In this document: positions 1 to 64,000 of the stretch, piece after piece | Position numbering within the stretch: position 1 is the first letter of the stretch | How the letters are laid out: every line of letters starts with the position of its first letter | NCBI GenBank assembly: GCA_964342815.1 | Contig: CAYFHS010000003.1 | Coordinates: forward strand, 64,001 to 128,000 | Direction of reading: 5' to 3' | DNA length: 64,000 nt | Source: an uncultured archaeon | Lineage (GTDB): Archaea > Thermoplasmatota > Penumbrarchaeia > JASLWR01 | The notes under the pieces: model-generated | What the model was told of the DNA's origin: nothing | Database searches by the model: none | Seen by the model: only the letters and a program-made list of their open reading frames with translations | Made by a program: the position numbers and the translations under genes

Positions 1-163
1 TGCGCAATCATGGCCAGTGAGCTAAAGTGAGTGGATTTGTTCCCACGGGGATGGTTCCACCTGCTGTAAAATATGATAAATGCTGGTGAAATAAGGTGAA
101 TCTATATATATCATAAATGGAATTAAACGGCCAATAATGTCTCTAAATATATCTTTATAGGAA

Positions 164-3100
164 GTGGAGTTAATGATTGTATTTGGTAAGAATAGAACTA
201 TTTCGTGCCTTATTTGCGGAATAATAATGTTAATTGCAGCGTTTTCGGGAATGGTAAATGCCGAATCCCCGGAAGACGAGATACGGATGGAAGTAAAAAT
301 TGATATTGACTCCCATCATGCCCTCAAGAACGAAAATATGATGAGCTTATCGGGATTGAAGAACTCAGTTCCCAATGGAATGGGGGACCTTGATCCCCTG
401 GCTCCCCTTGCGCGCGGTAGAGGAGGGTGGTCCATTGCCGAGAAATGGAACAACAAAACACTATTGAATAATACCATTTTCGATATTGCCACCGGCGACC
501 TTAACGGCGATGGATACGCGGATCTGGCCGTTGTGGGCGAGAATCATACCATTGCAACCTATCACAACAATCATTCATTCGGTTTCAGAAAACATTTCGT
601 GGACATAGACAATAACAAGAACTACAGCCGTGTGGCGCTCGGTGACGTCGATAATGACGGAGACCTAGATATGATGACGGCAACCTGGCCGAATCCGGTG
701 CAAAACCCCACTTCCCTGGACCTTTATCTGTATGAGAACAAGGGAGCCGGGAATTTCATCGGTGGAGGCGGAGTCCACAAAGTGGATGTGGGAGCTGCGG
801 CGACATACGGATTTCTATTTACAATAACCTTAAGGTCCGGAGATTTCAACAACGACGGAAAAGCGGACTTCGTCCTGGGTATAAGCCATAACCATCCGAA
901 CCACGTTGGTGACGGTAATCCCGCCAGAGCAACTATCTTTTTCCTTTTGAACAACGGTGCCGGCGGATATGCGTCAACCTCAACAACGATTGATACTTCT
1001 AACAATCAATGGGGCGTGCTCTGGATTGCTGCCATCCAGGCAAAAGAAGCCACCGGCGATAATTTCGACGACGTTGTGTTGAGCATTTACGGCTATAACG
1101 AATATCAGGTAAGTTATTATCCGGGCGAGATAAGGGTCTACAAAGGGGGCGCACAGGGAATAGTACTTCCCAATGCCCACTGGAGCTACCAGTACAACCA
1201 AAACGATGAATGGACCTTCACGGTTGACGTGGGCGAGTTCACCGGTGACGGTAATCCCGATATATTGATATCCACCGATGCAGAGAACCAAAACGGAGAC
1301 TGGGTTGACGGGAAAGTTTGGCTTGCCACGGGGCAGGGGGCTCAGGGATATGTAAACCCGGTTGCAAAGTTCACGGTACAGGGTCAAGGAACCGGTTTTT
1401 CTATGAACGTATACAATTTCGACGATGAAGACAGGGACGATTTCGTTCTGGGATACAGCTGGGACACGAACGCGGATGACATCATCGATCGATGGGAGTT
1501 GAGGATATACACCATAAACAATCAGGGAGCTTTCGCCCTGAAATGGTCCGACAACACAGGCCCGCAGGGTACCCTCAAAGGCAAGGTCGGTCGTATCTGG
1601 GCAGACGATTTCGACAACAGCGGTGCGGGAGATGTCCTCTATTCCGGGGAAGACCTGCGACTGCTTGACGTGAGAACCGGGTACGAGCCGGATAATATCC
1701 CTCCGGCTGCCATAATCGACCTCGGCGTTGCTCAACCTCAGGGCATGCAAAGCGATACGGTCCGGCTTGCGTGGAGCGCTCCGGGGGACGATGATAAAAC
1801 CGGGGGCCCGCCGGCATATTACATTGTCCATTATGCGGATTTCGCAATCAATATTGGTAACTTCAATACTACCACCAATGCATCAAATGCACCAAAACCC
1901 GCAGGCCCCGGCAACACCGAAACTTTCCAGATAGATAAACTCGAATCCTCAACTACTTACTATTTCGCCGTTCGCACTGTGGACGACGCCGGGAACTGGG
2001 CACCATTATCCAACGTGGTAAGCTTCGGGATACCTGATTTTGTGGTGCCGGACGGCATAAACGATCTGGCAGCTTCGTTCATTTCCGAAGACGGGGAGAT
2101 AGAACTTAGCTGGACCGCTCCGGGGGATGACGGAGATACCGGTACGGTGAACTCCTATCTCGTTGGATTTTCTGATACAAACATCGTAGACTTCGAAACA
2201 GTTACAAAGATAACCGCCGGGCTGCCGACACCACAGGCAGCAGGTGCTGCCGAGTCAATGAGGATCGATATCAACAGCACTGCGGGTCTGGATTTCGACG
2301 AGACAAACTATTATGCCGTGATAGCCAAGGACGAAGCGGATAACGAGGGAGAACTCTCCAACGTGGTTTCGGTCAAGCTTCCGGACATCACATCTCCAGA
2401 CGCGGCCTCTCTTTCTGCGGTACCCGGCGACAACGACGGAGAGATCAAAATAATCTGGCAGGCCACAGGGGACGACGGTACCGATGGGAAAGCGGATTCC
2501 TACGAGATGCGTTATTCCTCCACGGTTTTCACCGCCGACGCTTATGACAGCGCTGCCTTGGTCACCGGGCTGCCGGCTCCCGGCAATACCGGAACTTCGG
2601 AAGAGTTCGTAATGACGGGGCTGGATGGTGGGACCACCTATTATTTCGCTTTGAAGGTTTTCGACGACGCCCTGAACCCTTCGGCCGTGTCCAACGTGGT
2701 TTCCGCAGTGGCAACGGACGCCACGGCACCAGACAAGATAAGCGGTATAGAACTCGCAGATACCCTCGATGACAACGGCGGATCCCTGACCGTGACCTGG
2801 ACCATATCCGCTGCCCCCGATTTTGAGAGTTACAGGATATACGTTTCAAAGTCCGAAATCATAACACCCGACCAGGATGACATGATCCATGAGATCGATG
2901 ACATAAATACCAGTATATACAATTTCACCAAGGTGGACGGAAAAAAGCTTGTTGACGGAACCGAGTACTATGTGGGGATAACGGCAGTGGATACAACGGG
3001 TAACGAGGGAGTTCCGGGTACGGGTGCCAAAGCCAGCCCGAAGGATGACCTAGAACCCAAGATCCTCTATTTCCAGCCTTCGAAGAGCTCCTTGAAACTT

Positions 3101-4492
3101 GAGGCCGACAGCGAGCAAACTTTCAACATCACCGCAGAATTCTTTGACGATGAAACACGGAAAATACAGTGGTACGAAGACGATGACAAAATAAGGCAGC
3201 AAACTAAAAGTATTCTAATATACGAGGTTCCCTCGGAGATAGGGGATACCTTTAGCATAAAGGTGGAACTGGACGACGGTACCAGCAAGGCGGAGCACAG
3301 CTGGGACATTGAGGTGGTGGACGCTGGTCAGGGGGATGTAGGTGACGATGACGACACCGAAGATGATGACACTGAAGATGATGATGCAACTGGAGATGAC
3401 GACACCGAGGACGATGATACGGCCGGGGACGACGATACCACCGGAGATGATGATAACGATGATGATGACGGAACCGATTTCTGGACCGATAAGATCGATA
3501 TTGACGGCGACGGTCTGGACGACCGATGGGAGAAATTCTATTTCGGCGATACGGACTCTCAGGGTCGAACTGGAAATCCCGACAAGGATAAATACAACAA
3601 TGTTCAGGAATATCTGAAGAAAACCGATCCCACCAAGAATGACGATCCGCGAGCAGGCGACCCCACTGCGAACACTGGTGAAATAAGCAGCGTAAAAGAC
3701 GATAACAACTGGTTGTGGATTGCCATCGGATCAGGCATATTCTTACTGATTTTGGTGATTGTGGTCCTCCTTCTGATCATCTCGAGAAGATCCAAAAGAA
3801 GAAGAGAGGAAGAGGACGTGGTGCCAACACCTGTGGAAATACCCCAAAAGGACCTGGAGGCGGAGGAACTGTACGGACGGGTCACGCCATCCGAAGACGG
3901 TCCAACCGTGACCATCTCGTCCATGGAGGAAGACGCAGGAGACGAGGAAAGTATAGAGGTGGATCGGGATGCAATGGAATCTTTCTTTTCCGCGGTGGAC
4001 GATTCCGAGCAGCCAGCCCTTCTTCCATCGGCGGGGCCATTCGAGGGGACCTTGGGACCAGGACTATTTGCCAGCATGAATGAGGAAAATGAAGAGGAAT
4101 CCTTGAAGGACCTCACCCGTGACATCCTTGCGGAAAAGACTCCGAAAGAAGAGAAATCCCTTTCACTGGATTCACTTTTCTCACCTATTATGGATGCCGA
4201 TGGGGAGGACGAGGAAGAATTGATAAGCGAACTGGCTCCCATGGAATCCGAGGGATTCGGAGACAAGTTCCTTGATGATCTTCTCACACTGGTTCCCTTC
4301 GAAGATGAAGATATGAAGACCATTGAGCCAGAGCAAGAAACCGCCGGGATCGACGAGACCTCCACGGAAAGCGAAGAAGTTCCCCTGGAAGTTGCATGCT
4401 ACAACTGCAATAACAGTATACCGATCTACACGGATGAAAGACCGTTGATAATCACCTGTTCCGAATGCGGCGCGCAGGGCGAGATCGAATAG
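164..4492 (+). CDS. Giant membrane-anchored surface protein (FG-GAP/VCBS beta-propeller, FN3-like repeats, Asp-rich linker, TM helix, acidic cytoplasmic tail, C-terminal Zn ribbon)
   Basis: Signal peptide. About 7 FG-GAP-like motifs (GDLNGDGYADL, GDVDNDGDLD, GDFNNDGKADF, GEFTGDGNPDI). Repeated W(S/T)APGDDG FN3 modules, DGDGLDDRWE motif, hydrophobic WLWIAIG...LLII followed by RRSKRRR, and terminal CYNC...CSEC. Confidence 0.9.
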   Translation: MELMIVFGKNRTISCLICGIIMLIAAFSGMVNAESPEDEIRMEVKIDIDSHHALKNENMMSLSGLKNSVPNGMGDLDPLAPLARGRGGWSIAEKWNNKTLLNNTIFDIATGDLNGDGYADLAVVGENHTIATYHNNHSFGFRKHFVDIDNNKNYSRVALGDVDNDGDLDMMTATWPNPVQNPTSLDLYLYENKGAGNFIGGGGVHKVDVGAAATYGFLFTITLRSGDFNNDGKADFVLGISHNHPNHVGDGNPARATIFFLLNNGAGGYASTSTTIDTSNNQWGVLWIAAIQAKEATGDNFDDVVLSIYGYNEYQVSYYPGEIRVYKGGAQGIVLPNAHWSYQYNQNDEWTFTVDVGEFTGDGNPDILISTDAENQNGDWVDGKVWLATGQGAQGYVNPVAKFTVQGQGTGFSMNVYNFDDEDRDDFVLGYSWDTNADDIIDRWELRIYTINNQGAFALKWSDNTGPQGTLKGKVGRIWADDFDNSGAGDVLYSGEDLRLLDVRTGYEPDNIPPAAIIDLGVAQPQGMQSDTVRLAWSAPGDDDKTGGPPAYYIVHYADFAINIGNFNTTTNASNAPKPAGPGNTETFQIDKLESSTTYYFAVRTVDDAGNWAPLSNVVSFGIPDFVVPDGINDLAASFISEDGEIELSWTAPGDDGDTGTVNSYLVGFSDTNIVDFETVTKITAGLPTPQAAGAAESMRIDINSTAGLDFDETNYYAVIAKDEADNEGELSNVVSVKLPDITSPDAASLSAVPGDNDGEIKIIWQATGDDGTDGKADSYEMRYSSTVFTADAYDSAALVTGLPAPGNTGTSEEFVMTGLDGGTTYYFALKVFDDALNPSAVSNVVSAVATDATAPDKISGIELADTLDDNGGSLTVTWTISAAPDFESYRIYVSKSEIITPDQDDMIHEIDDINTSIYNFTKVDGKKLVDGTEYYVGITAVDTTGNEGVPGTGAKASPKDDLEPKILYFQPSKSSLKLEADSEQTFNITAEFFDDETRKIQWYEDDDKIRQQTKSILIYEVPSEIGDTFSIKVELDDGTSKAEHSWDIEVVDAGQGDVGDDDDTEDDDTEDDDATGDDDTEDDDTAGDDDTTGDDDNDDDDGTDFWTDKIDIDGDGLDDRWEKFYFGDTDSQGRTGNPDKDKYNNVQEYLKKTDPTKNDDPRAGDPTANTGEISSVKDDNNWLWIAIGSGIFLLILVIVVLLLIISRRSKRRREEEDVVPTPVEIPQKDLEAEELYGRVTPSEDGPTVTISSMEEDAGDEESIEVDRDAMESFFSAVDDSEQPALLPSAGPFEGTLGPGLFASMNEENEEESLKDLTRDILAEKTPKEEKSLSLDSLFSPIMDADGEDEEELISELAPMESEGFGDKFLDDLLTLVPFEDEDMKTIEPEQETAGIDETSTESEEVPLEVACYNCNNSIPIYTDERPLIITCSECGAQGEIE
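3341..3468 (+). repeat. Degenerate tandem codon repeat encoding an Asp-rich (G/E)DDD(T/A) linker
   Basis: Translated GDDDDTEDDDTEDDDATGDDDTEDDDTAGDDDTTGDDDNDDDD; repeated gat/gac codons. Confidence 0.85.
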
Positions 4493-4508
4493 TCCCGTAA
4501 AGACGGGA
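4493..4508 (+). terminator. Short hairpin directly after the stop codon, possible terminator or palindromic element
   Basis: TCCCGT-AAAG-ACGGGA perfect stem; further hairpins follow up to about 4600. Confidence 0.35.
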
Positions 4509-4703
4509 ACAAAGTGACCGTCTTCTTGGTAAAGACGTGCCCGCTTTGCTCCGCAACACTCAAGTGTTGCTGCACCCTCGGCAAGTATGCCTACGGGTGC
4601 CAGAATGGGTCGGCTTTACACGGCAATAAAAACTGATTCCGCGCCCGGAAATCCGGTTTGCCGCTAGTAAAAAGGAGGAGATCCCATCTCTCTCGAAGAT
4701 GAA

Positions 4704-5399
4704 ATGAAACAGAGTATCGTGATGTCCCTGGGGGGCTCGATAATAGTCCCTACCGACGGGAAGCTGGATCTTATAAAACGGATCGCAAGACTGCTTGGGA
4801 CCTACTGCGAGTCATACCGTTTCTTTCTGGTGGTGGGAGGCGGCAGGACGGCAAGGGAATATATCGGTTATGCCCGGGAGCTGGGCGGCGACGAATCGTA
4901 TCTCGATGAGCTGGGGATAGCGGTCACAAGACTGAACGCAATGCTGATGATAACCGCCATGGGGGAAAAGGCGGCGCCGGTTGTTGCGGAGAGCTATGAC
5001 CAGGCTCTTCAGCTGGGGAGAAACTACAGTATAGTGATCATGGGGGGAACCCATCCGGGGCATACCACCGACGCCGTGGGGGCCATGCTCTGCGAGAGGT
5101 GTAAAGGTAAAATTTTCATAAACGCCACCACCGTTGACGGAATATATGACAAGGATCCCGCTGAGTTCCCGGAGGCCGAGAGATTCCATGAGATAGATAC
5201 GAGAGAGCTGTTGAACCTCATAATGGGGACTTCTGCGAAGGCGGGTCCGAACGTGGTAATGGACCCTGTTTCGGTACGGATACTTGCCCGTTCGAGAATA
5301 GAGGGAATAGTGGTGGACGGAAGGAACACCCGCGAGCTGGAAAAGGCCATACTTGGTGAGAATTTCGTGGGTACAAGGATAATACCTAAAGATGAATGA
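4704..5399 (+). CDS. pyrH: UMP kinase (archaeal type)
   Basis: SLGGS, VVGGG.TAR.YI, D.LGI.VTRLNA, GGTHPGHTTDAV, TTVDGIYDKDP motifs. Confidence 0.95.
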   Translation: MKQSIVMSLGGSIIVPTDGKLDLIKRIARLLGTYCESYRFFLVVGGGRTAREYIGYARELGGDESYLDELGIAVTRLNAMLMITAMGEKAAPVVAESYDQALQLGRNYSIVIMGGTHPGHTTDAVGAMLCERCKGKIFINATTVDGIYDKDPAEFPEAERFHEIDTRELLNLIMGTSAKAGPNVVMDPVSVRILARSRIEGIVVDGRNTRELEKAILGENFVGTRIIPKDE

Positions 5400-5727
5400 G
5401 GAGAGGGGAAATATCATGCCAAGCCGAAAAAAAAGTTCGATAGATGACATACTTAAGGACGAAAGCGCCATAATCAAGGACATGGTGGAAAAGAAAAAGG
5501 GGAAAAAGAAGCACAAAGATAACAAAAAGAAGGACAAGGGTACGAGAATAATACAGCACAAACACTGCATTGTATGTTTCAAGGCCATAGGGCTTGGCCG
5601 GGATTACTGCTCCGACGAGTGCAAGGAGATACATGTCGCAAAGATAAAGAGGCAGAAGAGAATGATGTATATCATGTACGGCGTTCTAGCCGTGGTTTTC
5701 GTTCTTGTGGTCCTTACGAATCGTTAG
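5392..5727 (+). CDS. DUF2116-family Zn-ribbon membrane protein
   Basis: HKHCIVC...YCSDEC followed by a C-terminal TM helix; overlaps the pyrH stop. Confidence 0.8.
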   Translation: MNEERGNIMPSRKKSSIDDILKDESAIIKDMVEKKKGKKKHKDNKKKDKGTRIIQHKHCIVCFKAIGLGRDYCSDECKEIHVAKIKRQKRMMYIMYGVLAVVFVLVVLTNR

Positions 5728-5822
5728 ATCGTCATCAACAATTGATCCATCCTAAGCTTTTTTTTTCACGAGTGGTAGTATTTTCTCTATTACGGGTGAG
5801 AAGGTTGAAGGTAAGAAGCGAG

Positions 5823-6275
5823 ATGGAATCCCGCCATGGCCGAACCTGTGTAGGCGGTACCTTCGATATTCTGCACGACGGACACAGGGAACTTCTGGGG
5901 AAGGCGGCGGAAGCAGGTCAGAATGAAATTCTTCTCGTTGGTATAAGTTCGGATGAGCTTGCATCTTCAGGCCGCTCTCGAAAGGTCCGTTCGTTCCAGG
6001 AGAGAGCGGATACGGTAGGCTCGTATCTTAAAAGCCTGGGATGTCGTTACGAAATTGTGGAACTACATGATTTTTCCGGTCCTGCTGGCTTTGAAGCAAG
6101 ATTAGATACTATCGTTGTATCGTCGGAAACCCGAAAGAACGCCGAGAGGATCAACATAATTCGGAAGGAAAATGGGCTCAAGTCCTTAAGGATAATATGC
6201 ATAGATATGCTCCTCGGGGACGATGGTGTTGTGCTGAGTTCTACTATGATTGCGGAAAGCGGTACCGAACAGTAA
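5823..6275 (+). CDS. coaD: Phosphopantetheine adenylyltransferase (archaeal type)
   Basis: VGGTFD.LH.GH (HxGH), IVVSSET, INIIRKENGL..L, LSST. Start moved from 5574 to the in-frame ATG at 5823. Confidence 0.9.
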   Translation: MESRHGRTCVGGTFDILHDGHRELLGKAAEAGQNEILLVGISSDELASSGRSRKVRSFQERADTVGSYLKSLGCRYEIVELHDFSGPAGFEARLDTIVVSSETRKNAERINIIRKENGLKSLRIICIDMLLGDDGVVLSSTMIAESGTEQ

Positions 6276-6484
6276 GTTTATAAGCAAGATTTTTTAGTAA
6301 TTCCAGATGAAGAATTTAGAGAAGTAAAGTGATCGAATGTCATTATGATCTGATATTTTCTTACACTTTGTGCCAGAAATAATAAATAGTTACAAAACGT
6401 TATGTTTTATAATGAAGCGTAATCGACCCTTTGAGATCACGATTACACACACATTGACAATATGAAACATAACGGGTGAACACA

Positions 6485-6718
6485 ATGGTCCAGGCAGTTA
6501 TCAATCTGAATGAGCACGAGAACAGGGTCATCAATATAGTAAAGGGCAAGTTTGGCTACAGGAATAAATCAGAGGCCATAAATCATATCATTCACGAATT
6601 CGAGACGGAATTGCTCGAACCCGAGCTTCGCCCGGAGTACATCGATAAAATGAAGGAGCGAGAGAAGGAGCCCACTGTAAGGGTTAAGAACTTCAGAAAA
6701 CATTTCGGGTTGGAATAA
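6485..6718 (+). CDS. Antitoxin, DUF2683-like
   Basis: MVQAVINLNEHENRVINIVKGKFG..NKSEAIN...EPELRPEY; its stop overlaps the toxin ATG. Confidence 0.8.
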   Translation: MVQAVINLNEHENRVINIVKGKFGYRNKSEAINHIIHEFETELLEPELRPEYIDKMKEREKEPTVRVKNFRKHFGLE

Positions 6719-6984
6719 TGTACGAGGTTTTATACAGAAAATCCGTCGAGAAGGTTTTCTTCAAGATAGCCCGGAAGAACAGAAAACAGCTGGAGATAAT
6801 TTATCGAAAGATAGAGAAGATTCAGCAAAATCCGCATCATTACAAGAATCTCAGAAGACCGCTTCAACACCTTAAACGTGTTCATATTGACAGAAGCTTC
6901 GTACTGGTTTTTTCGGTTGACGAACTCAATATGACGGTTGTGATCGAGGACTATGATCATCATGATAACATTTACAATAAATAG
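6718..6984 (+). CDS. RelE/ParE-superfamily addiction-module toxin
   Basis: 88 aa basic protein with NPHHYKNLR.PL...KRVHID.SFVLVF...DYDHHDNIY; coupled to the upstream antitoxin. Confidence 0.85.
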   Translation: MYEVLYRKSVEKVFFKIARKNRKQLEIIYRKIEKIQQNPHHYKNLRRPLQHLKRVHIDRSFVLVFSVDELNMTVVIEDYDHHDNIYNK

Positions 6985-7004
6985 AAATTGATCAACTACT
7001 TAGT

Positions 7005-7481
7005 TCACTTTTCTCCATCCAAACTCCCCCAGTACTCCTTCATCTTCCTCTTGGTCAGGCTCCCGCCTCCCTCACCCCTTTTCACTCTCGCTATCGGAAG
7101 GGCCCGATGAAGCATCTTGTGATGTTCCGCGCACAATGAAATGCAGTTTCCCGGCTCGAACTCCGCGCCGCCCAGATATATGGGAACAACGTGATGAACG
7201 TCCTTGGCCTTTCGATGGTTTCCGCGCTTCAGGCATTCCTGGCATTCGTAGCCGTCACGGTCTAAAACGATCTTTTTCAAGCGGTCCCACGTGACCTTCT
7301 CCCTGAAGCTCATTGCAGGTGGTTCGTTTACGTATCTATTGCAGCACTGGTCACTGCAGAACTTGACCTGCCCCTTGGGGAGCTGATGCCCGCAGCAAGC
7401 GCAGTGTCCCTTACGGTACTCGGGGTAGCGTTTCCCCTGGATTTTATGCTCCACAGTACCAGTAGTACTTCTTAGTGCCAT
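7005..7481 (-). CDS. HNH endonuclease with N-terminal Zn finger
   Basis: CACCG...FCSDQC, VLDRDGYECQEC, DVHHVVP...GG...N.ISLC..HH. Start uncertain (ATG 7481 or TTG 7565). Confidence 0.85.
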   Translation of the reverse strand: MALRSTTGTVEHKIQGKRYPEYRKGHCACCGHQLPKGQVKFCSDQCCNRYVNEPPAMSFREKVTWDRLKKIVLDRDGYECQECLKRGNHRKAKDVHHVVPIYLGGAEFEPGNCISLCAEHHKMLHRALPIARVKRGEGGGSLTKRKMKEYWGSLDGEK

Positions 7482-7554
7482 TTGGGTATCGTCCCTTATT
7501 AGCAATTCTATAGGCCCTGACCCGGACACATGCCAGCCCTCGGCCGATGCAGGG

Positions 7555-8991
7555 TCATGATTCAAATATGTTCTCCAACACGATCCCGTCGATATCTGAA
7601 TCGGGTTTTATGCTGAAAATCGATAAAACAGTTGGAGCAATATCGTAAATGCTCGCGTCGATCTTGAAAGCTCTCTTGATCCCGGCTCCGTATGCAAGGA
7701 AAATGCCATTCCTGTGATGGGTTGCCACCCACTTATCATTTTTGGATGTGTAATCGATATGTTTGGATCGATCAAGGGATACCTGACCTCTAAGGGAATA
7801 AGTATCGGACCAGATTAACAGATCAGGCGCTTTTTCGGTATGATCCCCCCAATATTCCGAGGTTTTTTTATTCATATCGAGAAAACGGACCCCCATATTA
7901 TCCTTAAGTCGGTTCATTTCTTCATATAATTTCCCAATCATCTCCTTGTCTCTGACATAAACTCCGCCCTCCACGAAAAAAGCCTTTGATTCCCCAATGT
8001 TCGCCACCGCTCCAATTCCCTGGTCCGAAATCATTTTTTTGTCAGTTGGTAGCGTTTTTCCAATTTTTCTTTGGAACTCGGGCGAAAATATTTTTCTGCC
8101 AAGCGATAAAAGACCGAATTTCTTCATGAGCCGGTAAATCCTGGATCTTGTTATCCCGAACCTACTCATCATTTTAAGGAATTTAAATCTGGGATGTAAC
8201 TTGAGATACCCCTTTTTTCGCAGCCATTCGTTCACGTAGAAAGCTCCTTTCATCTTGTGGAATCCATGATCGGAGCACATGAAAAGAACAGTATTTTCGT
8301 CATGGTCGATCTTTTTCACAATTTTTTCTAGTCTCTTATCGATATGCTTCCACAAATCCTTCAATCCCTTTGTTCCCCAGAGGAAATGCTGAGCGGTATC
8401 GGTTTCGAATATGACCGAGCATACCATATCGTAATCTTCACAAAGAATATCATCCAACAGATCAAATTTGGATTTTACGCTCTCCATGAGTATTTTGATG
8501 TCCCTGTTCTCAGACATCAGGAACTCCTCCGGGAACGGATCGTAGTTATATTTCTTTCTCAATGTCTTCTCGAGCTCTCTGGGATACGTGTAATTATGGC
8601 CCACGGAGAACGGTCCGGAGACCATGATGCCGTTGACCTTCTTGGGAGGGTAAGTTATCGGGACCCCTATTACTGCGACTTTCTTGTCTTCATTAGACAA
8701 ATAATCCCACATCTCGCGGTTGTCTTTCACGGATTTAGCGTTACACGGTCTCAATTTTCCGTTCTCCAACTGGATGTGACCGAACAAACCCAGTTTCCCT
8801 GGATTCTTTCCTGTTGAAAATGATTTCCAGGCGGGGAAGGTAACAGGTGGCAGGGTGCTCTTCAGTTTGCCCCAAGCTCCATTTTTGAAAAGTTTTTTAA
8901 ATGTCGGCAGGTCCCCCTTTTCCGCCCAAGGTCTTATTAAATCCCATGTCGCACCGTCAAATCCGATGACAACTACCTTCACTTTGTCCAT
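7555..8991 (-). CDS. Alkaline phosphatase superfamily / type I phosphodiesterase-nucleotide pyrophosphatase family protein
   Basis: IGFDGATW, STLPPVTFPAW.SF.TGKNPG, SDHGF, H.RNGIF.AYG, D.APTVL. Confidence 0.9.
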   Translation of the reverse strand: MDKVKVVVIGFDGATWDLIRPWAEKGDLPTFKKLFKNGAWGKLKSTLPPVTFPAWKSFSTGKNPGKLGLFGHIQLENGKLRPCNAKSVKDNREMWDYLSNEDKKVAVIGVPITYPPKKVNGIMVSGPFSVGHNYTYPRELEKTLRKKYNYDPFPEEFLMSENRDIKILMESVKSKFDLLDDILCEDYDMVCSVIFETDTAQHFLWGTKGLKDLWKHIDKRLEKIVKKIDHDENTVLFMCSDHGFHKMKGAFYVNEWLRKKGYLKLHPRFKFLKMMSRFGITRSRIYRLMKKFGLLSLGRKIFSPEFQRKIGKTLPTDKKMISDQGIGAVANIGESKAFFVEGGVYVRDKEMIGKLYEEMNRLKDNMGVRFLDMNKKTSEYWGDHTEKAPDLLIWSDTYSLRGQVSLDRSKHIDYTSKNDKWVATHHRNGIFLAYGAGIKRAFKIDASIYDIAPTVLSIFSIKPDSDIDGIVLENIFES

Positions 8992-9220
8992 AATTGCACC
9001 GTTTTTTACTGGTGGGAGCTATACTGAGAATTAGATCAAGGAATTGATTCCGGAAGTATTTCCAACAATAAATAAATAGTGTTTTCAATCCCCATGGGGA
9101 GTATAATAACTAATTGTTCTACCTCTGAAAATAACAGTTTCACACAATCGAAAAGAAAAATTTTTCATAATAAAGATAATTCCGGGTATAAATTCACCTT
9201 AATCAACCGGGGAAATTCGA

Positions 9221-11074
9221 ATGACTGCTAAGAAAAAAAATGCGAAGGAAACTGGAGAACTGTCCATCGAAACGGAAAATCTATTCCCGATAATAAAAAA
9301 ATGGCTGTATTCGGAAAAGGACATCTTTTTACGTGAGCTGGTGGCGAACTCTCTTGACGCCATTACAAAACTGCAGAAGATAATCAGCTTCGGGGATTAT
9401 TCCGGTTCCATCGATCCGTTGATAAGGATAACGGTGGACACGGAAAAGGGAACTCTCACAGTGAGCGACAACGGTCTTGGAATGAGCCGTGAGGAGATCG
9501 GGAAATACATCAACCAGATCGCCTTCTCCGGTATCGAGGATTTTGTAAAAAAATATCAGGAAAAGGACGAGAAGGACCAGATCATAGGATTTTTCGGGGT
9601 GGGTTTCTATTCGTCGTTCATGGTATCGGACAAAGTGGAGATAATCAGCAGGTCGTATCAGGAAGGCACCACGGCAGTAAAATGGAGCTGCGAGGGCACC
9701 ACTAAATACTCCATGGAACCAGCGGAGCGCGAGGAGGTTGGCACCGACGTGATACTCTACCTCGACGAGGAAAACAAGGATTACCTCAAAAAATACGAGA
9801 TCAAGAAGATAATATCGACCCACTGCCAGTTCCTGCCCGTGCCCATTGAGTTCGGAGACGAAAAGATCAACGATCCCGACCCATTGTGGAACAAATCGCC
9901 CTCCGAGGTAAGCGAAGATGACTATAAAAAATTCTACAGGGACCTTTACGGTACTTTCGAGGAACCGTTGTTCTGGATACATCTGAACGTGGATTACCCC
10001 TTTGAGCTGAAAGGAATTCTATATTTTCCGAAACTGAAACGCGAGATGGAAGCGCCCGGCCAGCAGATCCGTATCTACTGCAATCAGATGTTCGTGACAG
10101 ATCACTCGAAGGAACTGGTTCCAGAGTTTCTGACCCTTCTGCAGGGTGCGGTGGATTCTCCGGACATTCCTCTCAATATTTCCCGGTCAATGCTCCAGCG
10201 CAATCCCACGGTCATGAAGATCGGACGGCTGATCGTACGTGAGGTTGCTGGAAAGATCAACTCCATGTACAAGGACGAACGGGGAAGACTGGAGACAATA
10301 TGGCCTGACGTGAATTCGATACTGAAATACGGTACTCTGCAGGACAATAACTTCTACGAAAAGATCAAGGATTCCATCATCTATCTGAGCAGCTCCGGGG
10401 GTTACATAACTCTACCCGAGTATCTGGAACGAAATAAAGGGAAGAACGAGAATACCGTTCTGTATGCCAGCGATACGGTGAAGCAGGGGACCTATCTCGG
10501 TCTTGTGGAAGAGAACGGGCTCGAGGCGTTGATAATGGATTCTCTGCTAGACGTCCATTTCATTCAATTCCTTGAAAGCCAGGACGGCGAGCTGCACTTT
10601 TTAAGGGTGGATTCGGATATAAGCCGTTTCCTGAAAAAGGACGAAGAAAAGGATGAAGCGAAAGAGGACGAGAAAGGCGGCAAGGATGAAGAAAAGATCG
10701 AAAAAATATTCAAAGAACATATCGACAAAGAGGGAATGCTTATAAAGGCGGAGATGCTGACCAGCGAGAAAGTCCCCGCCATGCTGGTGGTGGAGGAGCA
10801 GATGCGCCGCTACGAGGATATGAGCAAGCTGTTCAAGACGAAAACCATACCATTCCACGCCGGCCATGCTTTGATCATAAATCTCAACAGCCCCATCATA
10901 AAGAATATCCTGAAGCTGTACCGCGGCCGCAAGAAGGACCGGAAGGAAAGGATACAAAGATTATGCGGGAACGTCTATGATCTGGCCCTGCTTTCGCAGG
11001 GAAAATTGAAGGGTGATGAACTTACGGCCTTTATTAAACGGTCGGAAGAAGTGTTGGAGCGCTATGGGTCATAG
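9221..11074 (+). CDS. htpG: Molecular chaperone HtpG (Hsp90)
   Basis: ENLFPIIKKWLYSEKDIFLRELVANS.DA, DNGLGMS, IGFFGVGFYS.FMV, GTDV.L, IPLNISRS.LQ. Confidence 0.95.
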   Translation: MTAKKKNAKETGELSIETENLFPIIKKWLYSEKDIFLRELVANSLDAITKLQKIISFGDYSGSIDPLIRITVDTEKGTLTVSDNGLGMSREEIGKYINQIAFSGIEDFVKKYQEKDEKDQIIGFFGVGFYSSFMVSDKVEIISRSYQEGTTAVKWSCEGTTKYSMEPAEREEVGTDVILYLDEENKDYLKKYEIKKIISTHCQFLPVPIEFGDEKINDPDPLWNKSPSEVSEDDYKKFYRDLYGTFEEPLFWIHLNVDYPFELKGILYFPKLKREMEAPGQQIRIYCNQMFVTDHSKELVPEFLTLLQGAVDSPDIPLNISRSMLQRNPTVMKIGRLIVREVAGKINSMYKDERGRLETIWPDVNSILKYGTLQDNNFYEKIKDSIIYLSSSGGYITLPEYLERNKGKNENTVLYASDTVKQGTYLGLVEENGLEALIMDSLLDVHFIQFLESQDGELHFLRVDSDISRFLKKDEEKDEAKEDEKGGKDEEKIEKIFKEHIDKEGMLIKAEMLTSEKVPAMLVVEEQMRRYEDMSKLFKTKTIPFHAGHALIINLNSPIIKNILKLYRGRKKDRKERIQRLCGNVYDLALLSQGKLKGDELTAFIKRSEEVLERYGS

Positions 11075-11159
11075 GCACAGAGTCTCAGATATTATGTCAA
11101 AGTATTTGCAAATTTATATATTAATCGATGTTGAAAATTGAAGGCAGGGGATTAAGGCC

Positions 11160-11261
11160 ATGCTACGTAAAAAGGTTGATCTGGAAAATATCCTCGGCAT
11201 TTTCGATGAAGGCGGAAACGCTGTGGAATCCAAGAAGAAGGTTCAACGGGGTTTGAAATGA
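11160..11261 (+). pseudogene. Probable C-terminal remnant of a VapB/AbrB-type antitoxin
   Basis: 33-aa ORF MLRKKVDLENILGIFDEGGNAVESKKKVQRGLK; its TGA overlaps the ATG of the PIN remnant (ATGA). Confidence 0.45.
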
Positions 11262-11317
11262 TTTTCGTTGACTCGGATTTCGATAAGGTCGACGGGATCA
11301 ATAGAAAATACGAATAG
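11258..11317 (+). pseudogene. Internally deleted VapC/PIN toxin remnant
   Basis: 19-aa ORF MIFVDSDFDKVDGINRKYE joins a typical PIN N-terminus (MIFVDS) to a typical PIN C-terminus (DSDFDKV.GI). Confidence 0.55.
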
Positions 11318-11344
11318 ATATTGCCTACGAGACCTTTGAAAATT

Positions 11345-14014
11345 TCACTTTTTTTCCACGAAAAGCGTGATATCCCGTTCAGGGATGTTTATGGTATCCA
11401 CCCTTTTTCCGCTCAGCGTCATGGCTCTCTCGAAAAGCAGAAAATCCATCGGTATCTCCACGTCTCCCTTTCCGGGGACGTTGACGTAGAATCCGCCACC
11501 GTTGGCTTTCTCCCAAGCTACCAGTGGATCAATCTCCTTTACCGCCTGGAAAATAAATCTTGCGTCCCCCTTGAAGTGAGGACCTATCTTCGAAAAATCG
11601 GGTTTGACACCTACCACCATTTCCTCCATGTCCCCCCTGTCCACAAATTTCACGCCGTCAGCCACCATGGGGGAAAGCATATCTCCAATGGAATCGGTTA
11701 TAGCCGCCCGGTCGGAAATGGAGATCATGACCTCGCCGAGAGCTGTGTTAAGAGGCATTTTCGATTCCGATTTATAGGCTCGGATTGCCGACGTTATCTC
11801 CACTACCAAATTTCCTTTCTTCTCTCCCACATCGTCCTTCAGAATTGGTTTCGGCCACAGGGAGATATGAATGCTCTTGTCTCCCTCTCCGTCCTTGTAG
11901 ATGTCGTGGAAAAGCTCCTCGGTGACATGGACCAGGAACGGTGCGAGTAATTTTATTATTCCCAATCCAACCCGGTACAAAGTGAATAATAGCGCCCGGT
12001 CGTTTCCGGCATATATCCTGTTCTTCACTATCTCGAGATAGTGGTCCGCAAGGCGGTGCCACATGAAATAGACGGTATCCCGTACGGACCTGTCGAACCT
12101 GAACCGGTTCATTTCCTCGGTGCATTCCTCCACCAGTTTCGAATACAGCGAAAGCAGCCATATATCGATAGGATGAAGATCGTTGCGGACCTGTTCCAGG
12201 GTAATGGAAGACGCATCGATCCCGTTATCCCTACCCTTCTCCACAGCTACCGATATCAACTGCTGGATGTTGTACAATTTTCTTGTAATATGCAGTCCGC
12301 GGACAATATCCTGCTGCCTGAAAGCGTTATCCTTCCCCAGGGCGCAGGTAGTGGCATAATATCTCAGGGGTTCGGCCCCGCTTTCATCGAGTATCTTCAG
12401 TGGATTGATGACGTTTCCCTTGGACGCGTGCATTGGCGAGCCGTCCGCAGCCAGTATGAATCCACCCATCATTATGTCCTTCCACGGTATGCTGTCGCAG
12501 AGAAGTTTGCTTCTGAGAATCGTATAAAAAGCCCAGGTTCGAATGATATCGTGTGACTGGGGTCGCAGTGACATGGGGAAGAATTTTTCGAAATTTTCAT
12601 CATCACGGAGCCAGAACGTATTGTAAAGAGGCGTAATGGAAGAATCCATCCATGTATCGAAGACTTCCTCTGAGCCGCGCATTCCGCCGCCGCAGTCACT
12701 GCATTTTTCTCGAGGCGCCTCGTGGATGGTGGGATCGATATAGCAGTTCTCCTCTTCGGGGACATCGATATGCCCGCAGTCCTCGCATTCCCAGGCCGGA
12801 ATAGGTGTTGCGAAGTAGCGCTGCCTCGAAATGACCCAGTCCCAGCTCAGGGAGTTGACCCATTCTTCAAGGCGTATCCGCATGAACTCGGGGAACCATT
12901 TTATCTCGTCCGAGCATTTCAGCACGTCAAGACGAAAGGGCAGGGTCTTCAAAAACCACTGTTTGGACAGCAGAAACTCGATGGGTGTCGAGCAGCGCCA
13001 GCACATTCCCACATTCTGTTCCAGCTCCTCCTGCTTCCATATGGTCCCGGTGGATTTAAGATCCTCGATTATCGCTTTCCTGGCGTCCTCAAGATACATT
13101 CCCTGGTATTTTCCGGCAAGGTCGGTCATGTTCCCATGCTCGTCGATGCCCATTTCCATCTTCAATCCGTAGTTGAAAACCCAGTTAAGATCGTCTTTAT
13201 CCCCTATGGTGCATATCATTACAACACCGGTGCCGAAGTCGGAATCCACCTCATCGTCAAGTTTCACGGGTACTTCCCTGTTGTAGATGGGTGTTATCAG
13301 CGTCTTGCCCCGAAGCTTTTCCGCTCTCGGATCGTCAGGATTCAATGCCACCATCTGGCAAGTACAAAGCAGTTCGGGGCGCGTGGTGGCAATAGCTATC
13401 TTCTCCCCGGTCTCCTTTTCGATAAAATTATAATAGTTCAGTTTGGTGGTTCGGTCTTGATAAACCACTTCCGACTCGGCGAGGGCGGTCCCACAACGGG
13501 GGCACCAATTTACAGGAAACCGGTCCTTGTAGATCAAACCCTTGTTGAACAACCTGATAAAGGATATCTGGGTCAACCTGCGGTAGTACTTGGCGTTTGT
13601 CTGGTAGTACACCGAGGGGTCCATAGACTCTCCAAGTATCTTGAACTGTCGTGTCATCTCATCTATATTGGCCTCTGCGAACTCCTCGCATAGACTGATG
13701 AACTCATGGCGGTCGCAGTCCTTCATCCTGATCCCGTATTTCTTCTCCACGTTAACCTCTATTGGCATACCGTTTACATCGAAACACAGCGGGAACATTA
13801 CATTCTTGCCCAGCATTCTGTGGTATCTTGCCGCGAAATCGATGTGCGTGTAGTGGACCGCATGGCCAATGTGAAGCGGACCTGAAGCATACCGCGGCGG
13901 GTTGTCTATGGAATACGGTTCCCGGTCACTGTCAGGATCGAAGTGATATATTTCCTCTTTCTCCCACCAATCCTGCCATTTCTTCTCGATCTCGATTAGG
14001 TTGAAATCGGTCAT
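11345..14014 (-). CDS. valS: Valine--tRNA ligase
   Basis: DNPPRYASGPLHIGH (HIGH), WDWVISRQRYFATPIP, MHASKGN (KMSKS equivalent). Start set to ATG 14014, which has a purine-rich SD. Confidence 0.95.
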   Translation of the reverse strand: MTDFNLIEIEKKWQDWWEKEEIYHFDPDSDREPYSIDNPPRYASGPLHIGHAVHYTHIDFAARYHRMLGKNVMFPLCFDVNGMPIEVNVEKKYGIRMKDCDRHEFISLCEEFAEANIDEMTRQFKILGESMDPSVYYQTNAKYYRRLTQISFIRLFNKGLIYKDRFPVNWCPRCGTALAESEVVYQDRTTKLNYYNFIEKETGEKIAIATTRPELLCTCQMVALNPDDPRAEKLRGKTLITPIYNREVPVKLDDEVDSDFGTGVVMICTIGDKDDLNWVFNYGLKMEMGIDEHGNMTDLAGKYQGMYLEDARKAIIEDLKSTGTIWKQEELEQNVGMCWRCSTPIEFLLSKQWFLKTLPFRLDVLKCSDEIKWFPEFMRIRLEEWVNSLSWDWVISRQRYFATPIPAWECEDCGHIDVPEEENCYIDPTIHEAPREKCSDCGGGMRGSEEVFDTWMDSSITPLYNTFWLRDDENFEKFFPMSLRPQSHDIIRTWAFYTILRSKLLCDSIPWKDIMMGGFILAADGSPMHASKGNVINPLKILDESGAEPLRYYATTCALGKDNAFRQQDIVRGLHITRKLYNIQQLISVAVEKGRDNGIDASSITLEQVRNDLHPIDIWLLSLYSKLVEECTEEMNRFRFDRSVRDTVYFMWHRLADHYLEIVKNRIYAGNDRALLFTLYRVGLGIIKLLAPFLVHVTEELFHDIYKDGEGDKSIHISLWPKPILKDDVGEKKGNLVVEITSAIRAYKSESKMPLNTALGEVMISISDRAAITDSIGDMLSPMVADGVKFVDRGDMEEMVVGVKPDFSKIGPHFKGDARFIFQAVKEIDPLVAWEKANGGGFYVNVPGKGDVEIPMDFLLFERAMTLSGKRVDTINIPERDITLFVEKK

Positions 14015-14179
14015 TCTTTCCCCTCTGTAACTTTTTATGCTCCGGCAGTTCCTACCAGTATTGAGGGGATAAATATCCATCTCAAACAGCTAATACGTAA
14101 CTTTGCCGAACCTCGATTGTGTGTAAGTCAAACCCCAAATTATTGAATTCGCCTACTTTGATAGCTCTGAAAGTAAAGG

Positions 14180-14254
14180 CGGACGCGAGGGGATTCGAAC
14201 CCCTGACACCTGGCTTAGGAGGCCAGTGCCCTATCCGGGCTAGGCTACGCGCCC
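14180..14254 (-). tRNA. tRNA-Arg(CCT)
   Basis: Reverse complement GGGCGCGTAGCCTAGCCCGGATAGGGCACTGGC-CTCCTAA-GCCAG...GGTTCGAATCCC.CGCGTCCG. The acceptor stem pairs; only CC follows (no terminal A encoded). Confidence 0.95.
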
Positions 14255-14474
14255 ATTGTGAGCGAATTTTAATGAGTGAACAATGGGCAAGTAGGAAGTG
14301 AACCGTTAGGTTTACCTTCCGAACGCGCTCATTGTGAGTGAGCGAATGCGAATGAACAATGGGCAAGTCAGCCGTGCCATTGGTACGGCGCTACGCGCCC
14401 ATTATGAGTGAGCGAATCGAACGAGTAATGGGCAAGTGAGTTGCATCTTGATGCAACGCTATGCACCCATAATG
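14244..14474 (-). repeat. Tandem array of about 70-bp hairpin units, each carrying a copy of the tRNA 5' end
   Basis: gctacgcgccc-like copies at 14244, about 14320, 14390 and 14458; (c/t)aatgggcaagt at 14281, 14357 and 14426; a different hairpin between each pair of units. Confidence 0.85.
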
Positions 14475-14664
14475 AAGTACATGATACTTTTTTCATTCTT
14501 TAATTAATATGAAATGAGATTAGGGCAATACGAATTATTATATTAAAGTTTTAAGCAATGGTTTTATTGGTGGACTATATTGATTCATCACTGTATTTTT
14601 TTGTCAAATCTGGGAAAATCTATTTTAGACATCCCGTGATATAACCGAAAACGGAGGCTAGATC

Positions 14665-16149
14665 ATGTCAGAACAAACAGAAGAAGTTTTTCAAGCCCTT
14701 GCGGATGTCGCAGCTTTGGGTGAGCCTGAACAGCTATGGAATCACTTTTTGAATATCACAAAAATCCCCCGATGTTCGAAGAACGAGGAAAGGATCAGGG
14801 AGTCCATTGTGAAATTTGCAGGAGCTCTAATGCTCCAGTGTGAGGTGGATGCTGCCGGAAATGTTCTGGTAAAAAAACCTGCTTTCCCCGGAAAGGAGAA
14901 CTCACCGACAGTTATTCTTCAAGGGCATATCGACATGGTATGCGAAAAGAACGACGAAGTACAGCACGATTTCTCGAGTGATCCTCTAAAATTACGCGTC
15001 AAGGGCGATTACCTATATGCCACCGATACAACGCTGGGGGCCGATAATGGTATTGGCGCTGCCGCTATGCTCGCAGTAATGGAGGATACTTCCATTTCAC
15101 ATGGACCCTTGGAATTCCTTTTTACAGTTGATGAAGAGACCGGTCTCACCGGCGCGTTCCAGCTAAAGGAGGAATTTCTCGAAGGGCGCCGAATGCTCAA
15201 TCTCGATACCGAGGAAGAAGGAGCAATTTACGTGGGCTGCGCGGGAGGTGCCGACAGCAAGATATTCTTACCTCTGGAAACCGAACCCACGCCGGAGGGT
15301 ACCGGGATAAAAATCAACGTCACGGGCTTACTAGGCGGTCATTCTGGTGTTGATATACATCTCGGAAGGGCAAACTCCAATGTTCTTCTCGCGAGGAGCT
15401 TGAAGGCTTTATCAAAGCAAATCGATTTTAGACTTGTGGACATAACCGGTGGAACCAAACGCAATGCCATACCGCGTCAATCCTCGGCACTTTTACTTGT
15501 CAAGCCTTCGGAGGACATCGGCTTGCTGGAGCAGGTAGTGGAAAAAACCCTGGAGGGCTTCAGGAACGAATTCACCGTTGAGTCGAACATCGTCGTGGAA
15601 TTAAAAAGAAGCGAGATTCCAATAGAGCGGTGCCTCAATAACACCTCAACTACAAAGGTCATTGACCTTCTAATCTCTCTTCCCAACGGGGTTCAGGCAA
15701 TGTGTCAGGACATACCGGATCTGGTGGAGACCTCCACAAATCTTGCCATAATTACAATACATAACGACCGGTTCACGGTGCAAATGAATTCCAGGTCATC
15801 CGTGGAATCCGCTCTCGAGTGGGCCCTGGATCATATCGAATCAATATCGTGGTTGTCGAGAGCAAGGTTCAAGAAAGGAGGCAGCTACCCCGGCTGGAAA
15901 CCGGATATTTCATCCAGTCTATTGAAAACGTTAAAACAAGTACACAAGGATGTATTGGGTGCCGAACCGGAAATCAAGGCGATACATGCAGGATTGGAAA
16001 CGGGAATAATCGGAGAAAAATTTCCCGGGATGGATATGGTATCTCTGGGACCGCAGATTGAGCACCCGCACTCACCGGAAGAGAGAGTGAAAATATCATC
16101 CACTGCCGATTTCTGGAAGCTTCTCGTGGCCACTCTAGAAAGATTATGA
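14665..16149 (+). CDS. pepD: Aminoacyl-histidine dipeptidase (peptidase M20)
   Basis: LQGHIDMVCEK, TTLGADNGIG, FTVDEETGL.GA, NLDTEEEG, GGHSG.DIH, IHAGLETG. Confidence 0.95.
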   Translation: MSEQTEEVFQALADVAALGEPEQLWNHFLNITKIPRCSKNEERIRESIVKFAGALMLQCEVDAAGNVLVKKPAFPGKENSPTVILQGHIDMVCEKNDEVQHDFSSDPLKLRVKGDYLYATDTTLGADNGIGAAAMLAVMEDTSISHGPLEFLFTVDEETGLTGAFQLKEEFLEGRRMLNLDTEEEGAIYVGCAGGADSKIFLPLETEPTPEGTGIKINVTGLLGGHSGVDIHLGRANSNVLLARSLKALSKQIDFRLVDITGGTKRNAIPRQSSALLLVKPSEDIGLLEQVVEKTLEGFRNEFTVESNIVVELKRSEIPIERCLNNTSTTKVIDLLISLPNGVQAMCQDIPDLVETSTNLAIITIHNDRFTVQMNSRSSVESALEWALDHIESISWLSRARFKKGGSYPGWKPDISSSLLKTLKQVHKDVLGAEPEIKAIHAGLETGIIGEKFPGMDMVSLGPQIEHPHSPEERVKISSTADFWKLLVATLERL

Positions 16150-16156
16150 AAGAGAT

Positions 16157-16456
16157 TCATCTCCACCGTTGATAACGCCTCAAGAGGTTCAGTATAATGT
16201 CCCGGGTTTTCTCATCGAAGAGACCTTCCTCGAACTTGTCGTTTATGTAATCCTTGGCTTCAAAAAGGTTGATCCTCGAACCTTTGGAGAAAAGCGTGGC
16301 TATGAACGAGGGGACTGCCTTGGGGTCCACCTTTCCAGCTTCCAGGGTTTTTCTTAGATCATACTTGAATTCCAATTCCTTTCTGAGATTGAGCATCGGT
16401 TGTTTTTTAGATTTGGGACGCTCGAACTTTTTTTGATACGGGGGTCTTCTGTTCAA
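16157..16456 (-). CDS. Hypothetical protein (99 aa)
   Basis: Protein-like ORF packed between pepD and the downstream membrane gene; no family recognised. Confidence 0.6.
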   Translation of the reverse strand: MNRRPPYQKKFERPKSKKQPMLNLRKELEFKYDLRKTLEAGKVDPKAVPSFIATLFSKGSRINLFEAKDYINDKFEEGLFDEKTRDIILNLLRRYQRWR

Positions 16457-16491
16457 ATTATAACCTCTTTTTTAAGCGTGGACGTTTCCTG

Positions 16492-17340
16492 TCAGCCTTT
16501 GAGTTTTCCAAGAATTGAAGTGATGATGAGTATAATTATCATTGTGATAAAGGAGAGTATTACACCAACGAAGAGTACGCCGGCTCCCAGCATTATATAT
16601 GCAGAAAAATACTTCATATAATCTGTCTGACCAATTGCAACGAGAACGATATTTATAACTAGAAAGATCAATGCGATGATCCCTGCCCCTTTCCATGCAC
16701 TCTTTAGATCGGGGGGGGAGAGAGACATATGAAGAGAAATGCAGGAAGCCACCAAAAAGAACACCCAGAACTCCCAATGTCCATAAGTACCCCATCCATC
16801 GCTCCAGAATATAACCTCAACGGTGGATTTGATAGTGTCCCAGAGCATGGTAATGTAACCCATGAAAGTTAGGTCCACCCCCGAAGCATGATTGCGAAGG
16901 GCCCCGAAAAAATCCGAACCTCCGGGAAGGAGAAGCCAGATCAACAGGGCGATAATGGTAGAGCCAAGTATGATTGGGCCGGTTCCGATGAAAAGATAGC
17001 CAATGTTATTGTATATGCTGCCCTTGCAGCTGTGTTTGACGTATCCCAGAGTATAGCCACCCGATTCGTCCCTTTCCGGTTTGAATGGTACGAACTCGTG
17101 GATCTTGTGGCCGAAGAGCAGACAGAAAATCGCATGCCCTGTCTCGTGAATCGGCGTTCCAAGCCAACCTGTCGAGAAGATCACAGCTTTGAAACTGAAT
17201 ATTCTCATCAACATCTTGTTGCTCATTTTCTCGAAGAATGCAATCAGAAAACCAACCGCTAAAAGCGGTCCGAAAAGAACGAGCATCTGTGTTATCGTCG
17301 CAATAACGACATTTAGAACGAACTCAAGTATGGCATTCAT
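16492..17340 (-). CDS. Membrane-embedded Zn metallopeptidase-like protein (M50-like)
   Basis: Multiple TM helices, GTPIHETGH (HExxH), GYVKH, LSPPD. Confidence 0.75.
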   Translation of the reverse strand: MNAILEFVLNVVIATITQMLVLFGPLLAVGFLIAFFEKMSNKMLMRIFSFKAVIFSTGWLGTPIHETGHAIFCLLFGHKIHEFVPFKPERDESGGYTLGYVKHSCKGSIYNNIGYLFIGTGPIILGSTIIALLIWLLLPGGSDFFGALRNHASGVDLTFMGYITMLWDTIKSTVEVIFWSDGWGTYGHWEFWVFFLVASCISLHMSLSPPDLKSAWKGAGIIALIFLVINIVLVAIGQTDYMKYFSAYIMLGAGVLFVGVILSFITMIIILIITSILGKLKG

Positions 17341-17658
17341 CTGATCACTTATTAATTTTCACTGCACCTGAGTAAAGAAAATATTCCACTATTCCGACCC
17401 CAGCCGTCAATGACGGTTTATGAACGGATTGATGTTATATATAATTTCTGTGGTAAAGGAACACACGACGGCGACTGTTTTATCATGCTCCATTTGAAAT
17501 GAATCGGAACTATGTTGATAACGCAACGAAGGTGGTATCCTCGGAGGTGTATTTAAAGACAAATCCACCCAAACCCAATTTTAATTCTATTACGAAATAA
17601 TTTATAAGATGAAAACCCTCAATAGCGAAAATATTGGTTTTACACGGAGGTAGAGACA

Positions 17659-17925
17659 ATGGAGCTATGGCTGATAATTGTAATTGTAGTTGTTTTTCTA
17701 TTGCTAGTAGGTATTATCATATGGCTTTTGAAAAGGGGATCGAAAAAACAACCCCAGGAATACGAATGCCCCAAATGCGGTGCGCTGCTGCTTGGCCTTC
17801 AGGATAAATGTCCCAAATGCGGCCACAATTTTATAGAAGAAAAACACATATGCCCTCACTGCAAAAAACCTGTTGCCAAGGATGCATCCATCTGCGACGA
17901 TTGCGGTACCGAATTCCGGTTCTGA
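17659..17925 (+). CDS. Membrane-anchored double zinc-ribbon protein
   Basis: GGAGGT SD, N-terminal TM helix, four CxxC motifs (CPKC, CPKC, CPHC, CDDC). Confidence 0.8.
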   Translation: MELWLIIVIVVVFLLLVGIIIWLLKRGSKKQPQEYECPKCGALLLGLQDKCPKCGHNFIEEKHICPHCKKPVAKDASICDDCGTEFRF

Positions 17926-18147
17926 GTATTAGACTACCATATGAAATAAAAATATCCTGGGAAATGCTATTTCCAGGTGTTTCATAGTCTGGAAAATATA
18001 TTTTGACCACAATCGTTTCTCTTATTAAAGAGGACCTACAAGCTTCAGCAAACGCAGACCCTAAACTCATAAAAAATATTGATAATGCCAAAAAATCACT
18101 TTATCCATGACTTCGAGCATCTTGATGAGCCAAAGTGAGCTCATCTG

Positions 18148-18173
18148 ACTTGCCGAGGCGTGACTCGGCAAGT
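18148..18173. repeat. Perfect palindrome ACTTGCCGAG-N6-CTCGGCAAGT (REP-like)
   Basis: 10-bp perfect inverted repeat in an intergenic region; the CTCGGCAAGT arm also occurs at 4577-4586. Confidence 0.6.
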
Positions 18174-18430
18174 GTGAGCGGGGGTGAGGCGCGAGTCAGC
18201 GGAGAAGTCAGGGAGGGGGCTTGGGATGGCACTTTCACCACTTTCAATAATGTTAATATCTGGCCGGCTTACACTCTCCATGGTCGCAAGTCCGTTGGGT
18301 TACTTCGTAAACGAGGCCTGCGCCCTCTACTATTTCTTCGGGAGGTATTCCTCCAGGTGAAATCCACATTTCCAAATGAGGGTGATTCACAAAAAAATTT
18401 ATTAGTAAAAATCCAATTCAGCCTACACAC

Positions 18431-18504
18431 GGGCCAATGGTCTAGGTGGTTATGATGTTGCCTTCACACGGCAAAGATCGCCGGTTCGAATCCGGCTTGG
18501 CCCA
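18431..18504 (+). tRNA. tRNA-Val(CAC)
   Basis: GGGCCAA...TTGCC-TTCACAC-GGCAA...GGTTCGAATCC.GCTTGGCCCA; the stems pair. Confidence 0.95.
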
Positions 18505-18572
18505 TTCTTTTATTTTTCATTCCATCGATATGAGTAAGAACGGATCTGGTGTTTTTTATCGAAAACGAACTC

Positions 18573-19280
18573 ATGTCAACAAAGGAAGCTGCATTGTTCA
18601 TCCCAAAAATATACGAGCTTCTACGGGCGAGGTTCGGTCACCGCAACTGGTGGCCCGGCGACACCCGCGACGAGATAATTATAGGCGCGATCCTTACGCA
18701 GAACACGGCATGGACAAACGTGGAAAAGGCAATTAACAATTTACGGGAAGCAAATTGTTTATCCCTAAAAAACCTGGCAGGCATCCCCCGCTCGGAGTTA
18801 GAACAGATGATCCGGCCGTCCGGTTACTTCAGGCAGAAAGCTGAGAGACTGATGAATTTCTCCCGGATATTGTTGGACCATCCCGGCGGTCCGGACGCCT
18901 TTTTTCATCACTCCCAAAGTCTCGATGAAGTACGGGATCGACTTCTAAATATCAACGGCATCGGCCCAGAGACAGCAGATTCCATACTCCTATATGCCGC
19001 CTCCTTCCCATCTTTCGTGATAGATGCATATACTTTTCGAATATTTACGCGGTTGGGCCTCCATACCGGTAAGAAGGACTACCTGAAACTACAGAAACTG
19101 ATCGCCAATAACCTGGATCAGGACATAGACCTCTATGGAGACTGCCATGCGCAACTGGTCGAATTAGGAAAAAGATATTGCTGGAATCAGCAGCCTCAAT
19201 GTAGTTCATGCCCGCTAAATGAATTATGCCCGAAAACAGGAATAAGAATGAAGAAATCAGATCTTCTTTCCACCGCGTAA
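18573..19280 (+). CDS. Endonuclease III-related HhH-GPD DNA repair protein with Fe-S motif
   Basis: WWPG, GAILTQNTAW.NVEKAI, GIGPETADSILLYA, FVIDAYT.R, C-x6-C-x2-C-x5-C. Start set to ATG 18573. Confidence 0.9.
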   Translation: MSTKEAALFIPKIYELLRARFGHRNWWPGDTRDEIIIGAILTQNTAWTNVEKAINNLREANCLSLKNLAGIPRSELEQMIRPSGYFRQKAERLMNFSRILLDHPGGPDAFFHHSQSLDEVRDRLLNINGIGPETADSILLYAASFPSFVIDAYTFRIFTRLGLHTGKKDYLKLQKLIANNLDQDIDLYGDCHAQLVELGKRYCWNQQPQCSSCPLNELCPKTGIRMKKSDLLSTA

Positions 19281-19922
19281 AAGCCATTTTACAAATATTT
19301 TCAAAACCAGACCGAGCTCCTTGTAATAAGGAAGTGAATGTCCTGCGGGAACAGATCTCTTCTGCCTAATATGCTGTTGTATATCATAAACGCCAAGTGA
19401 TGTTCCTTCGAAAACGGTATAGGCAGCACCGATATCTTTTGGTTTATGGGAATCGGAACCGCCAATAATACCCAGATTTAGCTCGTGCGCCAACTTATTT
19501 GCGCCACGGTTCTTGTGCGGGACGGTTGCACCGTTCAGGGCTTCGATTCCTGAGACATCAAGAGTTCTCACAATCTTGGAACTGATGCCGGAAGGGATAC
19601 GGTCCGGGTGAGCCACCACAGCAAAACCCCCCTGCCTTTTTATCTCCTTTACGATCTCTTTGGGTTCCCGCTCCCGCTCGATCTTCTCTTTAATATTGTA
19701 AGCAAGTATATGGCCGCAAGTGGTGGATATCTCCTCGCCCACGATTACCAGAAAATCCATATCTTTCGAATATTCCTTCGCCTCGAGAGCCCCCTCAATC
19801 TCGTTGTGATCAGTAATGGCTATCCCGGACAATCCCTTTAGTTTTGCAATTTCAACGAATTCACGGGGTTCCCCTTTTCCGTCCAACGAATATTTCGTAT
19901 GCACGTGCATGTCGATTTTCAT
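19257..19922 (-). CDS. PHP-domain phosphoesterase
   Basis: DMHVHT.YS.DG, IAITDHN, GEEIST..GH, AHP, GGSDSH. Confidence 0.9.
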   Translation of the reverse strand: MKIDMHVHTKYSLDGKGEPREFVEIAKLKGLSGIAITDHNEIEGALEAKEYSKDMDFLVIVGEEISTTCGHILAYNIKEKIEREREPKEIVKEIKRQGGFAVVAHPDRIPSGISSKIVRTLDVSGIEALNGATVPHKNRGANKLAHELNLGIIGGSDSHKPKDIGAAYTVFEGTSLGVYDIQQHIRQKRSVPAGHSLPYYKELGLVLKIFVKWLLRGGKKI

Positions 19923-20002
19923 GGGATCATCTTTGGAAAGCTAACTTAAGTCTATAGACGAGAGCGCTGGCCAACCCTTGACGACGAGTTTTTCCGGAGG
20001 AT

Positions 20003-22042
20003 TCAGTACACACGCGAACCAGCATCAAGCTCTTTCTCCGGAACTACCAGAGAGACTCTCCCTTCACCATCCTCTCCAGCCAGGAGCATGGCCTCTGAAC
20101 GGACTCCGCGTATCTCCGTCGGTTCCAGGTTCACTACCACCACGATATTCTTTCCCACAATATCATCAGCGGAATAATGTTTTTTCAAACCTGCCACCAT
20201 GGTTATCGGCTCATCCTGACCGATATCCACTTTCAATATGAATAGGTTCTTCGAGTCCGGGTGATCCTTTGCTGAAACGATCCTTGCTATTCTCAAGTCC
20301 ATTGCCTTAAAGTGATCGAAGGATATTTTCTTCTTTATTGGAAAGATCTTTTTGCTGAGCTTGTCCTGGGCGCCAGCCAGTTTCTCCTGTTCCAGCACGC
20401 GCTTGAGGTCCAGTTTCTTAAACATGGGCATCGGTTTTTCCACCCTATGGCCCACGGCAATATCTGAATAAACCGACTGCCAGTCCCGTTGGGCCACTTC
20501 ACCGACGTTCCCCAGCATCTTGTAAAGATTCTGAGCGGTAAAAGGCATGAACGGTGCCATCATGAAGGATAGGGAATTGGTCAGATGCAGCATATTATGT
20601 ATAGTGTTCTGGGTGGTGCCCCGGTCCTCCTTTATAGTCTTCCACGGCTCTTTCTTCGTTATATACTCATTCCCCTTTCTTGCCAGAGCCATAAGGGCCT
20701 TCATGGCCTTCTGGAACTTGCACTTGTCTATGTTATCGCCCACTTCATCCCTGGCATTTTCTATTGAATCCTGTAGGTCTCTGTCATCCCCGTCCGGTAT
20801 GTAATCCTCGGTCAATGGTGGAATTTCACCAAAATGCTTCGAGGTCAGGACCAGAACGCGGTGTATCATGTTGCCCAGAGTTGCGATGAGGTCTTCGTTC
20901 ACGGTCCTTACGAAATTCTTCCATGTGAAATCGGTATCCTTGTGCTCCGGCATGTTTATGGTTAGATAATACCTCATGAGATCTGGAGGGTACCTTTCCA
21001 GATAACTAGGTATCCACACTGCGTGGTTTCTGGATTTCGAGAACTGCTCGTTGTTCAACATCAGGTACTGGTTTGAGGGGACGTCATAGGGTAGATTGAT
21101 CTCCGGATCATACCCCGCCAGCATCGCCGGGAAAATTAAAGTATGGAACGGAATATTGTCTTTTGCGAGGAAATAGTATATCCGGGCGTCCCGATCATAC
21201 CAGAAATCCTTCCACATTTCGGGTTTTCCCAGGCTTGCGCACACCTGCTTGGTGCATGACAGATAACCTATAACCGCTTCGAACCAGACGTAAATGCACT
21301 TCTTGTCAAAACCCTCGAGAGGGATTGGCACCCCCCATTTCAGGTCACGGGTGATTGCACGATCCTCCAATCCCTCTTCGAGCCATCCCTTGGTAAGCCC
21401 GATAACCGAGGAGCGCCAGTGTTTTTTCCCTTCCAGCATGTTCCATAACGGCCCCTCTAGATGTGTCAAGCGAAGATAGAACTGCTCGGTCTCTTTTTGC
21501 TTGGGCGTAGTGCCGCAGAGCTTACACCGGGGTTCAACCAGTTCATCAGCATCCAATGTCTTCCCGCACCCGTCACACTGGTCACCCCGTGCGTCAGTGT
21601 AAGAGCAATTCGGACAGGTTCCCTCGATGTAGCGATCCGGCAAGAACCTGTCGCATTTAGGGCAGTACGGAGCAAGCAGCCTGCGTTTGTAGATGTAGTT
21701 CTTCTCATGTAACTTCAGGAAAATATCATGCACAACCTCAAAATGATCCGGATTGTGAGTTTTCGAGAACATATCGTAGGAAATGCCCATCTTCGCCAAG
21801 GATTCGGAATTCAGCGCGTGATATCGATCCGCCACCTCTTCAGGGGTGATCCCTTCTGCTTCGGCGCTAACCGTGATGGGGGTGCCGTGTTGATCGGAGC
21901 CGGAAACCATCAGAACGTTTTCCCCTGCCATTCTTTGATATCGTGCGAATATATCTCCAGGTAAAAAACAGCCTGCAAAATGACCGAGATGAAGCGGCCC
22001 GTTGGCATAGGGCCAGGCAGTACATACAAGAACATTTCTCAT
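20003..22042 (-). CDS. metG: Methionine--tRNA ligase with C-terminal tRNA-binding domain
   Basis: AWPYANGPLHLGH, SGSDQHGTP, Zn knuckles CPKC/CPNC/CDGC/CKLC, YVWFEA, FSKSR (KMSKS equivalent), C-terminal MDLRIARI...SEAMLLA. Confidence 0.95.
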   Translation of the reverse strand: MRNVLVCTAWPYANGPLHLGHFAGCFLPGDIFARYQRMAGENVLMVSGSDQHGTPITVSAEAEGITPEEVADRYHALNSESLAKMGISYDMFSKTHNPDHFEVVHDIFLKLHEKNYIYKRRLLAPYCPKCDRFLPDRYIEGTCPNCSYTDARGDQCDGCGKTLDADELVEPRCKLCGTTPKQKETEQFYLRLTHLEGPLWNMLEGKKHWRSSVIGLTKGWLEEGLEDRAITRDLKWGVPIPLEGFDKKCIYVWFEAVIGYLSCTKQVCASLGKPEMWKDFWYDRDARIYYFLAKDNIPFHTLIFPAMLAGYDPEINLPYDVPSNQYLMLNNEQFSKSRNHAVWIPSYLERYPPDLMRYYLTINMPEHKDTDFTWKNFVRTVNEDLIATLGNMIHRVLVLTSKHFGEIPPLTEDYIPDGDDRDLQDSIENARDEVGDNIDKCKFQKAMKALMALARKGNEYITKKEPWKTIKEDRGTTQNTIHNMLHLTNSLSFMMAPFMPFTAQNLYKMLGNVGEVAQRDWQSVYSDIAVGHRVEKPMPMFKKLDLKRVLEQEKLAGAQDKLSKKIFPIKKKISFDHFKAMDLRIARIVSAKDHPDSKNLFILKVDIGQDEPITMVAGLKKHYSADDIVGKNIVVVVNLEPTEIRGVRSEAMLLAGEDGEGRVSLVVPEKELDAGSRVY

Positions 22043-22235
22043 TTTCAATCACTCCATTTCGGTCCCCTTAATAGTCAAATACTATCGGAGAGAACCATTC
22101 AGCGGGATATATCAATTTCATTAATTAGATTTTCCCCGTTGAGTGAAGGATGCATATAATAGAAATATTTCCCATCGACGAAGAATTTCAATACAAATTC
22201 CCTCAAATGAATAACATCACCGTTTCAGACGAAAT

Positions 22236-25200
22236 TTATTCCGAGAGGTATCCTTTTTCATGGCATACCGGGCATTCTATTATAACTGGTCTCGTGCTGT
22301 CCGTGACCTCATAACCGGTCCCACATGCGTGACATTGTACCCGGGTACCGACATCCCCCGAAGCCGACTCTTCTGTGGATGGAGCTGAGGCATCCGGTAA
22401 TGGAGAATCAGGAGGTGCCGGTGGGGATGAAGGAGGAATGGATGGCAATGGAGAATCGAGAGGCGCCTGAGTTGGTGAAGACAATACCTCCGGGCTTGGT
22501 GATGCAGGGGGTGTTTCTGGTGGGATACCTGAAATTACTTCCGGAGAGGACATTTCTAACGGCGAAACCAGATCGCCGCCCTGAGATGATGGCGCTGGCA
22601 GAGGGGGCTCCCCAGGTATGTCGAACAAGGCATTCAGCGGAGAATCGGGGATTTCAGAGGAGAGAGGATTTAGGGGACCCGGTACGGGTGCCATGGGCAA
22701 CATCGGATCGTTCACGGTATCCGGAAACGGAACCTTGTCCTCCGATGCCGGCGGAAGAGCCAAATGGTTCATGTCCTGCATGCCCTGATCGGTTGAAAAG
22801 GAAGGAAGAAGATACCCCGGCTCATTTGGAGTATATGCGGCTTGTGAGGTGGCAGGCAAAGGGGGAAATGACGGGGCTGAAGGTTGTTGGTTCCAAGGTC
22901 CGCTGGGACCTGATTGAGGTGTGGTTCCGGGAACTATACCGGCGGAAGCCATTGAAGCAGGATACTGCCCGTATGGGGGACTGCGTCCACCGTAAATCCC
23001 TCCGTAACCTGCTGTATCTATCCGGTCGTATCCGCCAGGCGCAGCATTCAAATTCTGGCCCTGAGAGTAAGGGTGAAAGGGTGCTGGAGGAGGCACCTGA
23101 GCCGCTTTTTTCTGTTCCTTTTCCTTTCCTTTTTTCCTGATGGCGACCAGGACTACGACAATTAATAAAATCAATACGATAACTCCAATTATCACAAACA
23201 GCCACCAGTATTGCGCTAGCAAACTATCTTCAGCAACAGAACTAGCCTTCCTATCACTCACCTGCTGATGGTAATCGCCCACCATTTCAGGCGTGGCATC
23301 ACTGGCGTCATTCGGGTCGAGACCGTTTATGGTTTCCCACCAGTCGGGCAGCTCATCCCCATCGCTGTCAGTGGTATCGTCCCATCGCTCTTCGGCTTCT
23401 TTCGCTGTAGGTTTAGCTTTAATCTCAATATCCAGCTTCAGGCTTTCGTTAAAACCATGACCGTCATCCACATAGAGATAAACCTGATATTTTCCCGGCT
23501 GGTCGATGGTCGCCTGGGTACTCATCCCGCTGCCCGTGAAAACTGTCTTTTTGCTGGTCTTGCCCTTTATCTCCCAGTAGTAGCTCAGCTCATCGCCCTC
23601 AAGGTCCTCGGTCCCGGTAGCGTTCAGATGAATTGAGGAGCCTTGTTCGAACATTGAATCATCGGCGGGCCTTTCTATAACCGGAACCGGAGGAGAGTTT
23701 ATTCTTATCTTCGCCGGTTCTGAAAAGGTATAGTCATTACCAACTGCATCCTTGGCACGCCATTTGATATAATTATCACTGCCAGCTTCAAAGCGTACGT
23801 TGATCATCACTTCAATAAGCTCGTTCACCATCGTGTTACCAATAGAAGTCCAGTTGACGAAATATTTGTCCTCGCCACCCCAAGTCGATACTGAGTGCTC
23901 AATGGATTTCCCATCCACTCCACTGCCTTCGATGTCCAAGAAGGTTATCCCGCAAAGAATGCCTCCATCCGCCGCCTCGTCTACCGGGAACAGCTCGTCC
24001 TCTCCGGGGATGATATCTCTGGCTGTAACAGGTGTCTGATCCACTCTGATCGACCGTTTTTCGCTTACTGCAGGTCCGTTTCCCGCAAGATCATTAACAC
24101 GCCATTTCACGGCATTCCCACTACCCTCGTTCACCAGTAGATCCGTCCAGGCACGTACCTTTAGGGCATTATCGTCCGAGTCGGTTTCCAGAACCTCGAA
24201 TTTCATATCATTATCCGTCCACGGGGCAAAGGTGCTTTCGCCGTCTTTCCGCGCCGAGTAAGCGATTGTGCCTATATCCAGACCGTATATATCCTCGCAT
24301 ACGAAACTGGAACCAACCTTCGTCACGTTGAACCATTGATCCGCACCGGGAGAAAGGTCCGAAATAAACGGGTCCGCCGAATCTATATTAAAGAGAAAAT
24401 GAGTTGCGTTGCCCCATTGGTCATATATATCACAGGAAGTGATGTGAAAATACCAAGTGCCATCCGTCAAACCCGCAAACTCACCTGGATATGTTCCGGT
24501 CAGATCGCTGTTTTGGGTGTAAAGGACCTTCGTGGGTTCTGTGAGAGGCGAACTGTCCACCAAGTAGGAATATCCCTTTATTCCGGATATCTCAAACGGC
24601 AGTTCCCAGTTAAAAACGGGCAGCGTACTGTTGTAGTACCTAAGAGGATCGGGGTGTGTCGGGGAGCTAAGGACAATATCTCCCGGTGCCTTGAAGTCTA
24701 GATATATCGAATCGTTATACACATCCGAAATTATTCCCGCATGATCCTTGAACCTAACACCAATGGTCTTTAGACCGTCAAGAGGAGTAAGAGCAATCCG
24801 TTTTCCTGTCTTGTATTCTTCCCAGGGTCCCTCATCTCCCCTATCACTGATTATCTGCATATCGACAACCCCGCTCCCGTTATCCGTGGCATTTATTGAA
24901 AGGTCCACTAGCTTTTCATTTACGGAAAGCACATCCTCTTCTATGGTGATATTACCCACCGGTTTGGTCACGTCGATCATGAACTTTTTCATTACTGAAT
25001 AATTGCTCGCTGCATGGTAGCTGTCCTTGGTGCGCACCCTCCAGTAATAAATTCCATCGCTCAGGGGTTCCTCAATTGTATGTTCGCTAAAAGTAGAGTT
25101 TACGAAGGAAGTGTTATACCGAAGATTTTCGAGGTTCTCATTGTCGTAGATCTCCACCAGATAATCCGATTGTTGATCCCCTTTATCAGGATCGGTAAAG

Positions 25201-26582
25201 TTCCATCTCAGGATCGGCGTACTATTTCCCTGCCATTTACCGGAAGCAGGGGCGTATGGAACGGGATCCGCAATCAGGTCGTATTCGATAATAACCTTGT
25301 CGATATATGGGCTCGTTTCATTGTCATTGGTGGTAAGGGTAGCATTCCAGATCAAGCACGAGCCGCGATTCTTGAAAACGTGATTGGTCCCGTTCTCCAT
25401 GGTCACCCAATTTTTACCATCCACGGTCATATTATACACAATGTCAGTTCCTTGGGGTTTGTGTTCGAACCATGTGATCCTTGCTGCGCCTATGGTGGGT
25501 AATTTCTGGTAAAGCGGTTTCGACTGGAGAAATGATACATAATCAAGGCCGCCGGTACCGCCGAAGTTATAAGCAAGGTTATCGATGGTCCATGTGGTGT
25601 CCGGGTTATTCCCCGCATTCCCGTTTGTCATGATGAGGCTGTTCCCGAAATAATCGTAGTTGAAGCAGGTCAGATAATCGAAACCGTTCATGCAGACATC
25701 GTTGTAATTCTGCACATTTCCGGAGTCTCCATCCAGGCGATGGTTCATATTCCCTGCGGAGTAACCCACCGGATAGAAATAATGTCCCGCCGAAAAACAG
25801 GTCCCCATACTTCTCTGCTGTTCTGGTATGTTCACAGATCGAAGGAGGTTCTCGTTCATATCATAAACCCTCACGGTGTTACCACTGTAAGTGTAGATAT
25901 ACTCTCCATCGGTTGTAAGACCGCACTGGTTACCGCCACCCCAACGCCATGAAGTGGAACCGGCAGCGCTCATTGAGCAAGGAACCTTAGATTTATCCGA
26001 AAGGCGGAGCTTGTCAACAGTATTGGAATTGGAAAAGTACAGGTGGCCGTTCGCATAAATCATCTGGTAATAGCTGTGGGGATTGAAAGGCAGGTTGAAA
26101 CTATCGATGGTATTTCCATTGTTCATGAAGGAATTCAGGGATGCGTAGACGCTAATTTGATTGGATCCTCGCGAGGACCGTACGTAGAATTTCCCATCTT
26201 GACCAACCGCCCTGCCCGTGAACCTGGTAAACCGCCGGGTCCGGTCGGCATTGGAAACGTCCCTGATGTCAGAGCGAGGATTCGAACCTGAGCCAGGTAG
26301 ATAAGCCCTCCCCGTATATGTGTTCACGATGGAAGTAGTATTGGAAACGTCGATGCTGGTGAAGTTGTTAAAATCTTCAATGATCACACTTCCGTATCGG
26401 TTTTTTTCAAAGTCCTTCAAGGGTTCTTTGTTTACCGTTACCGCTGTCGATCCGTTCCCTTTGATGGATGCAGTTTCTTCCATGGAAAGGAAAAAGTTGT
26501 TTGAAAAAAACAGAAGCGCAACTGCAAGTCCAATAACTGAAAGCTTGATTCGGTTACCTTTCGAAGAGTTTATTCCGAACAT
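22236..26582 (-). CDS. Giant membrane-anchored surface protein (Ig/PKD-like domains, TM helix, Pro-rich cytoplasmic tail, C-terminal Zn ribbon)
   Basis: Signal peptide, YYWRVRTKD FN3-like module, LNATGTEDLEGDELSYYW PKD-like module, DSDGDELPDWWE, TM WWLFVIIG...VVLVAIRKK, terminal CHAC...CPVC. Confidence 0.88.
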   Translation of the reverse strand: MFGINSSKGNRIKLSVIGLAVALLFFSNNFFLSMEETASIKGNGSTAVTVNKEPLKDFEKNRYGSVIIEDFNNFTSIDVSNTTSIVNTYTGRAYLPGSGSNPRSDIRDVSNADRTRRFTRFTGRAVGQDGKFYVRSSRGSNQISVYASLNSFMNNGNTIDSFNLPFNPHSYYQMIYANGHLYFSNSNTVDKLRLSDKSKVPCSMSAAGSTSWRWGGGNQCGLTTDGEYIYTYSGNTVRVYDMNENLLRSVNIPEQQRSMGTCFSAGHYFYPVGYSAGNMNHRLDGDSGNVQNYNDVCMNGFDYLTCFNYDYFGNSLIMTNGNAGNNPDTTWTIDNLAYNFGGTGGLDYVSFLQSKPLYQKLPTIGAARITWFEHKPQGTDIVYNMTVDGKNWVTMENGTNHVFKNRGSCLIWNATLTTNDNETSPYIDKVIIEYDLIADPVPYAPASGKWQGNSTPILRWNFTDPDKGDQQSDYLVEIYDNENLENLRYNTSFVNSTFSEHTIEEPLSDGIYYWRVRTKDSYHAASNYSVMKKFMIDVTKPVGNITIEEDVLSVNEKLVDLSINATDNGSGVVDMQIISDRGDEGPWEEYKTGKRIALTPLDGLKTIGVRFKDHAGIISDVYNDSIYLDFKAPGDIVLSSPTHPDPLRYYNSTLPVFNWELPFEISGIKGYSYLVDSSPLTEPTKVLYTQNSDLTGTYPGEFAGLTDGTWYFHITSCDIYDQWGNATHFLFNIDSADPFISDLSPGADQWFNVTKVGSSFVCEDIYGLDIGTIAYSARKDGESTFAPWTDNDMKFEVLETDSDDNALKVRAWTDLLVNEGSGNAVKWRVNDLAGNGPAVSEKRSIRVDQTPVTARDIIPGEDELFPVDEAADGGILCGITFLDIEGSGVDGKSIEHSVSTWGGEDKYFVNWTSIGNTMVNELIEVMINVRFEAGSDNYIKWRAKDAVGNDYTFSEPAKIRINSPPVPVIERPADDSMFEQGSSIHLNATGTEDLEGDELSYYWEIKGKTSKKTVFTGSGMSTQATIDQPGKYQVYLYVDDGHGFNESLKLDIEIKAKPTAKEAEERWDDTTDSDGDELPDWWETINGLDPNDASDATPEMVGDYHQQVSDRKASSVAEDSLLAQYWWLFVIIGVIVLILLIVVVLVAIRKKGKEKEQKKAAQVPPPAPFHPYSQGQNLNAAPGGYDRIDTAGYGGIYGGRSPPYGQYPASMASAGIVPGTTPQSGPSGPWNQQPSAPSFPPLPATSQAAYTPNEPGYLLPSFSTDQGMQDMNHLALPPASEDKVPFPDTVNDPMLPMAPVPGPLNPLSSEIPDSPLNALFDIPGEPPLPAPSSQGGDLVSPLEMSSPEVISGIPPETPPASPSPEVLSSPTQAPLDSPLPSIPPSSPPAPPDSPLPDASAPSTEESASGDVGTRVQCHACGTGYEVTDSTRPVIIECPVCHEKGYLSE

Positions 26583-26790
26583 TGATACCGCCTGATAGAT
26601 TTAGATTATAGTTGTTGTAACTTATTATATTTTATTCAATGATTTTATAGAAAAAAACGAAAGGATCGTTAATAATTTGCATATTAGCTTCATCCCATCT
26701 TTGATTATTGTTCGGAAAGCTATTTATCTGAATTTAGTAATAGTAATCCGTTCAAGCATCAATCCAATAATAAGTGTCGAGGCTTAAAGA

Positions 26791-28401
26791 ATGAAGTACG
26801 CCAAGCTATGGAAGACGATGACGATAATTATTTTGCTGGGTTTGCTGCTGATAGTTGGAGGATTCTTCACCAGTGGAATGACTCGCCTAGAGCTGATCGG
26901 TGCGGGAGCAGCATGCATAATTGGGGTCTTGGTGCGACGGACATGGATAAGTTGTGTGATTGGTCTTTTTGCCGGGGGGGTCATTGGATACTTTTTCGAA
27001 GTTACGGACAACAAATCCATTGGAATAGTCATAATGTGTATATCGGTAGGTGTAACGGCGGGAGCGGTCGGAGCAATTATTGGGTATTGGGCCAATAAGA
27101 TAAAGAGCAAAACGGAAAAATCACTTGTGAACTTGCAAAAGGACATTGAGCAAACCCGAAAAGAAGCTCTAAGAAAGATCGAAATTGTTGAAAATACCAT
27201 AAAAAGAACCGGCCCATACCATCGGGATAGCGGGCATTATAATACGGAGATCCGTTATGTACAGGATCAGGTTAAAAACATTCGTTACTACTCCGGAAAC
27301 GCCCGATCCATAGAAGATGCAAACTTTCAATACAGTGAAATAATCAGCTACCTTGACCGGATCATGGAAAAGATCGACCCTTACAGCACCTCTACGGCCT
27401 GGGCCATAGATGAAAAAAAGTATGAGAATCCGTACGGGGAAAACGTTGATAGAAAAAAGGATAAGAGTGAGGAAAACACAGATAAAAAAGAAAAAAAGCC
27501 GAAAGAATTGATTCTTATCAGACCATCGAAAGGCTACATTCCTTCGCTGCGATCCCCAAAGGGCGAAGCCGTGAAACCACGGATATCCCGGGCCCTGCCT
27601 AATTACAGCATAAAAAAGCAAATCGACTCGAACGATTTTGCAGATATTTTCTCGGGAGAATCGGAAGATGGCAAGGATGTAATTATAAAAATCCCCCGAA
27701 TAGAACGGAAGAAAAGCGGAAATATAGGCATAATGGCAGAGTTTTTATCCTATGCAGATCAATGGGACCACCTTAAAGATGATAAAATCGTAAAGATATA
27801 CGGAAGAGATGTGCGTCCGGCGTTCCATATTGTCATGGAAAGAATGGAGGGGGGGGACTTAAAAGCGCTTATGAAAATCCATAAACTTTCACTGGAAGAG
27901 ACGGTCCATATCATGCTTAACGTACTAAAAGGAGTGTGCTCGGCTCACGAGAAGGGCGCGGTACACGGCAATCTGAAACCTACTAATATCCTTTTCCGAA
28001 AAAACGGTGATTTAAAGATAGGGGACTGGGGTTGGGAAGAATTCCAGAAAACGACGAATCCTGGTAGGTTCTGCGCGGATAAATGCATACAGGGATACTG
28101 CGCCCCCGAACATTTGGAACCCAAAGAATTCGGCAAGGTAGATGAGGCTACTGACCAGTTCCAGCTGGGAATTATATTTTACGAAATGCTAACGGGTATT
28201 AAGCCGTTCGTTGATGAGGATAAAGAGCGTACTGCTCATAACATTATTGAGCAAGAAATCGACCCACCCAGCTATTTGAACCATTCAGTACCGGATGAGC
28301 TTGACGAGTTAATATTGAAGGCAGTGGAAAAAAGAAAAGAAACAAGGTGGGGAAGCACGAAGCTTATGTACGATGAACTGAATAAACTCGTGGAGAGCTG
28401 A
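26791..28401 (+). CDS. Membrane-anchored Ser/Thr protein kinase-like protein, probable pseudokinase
   Basis: N-terminal TM helices; kinase fold with VIIK, IVMERMEGGDL, HGNLKPTN, KIGDWG, YCAPE, DQFQLGIIFYEMLTG. Confidence 0.85.
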   Translation: MKYAKLWKTMTIIILLGLLLIVGGFFTSGMTRLELIGAGAACIIGVLVRRTWISCVIGLFAGGVIGYFFEVTDNKSIGIVIMCISVGVTAGAVGAIIGYWANKIKSKTEKSLVNLQKDIEQTRKEALRKIEIVENTIKRTGPYHRDSGHYNTEIRYVQDQVKNIRYYSGNARSIEDANFQYSEIISYLDRIMEKIDPYSTSTAWAIDEKKYENPYGENVDRKKDKSEENTDKKEKKPKELILIRPSKGYIPSLRSPKGEAVKPRISRALPNYSIKKQIDSNDFADIFSGESEDGKDVIIKIPRIERKKSGNIGIMAEFLSYADQWDHLKDDKIVKIYGRDVRPAFHIVMERMEGGDLKALMKIHKLSLEETVHIMLNVLKGVCSAHEKGAVHGNLKPTNILFRKNGDLKIGDWGWEEFQKTTNPGRFCADKCIQGYCAPEHLEPKEFGKVDEATDQFQLGIIFYEMLTGIKPFVDEDKERTAHNIIEQEIDPPSYLNHSVPDELDELILKAVEKRKETRWGSTKLMYDELNKLVES

Positions 28402-28506
28402 CAGGTCACTTTTAAGAATTCGATTCATTTGTGAGAAAAGCTCTTCGACGAAACGCAGGAAAAAAAGCGTGGTTTAAAATCATTATGTTTCGACAGGTGA
28501 TACTGG

Positions 28507-31317
28507 TTGAGCATTAAACTATCCGGCAAGGAGAAGATCCTGCTGTGGCTTTTGAGGTTCGTCCCGAGGAAGGGAGATTACATTCAACCCCTGGAAGTAT
28601 CGCAAAAGGGAATCTCCAAGGGTCTAAACATTCTACAGACCAACGTTTCCAGAGAGCTGTCGTCACTGCGGAAGGAAGGATTAATAGATCGGGAATCGAC
28701 CCATTTCCGGGGGACAAAACGGAAAATGACCGCATACTACCTCAGGCCGGATGGCATGAATGTGACAGGGGAGATCACAAAAAAAGTGAACGAGTCAGTG
28801 GTTTCCTTTCGCCTTAAGGGAAAAATTGAGGAAATGCAGGTCTCGAGGATCAGATCGTTACTCAAGGAAAAAGGAGGGAGGCCGTCGGTTTTTGCTGTTG
28901 CAACATGTTTTGAAAATATGGAAACCGTCATTACCCTGCATGAAATGATGGAAAGAATATCCATCATTCAGCGACCCGTCGAACAGACGAGGGAAGTGAG
29001 GAAAGAACACCGCCGCCACCTGGATGGAATTATCGCCGAGGGCGAATTCATCGGTCGAAAGAATGTTACTGATAATATCAAGGAAATATTGGTTAAACCC
29101 GGTTTCCAGGCGATAGGGATCATGGGTGTCGCCGGAATGGGCAAGAGCGCCCTGGGCCGCGAGGTGATAAAATACGCAAAGGGCGATTTCAATATATTCT
29201 ATTATCGTTTTCGCAGGTGGGATCGTTTCGATTCGCTGGGAGTAGAGGTTCTGGGCTATCTTGGAAAAAAGGGTATGCCGGATGGAGACCGCTTGATCCG
29301 ATCGCTAATTGATTTCTGTTCCGGAAACAACTTATTGATGGTACTTGACGATGTACATTTAGTTAAAGATGACATGTATGATTTCCTCGATGATCTTGTC
29401 GTCTACTCGGACAGGCTTTGCGGAATGAAACTCATTTTACTGTCCAGGAAAAAAGGGCAGATGGAGAGATACACTTCCGCCAAACACGGAGGGAAGACCA
29501 CGGAGATAATACTGGAACCTTTTAAAGCTGCGGAGTGCAGTGAACTGGCCTCCCTCGTCGGTTACGGGGAACGAGGAATGGTGGACCGGGAGACCGCAGA
29601 AAAGATACGGGATGCCACCGGGGGTATCCCGCTTCTTGTGGAACTGCTCCACAGGGAGGAGATCGTGACGGGAAAGATCACCACCAAAGGTACTGGGATG
29701 ATAGAAAAAGAGATATTGAAGAACATGGAAGAAAAAAGTGCCGTAATATTGAAGATGTTCTCGCTCTGCACGCTTCCTGTTGAAAAAGACCTAATGAAGA
29801 ACAGCGAGATATACGTGTCTGAGTTGACGGAGCGGCTTCTTCTCGAGAGAACTACCGAAGGACTATATCAGGTGCACGACCATATCAGGGACGTGATCCG
29901 AAAGGAGTTGGGTTTCAGAGAAAGAAAGAAGCTTACCAAGAGCATAATAGAATACCTCAAGGATGTACTGAAAAGGAGTGCGGAGGGAGATTATCTCCCA
30001 ATCCCCATGAGAGAAGACCTTGAGTTATATTTTCTTGAGTACATTCACCATAACATAGAAATTGGCGAGATCGAAAAGGGTCTAAGAGCCATCAACGAAA
30101 TGCCTGATAGGATAACGGATAGTCCGTTCCAAGAGGTTCTCGGGGAATTTCTTCGCCGCATGGAATTAAAATTGGGCGGGAAAAACGCCGTGATCGAGCT
30201 ATTGCGTACCGAGATGGCTCTCGATAGGGACGATATAGAGGGAGCAAGAGAGCATTACAAAACAGCCAGGGAAGTGCATCAATCGGAGCAGAAGAAGAGA
30301 ATTGGGGGGGATAAAGGAATCTTCTTGACCGATGAAGATCTTCAGCAGGTAGCAGTGCGGATGGAGCTTATCGATAAAGGACCGGGTAAACTGAAATCAA
30401 TGTTGGAAAAGGCAGAACATGACGGCAGTCTTGCAGACAAGGTTCGTATCGGCATGGCCATCGCTTCAGAATTTGCTCGTGCAAATGAAAAACGGAAGGC
30501 CGAGAAATGGCTTATGAAGACCGCTGATACGATTGTCGAGCTTCCGGCTGAAAAGAGGGCGGGATTCCATTTCCAGGCAGGCGTCATATACAACAAGTTA
30601 AATGACATGGAGGAAGCAGAGCGCTCCACCAGGGAAGGATTGAAGACGGTATCGGCCGATGACAGCGGCATGCAGGGATCTCTAAACAAACTGCTGGGTC
30701 AGATCCATTTCCGCAAGGGAAACTACGGTAAGGGCGAGGAAAAGTTCAATCGTGCTAAGATGTTTTTCAGACGGACCGATTCGATTTTCCAGCAGGCCGA
30801 TTCTATGCTATGGGAAGTGAAATCCATACTCGCCCGCTCAGGGATTCTCACGAAAGCAATGACCATCTCCTTCCTTGATAGGGAGCGATCTTCCAGAAAG
30901 ACCCGAAGCGCAATTGACGACTGCATCACCCGGATCAGGGAGGCACTTCTGATACTGGGAGGCAGTACAAGGAAGACAGGAGCGCTGTCGAGGTTGCTGG
31001 GAAGGGAGATTTTCGATGAACGTAACGTGTCGCTCTGGCGGCAGCTCCTGGTTTTACGGGGTTCTCTCGAATGGCTCGGGGCTTACACCGAATTCGCTGC
31101 GGAAACAGCTGGCGACATCATCCTACTGGGGAAAAAAACCAGAAAAACGGATATAGTACTGGAAGGGTCGATAATAAAGGCCAGGATACTTTCGCAGATG
31201 AAACGAAAGAAGGAGGCCCGGAGCATACTAGAAGAACTTATGAGCAAGAAAACGATCCCGGACGGTCCCAAAAGAAACGCTTTGAGTTATACGCTGCGTC
31301 TCATTAAGAAAAAGTAA
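28507..31317 (+). CDS. STAND-like NTPase: winged helix + P-loop ATPase + TPR repeats
   Basis: SQKGISKGL...VSREL..L...GLI HTH, FIGR, GVAGMGKS Walker A, LMVLDDVH Walker B, GGIPLLV, helical repeats. Confidence 0.8.
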   Translation: MSIKLSGKEKILLWLLRFVPRKGDYIQPLEVSQKGISKGLNILQTNVSRELSSLRKEGLIDRESTHFRGTKRKMTAYYLRPDGMNVTGEITKKVNESVVSFRLKGKIEEMQVSRIRSLLKEKGGRPSVFAVATCFENMETVITLHEMMERISIIQRPVEQTREVRKEHRRHLDGIIAEGEFIGRKNVTDNIKEILVKPGFQAIGIMGVAGMGKSALGREVIKYAKGDFNIFYYRFRRWDRFDSLGVEVLGYLGKKGMPDGDRLIRSLIDFCSGNNLLMVLDDVHLVKDDMYDFLDDLVVYSDRLCGMKLILLSRKKGQMERYTSAKHGGKTTEIILEPFKAAECSELASLVGYGERGMVDRETAEKIRDATGGIPLLVELLHREEIVTGKITTKGTGMIEKEILKNMEEKSAVILKMFSLCTLPVEKDLMKNSEIYVSELTERLLLERTTEGLYQVHDHIRDVIRKELGFRERKKLTKSIIEYLKDVLKRSAEGDYLPIPMREDLELYFLEYIHHNIEIGEIEKGLRAINEMPDRITDSPFQEVLGEFLRRMELKLGGKNAVIELLRTEMALDRDDIEGAREHYKTAREVHQSEQKKRIGGDKGIFLTDEDLQQVAVRMELIDKGPGKLKSMLEKAEHDGSLADKVRIGMAIASEFARANEKRKAEKWLMKTADTIVELPAEKRAGFHFQAGVIYNKLNDMEEAERSTREGLKTVSADDSGMQGSLNKLLGQIHFRKGNYGKGEEKFNRAKMFFRRTDSIFQQADSMLWEVKSILARSGILTKAMTISFLDRERSSRKTRSAIDDCITRIREALLILGGSTRKTGALSRLLGREIFDERNVSLWRQLLVLRGSLEWLGAYTEFAAETAGDIILLGKKTRKTDIVLEGSIIKARILSQMKRKKEARSILEELMSKKTIPDGPKRNALSYTLRLIKKK

Positions 31318-31397
31318 TAACAGGCCAATTATCCAGTAGAATCGCCCAAGTCAATGGGAAGGGGAACTTAAAATAAAATAAAGGGAATTACCACCGC

Positions 31398-32345
31398 ATG
31401 GGCCAGCGAGTCTTTTTAATCTACGGGGCGGGAGCCATGGGAAGTCTCATAGGGGGATTGCTGTCCAAATTCTATACCACATATCTCGTTGCCCGAAAAC
31501 GACATGTCGAAATGATCTCGCAAAAGGGATTGTTGATAGAAGGATTGACCACGGGAACGTTTCAGCCCAAAGCCGTAACCGACCTTAACGCTCTGGGAGA
31601 ACTTCTCGCCGAGGACGAGCAGAAGATCACCCATTGTCTCGTTTTTACAAAATCATATGATACCAGAGAAGCCCTTGTAGAGATATCGCAGCGGAGTGAC
31701 ATAATCGGAAAGGATGTGGTTCTGATATCACTTCAGAACGGTATGGACAACGAGAAGATATTTCAAGAGATAATGCCATCCAATCCCATCATAGGCGGTT
31801 ACACCTGTCACGGCGTCATCCACGACCTCCCCGGTCATATCGTTCACTCTGGGGAAGGTTTCACGGTGATTGGCTCATTTGCGAATATTTCCGACGATCA
31901 GGTGGCTGAGTTCGGCAATTGCCTGGAAACCATAGGGATCACACCCACCAATAAGGAAGACATACGTAATTGGATATTTAAAAAAGTGATAACGAATGCC
32001 GCCATCAACCCGCTGACCGCGATCCTGGACATACCGAATGGAGAACTCCTCGAATATTCAGAAACGCAGGAATTGATGAAACAGGTGGTGGCCGAAGGGG
32101 TGGAGATTGCAAAGGAAATGAATATGGACATCTGTGCGCTCACCGTTCTGGAGATGGTGAAGGACGTTGCCAGCAGAACACGGGAAAATATATCGAGCAT
32201 GCTCCAGGATATCAGGAAGGGGAACCGTACCGAGATCGATTGCATCAACGACTCTATAGTGAGGTTGGCAAGGGAGTATGGGCGGGAAGCCCCTGTGAAC
32301 GAGACCCTGACGAGGCTGGTGAAGGTGAAGCAGGGTCGGAGTTGA
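31398..32345 (+). CDS. panE: 2-dehydropantoate 2-reductase
   Basis: IYGAGAMGSLIG, FTKSYDT, SLQNGM, K..TNAAINPLTA, SSMLQDI..G.RTEID.IN. Confidence 0.95.
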   Translation: MGQRVFLIYGAGAMGSLIGGLLSKFYTTYLVARKRHVEMISQKGLLIEGLTTGTFQPKAVTDLNALGELLAEDEQKITHCLVFTKSYDTREALVEISQRSDIIGKDVVLISLQNGMDNEKIFQEIMPSNPIIGGYTCHGVIHDLPGHIVHSGEGFTVIGSFANISDDQVAEFGNCLETIGITPTNKEDIRNWIFKKVITNAAINPLTAILDIPNGELLEYSETQELMKQVVAEGVEIAKEMNMDICALTVLEMVKDVASRTRENISSMLQDIRKGNRTEIDCINDSIVRLAREYGREAPVNETLTRLVKVKQGRS

Positions 32346-32370
32346 ATTTTTTACATCAATAGCGTTTTCC

Positions 32371-32856
32371 CTATAAAAAATCAGAGAATCTAATTAGATT
32401 CGATGAAATCCGTTCATCATCACCAATGGATATTATTGCAGAGTAAGAAAGGCTTATTCTTTCCTTGATTGCAAGTCCCGCCTTTATTATTCGGTCACTG
32501 CACTCGTTAACAAAACCTTTGACTAGAGAAAATAATGTCCATTTGTCTTCTGGAGCACGCCAGTATTTAATAACTCCGATTGCTGCCAGAGATTTCAGCA
32601 CCCTTACAGTGCGTCGATTTCCCCAATGGAATCTCGAAGACATATGGTCAATTACTAGTTGTTGCTGGTTTGCATAACCGTCGAAATGAAAAATCAATCG
32701 ATGAAGCAATAATTTTAATTCGGCCCTAGGTATTTTTTCATTATATTTTCTTTCGATAACCTTTACTTGTCTTCGGTATTCCATTTGTTTCTGTTTTTTC
32801 CTAATTTTTTTCATGGTATCAATCCCGTTTGTTTTTTTGATCTGTTTCAAGGACAA
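32371..32856 (-). CDS. Hypothetical basic protein, possible winged-helix DNA-binding protein
   Basis: 161-aa ORF; segment WGNRRTVRVLKSLAAIGVIKY resembles a wHTH recognition helix and wing. Confidence 0.5.
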   Translation of the reverse strand: MSLKQIKKTNGIDTMKKIRKKQKQMEYRRQVKVIERKYNEKIPRAELKLLLHRLIFHFDGYANQQQLVIDHMSSRFHWGNRRTVRVLKSLAAIGVIKYWRAPEDKWTLFSLVKGFVNECSDRIIKAGLAIKERISLSYSAIISIGDDERISSNLIRFSDFL

Positions 32857-32875
32857 CGGAAATCCCTTGACTGAT

Positions 32876-33070
32876 GGACAAATGTCCCGGGTAGATATAT
32901 AGGTTTATCGGAGGGAGGGGGGTGAGTGAAAGTAAAATAATTTTGGTACTGGCAGTGGAATATGATGAGTGAAAGTAAAGTCGGATTTAAGTAGTCTCGA
33001 AAAATTGAAATAAGCGAACATTTGTTGCCACTTTAACTAACATTTGTCAGGGTACATTACGGACATTTGT
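32876..33070. promoter_or_regulatory. Phased ACATTTGT direct repeats plus an inverted copy (operator or iteron-like)
   Basis: ACATTTGT at 33018, 33040 and 33063 (22-23 bp period); ACAAATGT at 32878 inside GGACA-AA-TGTCC; GAGTGAAAGTAAA occurs twice in between. Confidence 0.5.
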
Positions 33071-33310
33071 CGAATTTAGGTAGAGACATATGAGCTAAAT
33101 AGACATACAGGAATTAATTTCGATCCAGAAATCTAATTGTGGTAATAAACAGAATAACCACACTAATACTTAGGCAAAAGTTCGGAGACACCCTTATCAA
33201 TACAAGAGAATTATAACTATATAATAATCCATTTTACAAACCTAGTTTTCATCACAGGACACGTTCCAGTTGTTTAAATTATTTATATCATCACGGACGT
33301 ATAACGCTCC

Positions 33311-34609
33311 ATGAGCAAAAAGAGGGTGAAACTGAATCTCGGCTGTGGCATAGTCTACAGGCCAGGATACATCAACGTGGATAAGTTCGATAAAAGGGTG
33401 GCCGATGAATTCGGGGATGCGATCTCGCTTCCTTATAAATCATCCATTGCAGATCTTATCGAGGCTATTCACTTACTCGAACATTTCGATCACATTCATT
33501 CTATTTATGCATTAAGCGAATGGCTCAGGGTACTTCGCCCAGGGGGAAAATTGATAATTGAAACCCCTGATCTGGAACTTTCGGTAAAAAAGATCAAGGC
33601 CAATGACAGTTCCGGGCAAGACTCCACTTTAAGGTGGATATTTGGTACAGGTAGCTCCGGAATGAGTCATGGAACAGGATTTTCTTATAAATCATTGAAA
33701 ACCACTCTTGAGGAGATCGGTTTTACCGGTGTTACCAGGAAAGAACAAAACACGCACAAATATGAACCGGGGATGCGTATGGAATGCATTAAACCGACGA
33801 AAAAGGACAACGAGTACATTTTTTCAATGTTCCGAGCAAGGATACTGAAAGGTGAGTCTGATTACGATTCGGAGATGCTGGATTCTCTGGAGGAACACTG
33901 CCTTCATGAGATAAGAAAATCTTTCATCGAAAAAGGTAATGGAACACTTGCGGTGGCGGTTGCGAAATTGGCCGTATGCATCCCGGAAATTTCACGGGTA
34001 TTTCTTGATACCTGTCATAAGTTTGAGCTAATTGAGAATGAAGGTTGTGCCCGGATTAGGAACTTACTAAATTATCTGATCGAGATCGATTTTCACAAGA
34101 AATTACTTCCATTATGGGAAAAGGCAAAAAAGAAATTGGGTAATGCTGACAAAGATTTTCGTCAATTTCTCAGGCGAATAGAGGACCTTATAGCGAAATT
34201 GGCTAGGGAAAAAATCAGTTACAGAGAAAGACTTTCTTATATATCTAATCTCAAAGCATCCGACATTCCCATGTTCAATTTCTATTACGTTCAACTGGAG
34301 GCAAGGATACTATTCAACAAAGGCGTGAAATGCTTCGACCAAAAAAAATACTCAGAAGCGACGGTACTATTCGAAAGGTCCGCGAAAATCAATCCTGAAA
34401 ATTTCTTATTGTACTGGAACCTGGCAAGATTGGGTGCGATCATGTCGAAAAAGGACTTCTGTATTTCTGATAATTACAACAAAGCTTCTCTGTTGATTTC
34501 AGATAATAAGATTAGAAAAATATTGGAGGACGAGAAGAAATCCTTCGAGAACCATGGGGGGAAAAGCGTACCGCGTGGGCCACAATCGGAATTTTCGGTT
34601 CAAGTTTAA
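33311..34609 (+). CDS. Class I SAM-dependent methyltransferase with C-terminal TPR-like region
   Basis: KLNLGCG, HLLEHF, EWLRVLRPGG.L.IETPD; C-terminal LFNKG...A..LFERSAKINP.N TPR. Confidence 0.8.
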   Translation: MSKKRVKLNLGCGIVYRPGYINVDKFDKRVADEFGDAISLPYKSSIADLIEAIHLLEHFDHIHSIYALSEWLRVLRPGGKLIIETPDLELSVKKIKANDSSGQDSTLRWIFGTGSSGMSHGTGFSYKSLKTTLEEIGFTGVTRKEQNTHKYEPGMRMECIKPTKKDNEYIFSMFRARILKGESDYDSEMLDSLEEHCLHEIRKSFIEKGNGTLAVAVAKLAVCIPEISRVFLDTCHKFELIENEGCARIRNLLNYLIEIDFHKKLLPLWEKAKKKLGNADKDFRQFLRRIEDLIAKLAREKISYRERLSYISNLKASDIPMFNFYYVQLEARILFNKGVKCFDQKKYSEATVLFERSAKINPENFLLYWNLARLGAIMSKKDFCISDNYNKASLLISDNKIRKILEDEKKSFENHGGKSVPRGPQSEFSVQV

Positions 34610-34713
34610 CGAGATTTAGAACTCTCAAATATGGAGTAAAATTTGATGTTCATACCAAAAAGGATATAAACATGTAAGGAGATTGGATTTATACTACGGG
34701 AGGTGTCCCGGTT

Positions 34714-35190
34714 ATGATAAAAAACAGATTGAGCGATATCGGTGGGAAATTGAACGTCAGCTTGGAGGATATAAGGGGCATGAAGGGCGAACGTCGTAAA
34801 AAGAAATATTTATATCCGTTTCTTCTCGCGGTAGTTGGGGGAATTGCAGCTCTAATGGGCTGTTTGAAAAGTGGAAACGGCGGTGGTGGGGGCGGTAATG
34901 GAACGGTGGTGAATGAAACCATAAATACTGAAAATAATTCCGGGACTTATCCGTACATGATCCCGTCATTCATCGGTATTATGGGGGTGGGAATGGTTTT
35001 CAGGGCCAATAAATACCGGAAAAAGCAGTTGATACTCGTTTTATCGGCAGTAGCGATACTGATTATCGGTATTTTACTGCTCTTTAATGGATCCGATTTG
35101 GTTGAAGCCGCAGAAAATCTTGTCAGGAACGGTAATGAAACCGGGAACTTCAGCGAGGCAGTGGATTACGGAGTTTATTCTAGGAAGTAA
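34714..35190 (+). CDS. Array member A: small 3-TM membrane protein with YPY and C-terminal YGVYS motif
   Basis: GGAGGTG SD; N-terminal L.DIGGKL.VS.EDI; GTYPYMIP; ends DYGVYSRK. Confidence 0.85.
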   Translation: MIKNRLSDIGGKLNVSLEDIRGMKGERRKKKYLYPFLLAVVGGIAALMGCLKSGNGGGGGGNGTVVNETINTENNSGTYPYMIPSFIGIMGVGMVFRANKYRKKQLILVLSAVAILIIGILLLFNGSDLVEAAENLVRNGNETGNFSEAVDYGVYSRK

Positions 35191-35195
35191 AATAA

Positions 35196-35588
35196 ATGGA
35201 TAATGGAAAGCTGAATGAGATTGGGATGAAACTTGAAGTCTCGGAAGAAGACATAATACAATTAAAAAGAAGATACCTACTGATAAAGATATTATGCCCA
35301 ATTATCGGTTTATTAATTTCAATGTTTATTCCAATGACGATAGATTCAGTGACATCCACATATAATCACCAGAATAATTCTTCGTACCCTTACGCAATTC
35401 CGTTTTTGCTTTTTGTGGGAACCGGAAGTTTGGAATCACCCGATAAAATAAAACGAAGGGGTAAAATTATAATTCTTATTACTGCAATCATTACTTTATT
35501 TCTTTCGATAATGATATGGAAGGAGGGTTCCTTTCGAGTATCATCATTGTATGGTGTTTTTTCAAGTAAAAAATTGAAGATCAGATGA
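35196..35588 (+). CDS. Array member B: small membrane protein with YPY and YGVFS motif
   Basis: KLNEIGMKLEVSEEDI; SSYPYAIP; LYGVFSS. Confidence 0.85.
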   Translation: MDNGKLNEIGMKLEVSEEDIIQLKRRYLLIKILCPIIGLLISMFIPMTIDSVTSTYNHQNNSSYPYAIPFLLFVGTGSLESPDKIKRRGKIIILITAIITLFLSIMIWKEGSFRVSSLYGVFSSKKLKIR

Positions 35589-35638
35589 TAAAAGCAACAG
35601 AGAGATATGAGTTATGCATTCAAAGGAACGGTAGGTTC

Positions 35639-36097
35639 ATGGACAAAGGAAAACTGAATGAGATCGGCGGGAAATTGGATGTCAGAATTGAGGATATACG
35701 GGGGATGAAGGATGAGCGTCGTAAAAAAAAATATCTCTATCCGTTCCTTCTTGCTGTGGTGGGAGGTATTGCAGCACTTATGGGTTGTTTGAAGAGTGGA
35801 AACGGCAGTGGAAATGAAGCTTCGGCGAATAATACTACCGGGACTTATCCATACATAATCCCGTCCTTCATTGGTATAATGGGTGTGGGAATGGTCTTTC
35901 GGATCAATAAAAACCGAAAAAAGCATTTGATACTCGTTTTATCGGCAGTGGCGATGTTAATTACCGGTATTTTTCTGCTCTTTAAAGGATCCGGTTTGGT
36001 GGAGGCAGCAGAAGATGTTGTCAGAAACGGAAATGATTCCGGGAATTTCAATGGTTCGATAATTTACGCAGCATATTCATTGGAGCAAAATACATGA
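35639..36097 (+). CDS. Array member C: near-duplicate of member A, tail YAAYS
   Basis: MDKGKLNEIGGKLDVRIEDI (start set to ATG 35639); shares KKKYLYPFLLAVVGGIAALMGCLKSGNG with A; GTYPYIIP; IYAAYSLE. Confidence 0.85.
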   Translation: MDKGKLNEIGGKLDVRIEDIRGMKDERRKKKYLYPFLLAVVGGIAALMGCLKSGNGSGNEASANNTTGTYPYIIPSFIGIMGVGMVFRINKNRKKHLILVLSAVAMLITGIFLLFKGSGLVEAAEDVVRNGNDSGNFNGSIIYAAYSLEQNT

Positions 36098-36513
36098 ACG
36101 AAGATAAGCTAAATGAGATATGCAAGAAATTGGATTTGCCCCAAGAGGACCTATCGAAAATAAAACGGCAATACCTTACTGTAAAAATTGTATCGCCCTT
36201 TATTGGAATTTTCATCACAGCGCTCGCCACTCTCGGGGGATATTTAATGGGGAAAAATGCCCACACGAAGCTCGTCAATAGAGAGACCGGCTCTGTATAT
36301 CCCTATGTAGTACCATCTTTGTTTTTACTGGGCAGTACCTTTAATACCTCAAAAAAATCCATCATCAGAAAACGGAACTTGATTCTCATTTTCGCTGCCG
36401 TTTTGACGACCATTCTATCAGTTATCGCGTATACCGTTGCATTTGATGCGGGACAACCCGTGGAATATTACAGCGGTTCCATAATGTATGGTGTGTATTC
36501 AAGAGAACAGTAG
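36094..36513 (+). CDS. Array member D: small membrane protein with YPY and YGVYS motif
   Basis: MNEDKLNEICKKLDL; VNRETGSVYPYVVP; EYYSGSIMYGVYSREQ; ATGA overlap with C. Confidence 0.85.
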   Translation: MNEDKLNEICKKLDLPQEDLSKIKRQYLTVKIVSPFIGIFITALATLGGYLMGKNAHTKLVNRETGSVYPYVVPSLFLLGSTFNTSKKSIIRKRNLILIFAAVLTTILSVIAYTVAFDAGQPVEYYSGSIMYGVYSREQ

Positions 36514-36640
36514 GGTCACGAACGAGGAAATGTGGGCAAAGATAGGCAAGAAAAATTTGTACTATGAGAAGACTTATTGAAACGTAATATTGAAAAAAAT
36601 TTAAACACCTTTAAAATAATACAAAAACATAGGATAAACG

Positions 36641-38038
36641 ATGAAAAAACGTGTAACGGTTGTCGTTCTCGGTCACGTGGATCACGGTAAGTCAACCCTA
36701 GTGGGACGCTTTCTGTTCGAAAAAGGCGCGGTCCCCCCCGAAGAGATCGAGCGCTACGCCGTCCTGGGGGCCAAGACGGGAAAGACCAGCTTCAAGTATG
36801 CCTGGGTCATGGACCGAGGCGACGAGGCACGAAGGCGAGGGCTCACTCTGGACCTCAATTTCGCCGACGTGGAGACACGAAAAAGAGAAATACATATCAT
36901 CGACGCACCGGGTCACAAGAGCTTCTTGAAAAGCATGATAACCGGTACCACCGGCGCCGACGCCGCACTCCTGGTGGTGGATTCCCAGGAAGGCATAATG
37001 CCCCAGACCAGGGAACATGCCCAGCTCGCAAAGCTCATGGGTATCCATCACTGCGTTGTAGTCCTCAACAAGATTGACAAGGTGGGTTACAACCCAGAGG
37101 CGATAGGACGCTCCGCCTCCGAACTTAGAGATATGCTGATAGACCTGGGAATTCCAAAAGTTGACGTAATCCCGGTTTCGGCATGGGAGGGCCAAAACCT
37201 CACTTTGCGCGGGGACGCCATGTCCTGGTACAACGGCCGAACGCTAGAAGAGGTGCTGGACAACCTGGAACAGAAGGGAACACCTGCGGGGGGTCCGTTC
37301 CGGATGCCGGTCATGCAGGTGATGAAGATAGGGGGTGTTGGGATCGTGGCGCTGGGGCGGGTGGAGAGCGGGGAGATATCGAAAGGCGACGAGGTGATCG
37401 TAGCCCCAGGAAATAAGATAGGAGTGGCAAAGTCCATAGAGGCCTACGGAAAGAAAATACAGAAGGCCGTGGCCGGTGAGACCGTAGGAATTGCACTTCG
37501 AAACATCGGTCGTTCGGATATTAGCAGGGGGGACGTGCTGGGGCCCGTGGACGATCCGCCGCGCCCCGTTGAGGAGTTCACGGTAAAGATGGTCCTTTTC
37601 GGCGATGCGGGCGTGGTGAAGGTGGGCTGGTCGCCCTATATTCACTGCCATACCGCAGCAGTACCAGTGAAGATCGTTGCCATAGAAATGAAGTACCGGC
37701 CCGACAGCGGCGAGGCCGAGGGAGAGGCGGATGCGGGATTCCTGGTAAAGGGTGACGCGGCGCTGGTTCGTTTCAGGCCGTTGAAGCCGCTGATCATAGA
37801 ATCGGGTGAGAAGTTGCCGGACATGGCACGCTTTGCCCTCAGGGCCGGTAAAACAACCCTTGGTGCCGGGTCCTGCGTCTCCAAACGCGCAGCGGAGGGG
37901 CAGGGGGTGGCAAGGGGCGAACCGAAAAAGAAGGGTTTCTCCTACAAATGGCAAAAAGTAGGAAAGGCAGCGCGTGACCAGAAGCGGCGAAAGAATAAAG
38001 AGAACCTCGACATCTGGGGCAGGCCTATCAGAAAGTAG
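36641..38038 (+). CDS. Divergent elongation factor 1-alpha paralog (translational GTPase) with basic C-terminal extension
   Basis: GHVDHGKSTLVG, RGLTLD, DAPGH, MITG...AD, NKID, SAWEG, GRVESG, HCHTAAV, RFALR, plus a K/R-rich tail of about 50 aa. Confidence 0.88.
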   Translation: MKKRVTVVVLGHVDHGKSTLVGRFLFEKGAVPPEEIERYAVLGAKTGKTSFKYAWVMDRGDEARRRGLTLDLNFADVETRKREIHIIDAPGHKSFLKSMITGTTGADAALLVVDSQEGIMPQTREHAQLAKLMGIHHCVVVLNKIDKVGYNPEAIGRSASELRDMLIDLGIPKVDVIPVSAWEGQNLTLRGDAMSWYNGRTLEEVLDNLEQKGTPAGGPFRMPVMQVMKIGGVGIVALGRVESGEISKGDEVIVAPGNKIGVAKSIEAYGKKIQKAVAGETVGIALRNIGRSDISRGDVLGPVDDPPRPVEEFTVKMVLFGDAGVVKVGWSPYIHCHTAAVPVKIVAIEMKYRPDSGEAEGEADAGFLVKGDAALVRFRPLKPLIIESGEKLPDMARFALRAGKTTLGAGSCVSKRAAEGQGVARGEPKKKGFSYKWQKVGKAARDQKRRKNKENLDIWGRPIRK

Positions 38039-38053
38039 AAGAGGTCATAGATC

Positions 38054-45889: not shown

Positions 45890-47038
45890 TCAGGAAAGTT
45901 TCGGATAGGGGTACTCTTGGGCACGGTTTTGAAAACTCAATATCTTTGGATTTAATATTCGTCCGTTCTCCATCTCCACGGCATTTCGAATGGTGGGATC
46001 CTTTTCCCAGACCTCTTTACCGCCCATAACGGTTCCAATAAAGGGAATAAGAGCAGAACTTATCTCGTATGATGCAGAATACCAGAGGTAGGATGGAGAG
46101 TGGTCGACTGCGTAATATAGTAATTTACCGGCCATGAAGTTGGGTTTATCAAAGGACGTAGGGCGAGCAAATTCAAATCCCATTCCCAGATCGCAGCTTA
46201 CATCGATTATAAGAGCCCCCGGTCTTAATTTATCCAGATCCGTGTTTCGGACGAACATCAAAGGTCGATCAGTGTCCTGAAGAATGCAGTTAATAATAAT
46301 ATCATAGCTTCCCAATTCCTCGGGGCTAGGGATAATTTGGTTATCCTTTACCATTAATACATCGGAACTTCCAGGACTTTCTCTCATATACCGACCATGC
46401 TTTACAGAGGGAATCGGGGCGATTACAGCATAGTCGGGCCTCTGAGTAAATAACGTGATGTCAGTATATCCTTGTCCTACCAAAGCATGTATGGCACCAC
46501 GACCCGTTGAACCGAAACTGATAACCGCGGCTCGCTTTGCCGGGCCGTAATGTCCGGTCATCCCGGCAAGCCCAAGTGCGTGAAGCACACTGCAGTAACC
46601 GGCCATCTCATTGTTCTTATGAAAGACGTGCAGATCCTTAAACATGTCTCGTTTCCATAGATACATTGCTTCCCAGGCAATCAAGGTCATCTTTTTATCG
46701 ATTCCCATCTGTGTGATAGGTTCCCCCTGTACGCAATGCGGCCAACCCCAGAGAATTTGGCCATCCCGGAAAAAAGGAAAATCCCCCTCAGTGGGTTTGG
46801 GGAGTAGAATGATGTCGCATTTTTCGAAAAGCTCTTCGCGAGGCAAAATACCGGCTACCAATTTCTTTAGCCCTTTATCGTTCACACCGAATGGTTTGCC
46901 GTATCCTTCTTCGATATAGATACGGTTACGTAATGGACCATCCAATTCCAATAGATGGGACGGGAAAATTGGAACCCTGTGTTCATTCTCTTTTTTTGAT
47001 GAGCCAATAACACCCATTGTCAATTCATTAGAGGTCAT
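45890..47038 (-). CDS. AlaDH/PNT-family oxidoreductase, N5-(carboxyethyl)ornithine synthase-like
   Basis: KENEHRVPI.P, GWPHCVQ, KNNEMAGY..V.HAL, VISFGSTGRGA, LIIDVSCD.GMGF.FA.PT, YAVDHSPS. Confidence 0.8.
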   Translation of the reverse strand: MTSNELTMGVIGSSKKENEHRVPIFPSHLLELDGPLRNRIYIEEGYGKPFGVNDKGLKKLVAGILPREELFEKCDIILLPKPTEGDFPFFRDGQILWGWPHCVQGEPITQMGIDKKMTLIAWEAMYLWKRDMFKDLHVFHKNNEMAGYCSVLHALGLAGMTGHYGPAKRAAVISFGSTGRGAIHALVGQGYTDITLFTQRPDYAVIAPIPSVKHGRYMRESPGSSDVLMVKDNQIIPSPEELGSYDIIINCILQDTDRPLMFVRNTDLDKLRPGALIIDVSCDLGMGFEFARPTSFDKPNFMAGKLLYYAVDHSPSYLWYSASYEISSALIPFIGTVMGGKEVWEKDPTIRNAVEMENGRILNPKILSFQNRAQEYPYPKLS

Positions 47039-47229
47039 TAATTTCACCTTTTCATTCAATACCTTTCGTAGAGCACCATCTGTATTGCATATAAGTAATT
47101 TGCCGCTGTTATCTGCATTTAAGTTATCCTTATAAATCTTTCACTCTATAATCTGGCGATCAAGGAACTTCACCCTGAGAATGACTTTTAAAAAAATCTT
47201 AGATGGTCCTCAAACCTGGAAAGAAAAGC

Positions 47230-50200
47230 TCACCCACCATACTTCCCATGGCCATCGTCCACATTCTTCTTTTGTAAATTCTCCGGGCTGTACCGCGAGT
47301 TGATGAACAATGGAACATACCCTTCGGGAACCCTTCCATAAGGACGAGGTTCTTCGATCTCCTGCACCGGTCGCGGTTCTTCCATCTTGCGTCTTCTTTT
47401 GAAAATATAGATTATCTGTACGACCACCAGAGCGATCAATATAACAAAAAACCAGGTCCATATAGACCAGCAGATACCACCTGAACTGACGGATTCACTG
47501 CCAGTGCCATCATCGTTATCGTCATCATCTGCCGCAGGACTCTCACCTGCCACCGTTACGGGAATTGTCAGCTCTTTGGTTATATTTTTGTAGACTGCTT
47601 TTATTATCAATTGTAAATTCCCACTGTTCATCACATCTTCAACGGAAATTCCAGGCAGATTGACGAGGCCCGAAATGCCTGTAATAACGCCAACCTTTGC
47701 AAGAATCGAAGCGGGTACGTATGCGTAATCCGCAAAAGGTCCAGCCGTATCGAAATAAAGGGTAATGGGAGCATTGCCATTGTTTTTCACGGTAAAATTG
47801 AAAGTTGCATTCACATCCCTTTCGATATCCAAACGGGAGATTTCCGTGTTAATGTCGAATTCGATTATAGGCTGAAACGAGTCGTTGACGAAAAAAGACC
47901 ATGTCGCGCTTAAACATTCACCTACATAGGGCCCGGCAACGGGGATCACGGACCAGTAGTAGATCGAAGCAACATCCAGATTCGTTATCAAATAATTTTC
48001 CTCATTTGTAACGGCGATCTCGATCAGGTTATCCATTGTCTTGTTGAGTAACACACGGTACGAGACCGGATATTCCGTTGGATTAGTGGTCTCCCATTCC
48101 AGATTGATGGAATTCGTATCGATCGTTCCTACGTTCTGGGGGAACATAAGTTTCGTTCGCGGTATCGGGATATATGCATCTATTTCAAAACTCCAGATCC
48201 CATCCATGGAAACCGACGAGGAGACATTGTCTTTAGCTTCGACGTACCAGTAGTAAGTTGAGCCGTCATCAAGGCCAGAAAGGGTATGATTAGCGAACTT
48301 GAGATCCGAAACGTTCAGCGGAGGATTTTCGGTCTTGCCTAAGTACAGGTCATAGGAAATATCCTTTGGATTATTGTCGACATCAAAAACATCCCATGAC
48401 AACGTTACGTTGGTATACTCCAGTATCCCGCCATCCATTGGGGATATGTGCCAGGAAGAGGGAGGATCGTTTACATTGTTGACGACTATATCGAAAGCGG
48501 GAGCTAGGGTGGAAATTCCGAAGATATTTTCACAGCTGACCACCACCGATGCTTTCCCGGTCCAGTTATCTGCGAGATGGTCAACGGCCAGGTAGGAGCC
48601 TGTCACGGAAAGGTTGACGTTGCCATCCTCGGAATTGCTTTGGACCGCATAAGCGGGTGGAGAAAATACCGAATACTGGTCCTCAAAATATTCCGATAGA
48701 TCAACAATATTGTCATTAAGCGTATCTTCCAATATATTAATGGTTTCAATATCTTTAATGAAGATCGGTGAATCGGGTTCTTTTAGGTAAGCCCCCCACT
48801 CTTTCAATGCCGGTGTTTCCGTTTTCGACCCTCCCAAGCGCGCTTCCAGGTAAATTGATGGATGCGCCATCGGATTCATCCAACTAAGGTCGAAAGAACC
48901 GTATGAATGGTCAGTAACATCCTTCATCAGTTCCTGGCCGGTAGCTGTATCGAACACGGAAATATTCAGATAGGTTCCCGCGGGTACGATTCTATTGAAT
49001 GAGACGGAATCCCAGACGAAACTGTCGGGCGGCTTTATTTCCACTGAACGAAGTCTGCCTTCCGGTCGAAACAACATTGCGTTACGTACCGCCATCCCGG
49101 ATGTGACGGTTGTGTTCGTGATACAAAGCTCATCAATATTACCTCTGTAATAATCACTTTTCGCAGGCCCGTCGCACCCAATATTCAGCACAGCCGAGTC
49201 CGAGGACAAGGTGCCCGCGGCAGAGATTGCGTGGTCCGCCCCCACAAGTTCACCATCGACATAGAGAGAAATACTATCCTGAGAATCCTTTGATGCTGCA
49301 AAATTATGCCACTCACTATCCTGAAAGGTACCGGTTGATGTTACAACGTCGTCGGGGCCCCACAATGCGTCATCGTCGATCCCGAAAGAGAGATGCCCGT
49401 CGGAGCTTAGCCAGACCTTGTACCCTTGATCGGAATCATAATGGGATACGATATGCTGCTCAAGGACAAAATCCACAACAAGAAGAGGCGCGGCCTCGGT
49501 TTCACCATCATAGGATTCCGCGGTCCTTAGGCCGGTTCCCACAACAATGGCAACGAGAGAATTGCCAAAGGCCCAACCGTCCCGATCCACGATCTCCTGG
49601 ATGATGGGCGATAGATCCTCCGATTGATGTTTTTCGTTAATTACGTTCCAGGGGGGAACATTGCTCCACTGAACGTAATTCGAAGTTTTCGGCCTACTGG
49701 AAATATCGAAAGAATTACTGGTGAAACCGGTGGCATCATCCGTATCCTCGCAGTAAAAACGCAGATCGGTGGCTCCCGATTCCGCCTCGTCGCATTCGAA
49801 CTCAATATACGCATTTTTTATGGTAGCCCCATTGGGTATCTCCACATTCTGAAAACGCATCCCCACGTGCTGTAGTCCCTTCCCGCTGTTATCGACCAAT
49901 TCTAGGTCGGATGAGTCAAGGTCCATTCTTCCAGCGGAGTTCATTGCATACTCCTCTGCGTCGTCATTACGCTCTATGACCCTGACGGATATGCTGCCGC
50001 CCGGATACGGGCCCGGACTCTTGAACCAGCCGGTAATCCCGAAGCTCGCCGTCCCGAAATTGAACTTATCAGTGTAAGGAACACCCACATAATCATTCAC
50101 GCCGTCCAATGCCAGCGATCCATGGAAAAGTCCACCTGCTATCATCCCCCCGTATATCGTCCCGTCATTCCCGTGACCGCTGGAATCATAAGCGGTGTTC

Positions 50201-50511
50201 CATGTCCCGTTGTCGAAATGCCATAGCCCTGCGCTGTGTTCACCCGGAACCATAAAATTATCCTGCAGCTGAGCCTGTCCGCCCGTCACACTGATATTTT
50301 CTTTGGAAGAAATGCTATCCGTATCAATAAAATTGTCAAAAAAATATTCTTCAGAGACAGCACGGGGCGAGATCGATCTTTCCAGGGAAGTGAAATTCGA
50401 ACCCGTGGTATCATGAAAACTATTTCCACCCTCTTGGGTCGAAAATGGGATGGAGATTAACATGCCCATTATGATAATGAATATTATCGGTGCGGATATT
50501 CTTTGTATCAT
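47230..50511 (-). CDS. Large membrane-anchored surface protein with LamG-like and Ig/FN3-like domains
   Basis: Signal peptide; GLWHFD.G..AYDSSGHGNDG, SLALDGVNDYV, WHNFA, LYVDGELV, G.IDEL; L.DGSTYYWYV; C-terminal TM then KRRRK. Confidence 0.85.
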   Translation of the reverse strand: MIQRISAPIIFIIIMGMLISIPFSTQEGGNSFHDTTGSNFTSLERSISPRAVSEEYFFDNFIDTDSISSKENISVTGGQAQLQDNFMVPGEHSAGLWHFDNGTWNTAYDSSGHGNDGTIYGGMIAGGLFHGSLALDGVNDYVGVPYTDKFNFGTASFGITGWFKSPGPYPGGSISVRVIERNDDAEEYAMNSAGRMDLDSSDLELVDNSGKGLQHVGMRFQNVEIPNGATIKNAYIEFECDEAESGATDLRFYCEDTDDATGFTSNSFDISSRPKTSNYVQWSNVPPWNVINEKHQSEDLSPIIQEIVDRDGWAFGNSLVAIVVGTGLRTAESYDGETEAAPLLVVDFVLEQHIVSHYDSDQGYKVWLSSDGHLSFGIDDDALWGPDDVVTSTGTFQDSEWHNFAASKDSQDSISLYVDGELVGADHAISAAGTLSSDSAVLNIGCDGPAKSDYYRGNIDELCITNTTVTSGMAVRNAMLFRPEGRLRSVEIKPPDSFVWDSVSFNRIVPAGTYLNISVFDTATGQELMKDVTDHSYGSFDLSWMNPMAHPSIYLEARLGGSKTETPALKEWGAYLKEPDSPIFIKDIETINILEDTLNDNIVDLSEYFEDQYSVFSPPAYAVQSNSEDGNVNLSVTGSYLAVDHLADNWTGKASVVVSCENIFGISTLAPAFDIVVNNVNDPPSSWHISPMDGGILEYTNVTLSWDVFDVDNNPKDISYDLYLGKTENPPLNVSDLKFANHTLSGLDDGSTYYWYVEAKDNVSSSVSMDGIWSFEIDAYIPIPRTKLMFPQNVGTIDTNSINLEWETTNPTEYPVSYRVLLNKTMDNLIEIAVTNEENYLITNLDVASIYYWSVIPVAGPYVGECLSATWSFFVNDSFQPIIEFDINTEISRLDIERDVNATFNFTVKNNGNAPITLYFDTAGPFADYAYVPASILAKVGVITGISGLVNLPGISVEDVMNSGNLQLIIKAVYKNITKELTIPVTVAGESPAADDDDNDDGTGSESVSSGGICWSIWTWFFVILIALVVVQIIYIFKRRRKMEEPRPVQEIEEPRPYGRVPEGYVPLFINSRYSPENLQKKNVDDGHGKYGG

Positions 50512-50683
50512 GTATCAAGTTCTCCCAAATATGTGAATCGCTTATATATTATTCATAATATTATATTCTATTTTCTCTTGGAATTAGTTTCAAAGAAAGC
50601 TCGTACTCTGCGTTTGCTCGCTCGGGTAGTGCCGCCCCTTTGTGCTCTTCGATGTGGTATTTGTTACAAATTCTCTCAAGTGA

Positions 50684-51388
50684 CTATTCCTCGACACCCC
50701 TTCTACCGTGGAGCTCTTTTGCCATACGAATATTCACATCCGCCTTGTGAATAATTATAAGTGCAGTACCCAGCAGTAACGTCGAAATTCCAAAACCGAA
50801 GGTGAACATCCCCGTCACACAAAATATCTTCGCAGCTCGATTCCTTCCATTCTTTAAAGCTAAAATTCCCAATAACTGAGTTATAGTCGTTACCGAAAAA
50901 AACAGAGTGAAACCGGTGCAGTAATTTCCCATACGGGCTGACGATAGATGGCCGGATTCCACGACACCAGTTTCGTTTCCTATCACGAAATCGAGATGAT
51001 AGGTTCGGTCCGGTTCATTGAATACGTTATACGTGGTCAGGAGGTGAACCCGTCTTAATGAACCGTTATAATAAATCTCGATTGTGGTATCACCTGGCTC
51101 CACCTGCTGCACCGAAAAGAAACCGGTACTGTTCGTCGAGATGTTCGCCGTGACGCCGGAGATCATAATTTCCGCACCCAAGACAGGAGCCCCGTGCTCA
51201 TCCACCACATCACCGGATATGTTTACTCCGGCACCAAGACTGCCCAGCCTGTTTCCCAGTACCAGTAGAAAAACGATAAATACCACGGACCAGAAAAGTG
51301 ACATGAACATCATTATCCGGGCTCGCCTCAGAAGCGGTGCAGCCGATTCTTCCAAGCGTTTAGCACCCTCGGGTACCATAATAATCAT
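50684..51388 (-). CDS. Membrane protein with carboxypeptidase-regulatory-like (prealbumin-fold) domain
   Basis: TM helix, ISG.VVDE.G.PV.GA.I, TNSTG.F...V.PG, C-terminal TM helices. Confidence 0.75.
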   Translation of the reverse strand: MIIMVPEGAKRLEESAAPLLRRARIMMFMSLFWSVVFIVFLLVLGNRLGSLGAGVNISGDVVDEHGAPVLGAEIMISGVTANISTNSTGFFSVQQVEPGDTTIEIYYNGSLRRVHLLTTYNVFNEPDRTYHLDFVIGNETGVVESGHLSSARMGNYCTGFTLFFSVTTITQLLGILALKNGRNRAAKIFCVTGMFTFGFGISTLLLGTALIIIHKADVNIRMAKELHGRRGVEE

Positions 51389-52044
51389 TCCTTCGGAGGT
51401 TTTAATTCAGGAAGTTCATCCAGAGAACTAATGAAGAATGTGGGGTTGGTCTTGTCGTAATTGTGAAAATGGCTTCGGATAAGATGAGCCGTATAAACCC
51501 CTGCGGCATCACCCGCCATAACGTCCAGTTCGCTGTCACCGATCATCAAAGCCTTGTCGGGTGAAACACCCATTTTTTCCAGGACCACATTTATACCGTG
51601 GGGATGCGGTTTTGAATATTCTTCATTGTACTGTGTCGCGTACAAAAACTCGAAATGATCCTTGAGACCGGTTCTGCGCAGCTCCAGTCTCGCGACCGAA
51701 TCCGGAGTGTTGCTCACCATTGCGATCCGGCCCTTGAGACGGTCCAGTGCTCCCACGTCCGGATAGGCTTTCAGGAATCCTTCATCGAGAAGCCGTTCCC
51801 GCTCCTTGTAATCCTCCTCCTCCAGCCTTTTCCAGTAGTCCCGCGGTTCCTTTATACCCAGTCCCCGGAGATAGAGATTCGACTCATGGTTGGGCAGCTT
51901 GAGAGCAGTGTAGAGATCGTCGTCGGGAGGAAGAAATACACCAAATTCCTCGTAAACGCGTCTTTGAAACTTTCGAAACCAGGTAATGTCCTTGATATCG
52001 ATGAGGGTTCCGTCCAGATCGAAAATATAAGCATCGAACATCAC
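51385..52044 (-). CDS. HAD-superfamily hydrolase
   Basis: FDLDGTL, VSN, SKPHP, MIGDSELD..AG.AAG. Confidence 0.92.
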   Translation of the reverse strand: MMFDAYIFDLDGTLIDIKDITWFRKFQRRVYEEFGVFLPPDDDLYTALKLPNHESNLYLRGLGIKEPRDYWKRLEEEDYKERERLLDEGFLKAYPDVGALDRLKGRIAMVSNTPDSVARLELRRTGLKDHFEFLYATQYNEEYSKPHPHGINVVLEKMGVSPDKALMIGDSELDVMAGDAAGVYTAHLIRSHFHNYDKTNPTFFISSLDELPELKPPKE

Positions 52045-52326
52045 CTGCGTTAAGGGAACGATTATATTTTAATATTGTTTCCAATGGTCAATGGAATTGT
52101 GCTGGGTTGTTGTGTTAACGGCGATAGTGCAAATTGGATTTTTTTATATCGTGGACGAGAGCGCCGTTTGCTTCAGCTCGGCGCTCTCTTAAGATAAGAA
52201 AGTCGGTGCCACTTCATAGAAGTTCAGGCAAAGAAGATTTCCGGACTGAGCCAGAACCCCCTAATTTTTTGAATATAAATCAAAAATATCAAATAACCCA
52301 AATTTCATTCATACCTGTGTGATACA

Positions 52327-54042
52327 TTGAGAAATGCCTGGATCAGCTTGGTAATAATAACGATCTTTCTTGTTGCCACGCTTTTCGTCGGCTGCACGGA
52401 TGATCCTGATGAAAAGGACGACGGGAAAGATTTTCCAGATAACAAAGACGATGACGACATGGAAGATGACGATAATACCGGCGATGATGATGATGACGAT
52501 ACACCGAAAGACCCGCAGATATCCGGTTTCGATTTCAAGCTTGAGACTGGCACTTTTTGGAATTTCTACTGGAAGACTGAGGACTACTCCTGGGTTCAGG
52601 GAAATGATCCAAACACGGATACATTTATCGGTGATTTCAAGGTCGAACTGGGGGTCTCTGTGGACATTGACGGCGTTAATGCTTTTGCGGTGAGCGTATC
52701 CGGAGACAGCACCGACGAGGATTTCGATTTCGCTCCGATATGGACTCACCTTGCCGTTGACGGAAATCAGCTTCTCGGATCCACCGACGGCCTAACGCTC
52801 GAGATAGTATTCGACGGCATGACCGGGAAATGGATGGGAGGCGGTTTCTTCACATCTTTCCCCGATGATACGGAGCTCACGGCAAAATCGGGCCAGATCA
52901 GCAACGAATACATAGAAACACCGGCATACTCGGTGGGGCGGTCGGACAGCCAAACCGGCACGGTGTATATACCGGAGACCGGGGAGACCATCGACACCGG
53001 TGATGACGATATCACATACAATGAGAATGAATACTTCAAAGGAGGTCTGGGGCCGGTGGGATACTATTATTACTATTCCTATTCAAGCGACGGCGGCGGA
53101 TTTTACACGTCATTTTCCACCAAACGGATCGTGGGACTGGTAGAAACCACACTTACTGCAGATGACGGTTTCGTGCCCAAGCTGCCTCCGTGGGTCCGCA
53201 AGAGCGACATGCCGGTATCCAGGAACAAGGGATCCGCTGCGGCGGTGGATGACATAATATATCTGGTTGGTGGTGGTGTTACCGGAGTGGATGCATATGA
53301 TCCAGTCACTGACACGTGGTCGGAAAAGACTCCCATGCCAGTTGTGAGATACGAGACTACAAGTGCATCGGTGAGCGGCAAGATATACGTTTTCGGAAGC
53401 GAGAGCACCCGGGTGGACGTCTACTATCCCACCATGGACAGCTGGACCACTGCCGGAGATATGCCGAAGGAGTATGAATACGTGAGATGCGCTGCAGTGG
53501 GGGACCAGATCGTTCTCATGGGTGATACCAGCTCAAAATGGTACGACCCGAACATCGAGGTCCAGATGTACACCCCAGGCGAGGAAAAGTGGGAGCTCAT
53601 GGGAACTCTGCCCAGCGATCTGGAAAGGACCGCCTTTGCCCTAGCCGCCGTGGATTCGTACGTATTCGTCATCGGTGGTTACAAGGGGGATCTCGACCCA
53701 AAGCAGACGCTTCGGTATCATGCCGGAACAGAGATAATTGAAGAGGAAGGATGGCTCAATGAGGCCCGAAGCTTTTCCACGGCGGCCTCGGTGGACGGCG
53801 AGATATTCGCCATCGGGGGCCATACGGATGCCGGTTACAAGGATGCTGTGGAATCTTACGACACGTCATCTTCCGGGAACTACTGGTTCGAACGCTCGTC
53901 CATGTCAACGCCCAGATCGCATATAACTTGCGCTGTTGTTGATGACGTAATATATGTTTTCGGCGGGCAGAACAATGACAAGCTTAAGTTGGTAGAGAAA
54001 TACGATCCGGCAACGGACGTGGAGATAAACGTCGTTGAATAA
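52327..54042 (+). CDS. Kelch-repeat lipoprotein with Asp-rich linker
   Basis: Signal peptide ending LFVGC, DDDD tract, repeated IY.VGG / YDP.TDTW / IYVFGG Kelch blades. Confidence 0.85.
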   Translation: MRNAWISLVIITIFLVATLFVGCTDDPDEKDDGKDFPDNKDDDDMEDDDNTGDDDDDDTPKDPQISGFDFKLETGTFWNFYWKTEDYSWVQGNDPNTDTFIGDFKVELGVSVDIDGVNAFAVSVSGDSTDEDFDFAPIWTHLAVDGNQLLGSTDGLTLEIVFDGMTGKWMGGGFFTSFPDDTELTAKSGQISNEYIETPAYSVGRSDSQTGTVYIPETGETIDTGDDDITYNENEYFKGGLGPVGYYYYYSYSSDGGGFYTSFSTKRIVGLVETTLTADDGFVPKLPPWVRKSDMPVSRNKGSAAAVDDIIYLVGGGVTGVDAYDPVTDTWSEKTPMPVVRYETTSASVSGKIYVFGSESTRVDVYYPTMDSWTTAGDMPKEYEYVRCAAVGDQIVLMGDTSSKWYDPNIEVQMYTPGEEKWELMGTLPSDLERTAFALAAVDSYVFVIGGYKGDLDPKQTLRYHAGTEIIEEEGWLNEARSFSTAASVDGEIFAIGGHTDAGYKDAVESYDTSSSGNYWFERSSMSTPRSHITCAVVDDVIYVFGGQNNDKLKLVEKYDPATDVEINVVE

Positions 54043-54154
54043 GACCCCTTCGGTCGCTATTCCGTCCCGGACCTGATAAGTTCCACAGTTATCCTACTTT
54101 ATAACGATAAATAAAAAATAAAATAGAAATAGTGGGATAACTATTAGATAATGT

Positions 54155-55303
54155 ATGGTATCGGTGAAAACCAGGACCGTGAAAGGAAATGATTACGTAT
54201 ATGTTTCCGCAACGGCATCCTTTAGAGGAGAGAAGAAAAGTTTCGAGAAGATGGTGGGGCGGAAAGGTACGGACGAAAGTCTCCTTGCCGACAGGATAAA
54301 ATTCTATTCGGAGCTGATGTCTCTAAAGGCCGATCTATACCGAATGTATCTTGAGATAAAAGGCACAAAATTGGATCATCTGGATAAAAAATGCGCGATT
54401 TTTCTGGTACTGCTGCCATCGTTCTACAGAAAATACCTGTCGAACCTGTACCCTTCCGAGTTGGAAAAATACAGAAATAATTTCGATGTACGTTATATTC
54501 ACAATACAAATGCAATAGAGGGAAATACCATATCACTAAAAGAAACTGCAATGATGCTGGACCACAATCTATCACCCAGATCGAAGAAATTAAGAGAGAT
54601 CCACGAGATAGAGAACTTCACGAAGGTTCTTAATTACGTAAGAAAATATGATAAGGGCATCAACAAGAAATTTATGCTGAAACTTCATGAATTGATAACC
54701 AGGAACATAGACGACAACACTGCAGGGAACTTCCGAAGGATAAGCATAGGTATCTCGGGAAGCAAATGGGAACCTGTCCCCGCCATCTCGGTACAGGAGG
54801 AGCTGGATGATCTGCTGAAGTGGTATAAGGGGGGAAAAGAAAAAATAAATCCATTTGAGCTCGCAGGCATATTCAATCATCGGTTCCTTCAGATACACCC
54901 CTTCGTGGACGGGAACGGAAGGGTAGCGAGGGAACTTTTTAATTTCATACTCCAAAGAGCCGGATTCCCACCCATCATCGTTCCGGTGATAAGACGCGAC
55001 GACTACATGGATTATCTTGAAAAGGCGGATGAAGGCGATATCAGGCCGTTACTTAGATTCTATTTTCAATTATTGGTTACAGATTATATCATGGTTGTAA
55101 GCGAGGTATTCGCGCAGGAACAGATGAAGTTTACCGATAGTTTGAAAAGTGTCGATGAGGATGAGATCACCGGTTCTGAATTAATGGAATACTTCGAGAT
55201 ACTAAGATGGTTCTTTGGTTTGCTGGGTGAGTTGTACGAGGGTGATGTCTTCAAGCTCGAGGATGTGGGGAAGTTGATGGAAGGATTGTCAATATCGCAA
55301 TGA
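54155..55303 (+). CDS. Fic family protein
   Basis: HPFVDGNGRVAR Fic motif; upstream TNAIEGN matches the (S/T)xxxE(G/N) inhibitory motif. Confidence 0.92.
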   Translation: MVSVKTRTVKGNDYVYVSATASFRGEKKSFEKMVGRKGTDESLLADRIKFYSELMSLKADLYRMYLEIKGTKLDHLDKKCAIFLVLLPSFYRKYLSNLYPSELEKYRNNFDVRYIHNTNAIEGNTISLKETAMMLDHNLSPRSKKLREIHEIENFTKVLNYVRKYDKGINKKFMLKLHELITRNIDDNTAGNFRRISIGISGSKWEPVPAISVQEELDDLLKWYKGGKEKINPFELAGIFNHRFLQIHPFVDGNGRVARELFNFILQRAGFPPIIVPVIRRDDYMDYLEKADEGDIRPLLRFYFQLLVTDYIMVVSEVFAQEQMKFTDSLKSVDEDEITGSELMEYFEILRWFFGLLGELYEGDVFKLEDVGKLMEGLSISQ

Positions 55304-55368
55304 ACTCTTCTTTCACAGCGATCCAACTTGGGTATTTTTCCATGACCTCTTTGCTATTTTCTATCTTC

Positions 55369-56073
55369 TTACATACTTCTCCCAACCTTATTTATTTTAG
55401 AAAATAATGCATCTTTCATAATATCTTGTTCATTATCTATAACCAACATCCATTTTTGTTCATCCGGGTGGGGCCACTCAATGATATTACAATACAAATC
55501 CTGTTCCCCCGCCAGATCTTTCATTTTTTCTATCGTATAGAAAACACAGGGAGGATAAACCCATTCCTCACCCGAATAATTTTCTTCCCCTTGACTGAAG
55601 GTTGCAACAATTATTGAGTTTTCTTTCATCGATTTTCTAATTTCACTAAAGCACCTTTTTATCTGCCTTTCGGATGCATGAGTGAAAATAGATTGAGCAA
55701 GGAAGAAGTCAAATTGCACTCCGAAAGTAGTGCATGAAAAATTATTATCATTGATTATGGTTGGTTCTTTGATCTTGAAAATATCCTTACCCAATTCCAA
55801 TTCAATTCCCTCTTCGATTAACCATTGATTTGGTTCAATCCCATAATACCTTCCTGGAAGTAAATATGGAATAAACAATTTCCCTCCTCTCAACGAACCG
55901 CACCCAATGTCTAATAGATAGTGCTCCTCTCTAAGACCAAGTGAGGTTAACAAATTGAACTGTATTGCTGAACATAGGTCGTAGTTCTTTGCCGGTCCCA
56001 CATAGGCCCTGTAATGTCTTGCTCCATTCTCCAAGTCAAGTCCCAATCGAGCTTCTTCTGAAATCACTTTCAT
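55369..56073 (-). CDS. Class I SAM-dependent methyltransferase
   Basis: LLDIGCGSLRGG, YYGIEP, FD..LAQSIFTH. Confidence 0.85.
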   Translation of the reverse strand: MKVISEEARLGLDLENGARHYRAYVGPAKNYDLCSAIQFNLLTSLGLREEHYLLDIGCGSLRGGKLFIPYLLPGRYYGIEPNQWLIEEGIELELGKDIFKIKEPTIINDNNFSCTTFGVQFDFFLAQSIFTHASERQIKRCFSEIRKSMKENSIIVATFSQGEENYSGEEWVYPPCVFYTIEKMKDLAGEQDLYCNIIEWPHPDEQKWMLVIDNEQDIMKDALFSKINKVGRSM

Positions 56074-56085
56074 AAAACCATGCTC

Positions 56086-56775
56086 CTAACCAAACAGTAT
56101 TGTAATTTGTTCCTTCAAATCTTCAATAGAGATTTTATTTATATCGAACGCCTCCAGCCCCCCGACTCTTGCTGGTATGATATCAAAATCCAGTGAATCA
56201 CCCACCATGGCAACAGCACCGTATTCTTCTCTTAGATATTGATATGTCCTAGCTTCCTTCTCCATACCCAATGGAATAATTCGAGGATTGGATGAAATCT
56301 TATCAGTAACGAAGACGTGTGGATTTCCCGGTAGAAAGTCGTCTGGAAATCGGTCCAGTTTGAATCCCGCTTCAGTTGCAGATGAATCAGTAAAAAGATA
56401 ATATATATGTTCATTTCCAATGATAGTATTAAGAAGATCAGTTATTTTGGGAAAAACCTTCATTTCTTCAAGACTTTTCCAATAAATATTATTAAGTTCT
56501 GGTAGGTGATTTTCAATAAGCCTCTCTTCAACACCGAGGAAGCTAAGAAGCATTCTGAAACGTATGTTTAGATCATTTTTATCATTCATTCGGAAGACGC
56601 TGAATTGTACATTGGTGATTTTATTCAACAGTTCTCTGTTTATCTGTACTTCAAATTGAGGAAAACACTTCTTTAGGTATTCCAAACACTGCTCATAAGC
56701 AATTATTTTTCGCTCTTGGGCATCGCAAATGGTACCGTCTATATCGATTAATACGCTTTTCCCTCGTTTGCACAT
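56086..56775 (-). CDS. HAD-superfamily hydrolase
   Basis: IDIDGTI, MVGDSLDFDI.PA...GL. Confidence 0.8.
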   Translation of the reverse strand: MCKRGKSVLIDIDGTICDAQERKIIAYEQCLEYLKKCFPQFEVQINRELLNKITNVQFSVFRMNDKNDLNIRFRMLLSFLGVEERLIENHLPELNNIYWKSLEEMKVFPKITDLLNTIIGNEHIYYLFTDSSATEAGFKLDRFPDDFLPGNPHVFVTDKISSNPRIIPLGMEKEARTYQYLREEYGAVAMVGDSLDFDIIPARVGGLEAFDINKISIEDLKEQITILFG

Positions 56776-56781
56776 TTCAAC

Positions 56782-57528
56782 TCATTCCCTGATCACTTTG
56801 ATGATATTCCCACGCTCATCGATCCATACAATTCTGTCGTCGATTTCCTCTGCCCATGCAAATCCATTATAGAAATTATCGACCAATCTGAAACGGTGGG
56901 AGTATAATTCTTCACCATTCTTGTTGATATGAAAACAACCCTGCTCATCTTCAGCGACAGCATACCTTTTATGGAATATTCCAACATTGATAAAGGTTCT
57001 CTCATACACTCTATTTCCATTGCGATCTATATGAAAAACTCCTTCGGAATCTCTAACTCCCGCTACTCCTTCATTGAAATCGCCCACATGAAGATATCTT
57101 TCAGGGTATGTCCTATTTCCATCTAATTTGATATGGAAGAAATTTCCATCTCGATCGCAAACAGGGGCCAATCCCTCATTGAAATTTCCCGCCCACACAT
57201 ATCTATCCTCGTATACCTCGTTTCCATCAAGATCTATGTGGTAGTATTCACCGTTCTCAACAACTGCCGCTAATCCACCATAATACCCGAAGGTTCTGCC
57301 GTATCGTTCAGGATATAACGGCTCTCCGTTTTCAAGAATGTGATATGCACCGCTATCATCCAAGACTGGTGCACGAGAGTAACGAAATGCCAAAACGGAT
57401 AGAAAACGTTTCTTATAAGCCTCTGTACCATCGGGTCTGATATGATGTGTCCCATCACTGGATACTCGTAGGTTTTTCCAGTATACCTTCTTCTCGACAA
57501 TCTCGTTATTTGCCATATTAATTTTCAT
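56782..57528 (-). CDS. WG-repeat (KWG-like) protein
   Basis: Repeated F.EG.A.V...G.yfHId.dG motifs (about 6 copies). Confidence 0.8.
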   Translation of the reverse strand: MKINMANNEIVEKKVYWKNLRVSSDGTHHIRPDGTEAYKKRFLSVLAFRYSRAPVLDDSGAYHILENGEPLYPERYGRTFGYYGGLAAVVENGEYYHIDLDGNEVYEDRYVWAGNFNEGLAPVCDRDGNFFHIKLDGNRTYPERYLHVGDFNEGVAGVRDSEGVFHIDRNGNRVYERTFINVGIFHKRYAVAEDEQGCFHINKNGEELYSHRFRLVDNFYNGFAWAEEIDDRIVWIDERGNIIKVIRE

Positions 57529-58552
57529 CCTTATGTTCGTCTGGAGGGCGTCTCATATTGCATTTTCCGCATACTTCACTAACACCCCATTTCCTTATGA
57601 ATTCCGAATATTTCCTTCCTTTCCATAATTCGATGAAATCATCATCCTTTACATTTCCAAAATACCCGAATTTCTTCCGAAGCGCATCTGGAGAACAGCA
57701 CACATTAAAGGTTCCGTCCCATGCTATCCAGGCCTCATTTCCTACAAAAGGACATCTCCAATGAGATGGCACTATTGAGGATATATCATCGGTTTTGATT
57801 TTATAAACGTTCTCCAGTTTGAACTTGTTGCCGTTACTTAAACGGGAATTCTCTGCAATCTTGTGGAGTATTTCTACCATCGAGTTCCATCGCTTGATAC
57901 TATTCTTGTTCCTTCTCAATGACTGAATGGTTAGTTCTGGCCATGTTACCCATAGATGATGTCCCTTGAATCGATCCACATCCATATCTATGGCCATCTT
58001 CAAAATAGCAGGCAACTCTTTCAAATTGTTCTCCATGTAAGTGACCTGGAAAGTAATGGTCGGTTCGTTCCAATTGTTCCTTCGAAACGAGTCTCTGATT
58101 TTTATAAGATCCGTAATATTTTCGATCAACTTCTCATGTGAGATTCCATTCATTATCATCTCAGATGTGTATTTCGTAGCTCCGTTAATGGATATTTTCA
58201 CATCGCTGGCCACGGGAAGAATCATTCCCCCCCACTCTTTCACCCCTCTTCCCGAAAAGGTCCCATTCGTTGTGAGGTTCATTTTCAAATCGAACTTTTT
58301 TACAAGGTCGATTATCCTTTCGAAATCTCGATATAGCAGAGGTTCTCCCATAGTGCTAGGTATTATCTCTCTAAGGCCACGATCTACTGCGCTTTCGACC
58401 ACCTTTTCAATGATTTGAACGTCCATTATCCGTTTATACTTTCTTTCAGTGGTTCTATAATTGCTATGTTCTTCACACATTATGCAGTTCAGATTGCATA
58501 TGTCGGGATTGGTATCAAAGGTTATTCTCCAAGGGGCGTCCATGGAGCTCAC
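57518..58552 (-). CDS. Radical SAM protein with C-terminal SPASM/twitch domain
   Basis: DTNPD.CNLNCIMC, MGEPLLY, LTTNGT, ISING; CPF..EAWIAWDG.F.VCC, FGNV, CGKC. Confidence 0.9.
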   Translation of the reverse strand: MSSMDAPWRITFDTNPDICNLNCIMCEEHSNYRTTERKYKRIMDVQIIEKVVESAVDRGLREIIPSTMGEPLLYRDFERIIDLVKKFDLKMNLTTNGTFSGRGVKEWGGMILPVASDVKISINGATKYTSEMIMNGISHEKLIENITDLIKIRDSFRRNNWNEPTITFQVTYMENNLKELPAILKMAIDMDVDRFKGHHLWVTWPELTIQSLRRNKNSIKRWNSMVEILHKIAENSRLSNGNKFKLENVYKIKTDDISSIVPSHWRCPFVGNEAWIAWDGTFNVCCSPDALRKKFGYFGNVKDDDFIELWKGRKYSEFIRKWGVSEVCGKCNMRRPPDEHKDEN

Positions 58553-59754
58553 TTCATCACCTTTTCGTACAATTTCATAACGGACCTTGCATCATCCTCT
58601 ATTGAACGGACCTTTGAAGGTCTGATTTCTAGTTCGTTCAGAACCGTAGGATTCGAAATTATCCCTTGAAGCACTTTACGCAGGGAATCACTGTTTCCGA
58701 CATTAAAAAGGAAACCATCATTTCCATCCTCCACAAGTTCCTTCATTCCACCTATATCCGATGTAATCACCGGTACTCCCGCAAGAAAGGCCTCTTGAAT
58801 TACTAACGGGGAATTCTCGTACCATACGGACGGTACTATGAGCACGTCCATGTCATCCAGAACCGTCTGTATCTCCCAATTGTTGTAACAACCCTTAAAA
58901 TGAACATTTTCATTTGCATATTTTTCCAGGAAAGATTTATCCAGTTGGCTGTTGCCGTAGATGATTAGATTGGCACCTTTTGTATTCCAAAATGCTTCAA
59001 GCATCATTTTAATTCCTTTGACCGGGATTACGCGCCCCATAAAGCCAAAACTGATATTTTCATCACCTGAGTAGTGTTTCTTCTGATACTCAATTATATT
59101 CTTATCGAATCCATACTTGGAATAAGAAATCTTGCTTTCATCGACACCATTGCGGATAAAATACTTCATAAGGTATTTTGACGGGGAGAGGAAATAATCG
59201 ATCTTCTTAATAATTCGATTCATATGATTGACGTATTCCATATATCGTTCCCGAGTGACACAGTGCTTGAATTTGGCCCTTAAACATTGATAGCACATTT
59301 CGTGTTCTGGATTTGGGCATAGGTCTAAATTTTCCTTTATTGCCTGCCCCCTGATGCACCTCAGCCAGAAATCGTGAAGTGTGTAGATCACCGGAAGATC
59401 GAATTCATCTTTGATCACGTTGATAATATTCGTGGAAAGATGGGAAAGATGACCTATGTGGACGACATCTGGATGGATTCTTTGGATATATTTTCTCAAA
59501 GCAGCATCCATCTTAAGGTCAAGATATTTATCCTCAAGTGTATAATCCCGAAGAGGTTTATTTATTCTTCGAATTTTAACCTCGTTTATTACTTCATCGA
59601 GATGTGAATATGCATTCTCATATGGATTCTCCATACGCGTGAAGACGTACACTTCGGCGTATTTGGTTAATTCATTAGAGAGATTATATGTGTAAACTTC
59701 GGATCCTGCCATGTAATAGGGCGGATAACCGTGAATTATCTGTAACACCCTCAT
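58549..59754 (-). CDS. Glycosyltransferase family 4
   Basis: HGYPP...AGSEVY, TLHDFW..C, GRV.P.KG, VPS.WYENSPLVIQEA...G.PVI.S..GG. Confidence 0.92.
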   Translation of the reverse strand: MRVLQIIHGYPPYYMAGSEVYTYNLSNELTKYAEVYVFTRMENPYENAYSHLDEVINEVKIRRINKPLRDYTLEDKYLDLKMDAALRKYIQRIHPDVVHIGHLSHLSTNIINVIKDEFDLPVIYTLHDFWLRCIRGQAIKENLDLCPNPEHEMCYQCLRAKFKHCVTRERYMEYVNHMNRIIKKIDYFLSPSKYLMKYFIRNGVDESKISYSKYGFDKNIIEYQKKHYSGDENISFGFMGRVIPVKGIKMMLEAFWNTKGANLIIYGNSQLDKSFLEKYANENVHFKGCYNNWEIQTVLDDMDVLIVPSVWYENSPLVIQEAFLAGVPVITSDIGGMKELVEDGNDGFLFNVGNSDSLRKVLQGIISNPTVLNELEIRPSKVRSIEDDARSVMKLYEKVMK

Positions 59755-60686
59755 TTTGTAAATTCCTCCTTGTAAAGACCAATGGTACGATCAATGCCCT
59801 CTTTTGGAAATATTGTGGCACGGTATCCAAGTAATCTTCTTGCTTTTTCAGGGTTTCCAATAAAGCGTTCCACATCATAATTACGCGGATCGGAATAAGT
59901 TGTCTTTGGCCTGTTCTCCACATTATTCGATATGATATCCAAAACTTCCTGAAGTGTTGTTCCTTTTCCTGTGAGAATGTGGAATTTGTCATAATATCGG
60001 ATATTCGTGTTAGAGAGAAGTTCACTCATCTTGATTATACCGGTTACAGTATCGTCGATGTGGGTGAAATCGAATATCTGAGCTCCTCCATGAATATTCA
60101 GTTCTTCATCGTTCAGGGAATTCAGGATAAAACGGGGAATTACCCTATCCAGGATATCATATACTCCACCGTACACATTTGAGAATCTAAGTACACCAGT
60201 TCGAAGACCGTATTTTTTGAAATACTCATTACACATTCGCTCCCCGTCTATTTTCGTTTTTCCATAGACATTCGCTACCTTGTAGGGTGCGTTTTCCGAG
60301 ACGGGAAGTACATCCGGTTCCCCGTATACTTCCCTGCTGCTCCCAAAGATAACCCACGGATTATTGCCCGACAACCTTGCGGCCTCCAATACATTGGAGA
60401 TTCCGTTGACATTGATATTGATACATTCATCCGGTCTTTCATGTCCCCATATAACCCTCGATACGGCTGCGAGGTGAATGATACCATGAACATTCTTGGA
60501 GATATTATTCACCTTTTCAGAATCCCTGATATCGACATCATGATAAGTGATTTCATTCTGGATTTTCCGTAATGAACCGTGGTCCTTTCGATTGTCAAGA
60601 ATATCTACGGTATGTCCCATTTTCAGCAGAACCTTTGCCGTGCTGGAACCAATGAATCCTGCTCCACCGGTAATTAATATTCTCAT
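59751..60686 (-). CDS. NAD-dependent epimerase/dehydratase
   Basis: ITGGAGFIGS, IHLAAVS, SSREVYG, YGKTK, LRFSNVYG, DFTHIDD. Confidence 0.93.
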   Translation of the reverse strand: MRILITGGAGFIGSSTAKVLLKMGHTVDILDNRKDHGSLRKIQNEITYHDVDIRDSEKVNNISKNVHGIIHLAAVSRVIWGHERPDECININVNGISNVLEAARLSGNNPWVIFGSSREVYGEPDVLPVSENAPYKVANVYGKTKIDGERMCNEYFKKYGLRTGVLRFSNVYGGVYDILDRVIPRFILNSLNDEELNIHGGAQIFDFTHIDDTVTGIIKMSELLSNTNIRYYDKFHILTGKGTTLQEVLDIISNNVENRPKTTYSDPRNYDVERFIGNPEKARRLLGYRATIFPKEGIDRTIGLYKEEFTK

Positions 60687-60737
60687 TCACTCATCCTTTT
60701 GGTTTATTTCTATTGTTGTTGATATGCAGATAAAAAA

Positions 60738-60760
60738 GCTTTGGGAATAAATCCCAAAGC
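60738..60760. promoter_or_regulatory. Perfect inverted repeat upstream of the epimerase operon
   Basis: GCTTTGGGA-ATAAA-TCCCAAAGC. Confidence 0.4.
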
Positions 60761-61354
60761 CCAACCAATGGTTTATTATTTTTTATTCTTCGCCGCTGCT
60801 CGCTGGGCTCTTGCCTTGAAGCCTTGGTTTCTACCTGACTTGTCGGCACTAGATTGAATCCTAGCTGCAGCTTTCGCTGACATATTGGATTTTGTCATGG
60901 ACTTTACCTCCGTTCGTATATTTTATAGGGGAAAGCCCAGTTCTATGAACAAAGTTCACTAGAAAAGACATTCTATTCCGATAAAACCTTTCTACCTTCA
61001 CAGGCATCCAGAAAATCGATGCTGAATATCCTACGATATCCTCATCGAAGGATATATTGGTATTTAAAGTATTTTTTACATCATTGGGCATAGTCCCCAT
61101 TCTCCTAGGAGTACGCGCACCTCCCGGAGAGTTTCCAGAATGGAATGACTAGGTTTCCACTAAGGGTGACGTATTCCTGATGATATATATTTAGATAACA
61201 GGTATTAAAGTTTTCTTATATATTCTTTATAGAAGGTGTTTTTCTACCACTATGAGAATGATAATCCAGATTTTGAATAAACAGATGGAACAAATTAAAA
61301 AGGTATTGATTACTATTCCCTCCCATTGTCACAATTTAATATGGATGAACTTGC

Positions 61355-62880
61355 ATGTCAAGCAGCGAACTGGACATTAAAACCCTTGAGAACTGGCTAT
61401 GGGAAGCAGCCTGTAGAATACGGGGGGAAATCGACGCAGCGAAATACAAGGATTACATACTTCCACTAATATTCTTTAAAAGGCTATCGGACGTTTTTGA
61501 GGACGAAGTCATCAAGCTATCTCGAAATTACGGCAACAGAGAAGTTGCTGAGGAATTTGTGGAAGGGGACCACGGCCTCGTAAGATTCTTTATTCCAAAA
61601 AAGGCGAGGTGGGATGAATTAGCAAAGCAAACTACTGGTGTGGGAGAATATCTCACAGACGCGGTCCGTACAATTTCCAGAGAAAACCTGAAATTACAGG
61701 GAGTAATAGACATTGTGGATTTCAACGCCACAGCTGCGGGACAGCGGATAATCAGCGATGACAAGCTGAGATTACTGATAGACGTTCTTGGACGGTATAG
61801 GCTTGGAATAGACGATGTGGAGCCCGACATACTTGGAAGAACGAGTACCTTCTTAGAAAGTTCGCGGAAGGATCCGGACAGAGCGCCGGAGAATTCTATA
61901 CGCCGAGAGAAGTGGCAATATTGATGTCACACATTCTCGATCCCGGTGCAGGCCAAGAGATATACGATCCTTGTTGCGGTTCAGGCGGTTTGCTGATAAA
62001 AAGCTATCTTAGATTCAGAGAAAAATTCGAAAATCGCCCTAACGTAGAGCCGTTGAGATTCTTCGGTCAGGAAATTCTCCACTCCACCTTTGCCATGGCA
62101 AAGATGAATTCATTCATACATGATATGGAGGCGAACATAACGCTCGGAGACACGATGAACCGCCCAGCTTTCAAGAATAGGGGTGGTTCGCTGAGAAAGT
62201 TCGATCTCGTCACTGCTAATCCAATGTGGAACCAGAAATTCTCGCAGGATATCTTCGAGAATGATCCGTATGAGCGATTCGATATGGGTTATCCACCGTC
62301 AAGCAGTGCAGACTGGGGCTGGATACAGCACATGAACAAATCATTGCGGGATGACGGTAAGATGGCAGTGGTACTCGATACGGGAGCTGTATCGCGGGGA
62401 AGCGGGAATAAAGGAAGGAACAGGGAGCGGGACATAAGAAAAGAATTCGTTGAGAAGGATTGGGTAGAGGGAGTAATCCTGATGCCCGAGAATTTATTCT
62501 ATAACACCACTGCACCCGGTATAATACTTGTTATCAACAAGAATAAGAGAACTGAAAACGAGATAATGCTAATAAACGCCTCTAAGCTGTTCAAAAAGGG
62601 AAGACCGAAGAACTACCTTCCGGATGAAAGTATCAAACAGATCTCGGGGATATACCTTGGATGGAAGGAAGAGGATGGTATCGGTAAGATAATCAAGAAA
62701 GAGGAAGCGGCGAAGAATGATTATAATCTGAGCCCTTCAAGATACGTAGCACAGGATGAGGAGGACAAAACCCTGCCGGTGGAAGACGCACTGCTGTTGC
62801 TACGGGAAGCCGAAAAAGAGAGAAAAGAAGCGGATGGGAAGATGAGGGAGATATTGGAAAAATTGGGGATGGAGCTATGA
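61355..62880 (+). pseudogene. hsdM: Type I restriction-modification methyltransferase HsdM, frameshifted near 61840
   Basis: N-part LWEAAC..RG.IDAA.YKDYIL.L.F.KRLSD; after the shift EYLLRKFA...GEFYTPREV, YDPCCGSGG, ANPMWN (motif IV variant). Two ORFs in different frames. Confidence 0.85.
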
Positions 62881-63272
62881 AATGGACCGATGAGAGATTG
62901 AAATTACTCATCGAACAGGGGGAAGGTTATGATCTGGAATTCAAAGAGTCCTTTTCAAAGAAGATCGGGGTGGAAATCTGTGCATTTGCGAACGGTAACG
63001 GTGGAAAAATACTGCTGGGAATCACCGACCGCGGGGTCATGAAAGGGGTAAATACTACCCAGAAAACTACCCAGAAAACTACCCGGAAACAAGATGAAAT
63101 AATTGATTATTTAAGAGAACATCCATTTGCCAGCAGGAAAGAATTGGCCGAAAAGATAGATAAAATAACAGAAAATGGTGTGAAATATAATCTTAAGCGT
63201 TTGAAAGAATTGGGTATAATAAAGAGAGTCGGCCCGGATAAAGGCGGTCACTGGGAGGTAATCACATCCTGA
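62877..63272 (+). pseudogene. AlbA_2/Schlafen-domain regulator with large internal deletion, fused to C-terminal HTH
   Basis: GEG..LEFKES, ICAFAN..GG.ILLG.TD.G runs straight into TTQK repeats and SRKELA...VKYNL..L...G.I.RVGPDKGG.W. Confidence 0.65.
63054..63089 (+). repeat. 12-bp tandem repeat x3 (ACTACCC[A/G]GAAA) encoding TTQK
   Basis: ACTACCCAGAAA ACTACCCAGAAA ACTACCCGGAAA. Confidence 0.85.
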
Positions 63273-63355
63273 AGCACGATAAAAAAATCTACGATTCATT
63301 CCAGCAGTCCGTAATCCGAGCGAAGGCATTGGCGGAGCTTCAGGATGGGGTGGAG

Positions 63356-64000
63356 ATGGTGAAGGAAGTGATCGATTTAAACTGGGATGTAATGGCGTAT
63401 TTTCAAAAGAAAGCTCCGGAAATTGCTCCATTATTTGAGATTCATAAAAGAATCCTTGATCGGTCAAAAAAGCCTCCTAAAAAAGTTAAGAAAATATTTC
63501 TTGATGAGTTTGGTGAAGAAATTCAAAAGGAGGCTGATGGATATCAAGCGTATGTAGAATCAATAAACACAAAGGAAGGGAGAAAAGGATTGAAAAAAGC
63601 ATTTGCACCAATGGCATATTTATTCAGGTCTTCAGAGATAATTTCAAAAAAACCGCTCTACTATGAAGCAGTAGTTTCAGCTGTGACGGCGTTTGAAACA
63701 TATCTAAAAGATACTATAATCAATCTAATCACCGATAATAGAAAAGTTGAACAGAGGTTCTTTTTAGAATTGAATGACAAGCTTAGTTATGAGAAAATCA
63801 AGAAGTATGACTATGATTATGATAAATTAATGGGTTATATAGTAATAGAGAATTTCGATTTTTTCAAACTGGATAAAATCAACTCCCTGTATCGAAAAGC
63901 GTTGAGTGGGCAAAAAGACTCATTCTCAATTTTTCAGAATGAAAACCGTAGAAAACGGATTGAAAAATTCTTCAAAATACGTCATTTAATAGTACATAAT
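63356..64000 (+). CDS. Putative HEPN-domain protein (partial; runs off the window end; not in the ORF track)
   Basis: Open frame from ATG 63356 (GGGGTGGAG upstream) to the window end; AVVSAVTAFETYLKD helix and IRHLIVHN (RxxxxH). Confidence 0.65.
   Translation, partial: MVKEVIDLNWDVMAYFQKKAPEIAPLFEIHKRILDRSKKPPKKVKKIFLDEFGEEIQKEADGYQAYVESINTKEGRKGLKKAFAPMAYLFRSSEIISKKPLYYEAVVSAVTAFETYLKDTIINLITDNRKVEQRFFLELNDKLSYEKIKKYDYDYDKLMGYIVIENFDFFKLDKINSLYRKALSGQKDSFSIFQNENRRKRIEKFFKIRHLIVHN

Follow-up and report, generated by a model that had tools for sequence, protein, structure and literature searches.

A divergent EF-1alpha paralog with a remodelled aminoacyl-end pocket and a conserved basic tail in Thermoplasmatota

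An open and intact reading frame lying within an array of genes for YG-tailed membrane proteins encodes a 465-residue EF-1alpha-like GTPase (Table 1; positions are those of the window, i.e., the whole stretch of 64,000 nucleotides analysed). The evidence favours, with some reserve, a functional member of a small subfamily, as yet without a name, within the EF1 group of translational GTPases in Thermoplasmatota, accessory beside the canonical aEF1A, whose position in the array is genus-specific. The paralog is most likely a GTPase that depends on the ribosome and serves a non-standard cargo, and it does not form part of the YG/radical SAM system encoded around it.

Table 1. Features of the EF-1alpha paralog and of its immediate surroundings in the window
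Feature	Position	Strand	Basis or remark
Four YG-tailed membrane protein genes (upstream context)	34714..36513	+	last ends 127 nt before the paralog
TATA-like box TTTAAAATAA	36610..36619	+	22-31 nt before the ATG; read directly
Paralog reading frame, 465 aa	36641..38038	+	open, intact
G domain, aa 1-215	36641..37285	+	Pfam PF00009, E 2e-45; alignments; site analysis
Domain II, aa 216-310, aminoacyl-end pocket remodelled	37286..37570	+	column counts
Domain III, aa 311-417, EF-1A C-terminal beta-barrel	37571..37891	+	Pfam PF22594, PF03143; AF2 confident
Family-specific extension, aa 418-465	37892..38035	+	kept in all full-length clade members
Tail motif F-S-Y-K-x-x-K-x-G-x-x-A...D-I-(W/H)-G-(R/K)-P, aa 433-462	37937..38026	+	
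Four further YG genes and a radical SAM/SPASM gene (downstream context)	38054..40916	+	downstream of the paralog

A second EF-1alpha gene and its clade

The paralog has the three-domain architecture of the EF1 family (GTP_EFTU, domain 2, and domain 3/GTP-eEF1A_C), recovered by Pfam with 155, 51, 49 and 63 bits, each above the gathering cut-off, and its AF2 model (pLDDT 83) folds as GTP-form aEF1A, the best Foldseek matches being the GTP forms in complex with aPelota (3WXM) and with aRF1 (3VMF). As the sequence-only reading had stated, all GTPase motifs are intact: G1 GHVDHGKS, G2 with the Mg-binding Thr69, G3 DAPGH with the catalytic, ribosome-activated His92, G4 NKID and G5 SAW occupy columns that are invariant in canonical proteins as well, and in alignments the G motifs, His92, Thr69, E267 and the equivalent of EF-Tu R288 are invariant across the clade described below. 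The canonical aEF1A of the same genome is located on another contig (C12), between EF-2 and S10 in a str-like EF2-EF1A-S10 operon. The paralog, which is 40% identical to this copy, is thus not the only EF-1alpha of the genome, and its earlier description as a divergent EF-1alpha paralog outside any ribosomal operon holds. Likewise, the departures that had been reported from the canonical sequence (ERERG to ARRRG, HRDFVKNM to HKSFLKSM and SIEMHH to SIEAYG) are borne out by an alignment with the canonical protein of the same genome.

Around 57 homologs, all of about 465 residues and sharing one tail motif, are 51-94% identical to the paralog, followed by a gap down to the canonical aEF1A sequences at 45% or less. 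Database names for these proteins are only 'GTP-binding protein' or 'elongation factor 1-alpha', and the paralog scores under the cut-offs of both NCBIfam EF-1alpha models (410.4 versus 540.1 for the TIGR00483 equivalog, 445.8 versus 502 for PRK12317). The clade is monophyletic (SH-aLRT 100) with a stem of 1.14 substitutions per site and, in a maximum likelihood tree that took in no eukaryotic eEF1A, eRF3 or Hbs1 sequences, it branches outside a group formed by 42 canonical archaeal aEF1A (support 88), with CysN placed elsewhere. The position outside canonical aEF1A may be a long-branch effect, and a tree joining the clade with the aEF1A of Thermoplasmatota was not rejected by the AU test (p 0.34), a result compatible with an ancient origin as well as with a gene duplication within the phylum and a subsequent rise in evolutionary rate.

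The paralog is under purifying selection. Between the two species of the genus, dN/dS is 0.074 for the paralog and 0.034 for canonical aEF1A, at comparable dS (0.34 and 0.53, respectively). A full-text literature search found no description of this family, which is absent from the 2015 list of archaeal translational GTPase subfamilies; no archaeal paralog of aEF1A appears in published surveys of translational GTPases (PMC4342817). An 'aEF1A-like' mRNA mentioned elsewhere is a Saccharolobus transcript that served as a toeprinting template, and the encoded protein is not discussed there (PMC11698992).

Aminoacyl-end pocket and C-terminal tail

Pocket columns were compared between 25 paralogs and 42 canonical aEF1A, anchored on the numbering of E. 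coli EF-Tu; the aminoacyl-end and 5'-end roles of the residues are those that we take from structural work on EF-Tu, residue identities at the E. coli positions having been checked. In domain II, the paralog has M225, Q226, M228, G270, T281 and A285 where canonical aEF1A has Q, D, Y/F, H, N and N, invariant or nearly so. Across the paralog clade, the equivalents of EF-Tu E215, D216, F218, R262, N273, L277 and N90 are replaced, the pocket replacements being smaller or more hydrophobic residues, while the same seven positions are invariant or nearly so in the 42 canonical sequences; the clade-specific changes K97R/N98S fall on the equivalents of EF-Tu K89/N90. The equivalents of EF-Tu E259 (E267 in the paralog) and R288, presumably the Glu that stacks on A76 and the Arg that contacts the 5'-phosphate, are both kept, so that tRNA binding as such may persist. 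Binding of the ordinary aminoacyl end, however, would be lost, since the clade as a whole has exchanged pocket residues that do not vary in canonical aEF1A. Of the positions conserved specifically in the paralogs, 23/29 are in the G domain, and 14/15 of the positions under relaxed constraint are in domains II and III.

Whereas the canonical proteins stop near residue 417, the paralog continues for about 48 residues of basic character, in agreement with the K/R-rich extension of about 50 residues noted previously. This tail consists of a disordered linker, a basic helix (about residues 435-454, predicted by AF2 with pLDDT of about 71-76) and a conserved end. A tail profile run against 1.84 billion representative proteins retrieved only fragments of the paralog family and two spurious repeat matches, and the tail has neither a Pfam match nor an Atlas look-alike. 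The basic C-terminal helix could contact rRNA, mRNA or tRNA.

These features bear on whether the paralog is simply a spare or alternative elongation factor for ordinary aminoacyl-tRNAs, either a stress isoform or a toxin- or antibiotic-insensitive copy. The complete EF1A architecture with intact GTPase and catalytic His, the retained counterparts of EF-Tu E259 and R288, and a distribution that is patchy within genera (2/8 genomes in g54 and 1/5 in g25), as expected of an accessory gene, are all consistent with such a role. Producers of thiopeptides and elfamycins carry resistant EF-Tu copies in or near the biosynthetic locus, in which the domain II pocket is changed, as in copies resistant to pocket-binding thiopeptides, and the pocket changes of the paralog recall them. 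However, seven pocket and 5'-end positions have changed together, among them the aromatic residue and the equivalent of EF-Tu N273, both of which are gone; an identity of 40% and a stem of 1.14 go far beyond the divergence of the resistance alleles we are aware of; and the conserved 48-residue tail is without counterpart in isoforms. A spare factor is accordingly an unlikely explanation, although one to be kept in view.

Relation to the YG/radical SAM array

Within the window, the paralog stands out from its neighbours in composition: it was previously noted to be more GC-rich than the flanking array genes, and its GC content is indeed 57.4% (GC3 67.4%) versus 33-49% in the eight YG genes and 45.4% in the genome, corresponding to the 99.5th percentile among the genome's 1364 long ORFs. 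The TATA-like tract attributed to it is likewise present upstream of the ATG, and is kept as TTTAAATTAA in the sister species (the same-genus genome G001) and weakly in G003; the spacing between box and start suggests a leaderless or very short-leader transcript. No terminator-like site was found between the upstream YG gene and the paralog, nor between the paralog and the next YG gene, which begins 15 nt past its stop. In this genus, transcription from the paralog promoter could thus possibly read through into the downstream YG genes, and the paralog may share a transcript with YG5-8 and the radical SAM gene. With no terminator and a gap of only 15 nt, a local and recently acquired functional tie to the array is conceivable in the genus.

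The sequence-only reading had placed the paralog in the middle of the YG array and offered four explanations for this arrangement: a factor coupling translation of the substrates to their modification, a self-resistance copy, a substrate in its own right by virtue of the AYG motif, or an unrelated insertion. The embedding itself is seen in both species of the genus (g1), on the same strand. Under any of the first three the paralog would be dedicated to the YG/radical SAM system, and such a partnership would agree with this shared position, with the close spacing just described and with the fact that all three paralog-bearing genomes of the family (f1, the window's own) also have YG genes. The distribution of the two elements across the phylum argues against it. 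Among 401 genomes of Thermoplasmatota (MAGs 72-97% complete, absences being understood as 'not found'), the paralog was found in nine and the YG array in eleven, with an overlap of three genomes, all belonging to that one family; the paralog was not found in eight array-bearing genomes and the array was not found in six paralog-bearing ones. Adjacency is restricted to genus g1, and in a further member of the family (G003) four different contigs carry the paralog, arrays and radical SAM gene. The association of homologs with the array, which had been proposed as a check, therefore fails outside one genus.

Nor do gene neighbourhoods point to a shared function. In six other paralog contexts neither a YG nor a SPASM gene is present and no neighbour is shared, and no conserved gene neighbourhood of the paralog emerged across eight contexts. 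In four array-bearing genomes without the paralog, the radical SAM gene adjoins the array, and in genome G019 a methyltransferase-TPR gene sits in mid-array; it is the radical SAM enzyme and the methyltransferase-TPR protein that accompany the array in a conserved manner. In the sister species G001, the array is reduced to two genes, including a YG5/YG8 fusion, and a 1-nt frameshift affects the radical SAM gene, yet the paralog is intact and purifying selection on it persists where the module looks degraded.

Each of the specific proposals suffers accordingly. Coupling of translation to modification is hard to reconcile with a paralog and an array that mostly occur apart and are unlinked in G003. 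The self-resistance proposal found no support, and YG proteins are multi-pass membrane proteins rather than obvious secreted antibiotics. The AYG motif is a subclade trait that 30 of the roughly 57 clade members have, whether or not the array accompanies them, including one from a genome without it (G051), which speaks against the paralog being a substrate. A functional link between the paralog and the array is thus not supported; at the level of the family a partnership is already largely refuted, and we consider it scarcely probable in any form. Among the four explanations only an unrelated insertion fits the evidence: a stand-alone gene with its own promoter would have been caught in an expanding tandem array, or inserted into it. 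For the study of the YG/radical SAM system, this removes a tempting but misleading component.

Proposed role and comparison with known systems

In the reading that we prefer, a translational GTPase with a non-standard cargo, the paralog would retain its work on the ribosome while releasing its hold on the ordinary aminoacyl end. [quoted passage not shown] Such a specialisation would parallel the split of eRF3/Hbs1 from eEF1A in eukaryotes. A bolder and more tentative version holds that the family is the first archaeal counterpart of that split: the paralog would have given up ordinary aminoacyl-tRNA and carry aPelota, aRF1 or an unusual tRNA to stalled or special ribosomes, with the tail helix as a sensor of rRNA or the mRNA channel. 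In Archaea, aEF1A alone is taken to carry aminoacyl-tRNA, aRF1 and aPelota (PMC4342817). If the bolder version were true, one omnipotent aEF1A for all archaeal A-site deliveries would no longer hold in the carrier genomes. The family would add a subfamily to the EF1 family. As a conserved paralog on which selection acts, with an altered cargo pocket and a tail of its own, it offers a concrete, testable example of how translation factors specialise in Archaea.

Several candidate partners and roles were considered and rejected. A third eRF1-like gene in the genome (G000:C1:28146-29291) encodes a baeRF_family10/VLRF1-like protein with a GGWSQ loop and a zinc ribbon, but its distribution does not track that of the paralog: it is present in 87/401 genomes, including one without the paralog (G002), and was not found in five paralog-bearing genomes. 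A role as EF-Pyl was discarded, as no PylS match above cut-off was obtained in five paralog-bearing genomes, and no recurrent tRNA was found beside the paralog in nine contexts. For anti-phage defence, PADLOC gives only a 17-bit generic GTPase match (LeoA).

Canonical aEF1A (TIGR00483/PRK12317; 3WXM, 3VMF, 3WY9) is the closest known relative both in sequence (362 bits against PDB aEF1A, 40-45% identity) and in fold (TM 0.80-0.86), and shares with the paralog the three-domain architecture, the G motifs and the catalytic His. It differs in its location in the EF2-EF1A-S10 operon, in its pocket and 5'-end residues, and in having neither the 48-residue basic tail nor the long stem of the paralog clade. 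Resistant EF-Tu copies have in common with the paralog their status as second genes, their pocket changes and their position in a locus; by contrast, the paralog family and the array locus mostly occur apart, and the paralog is more divergent, with a unique tail.

CysN/NodQ, the GTPase subunit of ATP sulfurylase, derives from aEF1A and resembles the paralog in combining this ancestry with a diverged domain II pocket, which raises the possibility that the paralog has no part in translation and regulates a metabolic enzyme as its GTPase subunit. CysN models are indeed the next-best NCBIfam matches (228-243 bits), CysN-like proteins also lack the equivalents of EF-Tu N273 and R262, and in one subclade (two related contigs) a Peptidase_S15 gene overlaps the start of the paralog. 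Nevertheless, the paralog falls below all CysN cut-offs (228.6 versus 336.1), in the tree it groups neither with E. coli CysN nor with the archaeal CysN-like proteins encoded in related genomes, and neither a PAPS_reduct/CysD gene nor another recurrent neighbour was found in eight contexts. The basic tail would also better suit nucleic-acid binding. A CysN-like function therefore appears very improbable.

Other patchily distributed translational GTPase paralogs with unassigned cargo are known in Archaea, namely aSelBL and aGTPBP (Atkinson 2015, PMC4342817; Atkinson 2011, PMC3037878). These belong to the SelB and GTPBP groups, whereas the paralog is EF1A-like over its full length and reaches only 186.6 bits with the SelB model (cut-off 242.25), over residues 61-311 only. 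In place of the C-terminal domain IV of SelB, which binds mRNA or tRNA, it has a 48-residue basic peptide with no domain match.

A further comparison is with eRF3, Hbs1 and Ski7, which carry eRF1 or Dom34: they are EF1A-derived, have kept the GTPase centre without carrying ordinary aminoacyl-tRNA, and bear a terminal extension. The paralog matches Hbs1 (218 bits) and eRF3 (207 bits) more weakly than aEF1A, and its extension is short and C-terminal, as opposed to the N-terminal extensions of eRF3 and Hbs1. In Archaea, the tasks of eRF3 and Hbs1 are attributed to aEF1A itself (Atkinson 2015, PMC4342817), so that a paralog specialised in this direction would be analogous to eRF3 and Hbs1.

An EF-1alpha paralog and its genomic copy of reference

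The gene embedded among the eight YG-tailed membrane protein genes (YG1-8) is an EF-1alpha paralog and not the elongation factor of its genome. The sequence-only reading had proposed a divergent paralog and asked for a canonical copy to be confirmed elsewhere, and the same assembly indeed carries a second EF-1alpha gene, 40% identical, next to EF-2 and ribosomal protein S10, i.e., in canonical context. Pfam identifies the EF-Tu GTP-binding domain, domain 2 and the EF-1A C-terminal domain in the paralog, all above threshold. The NCBIfam EF-1alpha models score it at 410 and 446 bits, short of their cut-offs (540 and 502), and it is also under those for CysN, SelB and EF-Tu. Among solved structures, it matches archaeal aEF1A best (362 bits), followed by eEF1A (284), Hbs1 (218), eRF3 (207), and CysN and EF-Tu (~160).

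Set against the canonical factor of the same genome, the departures quoted previously (ERERG to ARRRG, HRDFVKNM to HKSFLKSM and SIEMHH to SIEAYG) are accurate. The described C-terminal extension is present as well and is Lys/Arg-rich; canonical aEF1A ends near residue 417, leaving ~48 residues of the paralog as extra. The gene is also richer in GC than the array, as had been noted (57.4% versus 33-49% for the eight YG genes), with a GC3 of 67.4%, and lies at the 99.5th percentile for GC among the 1364 long ORFs of the genome (genome 45.4%, canonical aEF1A 51.7%). The TATA-like tract assigned to it, TTTAAAATAA, is found 22-31 nt 5' of the ATG and is kept in the sister species. No terminator-like site was seen between the paralog and its neighbours, and 15 nt separate its stop from the start of the next YG gene.

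Positions of the genes discussed, in the window unless a genome, contig or locus is indicated
Feature	Position	Strand	Remark
EF-1alpha-like paralog	36641-38038	+	open frame, 465 codons
Methyltransferase-TPR gene	33311-34609		just upstream of array
tRNA-Leu(CAA)	41261-41344	minus	just past radical SAM gene
STAND NTPase gene	28507-31317	+	936 aa
Third eRF1-fold protein	G000:C1:28146-29291 (locus L085:1492-2640), window's genome	minus	382 aa
Downstream YG gene of sister species	L027:10506-11687, G001:C92
Mid-array gene of G019	L067:1769-3157, G019:C4		methyltransferase-TPR
Peptidase_S15 genes	L077:4445-6004, L079:4261-5985	same as paralog	end at or overlap paralog start

The paralog family, its tail and its distribution

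When 5.8 billion protein clusters were searched, the paralog fell in a family of ~57 proteins (51-94% identity), almost all of them 460-485 aa long, with an identity gap beneath it (canonical aEF1A at <=45%). Where the sources name them, these proteins are called ‘GTP-binding protein’ (Thermoplasmatota MAGs) or ‘elongation factor 1-alpha’. All full-length members share the C-terminal motif F-S-Y-K-x-x-K-x-G-x-x-A, a basic stretch and D-I-(W/H)-G-(R/K)-P. A tail-only profile searched against 1.84 billion representative proteins gave ten matches, eight from the paralog family (seven of them fragments) and two covering 14 positions of repetitive proteins, and the tail had no match in Pfam or the ESM Atlas. 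It is predicted to be a disordered linker leading to a helix at ~435-454 (moderate confidence for the helix). In the same representative library, a 91-aa predicted protein (P0129) joins the tail motif to an unrelated N-terminal part, perhaps through a gene-call or frameshift artefact or as a rare fusion.

A 73-sequence tree, including 42 canonical archaeal aEF1A, CysN and archaeal CysN-like proteins and built without eukaryotic paralogs, recovers the family as monophyletic (support 100). Its stem measures 1.14 substitutions per site, and the canonical aEF1A form a clade that excludes it (support 88). A long-branch effect may account for this placement, and a tree uniting the family with Thermoplasmatota aEF1A is not rejected by the AU test (p 0.34). 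A CysN-like metabolic role is a minor alternative; CysN and archaeal CysN-like proteins are separate from the family in the tree. A published survey of translational GTPases gives, for archaea, aEF1A, aGTPBP, aIF2gamma, aSelB, aSelBL, aEF2 and aIF5B, and no aEF1A paralog (PMC4342817); a full-text search of the literature found no description of the family, so that the paralog stands for an EF1A-like GTPase subfamily that is so far undescribed.

A different EF1A-like paralog of ~410 aa, placed by the tree next to E. coli CysN, occurs in several genomes of the window's class (L090-L096, on G004:C66, G027:C115, G013:C13, G024:C22, G023:C61, G007:C40 and G006:C230) and is absent among the EF1A-like matches of the window's genome.

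When a profile of domain III plus tail was run against 401 genomes sampled across the phylum, the tail-bearing paralog was found in nine, all remaining matches being domain III of canonical aEF1A. Three carriers belong to the window's family, f1 (the window's genome, its sister species G001, and G003), and the others to genus g25 (1/5), family f13 (1), genus g54 (2/8) and g76 (2). It was not found in G002, a 91% complete genome of the window's own family. This distribution marks an accessory gene of patchy occurrence. The gene is intact and constrained, with a dN/dS of 0.074 across the genus's two species versus 0.034 for canonical aEF1A; its dS (0.34 versus 0.53) is compatible with co-divergence. 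Other family members lie in DNA of 55-70% GC, and the extreme GC content of the paralog would be expected from import out of a GC-richer relative or equally from codon selection.

Relation to the YG array

The paralog of the sister species is 95% identical and again sits within an array, reduced there to one YG gene on each side. The downstream one matches YG5 in its N-terminal part and YG8 in its C-terminal part and looks like a recombinant of the two, and a 1-nt deletion splits the radical SAM gene into frames of 186 and 115 aa; these changes may be real decay or MAG assembly errors. The paralog may have been inserted into the array, or the array may have grown around it. The two species are syntenic again to the right of the tRNA-Leu(CAA) gene and differ in the left flank, so that the block of array and paralog, just left of this tRNA gene, may border a variable island. 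A protein with an N-terminal HTH, an NB-ARC/AAA STAND NTPase domain and TPR repeats is encoded 3 kb 5' of the array region.

In the same genome sample, a YG profile found YG proteins in 11 of 401 genomes (3 from f1, 5 from f7, 2 from f19 and 1 from f21). Paralog and YG genes occur together in f1 genomes only, the other six paralog-bearing genomes giving no YG match. Even in G003 they are unlinked: the paralog is on contig C99, where it adjoins genes for an MMPL exporter and tRNA-Arg, whereas contigs C76 and C6 bear the YG arrays and C143 the radical SAM ortholog. In four genomes where no EF1A paralog was found (G018, G019, G046 and G056), a radical SAM ortholog (62-64% identical) directly adjoins the array, and in G019 a homolog of the window's methyltransferase-TPR gene lies mid-array. 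What recurs is therefore a module in which the methyltransferase-TPR and radical SAM/SPASM genes accompany the YG genes. Around paralog family members on six metagenomic contigs (6-10 kb each side), no YG gene, SPASM enzyme or common neighbour was found.

The AYG of SIEAYG had been taken as a possible substrate mark, a view that the spread of the motif does not support: it is a trait of one subclade (30 of ~57 family members; the other subclade has SIE(I/V)HG) and is present in the protein of G051, a genome without YG match. Given the patchy overlap, the unlinked genes of G003 and the subclade-wide AYG, the readings of the paralog as a substrate, a dedicated factor or a self-resistance copy lack comparative support. 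Put to the suggested check of homologue co-occurrence, the link to the array fails beyond one genus. A functional tie between the two is not supported, and what remains of the options offered is an unrelated gene located in the array.

On two related contigs of one subclade, a same-strand Peptidase_S15 (CocE/NonD-type hydrolase) gene reaches the paralog start, the sole hint of an operon partner.

Probable function

The predicted model of the paralog, a confident one (pLDDT 83), has the fold of GTP-form aEF1A, with 3WXM and 3VMF as best matches. The G1-G5 motifs, Mg-binding Thr69 and switch II His92 occupy columns invariant across the paralog, its relatives and canonical aEF1A, an alignment that shows the GTPase centre to be kept, including the catalytic His. 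In EF1A-like GTPases, the switch II His is activated by the sarcin-ricin loop of the ribosome, and the paralog would still cycle there.

The family and 42 canonical aEF1A were also aligned to E. coli EF-Tu, whose residue numbers were checked against the expected letters. From EF-Tu ternary-complex structures, we take E215, D216, F218, R262, N273 and L277 to form the pocket that receives A76 and the aminoacyl end, and K89/N90 to be the 5'-phosphate site. At the six pocket positions, canonical aEF1A have Q, D, Y/F, H, N and N, with little or no variation, and the paralog family M, Q/D, L/M/I, G, T/S and A/G, with R/S at K89/N90; the E259 and R288 equivalents and G-domain residues are the same in both. 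Fourteen of the 15 positions fixed in canonical aEF1A and variable in the family fall in domains II and III, and 23 of the 29 fixed solely in the family in the G domain. If these EF-Tu roles apply, the paralog would not hold an ordinary aminoacyl end, and its basic tail may supply an extra nucleic-acid contact. A serious rival to such a changed cargo is a plain isoform or a toxin-insensitive spare elongation factor. The subfamily is relevant to the evolution of translation factors and says little about the YG system.

No PylS above cut-off was found in five paralog-bearing genomes, and no special tRNA recurrently adjoins the paralog in nine contexts. An extra eRF1-like gene was rejected as dedicated partner, as it does not co-vary with the paralog and has orthologs in 87/401 phylum genomes, among them nearly all genomes of the window's class. 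This third eRF1-fold protein, besides aRF1 and aPelota, matches Pfam baeRF_family10, eRF1_2, acVLRF1 and eRF1_3, with a KKGGWSQ loop replacing GGQ and a CxxC...CxxC insert in domain 3.

A special tRNA species, or else a tRNA-shaped protein of the kind carried by eukaryotic eRF3/Hbs1, might be what the paralog delivers.
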